Below, piece by piece: positions 1 to 32,649 of a DNA stretch of 32,649 nucleotides (positions are counted from its first letter, which is position 1; every line of letters starts with the position of its first letter). Position numbers and translations under genes: made by a program. The stretch lies in the NCBI GenBank assembly GCA_904063045.1, contig CAJFCJ010000127.1:1-32649 (forward strand), read 5' to 3'. This DNA comes from Dimorphilus gyrociliatus. Lineage: Eukaryota > Animalia > Annelida. The notes under the pieces were generated by a model. That model saw only the letters and a program-made list of their open reading frames with translations. It was not told the origin of the DNA and did no database searches.

Positions 1-1568
1 CAATGCAAAGATCATTACTTTGAATTATTTTTGAGCAATCAACTTGAATATTCGATTTCCAGGTTGTTACTATTTAAATTAAGTTTGCATCCTTATGAAT
101 CCAAAATAATCTATTAATTCAGTATTTTTTTAAATGTGAAAGAAACTGTTTGCTTTCGTTTAAAATTTTACAACGTCTACAGTATTCTTAGCTAGTATAA
201 TCTTTTCAAAAAAGAAATACCTGAAAGTAACTTTTTCTCTTTTATCAGAGTCAACGAGTTAATGAAAATAACTATAAAGAGATATTTTTGTATTTGTTTG
301 TACATTTGCTGTATGAATAAGAGAAAAAAGAAATATATAGATCATATACATAAAAACTGAATAGCCATAGGCTCTTTCTCCACAGTTGAAATGTAAATCA
401 CTCGTTTTCAGAAATTCCTCCTTTATCCAGCATGCTGTGTTCAGGTATCATTATATGTATTATGTGCATGTAAACGCACATACATTTTTTAACATCCCCG
501 TACGAAGTTTTTATGATTGGCAGTCTTTGAGATAAGACGCTTGAGACGCATATGCTTCCTTTTCTGACGAAAGACAATTTTTATAATTTATGTTTTGTAT
601 TTATTGCGCAAGGCTGGGATATTACACGTTTGTATATATCCGCTTTTGCTTATTTCAAAATGTAGTCTGTCCAACAAGAAATGTGATATCATATGCTTTA
701 GTGCTTGTATGAACTGCTTAAAATGTTATTTCATGTTATTCTTTGAAAATTGAATTCAGCTCTCTCATTCCTGATTAGTTAAAAAATTTTTGTTAAATAC
801 TTTTGCGGTATGTTAGATAAGCTTGACATTCTGTTTAACATAACTATTGAGTAGAATAATATATTTAGACTCCAATATCACCTATTCAAATTACCTAACA
901 GCTTAGTTTTAGCATATCCCTTGATCCTCGATTATCTATGATCAAAAAAGTAGTAAATAATCGTTGCTTTTAATTTTGCAATTATATTTGCTGTATACAT
1001 CCTTTCAAACTGAAACAGGTTTTTGAGATTGATATGAATTTAAGAAAGATGAAAACTCAATTAATTGTTCAATGGAAGTCCTAAAGGGCTTGATAATTAG
1101 TTTTTATAAGGCCATTTTCTCTAAGGTATCGTCTTATTAATTTAGATTTCTTACTGGAATTGTTGGAAAAAGTGAGAATTGATCATACTTGTATTTAAGC
1201 AAGCATAAAATATATTCATGCTATTTTCTCGTTAAAAAACGTTTGGAATTTTTTCCCCTTCCAAAAAATATAGGGATACAAAACAAGAAACCACAGGAAA
1301 AGCAAGTCAAATTTAGAAAATATCAATCATAGTGTGTTGAAGATTTTCATCTTCAGGAGAACCGCTGATAGTAGAGATCAATCCATTACTCCTTTCAATA
1401 TTTGGCTATTGAAAGAATTGCTTTTCAAAGCCTATTTAAATTATTAAAAGAAAATTCTATCTGACTATCTATTAGTCTGTCAATTATGATAAGCGTAAAT
1501 GATCAAATCAATATTCTTTATAAGTACATTAATTTATATAGCCGTATTTTTAGCCGTAATGTATAATG

Positions 1569-1642
1569 GCTTCCATAGCTCAGTTGGTTAGAGCGTCGTG
1601 CTAATAACGCGAATGTCCTGGGTTCGACCCCCAGTGGGAGCA
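1569..1642 (+). tRNA. trnI: tRNA-Ile (anticodon AAT), intronless
   Basis: Full cloverleaf: acceptor GCTTCCA/TGGGAGC plus discriminator A73, D arm GCTC-AGTTGGTTA-GAGC, anticodon arm TCGTG-CTAATAA-CGCGA, T arm CTGGG-TTCGACC-CCCAG. No encoded CCA. T-runs downstream (Pol III terminator) and TATATA at 1535-1540. Confidence 0.95.
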
Positions 1643-2646
1643 AAGTTATTTTAATCTTTTTTCTTAACGTTTACGAATGAACAATCGGATAAAGGAAAGA
1701 CACAGTCCATCATACCTTTTTGGGGAATATCATACGAGAGAGCGATATAGGATTTTTTGAAATTGTATCCAGTAAACAAAAAAAAACAAAGCAGTTTTCT
1801 GCTAACTGAATAGTTGGAAGGATAACCCTTACATATTAAAAAGTGTTAACATATATTGCAAATTTGAAGAAGAAAAAAGAAAAAATGTGCTTAAAAACAA
1901 GACAATTCAAAATATTAACTAATCACGTGACAGCAATAACGAAGTGTTGATAAGTTGATATAAAAAGCGTACTAGACATATTTAAGTTTTTTGTTGGATA
2001 GTTTTTCGATAGTTTCGTCCTTAAAATTAATACCATTATTTTAAAATCGCATTTGCATTTTAGTCTATTAAAAAATATTTTTAGCATGGTTCCCATTCCA
2101 CACACGTTTAGATTAAAATGAAATGCTTGCTTTAAGGAACGAATAAAATAATACTGCAATTATACTCGTCTTCTGCATATAAAAATATGAAATATACTGT
2201 AGTTACAAACGTATGTATAAGTTATCTGCAAGTTATTGTCTATTCAACACCAGTGAACTATATTTGACTATTTTTGCCTACAAAGTAGGATAATTAGGAT
2301 AATTGAAATTCTCTAGAATTCGCTCAAATGATCTTGTAGCCTTTCACTATTCTTAATCTTTTAGTTGCTTCCGAATTATATATTTTGAGATCTTTAAGGT
2401 ACAATTTAAATGAAACTAGACATATTATAAACAAACTTGTAAAATTTGATCTTGGTGACAATAATTTGTTTTAGTAAACCAGATTATTTTTGATTCAAGT
2501 TTAGTGTAACATTTATACTATAATTAAAAGATCTAAATATTTAAATTTACACTTTGAATAAATCAGAACAGTTTACAATCCGTAAACGCTCTTGGGAGCA
2601 GTGGACAAGGGGTAAACTTTGGGCCTTAGTTAAGATTAGTTCTAAG

Positions 2647-2851
2647 GGGCTCGACCGAAAACGTCCCCAAATAAGAAATTTCAAAACTAGATTTTGGATT
2701 GAAAAGTGGTTAGGAAGACAAAAATAGCAACTGATCTGTACTTAAGAGGGTTTCATCTAAGGGTTACGGGTAATGAAAGGTTAGGTATAGACAAGGGCTG
2801 GGTTAGGTTTAGGGTAAAAGCAGAGATTTGTGGACGGTTTCTGTTGCATCC
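2647..2851 (+). mobile_element. MITE copy A (Mutator-like, 9-bp TSD, GGTTAG-rich core)
   Basis: Inverted arms gaaaacgtccccaaat (2657-2672) and atttgtggacggtttc (2826-2841) match 14/16. Termini GG...CC. Flanks agttctaag (2638-2646) and atttctaag (2852-2860) match 8/9. Internal sequence aligns with copies B, C and D. Confidence 0.8.
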
Positions 2852-3474
2852 ATTTCTAAGATCAGGGAAATATAAAATGTATTACTTTCACACTGTGATA
2901 GGGCTAAAATAAGATGGCATACTATACATTTCGGTTTGAAAACTGGTAAGTTAAGGTTATTATAAAAAAGGAAAAATTGCAGATGCTTTCTCCAGCAGCT
3001 AAGCCCCTTCTGGCACAGGCTGATGTAATTGACAATTTCTAATATGGATGTCTGGAGTGCTTTTTTTATTAATATTAAATCTTCTATTTCATTTGTAAGT
3101 ATTTTTCTATTACGAGGAAATAAAAATCAATTCAATTACTTGTAAAATAACTAAATAAAAATGTTTGATTTGAAAGTGAATAGTTTTTAAAGGTACTTTT
3201 TTAAAATGATAATGGTCAGCCATTGAAACTCGTACATGTTTTTGGAGTTTTACTTTTACCCTAATCCAACAGGTTAACTCGCCGTTTTGTGCATCTAGTC
3301 TGAAAGAATGTTGCTTGCACTCTGACCTTCATAGAATACGCATCTCCAAGAAGGTCCATAATCTTAAATATCAATCGTTCATTCCTCATATGATACAATA
3401 TATTAATATAATTTATAAATAAACTACAGTCATTTCTTTGCTAAGAAATGGAAGATTTGTGAGAAGAAAAGCCT

Positions 3475-3658
3475 CGATTATCCTGAATTATGCAAGTGTG
3501 ACACTGTTTCTTCGTTTGCTAGCTTATACTCTAACGCTATCCTGGCTCTTGGTTTGCCTAGCCATTTCAATGAAACCTTCAGATGGTATCCTAACCATTT
3601 TTCAAACCAAAATCTAATTTCCAAATATCTCATTTTGTGGACGATTTCCATCAGCACT
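3475..3658 (-). mobile_element. MITE copy C (degraded)
   Basis: The reverse complement carries aaatcgtccacaaaatgagatatttggaaattagattttggtttgaaaaatggttagga, clearly homologous to copies A and B. Candidate TSD gaaaagcct (3466-3474) / gaaaagcag (3659-3667) matches 7/9 and gives 184 bp, like B and D. The left terminus is degraded. Confidence 0.55.
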
Positions 3659-5289
3659 GAAAAGCAGTTGTCCGCTATTATAGTTGTCATGGTTGCTAAT
3701 TTCTATAATGGTATACATGTGAACTAAGATTTTGAAAACATAATCGTATTAAATTTTTATAATGACCTTGTCTTAAGAGCTGCTTTATATCTCAACACAT
3801 ACTTTTTATTTCAAGAAATTAAATGTGGAAAGAAGAGAGGAATAATATAAAAAAATTTTCCTGAAAGTTTCATATATATTACTACAGAGGGATTGTATTC
3901 ACAGCGTGAATTTAGTAAAACAGTATGTTTAAACAAACATAAACTATTCTCAGCCAGACAAATATTTTACGGCCAATAAGAGCCGTGCAAGAACCTCCGC
4001 AGGTTCTAGGATCACCATGTTCAGCAAAAATTCAAACTTTTCAGTTTTCCACATCAACAGAAAGACCAGCGGCAGTATTAACAGAGTGAAATAGATTGGA
4101 TAAAGATAAGCTTATTACAATTTTTAATAGTATAATCTTCTTCATCTTGTACTCTATATAGATCTAATGCTTGTTTCCTTTAAATTAAGTTCAGAATATA
4201 TTGCTGCTATTGCTGCAGAATTTGAAAGAAAAAATGTATACATAAACTGTAATAATGATTATTATAATATCAGAGGGTAAGATAGTTAAATATCAATGTA
4301 TTTTCAAGATATTGACAATTTTAAGGTTGAAATAAAGAAATAGTATCAAACAATTAGGCAATTGATTGTTAAGAAGACAGAAATTATCCTATAATAATTA
4401 TTAGTATGTAACGACCAAAAACAAATGAAATACTTGAATAATAGAAGAAAAAGTGAACTAATTATAGATTCTCCAGAACTTAACAGAGATGGAAAGTTTA
4501 CATATGCAAATTAACGTTCTTAAAATTCTCATAATTTATCATAAAGAGAAAAAGATATATTTTTTATAAAACTGGTACTATTAGTATTGAAAATAACTGT
4601 CTATGTTGCTAGATGATGTTCACATATAAGATCTAGTTTTGGAACTTTGGTAAGAAATTTTAAGAGTCACAATATTTTTTCCTAATTTTTTCTCAATTTC
4701 AACAAAAATTTATTCAGGAAGGGAAATGTGACGTCATTCATCTTTCTACAATATTTGTCATTCATATACATGTGAAAATCAATCTATCGAAAAAATAGTT
4801 ATTGGTATTCACTGCGTTATTCATTTATCCTATTAATTGTTAAAATGAAGATCTTTTAGTTATAAAACCTAACCTGACAGTTAACAAGATTCTTTCCATT
4901 TTGTGTTTGCTGACCCTCGGTTCAGCCCTACATGACCAGAAAAAGTTTGGCTAACTCTATAAATACCTCCTTTTTTACATTAAACTTTAACCTACTGGAA
5001 CACTTTCTGCCAGCCCTATATACTTTATACTCACTGCATATCATGCAGTTTTTTTATCAGTATCAATTATCTTTATAAAACTCCTTTTATCGTTCAATAT
5101 ATAGAGAAGAAATAATATCTTTCAATTGTAGACGAATTGAGGGATATATTTGCATTTGGTTGCTTTTATATCTATTAAATTCTCTAGTTCGGAAATCCCA
5201 GTTTTTGCCACTAATTTTCCCCTGTTAATAAGAAAAGAACTTTTGAAAATTGCTGAATTGTGTGAAAAATCACAGGTATATATTCCATT

Positions 5290-6650
5290 TTGAACATAGC
5301 ATATGTAAGAAGGAGGTTGTTAGTTCTGATAGCAAGATCAAAGACAGGCTAACTGGTGTTCAAATTGAATGTTTTATCCGGAAAATTCATGGTTTAACCC
5401 TAACCCTAACCTACCCCTTGTCTCTAACCTTTCTGATTATCTCTAATCCTTAGATGGAATCCCCCTAACAATAAATCAGAAGCTACTTTACTCCTCCTAA
5501 CCATTTTTCAATCCAAAATGTTGCTTTCAAAAATCTCACTTTGGGGACGTTTTTTGTCAGCGCCGTTTAATCCAAGTACTTTCAACTTATTGGAAAAAAT
5601 CTAAAAATTAATTTCTCTGAAAAGCTTTAGCTTTAAGCACATAAAAACTAGTTAGAAGCTTCAGCTGGAAGAAAAGGTAATGCAAAAACTTGCTTCAGAA
5701 GTCCTGCCTTCTTCTCGCTGAAATATTGCTGTGCATATCCCATATACTGCAATAATTTAATAAGATAAAACAAGGAATTTAAATAAAAGCTTATTTGAAT
5801 TTTTCTGTAGATGGCTTGTGGCAATGGAAGACACAATCTTGAATAGGAATATTAGGGTGAACTGAGATAAGAACACTTCATATACCTAATTCATAATCAA
5901 CTACAAATTTGTCAGGTTGAAAACCATTTCTTAATTTGTGAATCCTATGTTGTCAGTAACACATATTGCCTTAAATTCTTATCTATCAGAAATATTTCCT
6001 TTTGTTATGATTGTGTTCATGTTTACTCTTTCTGAAAATGTTTCCTTTTTGTTAAATAATAGCTGGACTTTGAACAATATTATTTCTAACAGAACATCTC
6101 CAGAGGGTTCTCTTGTCACTTTTAGATTTTACATTGAATGCATAGCCATTGTTTGTCAAAGTATCTTTAACTTTTAGCTCCCACCAATGATAATATGAAA
6201 TTCCTCAGAACTTTCCGTATTCTCATCATTTTCAGTTTCATTTTCATGCAATGAATTATCTTCAAAGTATTGTTGACTTCATTTTGACTACAATTTCTTA
6301 ATCATTAATCACATCTGATAATCTTATGAGACAATATCTACAATTCAAACTTTAGCATGAAGAACACTTATCACCTCTCTTTCTGTAATACTAAGCATAG
6401 TTAAATCAATGTATGTTTTTACATAGTAAATGTCACCTTTACAGGTATGATGACAAAGTGAACATATAATTTCTTTAATCCTCAACTTTTCTGCACAATT
6501 TTTGCAAAATATTTTTTAGATTCCAAATTATTAACAAAAAAAGTGTATAATTTAATAGAAACTTATAAACAGACAGACCTTTGATGTATTTAGCATGCAC
6601 ATATTCTTTCTAGTCACTGTATTTCATTTTTCTCTGTCTACCATAAAATC
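5290..6650 (-). pseudogene. Decayed Mutator/MULE transposase with PHD-like and FLYWCH-like zinc fingers
   Basis: Minus-strand motifs in the expected order across stops and frameshifts: PHD-like (YVHAK 6589-6600; FCKNC 6496-6510); FLYWCH-like NGYAF..KRTLWRCSVRN..HEHNH (~6000-6160); QPDKFVVDYE (DYE at 5890-5898); HPNIPIQDCVFH (CxxH; DCVFH at 5824-5838); QAIYRKIQ; ALPFLP; VESTWIK; (W)PVFDLAIRTNN (RTNN at 5316-5327). The first catalytic-D region is missing. Confidence 0.8.
5380..5564 (-). mobile_element. MITE copy B, inserted in the MULE transposase remnant
   Basis: The reverse complement aligns with copy A over ~170 bp and contains taaccctaaccctaacc. Flanks gttttatcc (5371-5379) and gtttaatcc (5565-5573) match 8/9. 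One TIR is partly deleted. Confidence 0.8.
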
Positions 6651-7866
6651 TTTTATTACAGTTGATACAAACAGATACCATTTATTAAATTTCTGTAGTC
6701 AAGAAATCCCCCTCCAAATATCAAATATAACTGCCAATACAAAAGTTATAAATACTATCTCACCAGAATAGAAAGGTTATTGAAAAATGGTATTATCTTG
6801 TGATATTCAAAAAATCAGTTCACTGCAAAGATTATCAATGCTCAAAAAACAAATTAACGTGAAAGTATGTCAAGAAATGTAAAATCTATCTTTCACTGAT
6901 AGACAATACAATGAAATAATTCATTGCTCTTTTAATATCATCACAGAATTCAGAGGAAACTGGTAAAAATATTTTTACAGTACATATTTCTTTCGTTAAA
7001 AATATTGATGCTTTATTTTATAATTGAAGCAAAAGTCACAGAGAAAATTATTTCCAATTAATAATATCAATAACTGAGTTCATCTTTACTTGCCCCAGAA
7101 CGTTTCTTCCTACCCTTGACCATATGTTGAACTGAGAATAGTAATAAAAACAATCTATTTTTCTTCTGGAAGAGATTTGAAAGTTTATGTGAATAGGAAT
7201 TTTTTAAATGATATTTTACAATATAAAACCATTAGAGGAAGCTTGTATAAAATGAACTGTTTGTTTTACAGACATTTTTATCAAGCTAAAACAAAGCTAG
7301 TTGCTAGTAGATGCTGCAGGCCAAGAGATTGGCCTCCATTGGAATCCATTCTTGCTACAATAATCGTTACAATATATTTTCATTTTACTGTAATTTAATA
7401 ATTATATCTAAATGTTGGAGAGAAATGAGAGACTTTAACTTTGTTTTCAACTGCTTTTTATTTTATTAGCCTAGCCCGAAATTTATTGTGTTTTAATTGT
7501 TTCTAACCCAAACTTTACCCTGAGTGGATTTCTACTGAAATTTGAGATTTATCTGAAAAAGTGATTCTTACAAAATTTGAATTTTGTTCATGAAGATATT
7601 TATATGCAGTACTCAATAAAATGTTCAAGAGTTTTTATGCCTTTTTTGTGTTTTAATCTCTGTCTTATTGTTAAACCTCTTAGAAGAAGAAATTTTTATA
7701 AACTTTTTAATTTTTTTGTTTTTATGAAATAGTATTTAAAATGGTAATTTGCCATACTAATATTTAGGAAAATTTTGTAGATTTTGTAGAAATTGTTCTT
7801 CTCAGAATGTTACATAATATTGATAAAAATATAACTTAACCAACGAGTCTATAAAGTATAGCATAC

Positions 7867-9196
7867 CTGCAACAAATTGAAATTCAATGGATACTGATAC
7901 ATATCCTGGATTTAGTAATGCCAATTTTATTTCATCTCCAATATGGAAATCTTCGTTTGATAAATTGACTGTAGTAGCCTGTTATTTATGCATATAAAAA
8001 ATAACAGTTGTTTTAAATATATTTAAATATTTACAGATTGTCTACTGTTTGTAACAGTATTTGCTATAGCATGGCCTTGACCTTTTTTGTGAATAATTGC
8101 TATAATATCATAAGGTTCAATTCGAAAAGATTTATCTTTCAAATAAAAAGTATCCATTCCAATTTTTCCAGTAGGTATATCTACAATACTTTGAAGCTTA
8201 TACGTTAAAGAATCATCATCATCATCACTATCTTTAACTTTCCTCCATAATGATAAAAATGTTAATACATTATATTTTCTATAGAATTTAACAACTGGTA
8301 TATAACCTCTACAGGGAAAGTTGATATAGGTTAAGAATACTGTCAAATATCCAAGATTATTATCTCTATCAATTACTTCCGCACCAAATATCCTTTCTCT
8401 TAAATGTTTACAAATCGAAATTTCATCTATTATTTTTTGTAAATAGAAATCAAAGCGTTATATTTATATTTAAAAAATATTTTCATTTAAAAATTTACCA
8501 TAGACTTGTTCGGGTATAAAATGAATATTTAGAGCGTAATATTTATAATAAGGATCCCTTGTTATTGTAGCATTTTTATAGAGTGGTAACTCAATATTAT
8601 ATCTTTGTAAATAGGACACAACCTTCAAAAACAGACAGAAAAATGTTTCAATGGGCTTTATTACATTTTGTTATGTTTACTTTATTCATTGGCGCTACGT
8701 ATCTTTCTGTAACGATTGGATGGTAAGTGTTTTCATCAAAATCAAAAGCTGGTCTATCTTTAACTGTAACTGATATTGGTATTTCAAAATGAATTGTTCT
8801 TTTTCCAATTGCGGAAGATTTTGGTATTTTAAACCAAGATCTCCTTTGAATTTTCCACTCGGCATTAGTTTTTGAAATATTTCTCCAAGTTCCAAAATAA
8901 AAATCATTATTTACACCATTATTCCAAAATGTTATTGAAGTAATGTAACCAGCACAAGGAAAATCAAAATCCAGCAGCATGTTGAAATTATCAGCACTAG
9001 AATAACTGGAATATCTTAAAGGTTTACCAAGAGTTTTATTCAAATTGCACAAAGAAGATGATTGACTTGGTATAACTAAATAATTAAAACACATTTCAAC
9101 AAACTTTTCAAAAGTAATCTTGTAAATCTATTTTCTTCCCTTACCATTGTAAATTAGAAAACACATCAAAGTGCTGAAAAGCAGGTTTTCTTTCAT
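7867..9196 (-). CDS. Secreted protein with two tandem uncharacterised ~165-aa modules (>=358 aa; 3' end unresolved)
   Basis: Exons 9196-9145, 9075-8681, 8622-8499, 8426-8035 and 7978-7867 have GT-AG introns of 69/58/72/56 nt that keep the frame. Signal-peptide-like start MKENLLFSTLMCFLIYNVIPSQS. Repeated motif LLDFDFPCAGYITSITFW..FGTWR / LTYINFPCRGYIPVVKFY..LSLWR. Confidence 0.8.
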
Positions 9197-9516
9197 AGTT
9201 TATCCCTATCTCTATCTCTAATTCTTTCTCTATCGTTCTTTCTTTTGTTATGACGATTGAGATAGGGTTTTACCTTTATGTCAATTACTTAATTGTTTAT
9301 TACTAAAATGTCTTAATTAAGCCTGATGAGTTTCATTCATAAAACAAATTGGAAAATGGATTTTGTAAACAATTGCAATCATCTTCTTTTCACCCTTTGA
9401 AAACAATCAATTTATGAATTATATAAATTTACTAATGAGCAACTCACTTATCTCGATGAAAAATATCAATTATGTTAAATAAGTTACGCTAAGTAACGTT
9501 TACAATAACCAACAGA

Positions 9517-9539
9517 GGGCGTGGCCTTCCTTTATAAAA
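9517..9539. promoter_or_regulatory. Possible promoter elements (GC box and TATA-like motif) in a local GC-rich patch
   Basis: GGGCGTGGC (SP/KLF-type GC box, 9517-9525) next to TATAAAA (9533-9539), ~330 bp upstream of the ATG at 9196. Motif match only. Confidence 0.25.
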
Positions 9540-10479
9540 CGTAACGTAATACGAACTCCCGCAAGGTGGCTCCCTGCGTATACGATCAGTAACTGAAATT
9601 TTCTTAAAGTTCTAAAAGTAAAATCTAATCCCATTTTTATCATGTTTCAATGATGATACGTCTTTCAGTTCTATAAGTGCATCTGGAATATTCTTAATGA
9701 ACAAATTTCAGGACAATATGCATTGTTTATTTCAGGTATTTGAATTTGCACCTAATACTCCACTCAAAGCTTTAACTTAAGCCTTAATTGTACCAGGCTT
9801 AGCCTCTCATTCAAAATCGATGTAATAAATAAGAATAAAAGTATTTGAATTTTTCTTTTTAGAAAACATTCTTTGATGGTAAATATATTCAAGTTTGTAG
9901 AATTGAACTTCATAATAAGAGAAATATTCAAATTTAAAAAATTCAATAAATCAAGCACATTTTTCACAATTGAACAGGATATTTTTCCTTCTAGATCTGG
10001 TATTTTAAATTGATTACAAATCTTCAAAAGTTCATTTCTTAAAAAAATTACATCAAGTTCATTTGTCATTTTAGTTGTTAAATAAACAAAAATTAATTTT
10101 CCAATTAGTTTACTATGAGTATCTAAATTTAGCGGAAAATAGGAAAGTGTTTTTTCGCACATTTTCATTTTTGAGAAATCTTCGAAAAGAAAATATACAA
10201 AAAATTTCAATCAACTTTGACTTTTTCCAGATGAAATTTTCAGAATATAAAATATTTTGTTACTAAAAGAGTAATAAAATACGAAGAATTAATTAGTTAA
10301 TAATTAATTAGTTATGTCATATTGTTGGAAAATAAAATTAAAAACCTTAAAGTATTATAGAAAAAAAAGAGGGTCAAAAAAGAGATTATAGATGTTGAAT
10401 GAATAAAGTAAAGAAGAAAATTTTATAGAAATATGAGTATTATGAACATTCATTCTTCAGATCAATTTCTGTTTTTAGA

Positions 10480-10860
10480 TTAAGTTTGCTTATCTCTCTG
10501 CTTATCAATGTTAAGATTCTTGTTTTTTATTGGCAATTTATTGATATCTTTTGTCCAGCGAGAAATCTTTAAAGGCAAATAATCTTAAACAATACCAGAA
10601 TAGACACAATAGAATATAAAGTTAGTCATGTGAATAAGATGAACTAATATAATTATTATTTCAGATGGCAATTTACTATTTAAATTTTTCCCTCCAAATA
10701 ATATGACCTCTAATCTAATGAGGCTAATAATCATTAGAATATTTAATAGCGCCATTGAAAAGCATGGCAAAATATTATACATAATAATAATAATTAACTG
10801 TAATTCCATGATAGATGAAATGTTGATTTGTAAAATCATTTCGGGTATTTTGAAAAAGCA
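10480..10860 (-). pseudogene. Fragment of a rhodopsin-class (peptide-receptor-like) GPCR
   Basis: TM5-like MYNILPCFSMALLNILMIISLIR followed by TM7-like LVHLIHMTNFIFYCVYSG, then a premature stop and a polar tail. TM6 appears absent and there is a probable frameshift upstream. Confidence 0.45.
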
Positions 10861-10897
10861 CGTGTAATTTATGTATCTCCTTCATTTGATATAAAAG

Positions 10898-11480
10898 TAG
10901 TGCGCAAAAATTTTGATACACCGTAAATTTTGATAGGCCGAATATTAAAAACCTTTTTCACCTTTGTGAAAAAAAGATTTCTTTTTTTATTTTTTCTGTC
11001 TATATATACCAATATCTTCTAAATAGGATTTACATAAATTTTTATATAACTTTTTTGGTTTGATACTATGTATTGTTTTATTGATTTTTTTCTTATTTGG
11101 CCGGGCTGCATAATAATTGGTACAGGGGTTTAATGTTCATATTTTTTCTATTTTTAATGTAACCTCTCTCGTTTTCGAAACACTTGCCCCATTCCCCTGC
11201 ATAAATTTGGTCCATGTTCTGAAGTTATCAGGGCCACTCAGTGAGAATCTAGCCTCGTTGGTGAAAATTACTTTAGACCAGTCTAGATTATCACTGATCA
11301 TCTTAAGGCAATACGTTTTTCCACCTGCTAGCTGAAACTTCACAAAGTGTTGTATTTTAAATAAATTCTTTAAATTGTCTTTGAATATTACTTCAGTAAC
11401 TTCCTGTAATGCACGAAATTAAATAATTACTCTCTGCTTTATACCACCAGTCATATCTTGCCACTTAATGACTTTTTATT
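10898..11480 (-). mobile_element. Tc1/mariner (Tc1/Tc3-like) remnant 1
   Basis: WSKVIFTNEARFSLSGPD matches the Tc1/Tc3 first-D motif (W.KVIFSDE..F.L.GPD) with D>N. The terminal region shares the 22-mer acaccgtaaattttgataggcc (10918-10939) and ttcttatttggcc (11090-11102) with remnant 2. Boundaries are approximate. Confidence 0.75.
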
Positions 11481-11994
11481 TAAAGATTTATATGTCGGAG
11501 AAAGGTTTTTATAACAGTAAATTTTTCATTAATGATAATAATATAGATTTACAGTGCACGATTTTAAACTTGCAGCAAAACGATTAAAATTTTAAGAGTA
11601 TCCCTAATATATTGGTGTATATATAAATATACTATATATAGTATATCATTTGTTAATATTTAGATAGAACAGATTAAAAAGTTGACAGTTATCAAAAATA
11701 TCTCTGAACACGACTGACTGCGATTTTTTTGTTTTAATAAACGGTGTGATTTGTAGTTCAAATGTGTCGCATGACAGTATAAGGTTAATTTAGAATAAAT
11801 TAGAAAACTAATTGGTTGGTTCAGTATTCTGTTTGAGTCATTAAGCTTTAATCTAAGACTTTTATCAAAAGTTAAGCTTTTTAATCTTATCAGAGACAAA
11901 AAGTAATTTATCTGTATTGCTATCTCTCTGTTAACCTGTCTAAGCTTATAAAACTAAACTACAATTACTACATTATATTTTTTGCAACTTTAGA

Positions 11995-12956
11995 ATGAAT
12001 AGTAAAAAGTTAGCATTAATAACTGGTGCTGGTAGTGGCATTGGACGAGCCATTGCACTAAAACTGTCACAGCATAATTACAAATTGTCAATCTTGGGCA
12101 GAAAAGTAAATAAATTAGAGGAAACAGCAACGTTGTGCCAAGAAAACGGTCTTTCTGAAGATGATGTTTGTATTGAAATTAATTAAGAATATATATTTTT
12201 TATGTTCCTAATAGATTCTTATTTCACGATGCGATCTTCTAAAATCTGAAGAAGTTCAGGCTGCTTTTAATGCCACTGTAGACAAATTTAAAAGAATAAA
12301 TTTATTGATTAATAATGCTGGTTTTGGTTATGAAAAATTTTTTCACGAAACGAGCATAGAAGAGTTTGATACAATGTATAAATTACATATGAGAGCACCG
12401 ATACAACTTATGAATTTAGCATATCCGTTATTGAAAGAGACAAAGGGCAATGTTATCAACATTAGCAGCGTAGCATCAGATATATTTCCAGTTAATATAT
12501 ACTAAAGATGTTTCGACATCATTTATTTGAATTATATTTTCTAGGTATCACAGTTAGCGGCCTATTCTCTTGCCAAAGCTGGCATGAATATATTATCAAT
12601 ATTGGCAGCGCAAGGTAAAATAATATTATTTTAAAGAAAATTCCTATTTCGGATGTAACATTGGTATTTTCGCAAAAACAGATTATGGAGAAGATGGCAA
12701 GGTTAGAGTGAATGCCATTCTTCCTGGAGCTGTTAGGACCAGTATATTTTCTACCTCTAAATTTGTAAGTGAGGATGAAAATGACGCAATGTTTGACAGA
12801 GCTGAAAAGAGTATGCTACTGCAAAGAATTGCTGAAAGTAAAGAAATTGCCGAACTAGTATACTTTATTGCCAATGATGAAACAGGTGGAAACATTACAG
12901 GGTCAAAGTTAAATGTAAGTGGTGGAATGAATATAAAGCATAATAATAGCATATAG
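11995..12956 (+). CDS. Classical short-chain dehydrogenase/reductase (FabG-like), 263 aa, 4 exons
   Basis: Exons 11995-12165, 12215-12490, 12545-12614 and 12682-12956 with GT-AG introns of 49/54/67 nt give one open frame. It has TGAGSGIG, NNAG, the catalytic Ser (ISS), YSLAK (YxxxK), RVNAILPG and ITGSKLNVSGG. Confidence 0.95.
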
Positions 12957-13653
12957 GTGTACTTATATTTTCGAATAAATAAATTTTATTCTCTTTTTAT
13001 ATCTGTTTTTTTGCCATATTCATGTTGTGATTATTTTACGATTTAGTAACTGAATTGTCTTCACCCTCGCATCATATCGTTATTTAACATATATGTTTTA
13101 CGGTGACTATTAAAATAAAGTCTATCCTGCTTTATTCAAAAACGACGATATAAAAATTTACTACAACTTTTTTCTTTTAGATATGTTAGAAATATGACAA
13201 GCAAATCTTGATTTTATTCATAAATGAACATAAAATTTTTTACAGTATCATAACGGTTCTTTTTAATTTGGCTATTTTTGGTCCAATTTTTATTTATACT
13301 CAAACTTAATATTTTACAATTTTTTCTCTATAGGTAGATTTTTTTTTACTATTGTAAAGTCAACTTCTATGTACACTGATAATTATTATGTATCAAAATT
13401 TCAAAAATTTTCGTAATTATCTTCCTTTTTTCTAAGAAAAATGATTCTAAATATAGCTATTAAATGAAATACCTTGTTTGCTAATTTAAAAAAAAACGCT
13501 ATTATAGATTACCATTACTCCACTATTAATTTTGAAAACTCTTGTTGATTTTGGGATATAAGTACATAAATATTAATTAATAACAAAAATTTAGCCTCAG
13601 TTTATTGTAAGGCACAAAAAATATATATAAACTGGTCTACTTACGTTTTTGAA

Positions 13654-14810
13654 ATGATAATTGGATTTAGATTGATTTGCAATGGGCTGAAATTCTCTTC
13701 TAGCGCTCTAAAAGATGTGAGTATAAAAAGTTGTAAGATAAGAGATCAAACAGAGTATTTAGCAGAAATGTTTAAGCAATGCTCTGTAGGGGAAACTGTT
13801 AATTTATCTTCTAATGAAGAATTTGGAGACGGGATTAAAAAGATATTAGAAGAACTAGAATTCTCAACCACATTGAAAAGAATTATTGTGAACAATTCCA
13901 TTTTCAATGATAAACAAGCAAATTATCTAGGAGAATTATTGAAAGATTGTTTTTCATTACAAAATGTCAGGCTATGCAAAAAAAATGGGAAGTGGATTAA
14001 AAAGACTTGTAAAGGACTCAATGCCTCTTCAAGAATATTGAACGATATTGATGTAAGACTATGTGATTTTAATGCAGAAAAAGCTAAATGCTTAGACATT
14101 GGAAAATTTTTGAAAGTATCAACTTATGCTATAATATGTCAAAGGGAACAGGATTTAAATTCATATGTCAAGGTCTAAAATTATCTTTATGTTATTTAAA
14201 ATTTCTCAACATTTTTGGCTGTTCATTAAATGATGAACAAATATGGTGGTTAAGTGAATTAACTCAATATTGCTTTTCGTTAGAAACAGCATATTTTAGT
14301 AGTGAAAAAGAGTTGGACATTGGATTTCAAATGTTTTGTAAAGGTAATCCTTTAAGGCTTCTTCATTATTGAAGAAAATTACAATCGATTGATATCATTT
14401 TCTCTCATTAAAATGATCAGGGAGCAGAATGTTTTGGACAAACATTAGAATTCATCATGGAAAGTTATTGATTTAAATTTGTTCTACATTTAGAAAGTCA
14501 TTTCAAAGTGATTTGTAATGGGTTAAAATCTTCGAAGACTTTAAAAGATTTTAAATTATTGGTATGCGATTTGAATGACAAACAAGCAAACCTACTAGCG
14601 GAAATGCTTAAACATTGTTCCTCGTTAGATAGCATATATCTAATTATACGGAAGTTGTAATTTGAAAAATGGATTAAAAATGATTGGCGAATCGCTTAAA
14701 AAATCTCCTTTTTAGAAGTTTAAAACAAATCAATGTCCTTGTACTTGGCTTACCCGAAGAGCAAATAATTAGTTTAAAATCAAGTTTCCACAATTGCCAT
14801 TTAGGATAAT
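13654..14810 (+). pseudogene. Ribonuclease-inhibitor/NLRC3-like LRR repeat gene, frameshifted
   Basis: About six ~56-aa units recur every ~165-170 nt: GF..IC.GL..S...LK....C.LND.QA..L.E.L..C.SL (e.g. GFRLICNGLKFSSSALK, GFKFICQGLK, HFKVICNGLKSSKTLK). They are split across frames by frameshifts and stops. Confidence 0.75.
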
Positions 14811-16299
14811 TAGAATTTGATTTTTAAAATTATCAATTTAATGAATTTTTCGAATATTTAATATGATGAAAACTACCCAGTTCTGAATTTATTTATCTAT
14901 AATACATTTAATAAAAAAGATGTAAATGAAAAGATAATGTGCTCAAGGTCCTAATTCGTACTTTCGTACTTTAATGTGAAATATAAAATACTTTAATGTA
15001 AAATACAAGAATACTTTTTTTATGCACGAACAAATAACTGTTGGCAACTTCGTACCCGCTGGTTTTATAATATTCCATTCTTCAACAAAGGATCGATGTA
15101 CTGAGTCCGAGATCCAAATAATAGACATTTGTAAACATCTGTTTGTGGATATATTAAAAAAATTATTAACATTTGTTTCTTTTTAAATTATCAAATTACA
15201 CATATTTTAAACTTTAAAAAAGCCTAACTAGACTAATTATAAACATTTAGGAGAGCTAAATGCTTTTTGTATGCTCAGCATCCAAGAAATTCCCTGGCTA
15301 CTTACAAGTTGTAGACAACTGATATGAAGCAGCTAAATATCCACTGGAAGACGAATTTTCCAAAATATTTCAGGTTCGCAAATTAATCTTAAATTGGTCG
15401 ATTACTAAACTATTTATGAAAAAATTAGGATTTTTCGGGCATATTTCTCCAAAAATTGCATGTAAAATCAAAAGCATGTAAGTCATTGATTTAGGTTTGA
15501 AAAAATCTTAAAAATTTATTGTTGGCTGGTTTATGCAATCTCTCTTTTAACTTCTTCTATTTATCTACATGTATAAAAGCTTTTAATGGAAACACTATTA
15601 TTTTTCATATATTATTTATATATTTCTTATTCTGCATTCATGTTATAAGAACTGAAGAATGTGTAATCAAATTAAATCAGTGAATATTGGTTACGAAAGT
15701 GTTGAAGAAGAATCAAAGAGGCTTTTGGGAAAATACTATATCTTCTATGAAACGACATTTTTATCAACAAGATATGCCAATATTTTTTCTATTTTTTGGT
15801 AAGGGATCTTCTATCAGCTATTATTAAAAAAAGGTGAAAATTTAAATTTGTCTCCTCTTACAGACTTCTTTAGTACAATGGTCAATAGGGATAAGTATAC
15901 GATGTATAGGAGAAAAAGCAATGACCTTTTCTATGTATCAACAACAAATAATATAAAGAACATAATTATATAACAAAAATATATTTTTTATCAAAACACT
16001 TCCTTTTCAATACTTAAATGAAGCTAACATTATTATATTTAATAAATAGGCCAAGGCCGAAAATAAAAGTATAATAGTCAAAAAGAAAAAAAAAATAATC
16101 TTTTTTTACATTAAGTCAAAAACCTTTTTGTACTACGATAAAATCGTTTCTTGAGTATATCGAAAAATAGAGAGGATGTAAATATCTGTTTAACAAATGG
16201 AGAAAGAAAATAGAAGAAAAAAAAATTATCAATCCAATGGTTTAATTTATATATTTTAAAATTCTGTCCATGTTAAAGGAATACCTTTTTTTTTGATAG

Positions 16300-19200
16300 T
16301 AGAAATCTCTGCCAGTTATCATCACTATCTCACAAAAAGGAATTTTATTTTTGAACAATCCGAACTTCTCACGACTAGGTACCAAGCTTTTTTATCAAGG
16401 TGACATGATCGTTTTTTGTCAAATATTTTTACGAATTGCAAACTGCCATTTTTTTGTTTTAGAAGAAAAAATGATCAATGACAACTACATGTCATTTAAA
16501 ATAATCAAGAATGAATAAACGTATACTATATATTTAACAGAAGAAATAATAAAGAAAAATAATACTGGAAATTTGATTTTATCAATTGACTATGACCATT
16601 ATCCTGTAAAAATATTAAAGAGATTATCTCATATTCTAGGTTAGGATTCTCTTCATTCTCTGGTCCGCCCTTCCAACTCAATGGCAATAAACACGAATAC
16701 TTCAGTTGTACCCTAAAAATTACTATTTTCTGTAATTGTTTCATTGTTTTTTTCATTCATCAAAATTTGTTTGCCATTCGTGTTGTGCTCAAATGGAAAA
16801 AAAGGAAAAAAATATTCTTTTTCGAATAATTCGAAAGTTATCTCTAAAAAAGATAAAGCTACAATATCTAAATATACAAAATAATTTATACGTTATAAAA
16901 TGTTTATATCTCGATTTGCATGGATTGTTCAATTTTCTGTAAAAAACTATCGTAGATATTATTAAAGATTTTGTAATACGGGTCGGGAAACTCGATATGC
17001 TTGAAAATTAATGATACTTTTCAAAATCAAACAAGTCTTCTTTGACTCAAAAACTTTCGGTTTTTTTCTATCTGTTTTCCGAAGTAGAAAAAAAAAGATA
17101 ATTTTTTGACCATTTCATTTGCCGAAAATTTGAGATTTTGAGAACAGAATTAGGTTTTTGTTATCATGTAAATAGTCCAAAAAATGTAATTTATTTTTTC
17201 TCTTTACATTTTTTTTACTCTAGATTATCGCTTCTTGGATCAGTGTTCTAAGAGTATATATCGAAATTTGGCAACAGAGTTGAATTAGTGGTATTTTTCA
17301 AAAATTATCAATAGCATTTGGTATAATTTTCGATATTGGAAATATTGTAAAATTAAAAAAATATGTCACAACTTTCGATTTAATTACGGAACAATAATCA
17401 AACATGAGTTGAATATAGTTACAAACTATTATCATAAAAAATTACCAGGAAGATCTTTTTTCGGAACATTAAAGTCTAAAAAGAATGCTTAGAATTTACA
17501 TGATTGTTCTGTTAAAAAATGTCAAACATTTTTCATCATCAAAAACTTATAACTGATACATCTTATTAATTTTTACCTGTTTTCAAAAAAACAGAAAAGC
17601 AACATAATGCCTACCGTTTTTTTAGAATATACAATTGAATCAAAAGTTAAAAATTCGACCGACTGTATAAATATTTTTAGTGTAATTCGATAGCAAATTC
17701 AGGAAAATAAAATAATTTTCACTTTCTGAATGAATTTGAAAGATTTTTTAATTGAATTAATTAGTTGTTTTTCCTAATCAAATTTCATAATCTAATTAAT
17801 GCTTAGTTATCAATCTAAACTTTCTCGGTTCCAATAATTGAATTTTCATAAAATATACTTCAATTTTGATAAGCATATTTGTATATACTGATTATTTATG
17901 ATGTTTGCTATTTTCTTTAGAATAATGTCACAATTTATCATATTTATGAAAAATTTCTGTTTTTAAAATCAGATTTTCGCACTTTAAATAGTCTTTTTGT
18001 TTATCAGTTTTGACATTGTTGAACCACAACTCTCATAAGGCTTTTTTCAGCTGATAGCCCTTTGGAATAGAAAGTATGTGCAAAAATATATTTCGTTAAT
18101 ATACAATAGTAATTGTTTATATAGTAAAAGTCTGTAAAATTATTCCAAATACGAAAAAGGCAAACTTGTTCTAGTACGATTCTAATGTTTTTCTGATGAG
18201 GCTCGGATTTTTCTATATATTTCTCATTGGATGTTAATATTTTTTGATAAATAATATCTATAAAATTGTGCTTGGCTACAAAAATTTATAACTTTAAGTA
18301 CAGATTTTAAAAACTAATTTTCAGGGATTCAACATTTTCAATTCTTAAACAATCTTCCAATTATTTATTTGGGCCTGTTTCATATTCAAACACTAAATAA
18401 ATTTGATTTACCCATCTTTATCAATGAACTCGAATTAGTTGATTGTTTGGTAAATGAAGCTATTTCTATTCATTTTGGAAACTCTTTTGTTGCACTGCAA
18501 ATATTTAACATCGTTTAAAGTAAAGAGTTCTAATAATTTTTGAGAGAAATAAACACATCAATATCATGTATTGAAAGGTTGTGATCATTGAATTTCAATC
18601 AATGCTTCAAAGATTTTGTTAACTACAAATATCTTATGTTTAAGATGTATCTATTGATTGGAAGTTGAAGATGCATAATCAATAGAATTAAATGAAAGAT
18701 CTTTCTTATTCCGTAAAATAGAGCTTTGCTAGTTTGCATTTTGATAGCACTGATGAATTTAAAGAATCGTACCAGCTATTCAAAACGGAAACCAAGTAAA
18801 CCTATTTGTAAACGCAAGAAGAGCAGCTCCTTTCGGTTTCCTCTTCTTCCTATTAGAAGACATGACTTCAGTATATTGAACAATAATATATCCAATATAG
18901 AAATATAGAATATCAGTAAAAATAGTGATTACGAGTAAGAAAGAGTTGAAATCTTTTTCAAAAAAAAATAGATCTATCAACTACTCTTATTGTTTCTAAA
19001 TATTAAAGAAATTTCTTCATTCTATTGTCGTCTTCATGATATCATTATACGAACTAATTATGGTATAATTGATCATTTGAGTATAAAAATTGCCTGTAAA
19101 ATCAATTAATGAACAATCTAAAACTATAAAACACTTGAACAATAAAAGGATTCTTTGAGAATTTGGCTTGTTACCATTCCTCAATTGTCCTATAATTTAA

Positions 19201-20900
19201 AATCCATATAGTTAGTATTTTAACTTAGTTTCCTTGGTTCATGGGGAACATTTGCCCTAAATCATTAATTTAATAACATAATAATGTCATAACGATTAAG
19301 TAGGAACAATTAGGAAATTTTTACTCTTCTTTTTCACCAAGCAAAAACGTGAGTATGAGAAAATCGTATTAGAGAGAAACCTTCATGATTTTAATCTTTT
19401 ATTCCTCCAATTGACCTGTAACTTTGAAACAATTCATTTATATTCATAAGTAGAAAAATTCCAAAAATTATTCATCTCCATCAATATCGAGATCAATTGT
19501 TTTTAATATAAACTGGTAGAAAATAAGCCACGAAAAATAGAAAGTACTATTTTGAGTGTGTTTGTGCGTATGTCTGATTTTTTTGTTCCTTTTAAATGAA
19601 GTATTAGATGGCGCAAGCCATGAAAATAATAATGATACAAATATTTATAAGGTAGAAAACTGTATAGTTGAATGATGGTTATAGGAAAAATACAGCTCAA
19701 GTGTTAAATATTTTTTTGAATGGAATTTGACGAGAAAGTAGTATTGAACACTATACATATTGTTTAAATCGGAATTTCCAGATGTGGATAAATTATTGAA
19801 ATTAGTAGAATAAAATAAAGAAAATGTTTACGAGTTATAAAAATTACAGTTGCATTTATGTATCCAATAAGCACATGTACTCCTGCTGAAAAAAGTAATG
19901 GAATGGAGCTGACTGAGTCACTAACTCAATATATTTTATTAAAACGTATATGATAGATTAATGAATTTAATAAAAAAGCTAGACTTGAATGATGTTCATA
20001 TCATCAATAGTTAAACTGTTTGTCAAAGTATTTTTTAAACTTTTTTTTTGAAATCGTCATAGTTTACTGATGAAATTTCTTGAATGCAAAGAGCTCGTTC
20101 TTCGTTTGGAAAATTTCCAGAAAATATGGATATTTAATTTAATTTCCTCTGAAGATAATTACAACCATACAAAATGATTCCGTCAGTAAGCAAAACGACT
20201 TTTTTCAAATAAGCAAATTTCTGTTATATTGTACAATGAATTGAGGTTAATGGCCAAGAACTATGTAAAGAAGATTCTAAGCGAATAAATGTCCATCTTC
20301 ATCGGGTGAATAGTTTTGAATAATTTACATACGACGGTTTACTAAAATTTGTTTTCTGTTTAAAATGGTTAATTCCATTTACCATGCGCTCATTCAATCC
20401 AAGATTCTATTTCTGAGCAATTTTTCAATAGTTCGGCTATAGACTTGGATTATTTCTTATCTAGAGCACAAAAGTAAAAATTCACACCCTCCAAAGTCAT
20501 TGATGATTGTAGAAGTCCTTGACAAATGTTAGTGATTCCATTTTCATTTCCAAGAAAAATTAACTTTCTCAATTCTTGAGCATTTTTTGAACAGTAGACC
20601 TAATTTATTACATTTTTCTTCATTTAAAGAACAAGTGTTCAAGTCAACATTCCTTAAACTACTTGACGAATTTAAAGACTTTTAAAGGTAATATATCTCA
20701 ATGTATTAGACGAATGTAATAGTCCTATATATATTTTTTCTGTTGTAACATTCAAGTTTGAATTAGTTGATCTAAATGATTTTATCGGTGTTTTAGTATT
20801 AATACTCTGTTGCTAGTAGGATAGATATTTTAGCGGCCATTTTGAAACGTCTGGTATTTTTCGACTGGTTCGCATTCTGTTTAATGAAAAGTGTCCGAAA
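16300..20900 (-). pseudogene. Heavily decayed RNI-like LRR array, same family as 13654-14810
   Basis: Clearest at ~20350-20780: IYIGLLHSSNTL, NSSSSLRNVDLNTCSLNEEKCNKLGLLFKKCSRIEKVNFSW, GITNICQGLLQSSMTL, SIAELLKNCSEIE. Weaker units near 18000-18450 (KGLSAEKSL, IGRLFKN) and 16350-16420 (CHLDKKAWYL..DCSKIK). Extent is uncertain and it may be more than one gene. Confidence 0.55.
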
Positions 20901-21084
20901 AATTGTTTAAATGTATTTGACAAAAAGAAACAGTAAAAAATATGTAAAACATAGATAAAAGAAAATAAGGTTGAGTATTTACTACTAAAACAATAATGAT
21001 TCTTATTAAAGGTTTGGATTAGTTTAATCTAGCTAATCTGAGATTCAAACAGGGAATAATTTCACGAATTGAAGAATAAAGTTC

Positions 21085-22080
21085 TTATTCATCATGATTT
21101 ACTCTTATAGCTACATTTCCCTTTTTGTGTCCGCTTTCAACGTAAATATGTGCATCAGCCATTTGTTCCAAATTATAAGTTCGATCTATAATTGGAGTGA
21201 CTTTTCCAGACTCTGCTAACTCCTTTATTGTATTTAATTGCTGAGTTGTTGCACTACCAACTGTACAAATGATTTTTTGACTTCCAACGATAGACTGCCA
21301 GAACATCTGCAAAATTTGTTTCAATCCAAATACAGCCATCAGGTAACAAGCTCTAGAATTCAATGAATTTTTACAGGCCGAAAATGATGTTTTACCAACC
21401 GTATCAAAGATAATATCGTATTTTTCCCCATTGGCCGTAAAATCTTCTGTAGTGTAGTCAATCACGTGATCAGCTCCAACAGACTTAATCAATTCAAAAT
21501 TATTTGAACTACAGACTCCAGTAATAATTGCTCCGTAATGTTTAGCCATTTGAACAGTGGCTATTCCAACACTTCCTGATGCTCCATAGACAAGAATCTT
21601 TTGTTCTTTTTCAATCATAGCTTTCTCTAGGAAATGAATTGCCGTGTCCGTTCCAAAGAGAATTGCAACAGATTCATCATAGGAGAGATTTGTTGGTTTT
21701 TTAGCAATACAGCCCTTTTCAGGTAAGCAAATAAATTGAGCATATGCTCCAAGAGCAAATTCGGCCGATCCGTAGACTTGATCTCCCGCTTGAAATAATT
21801 TCACTTTTCTTCCAGCCGTTTCAATTTCACCAGCGAAAAATAGTCCCCACACAGGATTTCTCGGTCTTCTTAAACCAAACATAAGTCTAGTTGGTAGCCA
21901 GAAAGAAGTTGGAATATCTCTAAAACCCCGAAGTTTACAATCCCCTGACGTAGCCATAGTAGAATGTATTTTAATTAAAATTTCATTATCTTTTGGTATT
22001 GGTTTTCGGATGTTTTTCAATTCAAATACATCTTTAGGTTCTCCGTAACCGTTGCAAGTCATACCTTTCATAGTTGCCAT
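21085..22080 (-). CDS. Intronless bacterial-type NAD(P)-dependent alcohol dehydrogenase / quinone-oxidoreductase-like MDR (zinc-independent), 331 aa
   Basis: Uninterrupted ORF MATMKGMTCNGYGEP..KPIPKDNEILIKI..GAYAQFICLPE..KPTNLSY..ILVYGASGSVG..VGADHVIDYTTEDF..YDIIFDTVG..IDRTYNLEQMADAH.YVESGHKKGNV. This is the typical bacterial MDR pattern with the GxxGxxG loop and no obvious Zn-ligand set. Start taken at ATG 22080 (acaATGg); alternative start 22071. Confidence 0.93.
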   Translation of the reverse strand: MATMKGMTCNGYGEPKDVFELKNIRKPIPKDNEILIKIHSTMATSGDCKLRGFRDIPTSFWLPTRLMFGLRRPRNPVWGLFFAGEIETAGRKVKLFQAGDQVYGSAEFALGAYAQFICLPEKGCIAKKPTNLSYDESVAILFGTDTAIHFLEKAMIEKEQKILVYGASGSVGIATVQMAKHYGAIITGVCSSNNFELIKSVGADHVIDYTTEDFTANGEKYDIIFDTVGKTSFSACKNSLNSRACYLMAVFGLKQILQMFWQSIVGSQKIICTVGSATTQQLNTIKELAESGKVTPIIDRTYNLEQMADAHIYVESGHKKGNVAIRVNHDE

Positions 22081-22123
22081 TGTAATCTCTTCCAGAATAT
22101 GGTAAAATAAAAAAAGTACATGG

Positions 22124-22133
22124 CTTTTATATA
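22124..22133 (-). promoter_or_regulatory. TATA box of the MDR gene
   Basis: TATATAAAAG on the minus strand, starting 53 nt upstream of ATG 22080. CCAAT lies at 22201-22205. A candidate ATTAAA poly(A) signal lies at 21028-21023 after the stop. Confidence 0.55.
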
Positions 22134-22449
22134 AAAAGGAAACGAACACAAATGACTCAGGGAAAGTCCACTCTGATTGCACATTACTATTCTCATTAGG
22201 CCAATATATACCCAATTTTTAGACTATTACATGCTGTATAAGATAATTGGCATTTTTTTCGTTATTTTATGTATGATTCAACATCGAATTAATGATAAAC
22301 TTTATATTCTAATAAAAAACTTAACTCACCTGAACTAACTCGCATCGTTTATAGTTTAATTTCTTCGAAAAGAATAGATCAAAAATGTTTCCCATTTAAT
22401 TTGCGATGTCCATTGGCAATAAAGTGAATAACATTTTTCACGTTTTAAC

Positions 22450-23150
22450 TCCATTTTAGTGATTAAATTGTTGAAATTGAATGAACATTAAATGTGTATT
22501 GTTAGTACTAAATAGGAAAATTGATAATGTCAACCTGAACTAGTTAATAAGAAAAAGTATATTTTTACCCTTGAGATATTGATTTTTTTCAATTTATAGA
22601 TCACAGGGAAAATTTCTAACTTGACCTAGATGTAAATGCAATGTAATCAAATCTGATAAATAAAATTTCCAATGATTCAGGCTTTTTCGTACCATTATTA
22701 TAGCTCATCTACAAACAGCAGAGAAAACTTTTATCAGCTGTATTTTTAAATTATAGGCCTATAAGTTTTGGGTTTAGAAACTGGATTAAAATTCTAGAGG
22801 ATTGAAGCGCAGAGCTCAAGTTCAGTAGGCGAAGTCCGATAGTTCCTCTTATTGAAAATACCTGCTCAATGAATATTGTTCATTATTACAGAGAGATATC
22901 ACTCGTAGATATACAAATACAGCTTACTATACTTGATTTAGATCACAATTGTTTACTCAGTATGTCATTCGAATTTCGGTTTTGTTGATAATTGATGAAA
23001 TTTCTTATCAAACATATATCATATTTAAAAGACAAAAAACACTCACTAGTTTATTGTGACTATTGGAAAGCATTGTTGTTGATGTGATTCTGAGAAAATT
23101 TTTAAAAAATTTCTAGTTCTATTCACACGAATCCATTTAAGCATAAATGA
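22450..23150 (-). pseudogene. Further decayed RNI-like LRR remnant
   Basis: Fragments FDKKFHQLSTKTEIRMTY*VNNCDLNQV, LRVISLCNNEQ and LKKINISR fit the same LRR consensus and orientation as 16300-20900. Many stops. Confidence 0.4.
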
Positions 23151-23276
23151 TTTTTATTACATAATTTCTTTATAGATATAAAGATAACGTTTTTACCCAA
23201 TTTCGGCTGGGGATTCTGAAATCAGAACAAAGAGTGTTCCTAGTTGGATAAGGAAAAAGAAAATACAGCAGACGGA

Positions 23277-23899
23277 ACAAAGTAGGTCTAAGAAATCTGG
23301 ACACCGTAAATTTTGATAGGCCAAACATTTTTTTTTATTTTTTAGCAATGAAATTTTAGGTGAAACTTGTATCTACATATAAATTTCTATCAATTAGTAT
23401 TCAGATAACTTTTACATCATTTTATGGTTTTTATATTGTTTATTTTTTGATGAGATTTCTTCTTATTTGGCCTTAAGTCATATTATTCTGGGCAATGGCA
23501 AAATTTTTATTATTTCTGCATTTGCTGACCCTCTTACTTCAATGCACTTACCCCCATTCCAGGATACAGATTTGGTAACCAGTCAGGATTTTTAAAAACA
23601 AGTTTGTAGGAACATTTTTCAATTTTCTCCCAAAGTTCATCCTCAGAATTGAATTGGGCCCCATTGTAAACTAAATTTTTAGTTAGGTGCCTCACATTTT
23701 CTATTATCACGAATAGCATTTAAACAATATTGTTTTCTTCTGTTACAGTCATTGGGTGTGAGATCAACTCTGGTCATATTTTCTTATTTAAAATTTTGCC
23801 ATGTGGTACCATTCCCAAAGCCCTTACCATTTCCCTTACTTTTCCTGATTCATTATATTTCTGGATTATTAGGTTCTTAACATCTTTACCCTATGGCAT
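23277..23899 (-). mobile_element. Tc1/mariner remnant 2 (internally deleted)
   Basis: N-terminal HTH-like MP*GKDVKNLIIQKYNESGKVREMVRALG starts at ATG 23899. C-terminal IIENVRHLTKNLVYNGAQFNSEDELWEKIEK matches the Tc1 (P)IENVW..LK..VY....ELW..I motif. Terminal 22-mer 23301-23322 and 13-mer 23460-23472 are identical to remnant 1. The far terminus (maybe ~24230) was not confirmed. Confidence 0.75.
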
Positions 23900-24609
23900 A
23901 ATTAAATAAATTATATAAAAATTATTAATGCAGGTAAAATATACAATAAGTAAGAAACTTTTTTTTGAAAATTAATTTTGTTGAAAAATTTTCAGTTTAA
24001 GACATCTATTTGAAATCAAAATCGGATGTAATCTGGATGTATGGTCAAATAAAGCATAAAATAATGAAAATCAATGAAAAATTTTTCCTTATAATATTCA
24101 CAAATATGATTATTTTCTCTAATTTTTTTAGTATTACATAAATATAACTCTTTTTTATGTAAATTTAGACAAAAATAACAAATTTAAAACAAAGATAATA
24201 TTTTTTGTACCAGTTTAGTTTTCTTCCACCTGTACACCTTAATTATTAATCTAATATTCCCTTTATATATAATGAATAAAATAACTTCTATCTGATAGCT
24301 GAATATGACTAATTATTGAATGTAAGCCATTTTTTAATAATATTTGTCTACTGTCTAGAGATATTGGCCATGCAAAATTAGCGAAATATAATTGCATTGT
24401 ACACTTTACCATGTCCAAATTGATCTCATAACCAATTATGATAATAGCCAAGCAACATTTGTCAATTTTTCTTCGTTTTCGGCTTTGATAAATAGATTGA
24501 TAGACTAATAATTAATACTAGTATTAACCATATTATAGCATGTATTATGAACAATAATTTTATCATTGTTAAATGCGTAAATGGATATTTCATAAGGTCC
24601 ACAATTTCT

Positions 24610-24792
24610 GGAACCAGTCGAAAACGGCCATAAATAAAATATTTGAAGTTTAGATTTCAAGCTGGGAAATGGTTAGGAGGGAGTATTGACATGTACTTAG
24701 GTTAGGGGGTATTGAAAAAGGTTAGGCAAAAGCAAGGGCTAGGTTAGGGTTAGGGTAAAACAATAGATTTATGGCCGTTTTCTACCACATCC
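24610..24792 (+). mobile_element. MITE copy D (best preserved)
   Basis: Perfect 16-bp inverted arms gaaaacggccataaat (24620-24635) / atttatggccgttttc (24767-24782) within ~26-bp TIRs ending GGA...TCC. Perfect 9-bp TSD acaatttct (24601-24609 and 24793-24801). Core ggttagggttagggt. Confidence 0.9.
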
Positions 24793-25896
24793 ACAATTTC
24801 TTGGCCAAATATGTAGGTAGCGGGTTGAATTCTTATTATAGATGAATCACTTCCGTCTTCATCTTCGATTAAAATGCAAATTTCACAGCGCTGACTTTGT
24901 ATATCTTTGCTTTACGCTAGTTGTAGCTGTTATGGATTGAAACAAGCTCGTTGCTCCACAAGTTGCTTTATTTGATATACTAGCTAACTTTATCAGTTTA
25001 TCACCTAGCAAAATGTCAAAATAGAAGTAAACAAAAAAATATAAAAGAAAGAAAATTTTTCTTTTGAATTGACAAAATTGGTGTAGAGATGCAATTTTTC
25101 AAAATAAATAGAATTTGTACTATTCTTTTTCTTTGCATATTTGAATATTTAAATGTTTATTTTATGCAATCAATTATACAGAAATTGAACAATTTGAAAT
25201 ATTCATAGATATTTATTATTCAAAAGTATTTTATTTATTTGATTTTTATTAAAACACAGTTGTTAAGCAATGATGATAAAAATAGTCGTAATCTTCGCCA
25301 TCTTGTTTATCAACACTAATAAGGATTTTTAAACATAAAGCATAAAGACCAAACAACAAAATAAAATAGAGTAGTCACTGGATTTATCGGGGTCAGCAGA
25401 AAACACCCAAATGATATATTTTTAGAGTAGATTCAGCAGTCTTATTGAAAGAATTTTTACTAATAAAATTTCTTTCCATTTCTAAACAAATCTATTGTCA
25501 GATAGATTTAAGAAAACATTCATTGTTGGACTTCTTTGGGGTCTAATTTTCTCTTAAAAATTTAGCTTGGAAAGAGAAAAGGAATATTGCTATGTATTTG
25601 CATATGGGTAATATATCTTAGGTAAAACATCTAATTCATGACCGCTTTCTGTCATGTCCAACAAAACAATTGAATATCAAATAATTAAGAAAACAATATA
25701 TTATATGGATAAAACCTCACTATTAGTTAACTTATTAGTTAACTAGATCTATTCATCCACGTGAGGGTATCACTTATATTATTGAAAATATAATGAAGTT
25801 TGAATTTTATTAAAATTTAAGATATTAGCTAAAAACAAAAGAGTTATTTAAATTCTTCTATTGAAATATACAGAAAACTGCCAATATTTTTTCAGT

Positions 25897-28800
25897 ATGA
25901 ATATAAAAATTATATACATGCTCTTTTCTTTAGCAAGTTATCACCACTTAAATGGTGAAATAGAAAAAGAATTAAAAGGATATTATTACTTGAGCACTGT
26001 AGAAGAGACGGCTGATTATAGCCTTGGAATTTTAAAAGTTAAATTGAAAGGGAAAAAGGCAGATTTTTACGGCATAATACCAATAGATGATAAAGAATTT
26101 ATTAAATTTATTTGCCATTCTTTCGGTTACGATTCCTTATTTTCTTTTGCAAAAATTGAAAATGGAGAAAGGAAATCAATGTTCATTTCTATAAATATGA
26201 AAAATAAGAAATCGTGCTGTGAATTGTAATTATTTTCAATATAAAATAAATAAGACGCTAATAGCATCTCTATTTTCTATTTTTAGCTACAAAAAGAAAG
26301 TATACTATCCTAAATATCTTCATGAGTATCACATTAAGTGCTTCAAAAAGTCAGCTAGTTGTTAGTTTGTCTAAATTCCATTGTAAATAGACTTATATTC
26401 TCTCTCTCACACACAGATATCTTTGGATTTAGAGAAGAAAAGAATAAGTTTCTATTGTACTTTCGTCTAAATACTCAGACTTTCGGTGTTGTTACTCAAT
26501 CAAAACATAGGAAAATTCTTTGCGGTAGAACAGTGTTTTCACTCCGTAATCACGATAATAAATATTCAAAGTTAATTAAAAACGCTACAAATACCGTAAC
26601 TATTGGACTATCAGATAATGGAAGGTTCCATTTCAGATATATAAAATATAATGATTGTAAGCAAATAGGTTCTTCCTTTGGTTTTTATAGTTGTAAAATT
26701 ATTCATTATAATCGTGATAAAAGTATAAGTCTTGAGGTAATTCTAAATTCTTTTAACCATATTGGAGAAACTTTCTATGAAACCATGCATTGTCCGTTTA
26801 ATTCCACTAATTTTTCTCATTGCCAACTTGTTAAAAAGAGGTTAATTCTCTTATTTTTAAAGCTTTTCTACATATCTATTCCTTCCGTTCGAACAGAGTT
26901 TTCAAAAACAATAAAGGAGTATGGTTCCCATTCTCCATTGAATGTTCTCTGCTGAAAAATGAAGACTGCCTAGGACAATTTGTTTTAAAAATCTATAACA
27001 GTTGCTATTATGTTTTTAAATCTAAGGAGAAAGTCTTTACTTTACCTGAATTGGAGGATGAATGTTTAAAAAGGAATTTGACTATACTGGACTATCAATC
27101 GATAAATTGGTATTTTGTCATGACTTATCTCTCCTATTTACAAATACCACTTTCGCTTTATGATCAGTATAGTATTCGTTTGCACTACAGTAGTAAAAAT
27201 CTATGTAAGTTGATGGAGTTTTGTATCGGTTTCCCTAAGATAAATTCTCTTTAAACAGAAACGAATAACTAATGAACAGAATATAAGTCTCTACGCCACA
27301 AGCAGTGGAAGAACACTTACACTCCCAATTTCTTCACCGTTTGTAAGTAACCGATGTTGTTCTCATGTTTCAAAACGGAATATATCACAGTTTTCTCTTG
27401 ACTGAAGGAAATTTCAGTGAATTATAATAATCATTTGTATTATCAAAAAGATATGAGAGAAAAGAAATTCCTTTACACATATTTTTGTCTATCTAACGAA
27501 CTCGTTAATGTATGATGTTAGTTTTCACTTTTCGATTAAAATATATAAGTCAAATAATTTCAAGGTCAATAAAGATTCTGTTCGAACTAAAGTCAATTTT
27601 TGCGAAGAGTTCTTTGGCCCAATTTTCTATTGTCAAAAATCAATAAGTTTGCTTTTTTTTGTTTGAATCAATAGAGATATATTCTCGTATTGAAATCTCA
27701 TAGAGAACGTGATAGAATCGTTAGGAATACTTTCAATATCGATTGCTAATCACTCAACTTATCTGGATAACTGTTATTCTTGTTCCCGATCTAATATATT
27801 GATTAATAAAGCTTATTTATGCGATGGTATTGCTGATTGTCCTTTGGGAGAGGATGAATACAATTGTAGTAGGTACTTTACGATGTTATTCAAATGTAAC
27901 AAAAAAGCGCAATACATAAGCATTTTCCTGATCTGCAATCATGTCAAAGATTGTCTAGACGGATCTGATGAAACGCTTTGCGGTTAATACAGTTATATTC
28001 AATTTTTTTTACTCTACTTACCAGATTTCTTAAATGAGCAGAATATTCAAAATGTGAATTTGGAGAACAGTAAGAAAAAGAAGAAAACAATTCCCACTGA
28101 TTTTTCCTCTTTTATATATTTTAGACAATGCAAGAATAATCAATGTGTTAAAACAGATCAATTATGTAATAATGAAAGAAATTGCATTGACAGTAGTGAC
28201 GAAATTTGCTTTCCTAGTAAGATGACCTTCTGGTCCCTTAAAATTCTTGATGGGTAAAAAAATTTTTTAGACTGTAGAAAAGAGTTTCAAATTCTATGCG
28301 ATGCAAACTGTATACCGAACCACACTAAATATGATAAGAAAAGAGATTGTTTAATCGATAACGAAGAAAGGGAGCTAGACTCACGCAATCGTTACCATTA
28401 TAGGACATCAACCGATTGTTTCTTTCTTACCTCCTCTATGGGCCAACCAATTACCGATCTTAATCTAGCGACAGCCGGTTGTTCAAGAAAATCCTGCCCG
28501 ATTGGGCAATATCTTTGTCATCAAGATAAATATTGTATATCTGTTGAATTAGTATGCGATGGTGTCAATCATTGCTTTTTAGGAGATGATGAGGACAATT
28601 GTGGTTCGTAATTTTTGTTTTTGGGAAAAAATCAATTAACTATTGTCAATTTTACAGACAAATTCCATCCCCAAGGATATTTTAAATGTAGAAATGAACG
28701 CAAATTCCTAACCCCACAAAAAATTTGCGACGAAAACATTGAATGTATTCACGGAAGTGATGAAATACTATGCATTATTCCTAAAATCTCATTAAAAAAC

Positions 28801-30493
28801 TGCCAACAAATACCTTCTTTTCACCTCGACTGTAATTTTCAGAATTCTATTCAAACATTTCAAGAAATTGGGCCAAATTCTCTCATTTCGAACGAATATT
28901 TAAGAGTAGCTTCCTTCAAGGGATCTCTACCTTACAAACTAATTTTGAATCATTCCTATCACCTGGCATCTTTATCTTTTGAAGATTTTTCTCATATTTC
29001 CTCAAGAACCAGTGGATTCTTCTTCCCAAATCTAATATATCTATCATTAAACAATTGTTCAGTAGATGATAATTCTAATATTCTCTATAGAAAAATGAGA
29101 AAATTGCAAAATCTTATCCTCAGATACAATCCAATAAAATCTTTATCATTCTTGGCAAATTTCCAAAGTGATAATTTGATAAAATTGGATGTTTCCTATA
29201 CGAAGTTAAATGCAATTACTAGAAACAGTTTTCAGTCAAATTTCAACTTGGAAAGCCTGGCAATGACAGAATGCAAAATTGAATTTATTGAGGAAAATTC
29301 TTTTCTTCCCCTGAAGAAATTGCGTAATTTGCTTGCTGGCGAAAGGGAGCTGCCAGTTGAAGATTTGTACCATACGGTTCAACATTTAGAATCCATGGAA
29401 ATGGTTGAAGGCAATAACAGTTTTATATTCTGTTGTCTCTTCTGGAAATTTATCAACAAGCGTATTGAGTGTAAGGCTACAAGGAAAATTTTCTGGTCAT
29501 GTGATCGCTTAATAAGTACCAACTATCATCGAGTTATGTTCTGGACTATTGGACTTTTAGGAGCATTGGCAAATTTCGTATCAATTGCTCTCAGTGCGAC
29601 GTCAAAAGGCAGTTCCAGATATTTTCGTATACTTTTAAGTATAAGCGACCTTGCACTGTCATTTTACGCGTTGATAATAGCAGTTTATGATGTCAATTCG
29701 TCAAATGATTATTTAAAATTTTCAGTTGTATGGAAAAACAGCATTGCGTGCGAATATCTTGGAACTCTTGTGACTTTTTCAACATTAGTATCATCTTTCT
29801 GTTTGCTTTTGATTACTGCTGAAAGACACCAGGCTGTTACTAATCCTATGATAAAATCTATATTTGCTGTTTATCCTAAAACAATATTGACCTTTATGTT
29901 TTGTTTTCTTTTATTTTTGTCATTTACCAGACATATAATGTATAAGATAAGTCAACATACCGTATATAAGCAGTACTCTATGTGTTTTTCAAACGCTTTA
30001 GTTATGTTCTTTTTAGTATGAATACAACTCAACACCGTTGTGTTTTCATACATTTTTGAAAAGTAATGAAAATAGCTGGATTTTTTCATTTACAATCTTT
30101 GCTATAATTGTACCAATTTTCAATATTTCGAATTGCTTTTTGTGTTTTCGCATACTATTTATTGTAATAAATTCATTTAGATCATTTCATAATTCTTCTG
30201 AAAAGCAAAAAAAGGGAAAGAGTATTAAAATACACTATATTTTGTTTGCTATTACCTCCTGTTTCATTTGGTTTCCTATTTCTGGTATAGGTTTCTTTAT
30301 AATAAATGATAATTCAATGAAAAATGTTGAGAATTTAGAATTAGTTGTTACATGTTTAATACTCTTAGAAACAATCATTAATCCAGTTTTCATCTCAATT
30401 AAGGAAATTAAACAGAGAATTGAATATTTAGAAAAATTTTTCGTTCAAAAAAGGCTTCTTAAATATAAACTTTCTCAATTTATAGTGCTTTAA
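25897..30493 (+). CDS. GRL101-like LDLa/LRR class A GPCR (type C2 LGR) with N-terminal SRCR-like and C-type-lectin-like regions, ~1307 aa
   Basis: Exons 25897-26225, 26287-26360, 26417-26840, 26897-27228, 27280-27342, 27418-27509, 27550-27646, 27704-27982, 28042-28069, 28125-28216, 28271-28603, 28658-29961 and 30017-30493 total 3924 nt in frame. At least 5 clear LDLa repeats (e.g. LCDGIADCPLGEDEYNC), LRRs (LQNLILRYNPI, LIKLDVSYTKL) and seven TM helices. The junctions between 27193 and 27550 are the least certain. Confidence 0.88.
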
Positions 30494-30519
30494 TTTTTAT
30501 CAGTTTTCTTCATTTTCGT

Positions 30520-32520
30520 TGTGGTTTATCTATAGTAAAGATCTGATACAAGTTACTGAAGAAGAAAATTTAAAAAACTGTAATTTTCAATTGTAAGTTG
30601 AATATTTTTACAAGTTTTCAAATTTTTCAATATAGTTAATGAATTAATTGAAAATAAGAAGAAAAAATTGTTTTTTAAGAAAGAATTTGATTTGAATATG
30701 CAAATATTGAATTTATCAAATGTTTCCAACTTTAAAAAAATGTTGTATTTTGAATTACTAAAAGAATTTGTTAAAGAAATCGTTCATATCCATCAAGCGA
30801 ATTTCTCGCTTGCTGGCGAATTTTCTTCATTCAATATTTACATAGTAAATGTATAAATTGTTTTAATTATATCTCTGTATTTATTTTCTTATTTTTACGA
30901 ACAGTCAAAAATTGGTAGAGTCTATTTTAAAATAGATAATATACAATTCGGAAATGACGTCAATAAATCAAAAGATATTTTCTCTTGTGGAAATATTATA
31001 AGAAAAATCCTTCAGCAAAGATTTATCTTGAATAAATCATCAAAATGATGTATATTTTTATGTATATTTATGTATATGTTTTTGTTATTATGTAGGTGTA
31101 GCTTTTTTATCAGTTTTCAGTGAACAGTGGGAAAATGCATTGTCAGGAGAAATAGCAAAATACTCAAAGCAAAGAGTTGTCATATTATTATTGCTCTATT
31201 TATATGGATGGGTTACAATAATTTACTAATAAACTATCCACAATTAAAAACTTGAAGCTATGATAAAAATAAAATATTACCATATCTTGATGACTCGAAT
31301 TTTGTAAATTCTATTCCTTATAGCTAAAATGTTGACACAAAATTGTTCATAGTAGCACTGGTACTCTTCTCTTGAACACTTTTTACTTTTACAAAATTCT
31401 GAAACAAAACTAGGATATCCCGTATTCTTAGCTGGAAAACCTTTTGAATTGTAATCAAATTGGCAATATGCCGAGATTGCTCCATAGTTTTGACATCTAT
31501 CACTAAGCGGAAAGTGTTGACATACAAACTATTTTGTCGTTTAAACAATCATATTTTAAATTACATCTTAATTTTTTATCCATACATTTTATTCCAGTTT
31601 TTGGGTGTCCGCACTTAAATTTCTCTTCCAGATTACAACCTATTATCGTATATTGAAAAAAATTTATTAAATTGATTTCATTTTAGTTTACTACAAAACT
31701 TGTTTTGAATACACCGAGTAGTGCTTGATTATTGTTGCATATTTCATCATTTTGGTCATAGCAATTGATTTCATTATTGCATATTTCTTCGTATTCAATT
31801 ATATTGGATTCTTTCAATTAATTAAATTGCTTAATGATTAATTAGCAGATTCTTTTAAAATCTAAACTTAACTGATTTCATCGGTTTGGCTAAAGAAAAA
31901 AGAAGGATGTTAATAATTTTAAGAAAGATAAAAGCAGTCTTTTATATTTTGAATCCTAATTCAATACTTTTCGTCAGACTCGTCCGCACAATCAGAATAT
32001 AATCGCTAACTAGTATTAGAGCTGAGTGGCATGAAAATTTGTTCTTGAACAGTTTCTTTTGTCTTCCTTTGACAAACAATCTTGAAATCCATCTCAAACG
32101 TAAACGATATTTACACAAACGCCATCCACCTAGCATAAAAATGATCTAAAATAGCTTGATAAATATGAATGATTAAATTTCTCTATATAATAATCTAGAT
32201 GAGAAAAAGTATTCAAAATGAAGATATTATTTTGTAATATTAATTAACTAAATGTCTAATTGCATAAAGGAGCAATGATTTTTTTACATTTTTGAATCAA
32301 TATTCTAATGAAATGTTATAGAGATATTTGTTTTGTGGATGAAACAAATAAATTCAGTTGAATTTTGAGTATTTGTTGATAAATTATTAATTGTAAATTC
32401 TTGCATTTTACATAGCAATTTACTATCGTTGTTGGTAAATGATGTTTTGTCGTCTTTAGCATAATTTTTATAGTATAATTCGAAGAGATTATCATTTAAT
32501 CTCACTGAAAAAATATCTAT
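30520..32520 (-). pseudogene. Pseudogenised paralogue of the GRL101-like receptor, convergent with the intact gene; probably continues beyond the window
   Basis: Minus-strand remnants follow the intact gene's order: LLCKMQEF..STEFIC (cf. NLCKLMEF), DGVCVNIVYV*DGFQDCLSKEDKRNCSR, SDCADESDEKY*, EEICNNEINCYDQNDEIC (cf. DQLCNNERNCIDSSDEIC), YCQFDYN..CKSKKCSREEYQCYYEQFCV, then LRR-like KKLHLHNNK and ENYSFLNF. No 7TM region remains. Confidence 0.8.
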
Positions 32521-32649
32521 TAATAATGTGAATACGTTAATATTGTCATTACATTATTAATATTAGAACATGAAGTATTCGCTTTAAAGCAAGTTGATAG
32601 TAGCCTAATAGTAAATGTTATTTCCTTTCTCTCTTTTATTACCAAAAAA

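Follow-up and report, generated by a model that had tools for sequence, protein, structure and literature searches.

Transfers of metabolic genes from bacteria to animals are documented in bdelloid rotifers, nematodes, and arthropods, and to our knowledge well-supported cases are still few. The traits seen in the documented transfers, namely a lack of introns, nearest relatives among bacteria, host-like composition, a eukaryotic promoter, and later duplication, also mark the gene described here, a medium-chain dehydrogenase/reductase (MDR) gene of the annelid Dimorphilus gyrociliatus. A full-text literature search returned no paper on this gene and none describing horizontal transfer in D. gyrociliatus; it also yielded no bacterium-to-animal transfer, whether for annelids or from the genome paper of D. 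gyrociliatus (PMC7854359).

The closest described proteins belong to a bacterial MDR family (e.g., P0004, P0009, P0015, P0026, and P0040), whose members are labelled 'NAD(P)-dependent alcohol dehydrogenase' or 'NADPH:quinone reductase-like Zn-dependent oxidoreductase'. The product of the D. gyrociliatus gene on contig C127 (the C127 protein) resembles them over its full length (50–56% identity), in size (320–335 aa), in carrying the domains ADH_N, ADH_zinc_N, and ADH_zinc_N_2, and in 53 of 60 conserved columns. We know of seemingly no member of this family with a tested function. The animal copies differ from it in forming a separate clade on a long stem and in having AT-rich codons and a putative TATA promoter; two of them also carry an added Met-Ala-Thr start.

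Among solved structures, the best sequence matches are two zinc-free MDR enzymes, Arabidopsis ceQORH (the chloroplast envelope quinone-oxidoreductase homologue, a gamma-ketol reductase, PDB 5a3j; TM 0.88) and the strawberry enone oxidoreductase FaEO (PDB 4ida; TM 0.79), with E values of 1e-24 to 5e-28 and a shared motif, ...LGAD.V(I/L)DY. As their identity to the C127 protein is only 26–27%, they serve as models of the chemistry and not as orthologues. The animal enzymes RTN4IP1 (PDB 2vn8), VAT-1, TP53I3/PIG3, and zeta-crystallin belong to the same superfamily and have the same fold at 18–24% identity; RTN4IP1, which binds NADPH, is the best animal structure match (E 1e-24) and has the segment ...VCS...LGAD.VIDY in common with the C127 protein. 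A point of difference is that the latter has no mitochondrial presequence and begins, in its structural model, at the first beta-strand.

The window analysed is the entire contig C127 (32.6 kb, small and unplaced), a piece of AT-rich animal DNA with intron-bearing genes. The MDR gene occupies a stop-to-stop open frame at 21085–22215 on the minus strand. The coding sequence and two further genes of the window are placed as follows.

21085–22080, minus strand: intronless coding sequence of a zinc-free MDR, 331 codons plus TAA (ATG at 22080, TAA at 21087–21085)
11944–12502, plus strand: short-chain dehydrogenase (SDR) gene in at least two open pieces (11944–12183 and 12215–12502), recognised by TGAGSGIG and NNAG motifs only
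27709–30493, plus strand: multi-exon LDLa-LRR-7TM (LGR-like) receptor gene (Pfam Ldl_recept_a, LRR_8, and 7tm_1)

The frame of the clean 331-codon intronless ORF proposed in a preliminary description of this DNA was thus confirmed, and so was its remark that other genes here carry introns, as the SDR and receptor genes are each split into several open pieces. With about 8% stop codons expected in DNA of 28–30% GC, a frame of 376 open codons would arise by chance with p about 1e-14. The multi-exon receptor gene aboard identifies the contig as animal DNA; its family has at least 104 matches across D. gyrociliatus scaffolds. With 36% GC in the MDR gene and 28–30% in its flanks, there is no break in composition, and the GC3 comparison that had been suggested gave a host-like value (0.25 vs 0.30 in a host exon). 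No bacterial neighbour genes were found around the MDR gene, nor any flanking direct or inverted repeats of note within the window.

The three Pfam domains follow one another end to end without interruption, all above their cut-offs (ADH_N 27.4, ADH_zinc_N 51.3, and ADH_zinc_N_2 89.5 bits), and together with the AlphaFold2 model (pLDDT 96.3) they describe a GroES-like N-terminal domain followed by a C-terminal Rossmann domain. The nucleotide-binding motif GASGSVG at residues 166–172 fits (A/G)xxGxxG; across 66 aligned sequences, G166 and G172 do not vary, and A167 and G169 hardly do. In the translation, FAGE stands where zinc ADHs have GHE, and no Cys cluster or four-Cys structural-zinc loop occurs at residues ~90–115, so that, as read from sequence, the protein is a complete MDR without zinc ligands. 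Of the family columns conserved at 90% or more in bacterial homologues (n=60), the intact D. gyrociliatus copies retain 53–56; the C127 protein, with 53, departs at seven and its paralogues at four. Every match to NCBIfam models falls far under the family cut-off. The best folds for the model are ceQORH (TM 0.88), Coxiella QOR (TM 0.87), FaEO, and RTN4IP1, and it is from the likeness to these enzymes that NADPH-dependent quinone or enone reduction is deduced; the enzyme probably acts as an NADPH-dependent reductase of enones or quinones. The closest characterised proteins being the eukaryotic group of ceQORH, FaEO, and RTN4IP1, at about 25% identity, the earlier contrast with RTN4IP1 holds for orthology and fails for the general enzyme type.

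The sequence around both ends of the gene holds the following elements.

22153–22159, minus strand: TGAGTCA, resembling an AP-1/ARE site, located about 20 nt 5' of the TATA box and noted as a lead only
22124–22133, minus strand: TATATAAAAG, putative TATA box, 53 nt upstream of the ATG
22077–22083, minus strand: start context ACAATGG, with A at -3 and G at +4
22069–22071, minus strand: internal ATG (M4), where bacterial homologues begin (MK...)
21023–21028, minus strand: ATTAAA, candidate poly(A) signal, 57 nt past the stop codon

The TATA box reported 53 nt upstream is present at 22133–22124, and the core 9-mer TATATAAAA recurs in all three intact D. gyrociliatus copies, about 50–62 nt upstream of the bacterial-type MK-ATG; in this DNA, any 25 nt would contain it by chance with a probability of 0.0023. 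In many D. gyrociliatus promoters a TATA box lies at -30 of the CAGE transcription start (PMC7854359), and transcription of the C127 copy is predicted, from the position of this element, to start near 22100. The Kozak-like start said to add Met-Ala-Thr before the bacterial Met-Lys was likewise found (ACAATGG, 22083–22077): residue 4 of the C127 protein aligns with residue 1 of most homologues, and M-A-T precedes M-K. This extension is common to the C127 and C48 copies, the latter starting with GCAATGG and continuing with the same Ala-Thr codons. Within TGAGTCA, AGTCA aligns to the C48 promoter; the full motif is not enriched in the window (four found, 3.9 expected). The downstream ATTAAA is present as described (21028–21023); as evidence of a poly(A) signal it carries no weight and was rejected. 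The frequency of A[AT]TAAA in this DNA, one per about 280 strand-nt, means that a stretch of 120 nt would contain it by chance in about 35% of cases, and the position of the element differs among the copies.

The C127 gene is one of seven loci on seven contigs of the D. gyrociliatus assembly, at least three of which are intact (C127, C48, and C1) and at least four decayed. The two intact paralogues are 68% and 65% identical to the C127 protein, and P0001 and P0003, two proteins annotated for D. gyrociliatus, match contigs C48 and C1 at 100%; an exact look-up of the C127 protein, with either start, found no match in the protein collection. The C1 copy sits on a 3.6-Mb scaffold beside LRR genes. 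The dN/dS check that had been proposed was run on the D. gyrociliatus paralogues and yielded 0.08–0.17 (about 0.1) at saturated dS, with 0.10–0.12 for the C127 copy against each paralogue; by this measure, the three intact copies are under purifying selection. The only hints of expression are indirect ones, namely the conserved TATA box and the existence of public gene models for the paralogues. The preliminary view of a domesticated bacterial gene is upheld by the bacterial relatives, the distance from the animal-type MDRs of the same genome, the animal DNA around it, the host-like GC3, the purifying selection, and the TATA box conserved among the paralogues. It needs correction insofar as it spoke of a single gene: D. 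gyrociliatus has no fewer than three intact and four decayed copies, members of a family common to a second species.

This second species is another AT-rich animal, represented by four independent run assemblies (SRR23372216, SRR23372228, SRR23372229, and SRR23372231), in which an orthologue-like gene encodes a protein 67% identical to the C127 protein. Introns are absent from all copies in both animals. In the second animal, the MDR gene adjoins an LDLa-LRR-7TM gene; synteny was discarded as evidence of orthology, as the receptor family has at least 104 copies, the neighbours are only 35–45% identical, and the orientation differs. In this animal, 324 nt from the MDR gene, lies an intronless tryptophan synthase beta gene whose product is 75–77% identical to that of Arcobacteraceae; this neighbour was not found in the D. 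gyrociliatus assembly.

Outside these two animals, the relatives point to bacteria. A search of 5.8 billion clustered proteins gave, within its 120 best matches, just three animal entries, namely two D. gyrociliatus paralogues and one Logan protein; the remaining named entries are bacterial or metagenomic at 50–56% identity, and the named near relatives span Patescibacteria, Thermodesulfobacteriota, Chloroflexota, Aminicenantes, and others. P0004, P0159, and P0290 lie in clearly bacterial genomic contexts, further names recovered for the relatives are bacterial as well, and the nearest protein-atlas clusters consist of 93–100% Bacteria. A locus search of prokaryote genomes with the C127 protein gave four loci at 21–44% identity, by which the donor is not named. 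D. gyrociliatus also has MDRs of its own, a VAT-1 orthologue on contig C15 (E 1e-75) and a PIG3 orthologue on contig C7 (E 9e-82), to which the C127 protein is 33% and 27% identical, respectively; neither its matches nor the tree make it an orthologue of RTN4IP1, zeta-crystallin, VAT-1, or PIG3.

In the trees, the annelid clade (SH-aLRT 100) falls within the bacterial rows under C20 and also with FastTree, and the nodes enclosing it have SH-type supports of 80–93 in these analyses; supports are SH-type only, because ultrafast bootstraps never converged. The AU test under C20 gave a marginal p of 0.038 against bacteria as one clade with the animal clade outside. Under LG+G4 with 31 rows, the tree with monophyletic bacteria was unrejected (p-AU 0.56) and scored slightly better; in this alternative topology the annelid clade is placed with distant outgroups. 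A rooted nesting of the animal clade inside bacteria is thus marginally supported by the alignments and depends on the model. As to the phylogeny called for in the preliminary description, the protein does not nest among animal orthologues, while its rooted nesting in bacteria is no firmer than marginal. The native PIG3 orthologue stands far from the annelid clade on a branch of 3.3 substitutions per site, the stem of the annelid clade is long (0.4–0.55), and the C127 terminal branch (0.25 vs 0.29–0.40) shows no lengthening.

The LG+G4 result bears on ancient vertical inheritance, by which an old eukaryotic MDR subfamily would have been kept in dinophilids and lost or diverged in other animals: it leaves the annelid clade outside the sampled bacterial rows unrejected, and the nearest solved structures (ceQORH, FaEO, and RTN4IP1) are eukaryotic. 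Nevertheless, we regard such a history as very unlikely, as the 120 best relatives and the contexts and names checked include no further animal and no other eukaryote, identity is 50–56% to bacteria against about 25% to eukaryotic enzymes, all copies are intronless in both species while neighbour genes have introns, and the C20 trees put the clade among bacteria. Because the close relatives outside the animal copies are bacterial only, capture from bacteria is the most likely origin. That the gene left bacteria earlier and reached the worm via another eukaryote, a mobile element, or a virus seems to us about as improbable as vertical inheritance. In line with such a detour, the family is multi-copy, its members lie in fast-evolving regions where repeats and expanded gene families abound, and the stem is long; yet there are no common flanks, terminal repeats, or transposon genes, recent pseudogene duplicates aside, and no eukaryotic or viral intermediate was found among the 120 best. 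A mobile-element carrier was accordingly set aside, the C127 copy having no notable flanking repeats and the copies no flanks in common except in those recent pseudogene duplicates.

Bacterial contaminant reads joined to worm DNA, or a chimeric contig, might be suspected in a contig that is small and unplaced, all the more as bacterial contigs had to be removed for the D. gyrociliatus genome (PMC7854359). The C127 gene, however, shows neither a GC break (36%, GC3 0.25, flanks 28–30%) nor bacterial neighbours, and it has counterparts at seven loci in differing states of decay, one intact copy lying on the 3.6-Mb scaffold beside LRR genes. Paralogues of 65–68% identity with saturated dS cannot be produced by contamination, and in the second animal the gene adjoins an animal receptor gene in four run assemblies. 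These several loci and run assemblies exclude contamination, and an artefact of assembly is extremely improbable. Somewhat less remote, though still unlikely, is a real insertion of which the C127 copy is a silent duplicate nearing decay, with C48 and/or C1 functional. The family does generate pseudogenes, the exact C127 protein is missing from the protein collection while C48 and C1 have annotated proteins, as does even the broken C76 copy, and the C127 protein deviates at seven conserved columns, its paralogues at four. Against decay speak the intact 331-codon frame in AT-rich DNA, the dN/dS of 0.10–0.12 against each paralogue, a terminal branch of 0.25 compared to 0.29–0.40, and a TATA box and start context shared with C48.

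We therefore consider it likely that an old transfer from a bacterium to dinophilids gave rise to what is now a resident nuclear gene and later a small family. In this history, the widespread bacterial family that goes under the label 'NAD(P)-dependent alcohol dehydrogenase / NADPH:quinone reductase-like' would have supplied a gene that entered the germ line of the common ancestor of D. gyrociliatus and the second AT-rich animal, drifted towards the host's composition, and acquired a TATA-box promoter for RNA polymerase II. One sublineage would then have acquired the three-residue N-terminal extension with its Kozak-type start, and several duplications would have left three copies intact under purifying selection and at least four decayed. 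The product may be a cytosolic, zinc-independent, NADPH-dependent reductase of the QOR/ceQORH type, its likeliest reaction being the reduction of the C=C bond of alpha,beta-unsaturated carbonyls (enones, gamma-ketols) or of quinones, and it might provide a detoxification-type activity in a worm living on bacterial films.

The transfer would add one case to a known phenomenon, and the enzyme is of an ordinary class. The case combines an old transfer, three intact and four decayed copies, a conserved promoter element, and a second species. D. gyrociliatus is cultured in the laboratory and has a compact genome, and since CAGE, ATAC-seq, and RNA-seq data exist for it, the conversion of a bacterial gene into an expressed animal gene is directly testable here. 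It is conceivable, if rather doubtful, that dinophilid-type worms carry several metabolic genes captured from bacteria in a small cluster. If the junction between the MDR and tryptophan synthase genes in the second animal is real, the lineage would have acquired a detoxifying reductase together with an enzyme making tryptophan from indole and serine, and the MDR family would mark a region prone to the uptake of foreign DNA.

The medium-chain dehydrogenase/reductase (MDR) gene occupies an open frame from 22215 to 21085 on the minus strand of the AT-rich window (contig C127; GC 23-36 %), with its first ATG at 22080, 331 codons and a TAA stop. ADH_N, ADH_zinc_N and ADH_zinc_N_2 span the full product without interruption, and it scores far under the cut-off of every curated NCBIfam family. 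The nucleotide-binding motif GASGSVG is present; read directly from the translation, FAGE replaces the GHE of zinc alcohol dehydrogenases and no four-cysteine loop is found, so the product is a zinc-free MDR. The gene is the sole long uninterrupted coding frame on C127, which is animal DNA, and its intronless state, noted in the preliminary description, was confirmed beside intron-split neighbours:

13654-14372, plus strand: RNI-type LRR open frames with repeats 'C.SL..IDLS.N'
27709-30493, plus strand: multi-exon LDLa-LRR-7TM (LGR-like) receptor gene
elsewhere on C127: intron-split SDR gene
2640-2851, 5383-5574, 24700-24791 and 14423-14620: short interspersed repeats, 70-85 % identical to contigs C48 and C148

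Occurring on C48 and C148 as well, the repeats connect the small C127 with other parts of the assembly. A search of the D. gyrociliatus assembly (77.9 Mb, 349 contigs), combined with pairwise comparisons, found copies on seven contigs:

C127:21088-22080: intact intronless copy (window)
C48:183-1175: intact intronless copy
C1:3606072-3607055: intact intronless copy next to LRR genes, on a 3.6-Mb scaffold whose end is 2 kb away
C76: frameshifted copy adjoining a run of N; in the public annotation the 245-aa protein DgyrCDS14785
C234, C148 and C196: fragments with stop codons

What had been described as a single domesticated bacterial gene is thus of bacterial type but not single, with seven loci, three of them intact. 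The paralogues on C48 and C1 (proteins P0001 and P0003, mapping at 100 % identity) are already public, unnamed or as 'enoyl reductase domain' proteins. The decayed copies share 74-93 % nucleotide identity with the C48 type and are recent derivatives of it. Among the three intact copies, proteins diverge by 32-35 %, and the suggested dN/dS comparison of relatives gave 0.08-0.17 at saturated dS (> 1.5), from which it follows that the duplications are old and that purifying selection has acted on the proteins ever since. Of the 60 columns that are at least 90 % conserved across 62 bacterial and metagenomic homologues, 53 are retained in the window copy and 56 in the paralogues. As to surroundings, the run of N (ca. 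2.3 kb; L028:4700-6950, C76), possibly a scaffold gap, lies directly upstream of the frameshifted copy, which a NACHT-like P-loop and LRR frame also adjoins; RNI-type LRR frames (L027:14-4901) adjoin the C1 paralogue, and the copies on C127, C148 and C76 share their contig with an LDLa-LRR-7TM receptor gene.

Outside the genome, a collection of 5.8 billion proteins was searched and the best 120 matches were listed. The top three were P0001 (68 % identity), P0002 (67 %; the MDR protein of a second AT-rich animal, from Logan assemblies) and P0003 (65 %). The remaining 117 share 50-56 %, and the named ones among them are bacterial (Patescibacteria, Thermodesulfobacteriota, Dehalococcoidia, Aminicenantes, Deltaproteobacteria). 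The nearest of these, P0004, is flanked by restriction-modification, KDO transferase and DsbD/AhpC genes, and two N-terminally extended homologues, possibly eukaryotic at first sight, lie in bacterial, operon-like contexts. In a 50 %-clustered library, 2,077 representatives scored below 1e-30, the best being P0125 (DgyrCDS14785), which is the fragment annotated for another of the D. gyrociliatus copies; the closest protein-atlas clusters are 93-100 % bacterial. The worm's native MDRs are clearly orthologous to human VAT-1 (E 1e-75) and TP53I3/PIG3 (E 9e-82) and share just 33 % and 27 % identity with the query; the query's best animal structure match is RTN4IP1 (1e-24). As had been proposed, the protein is no RTN4IP1 orthologue, though in general enzyme type it does belong with RTN4IP1.

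Trees of 93, 65 and 32 rows (IQ-TREE, LG+C20 PMSF quick search; FastTree in addition) unite the four or five animal sequences in one clade, with SH-aLRT 100 or SH-like 1.0 and a stem length of 0.4-0.55 substitutions per site. When distant MDRs or the remotest matches serve as root, the C20 and FastTree trees place this clade several nodes deep among bacterial rows, with enclosing supports of 80-93; supports are SH-type, the ultrafast bootstraps not having converged. This nesting is not firm: an alternative uniting all bacterial rows, with the animal clade outside beside the outgroups, gave an AU p of 0.038 under the mixture model (22 rows) but 0.56 under LG+G4 (31 rows), where the constrained tree scores slightly better. 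The latter could be an effect of long-branch attraction, the animal stem being drawn to the very long outgroups. Since the outcome is model-dependent, the phylogeny earlier called for supports a transfer without settling it, and the case rests mainly on similarity and on distribution, i. e., thousands of bacterial members across phyla versus one animal lineage.

P0002 is encoded on contigs from four independently assembled sequencing runs and, since its identity to each of the D. gyrociliatus copies is 60-70 %, comes from another organism. On its longest contig (L011; 10.4 kb, 25.7 % GC), an LDLa-LRR-7TM gene like that of the window lies upstream of the MDR gene, which shows animal DNA of a related kind; with at least 104 such genes scored among 485 candidates in D. 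gyrociliatus, many of them on small contigs, the common neighbour is no proof of synteny. Convergent with the MDR gene at 324 nt is an intronless tryptophan synthase beta gene (L011:8213-9442, minus strand; 409 aa; TIGR00263, 533 bits; Logan SRR23372229), 75-77 % identical to Arcobacteraceae TrpB, with 909 nt of gene-free AT-rich DNA behind it. Assemblies from four runs share this junction, and the gene was not found in the D. gyrociliatus assembly. A second transfer of more recent date would explain it, as would a recurrent chimera involving an AT-rich epibiont.

The MDR family is a well-supported new example of bacterium-to-animal transfer with later duplication, a kind of system already known; horizontal transfer into D. 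gyrociliatus is not discussed in its genome paper (PMC7854359), and full-text literature searches returned no prior report of this MDR case. Contamination or chimeric assembly is very unlikely given seven loci in differing states of decay, one copy on a large scaffold, the gene in a second species, saturated divergence among copies and host-like composition (GC3 of 0.25 in the window gene and 0.23-0.39 in the paralogues versus 0.30 in a host exon of C127). Vertical inheritance with loss everywhere else would accord with the LG+G4 test, yet it fits both the similarity pattern and the absence of introns poorly, and we regard it as improbable; an indirect route via another eukaryote or a mobile element has a similarly slim chance.

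Signs of domestication accompany the probably transferred gene. The TATA box TATATAAAA noted before is present and holds its position in all three intact copies, 62 nt (C127), 58 nt (C48) and 52-60 nt (C1) upstream of the MK start, where bacterial homologues begin; for the 9-mer in the window, the chance is 0.0023 per 25 nt. C127 and C48 additionally have in common an AGTCA preceding the box, a GC immediately following it, and the start context (A/G)CAATGGCAAC, by which Met-Ala-Thr is prefixed to the bacterial start. As the copies descend from one another, the three boxes are not independent events, but their survival in otherwise diverged flanks argues for function. The genome paper describes a TATA box at -30 relative to the CAGE start in many D. 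gyrociliatus promoters, and a lack of trans-splicing (PMC7854359); transcription is accordingly predicted to start near 22100, with a 5' UTR of ca. 20 nt. The ATTAAA put forward as poly(A) signal, 57 nt past the stop, was abandoned, being no better than chance and unconserved in position. The C127 copy could be silent, as its exact protein was not found in the protein collection whereas the paralogues are annotated; the frame is unbroken, however, dN/dS is low and the promoter is conserved, all of which speaks against silence.

The confident AlphaFold2 model (pLDDT 96.3, pTM 0.93) lacks a presequence and opens directly with the first strand. Structurally, it comes closest to Arabidopsis ceQORH, a chloroplast gamma-ketol reductase (TM 0.88), and Coxiella quinone oxidoreductase (0.87), followed by strawberry enone oxidoreductase and human RTN4IP1, all at identities of 23-27 %; a sequence search puts the same proteins on top. 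After the second Rossmann strand, the query segment ...TGVCSS...IKSVGADHVIDY aligns with its counterparts in RTN4IP1 and ceQORH, whose structures were both determined with NADP(H). By analogy, the product is probably a cytosolic NADPH-dependent reductase of quinones or of the enone C=C bond; the bacterial source family appears to lack any characterised member. TGAGTCA (AP-1/ARE-like), not enriched in the window, occurs at 22153-22159 on the minus strand, ca. 20 nt upstream of the TATA box, with its AGTCA aligning with the C48 promoter, and would fit a stress-inducible detoxification gene.
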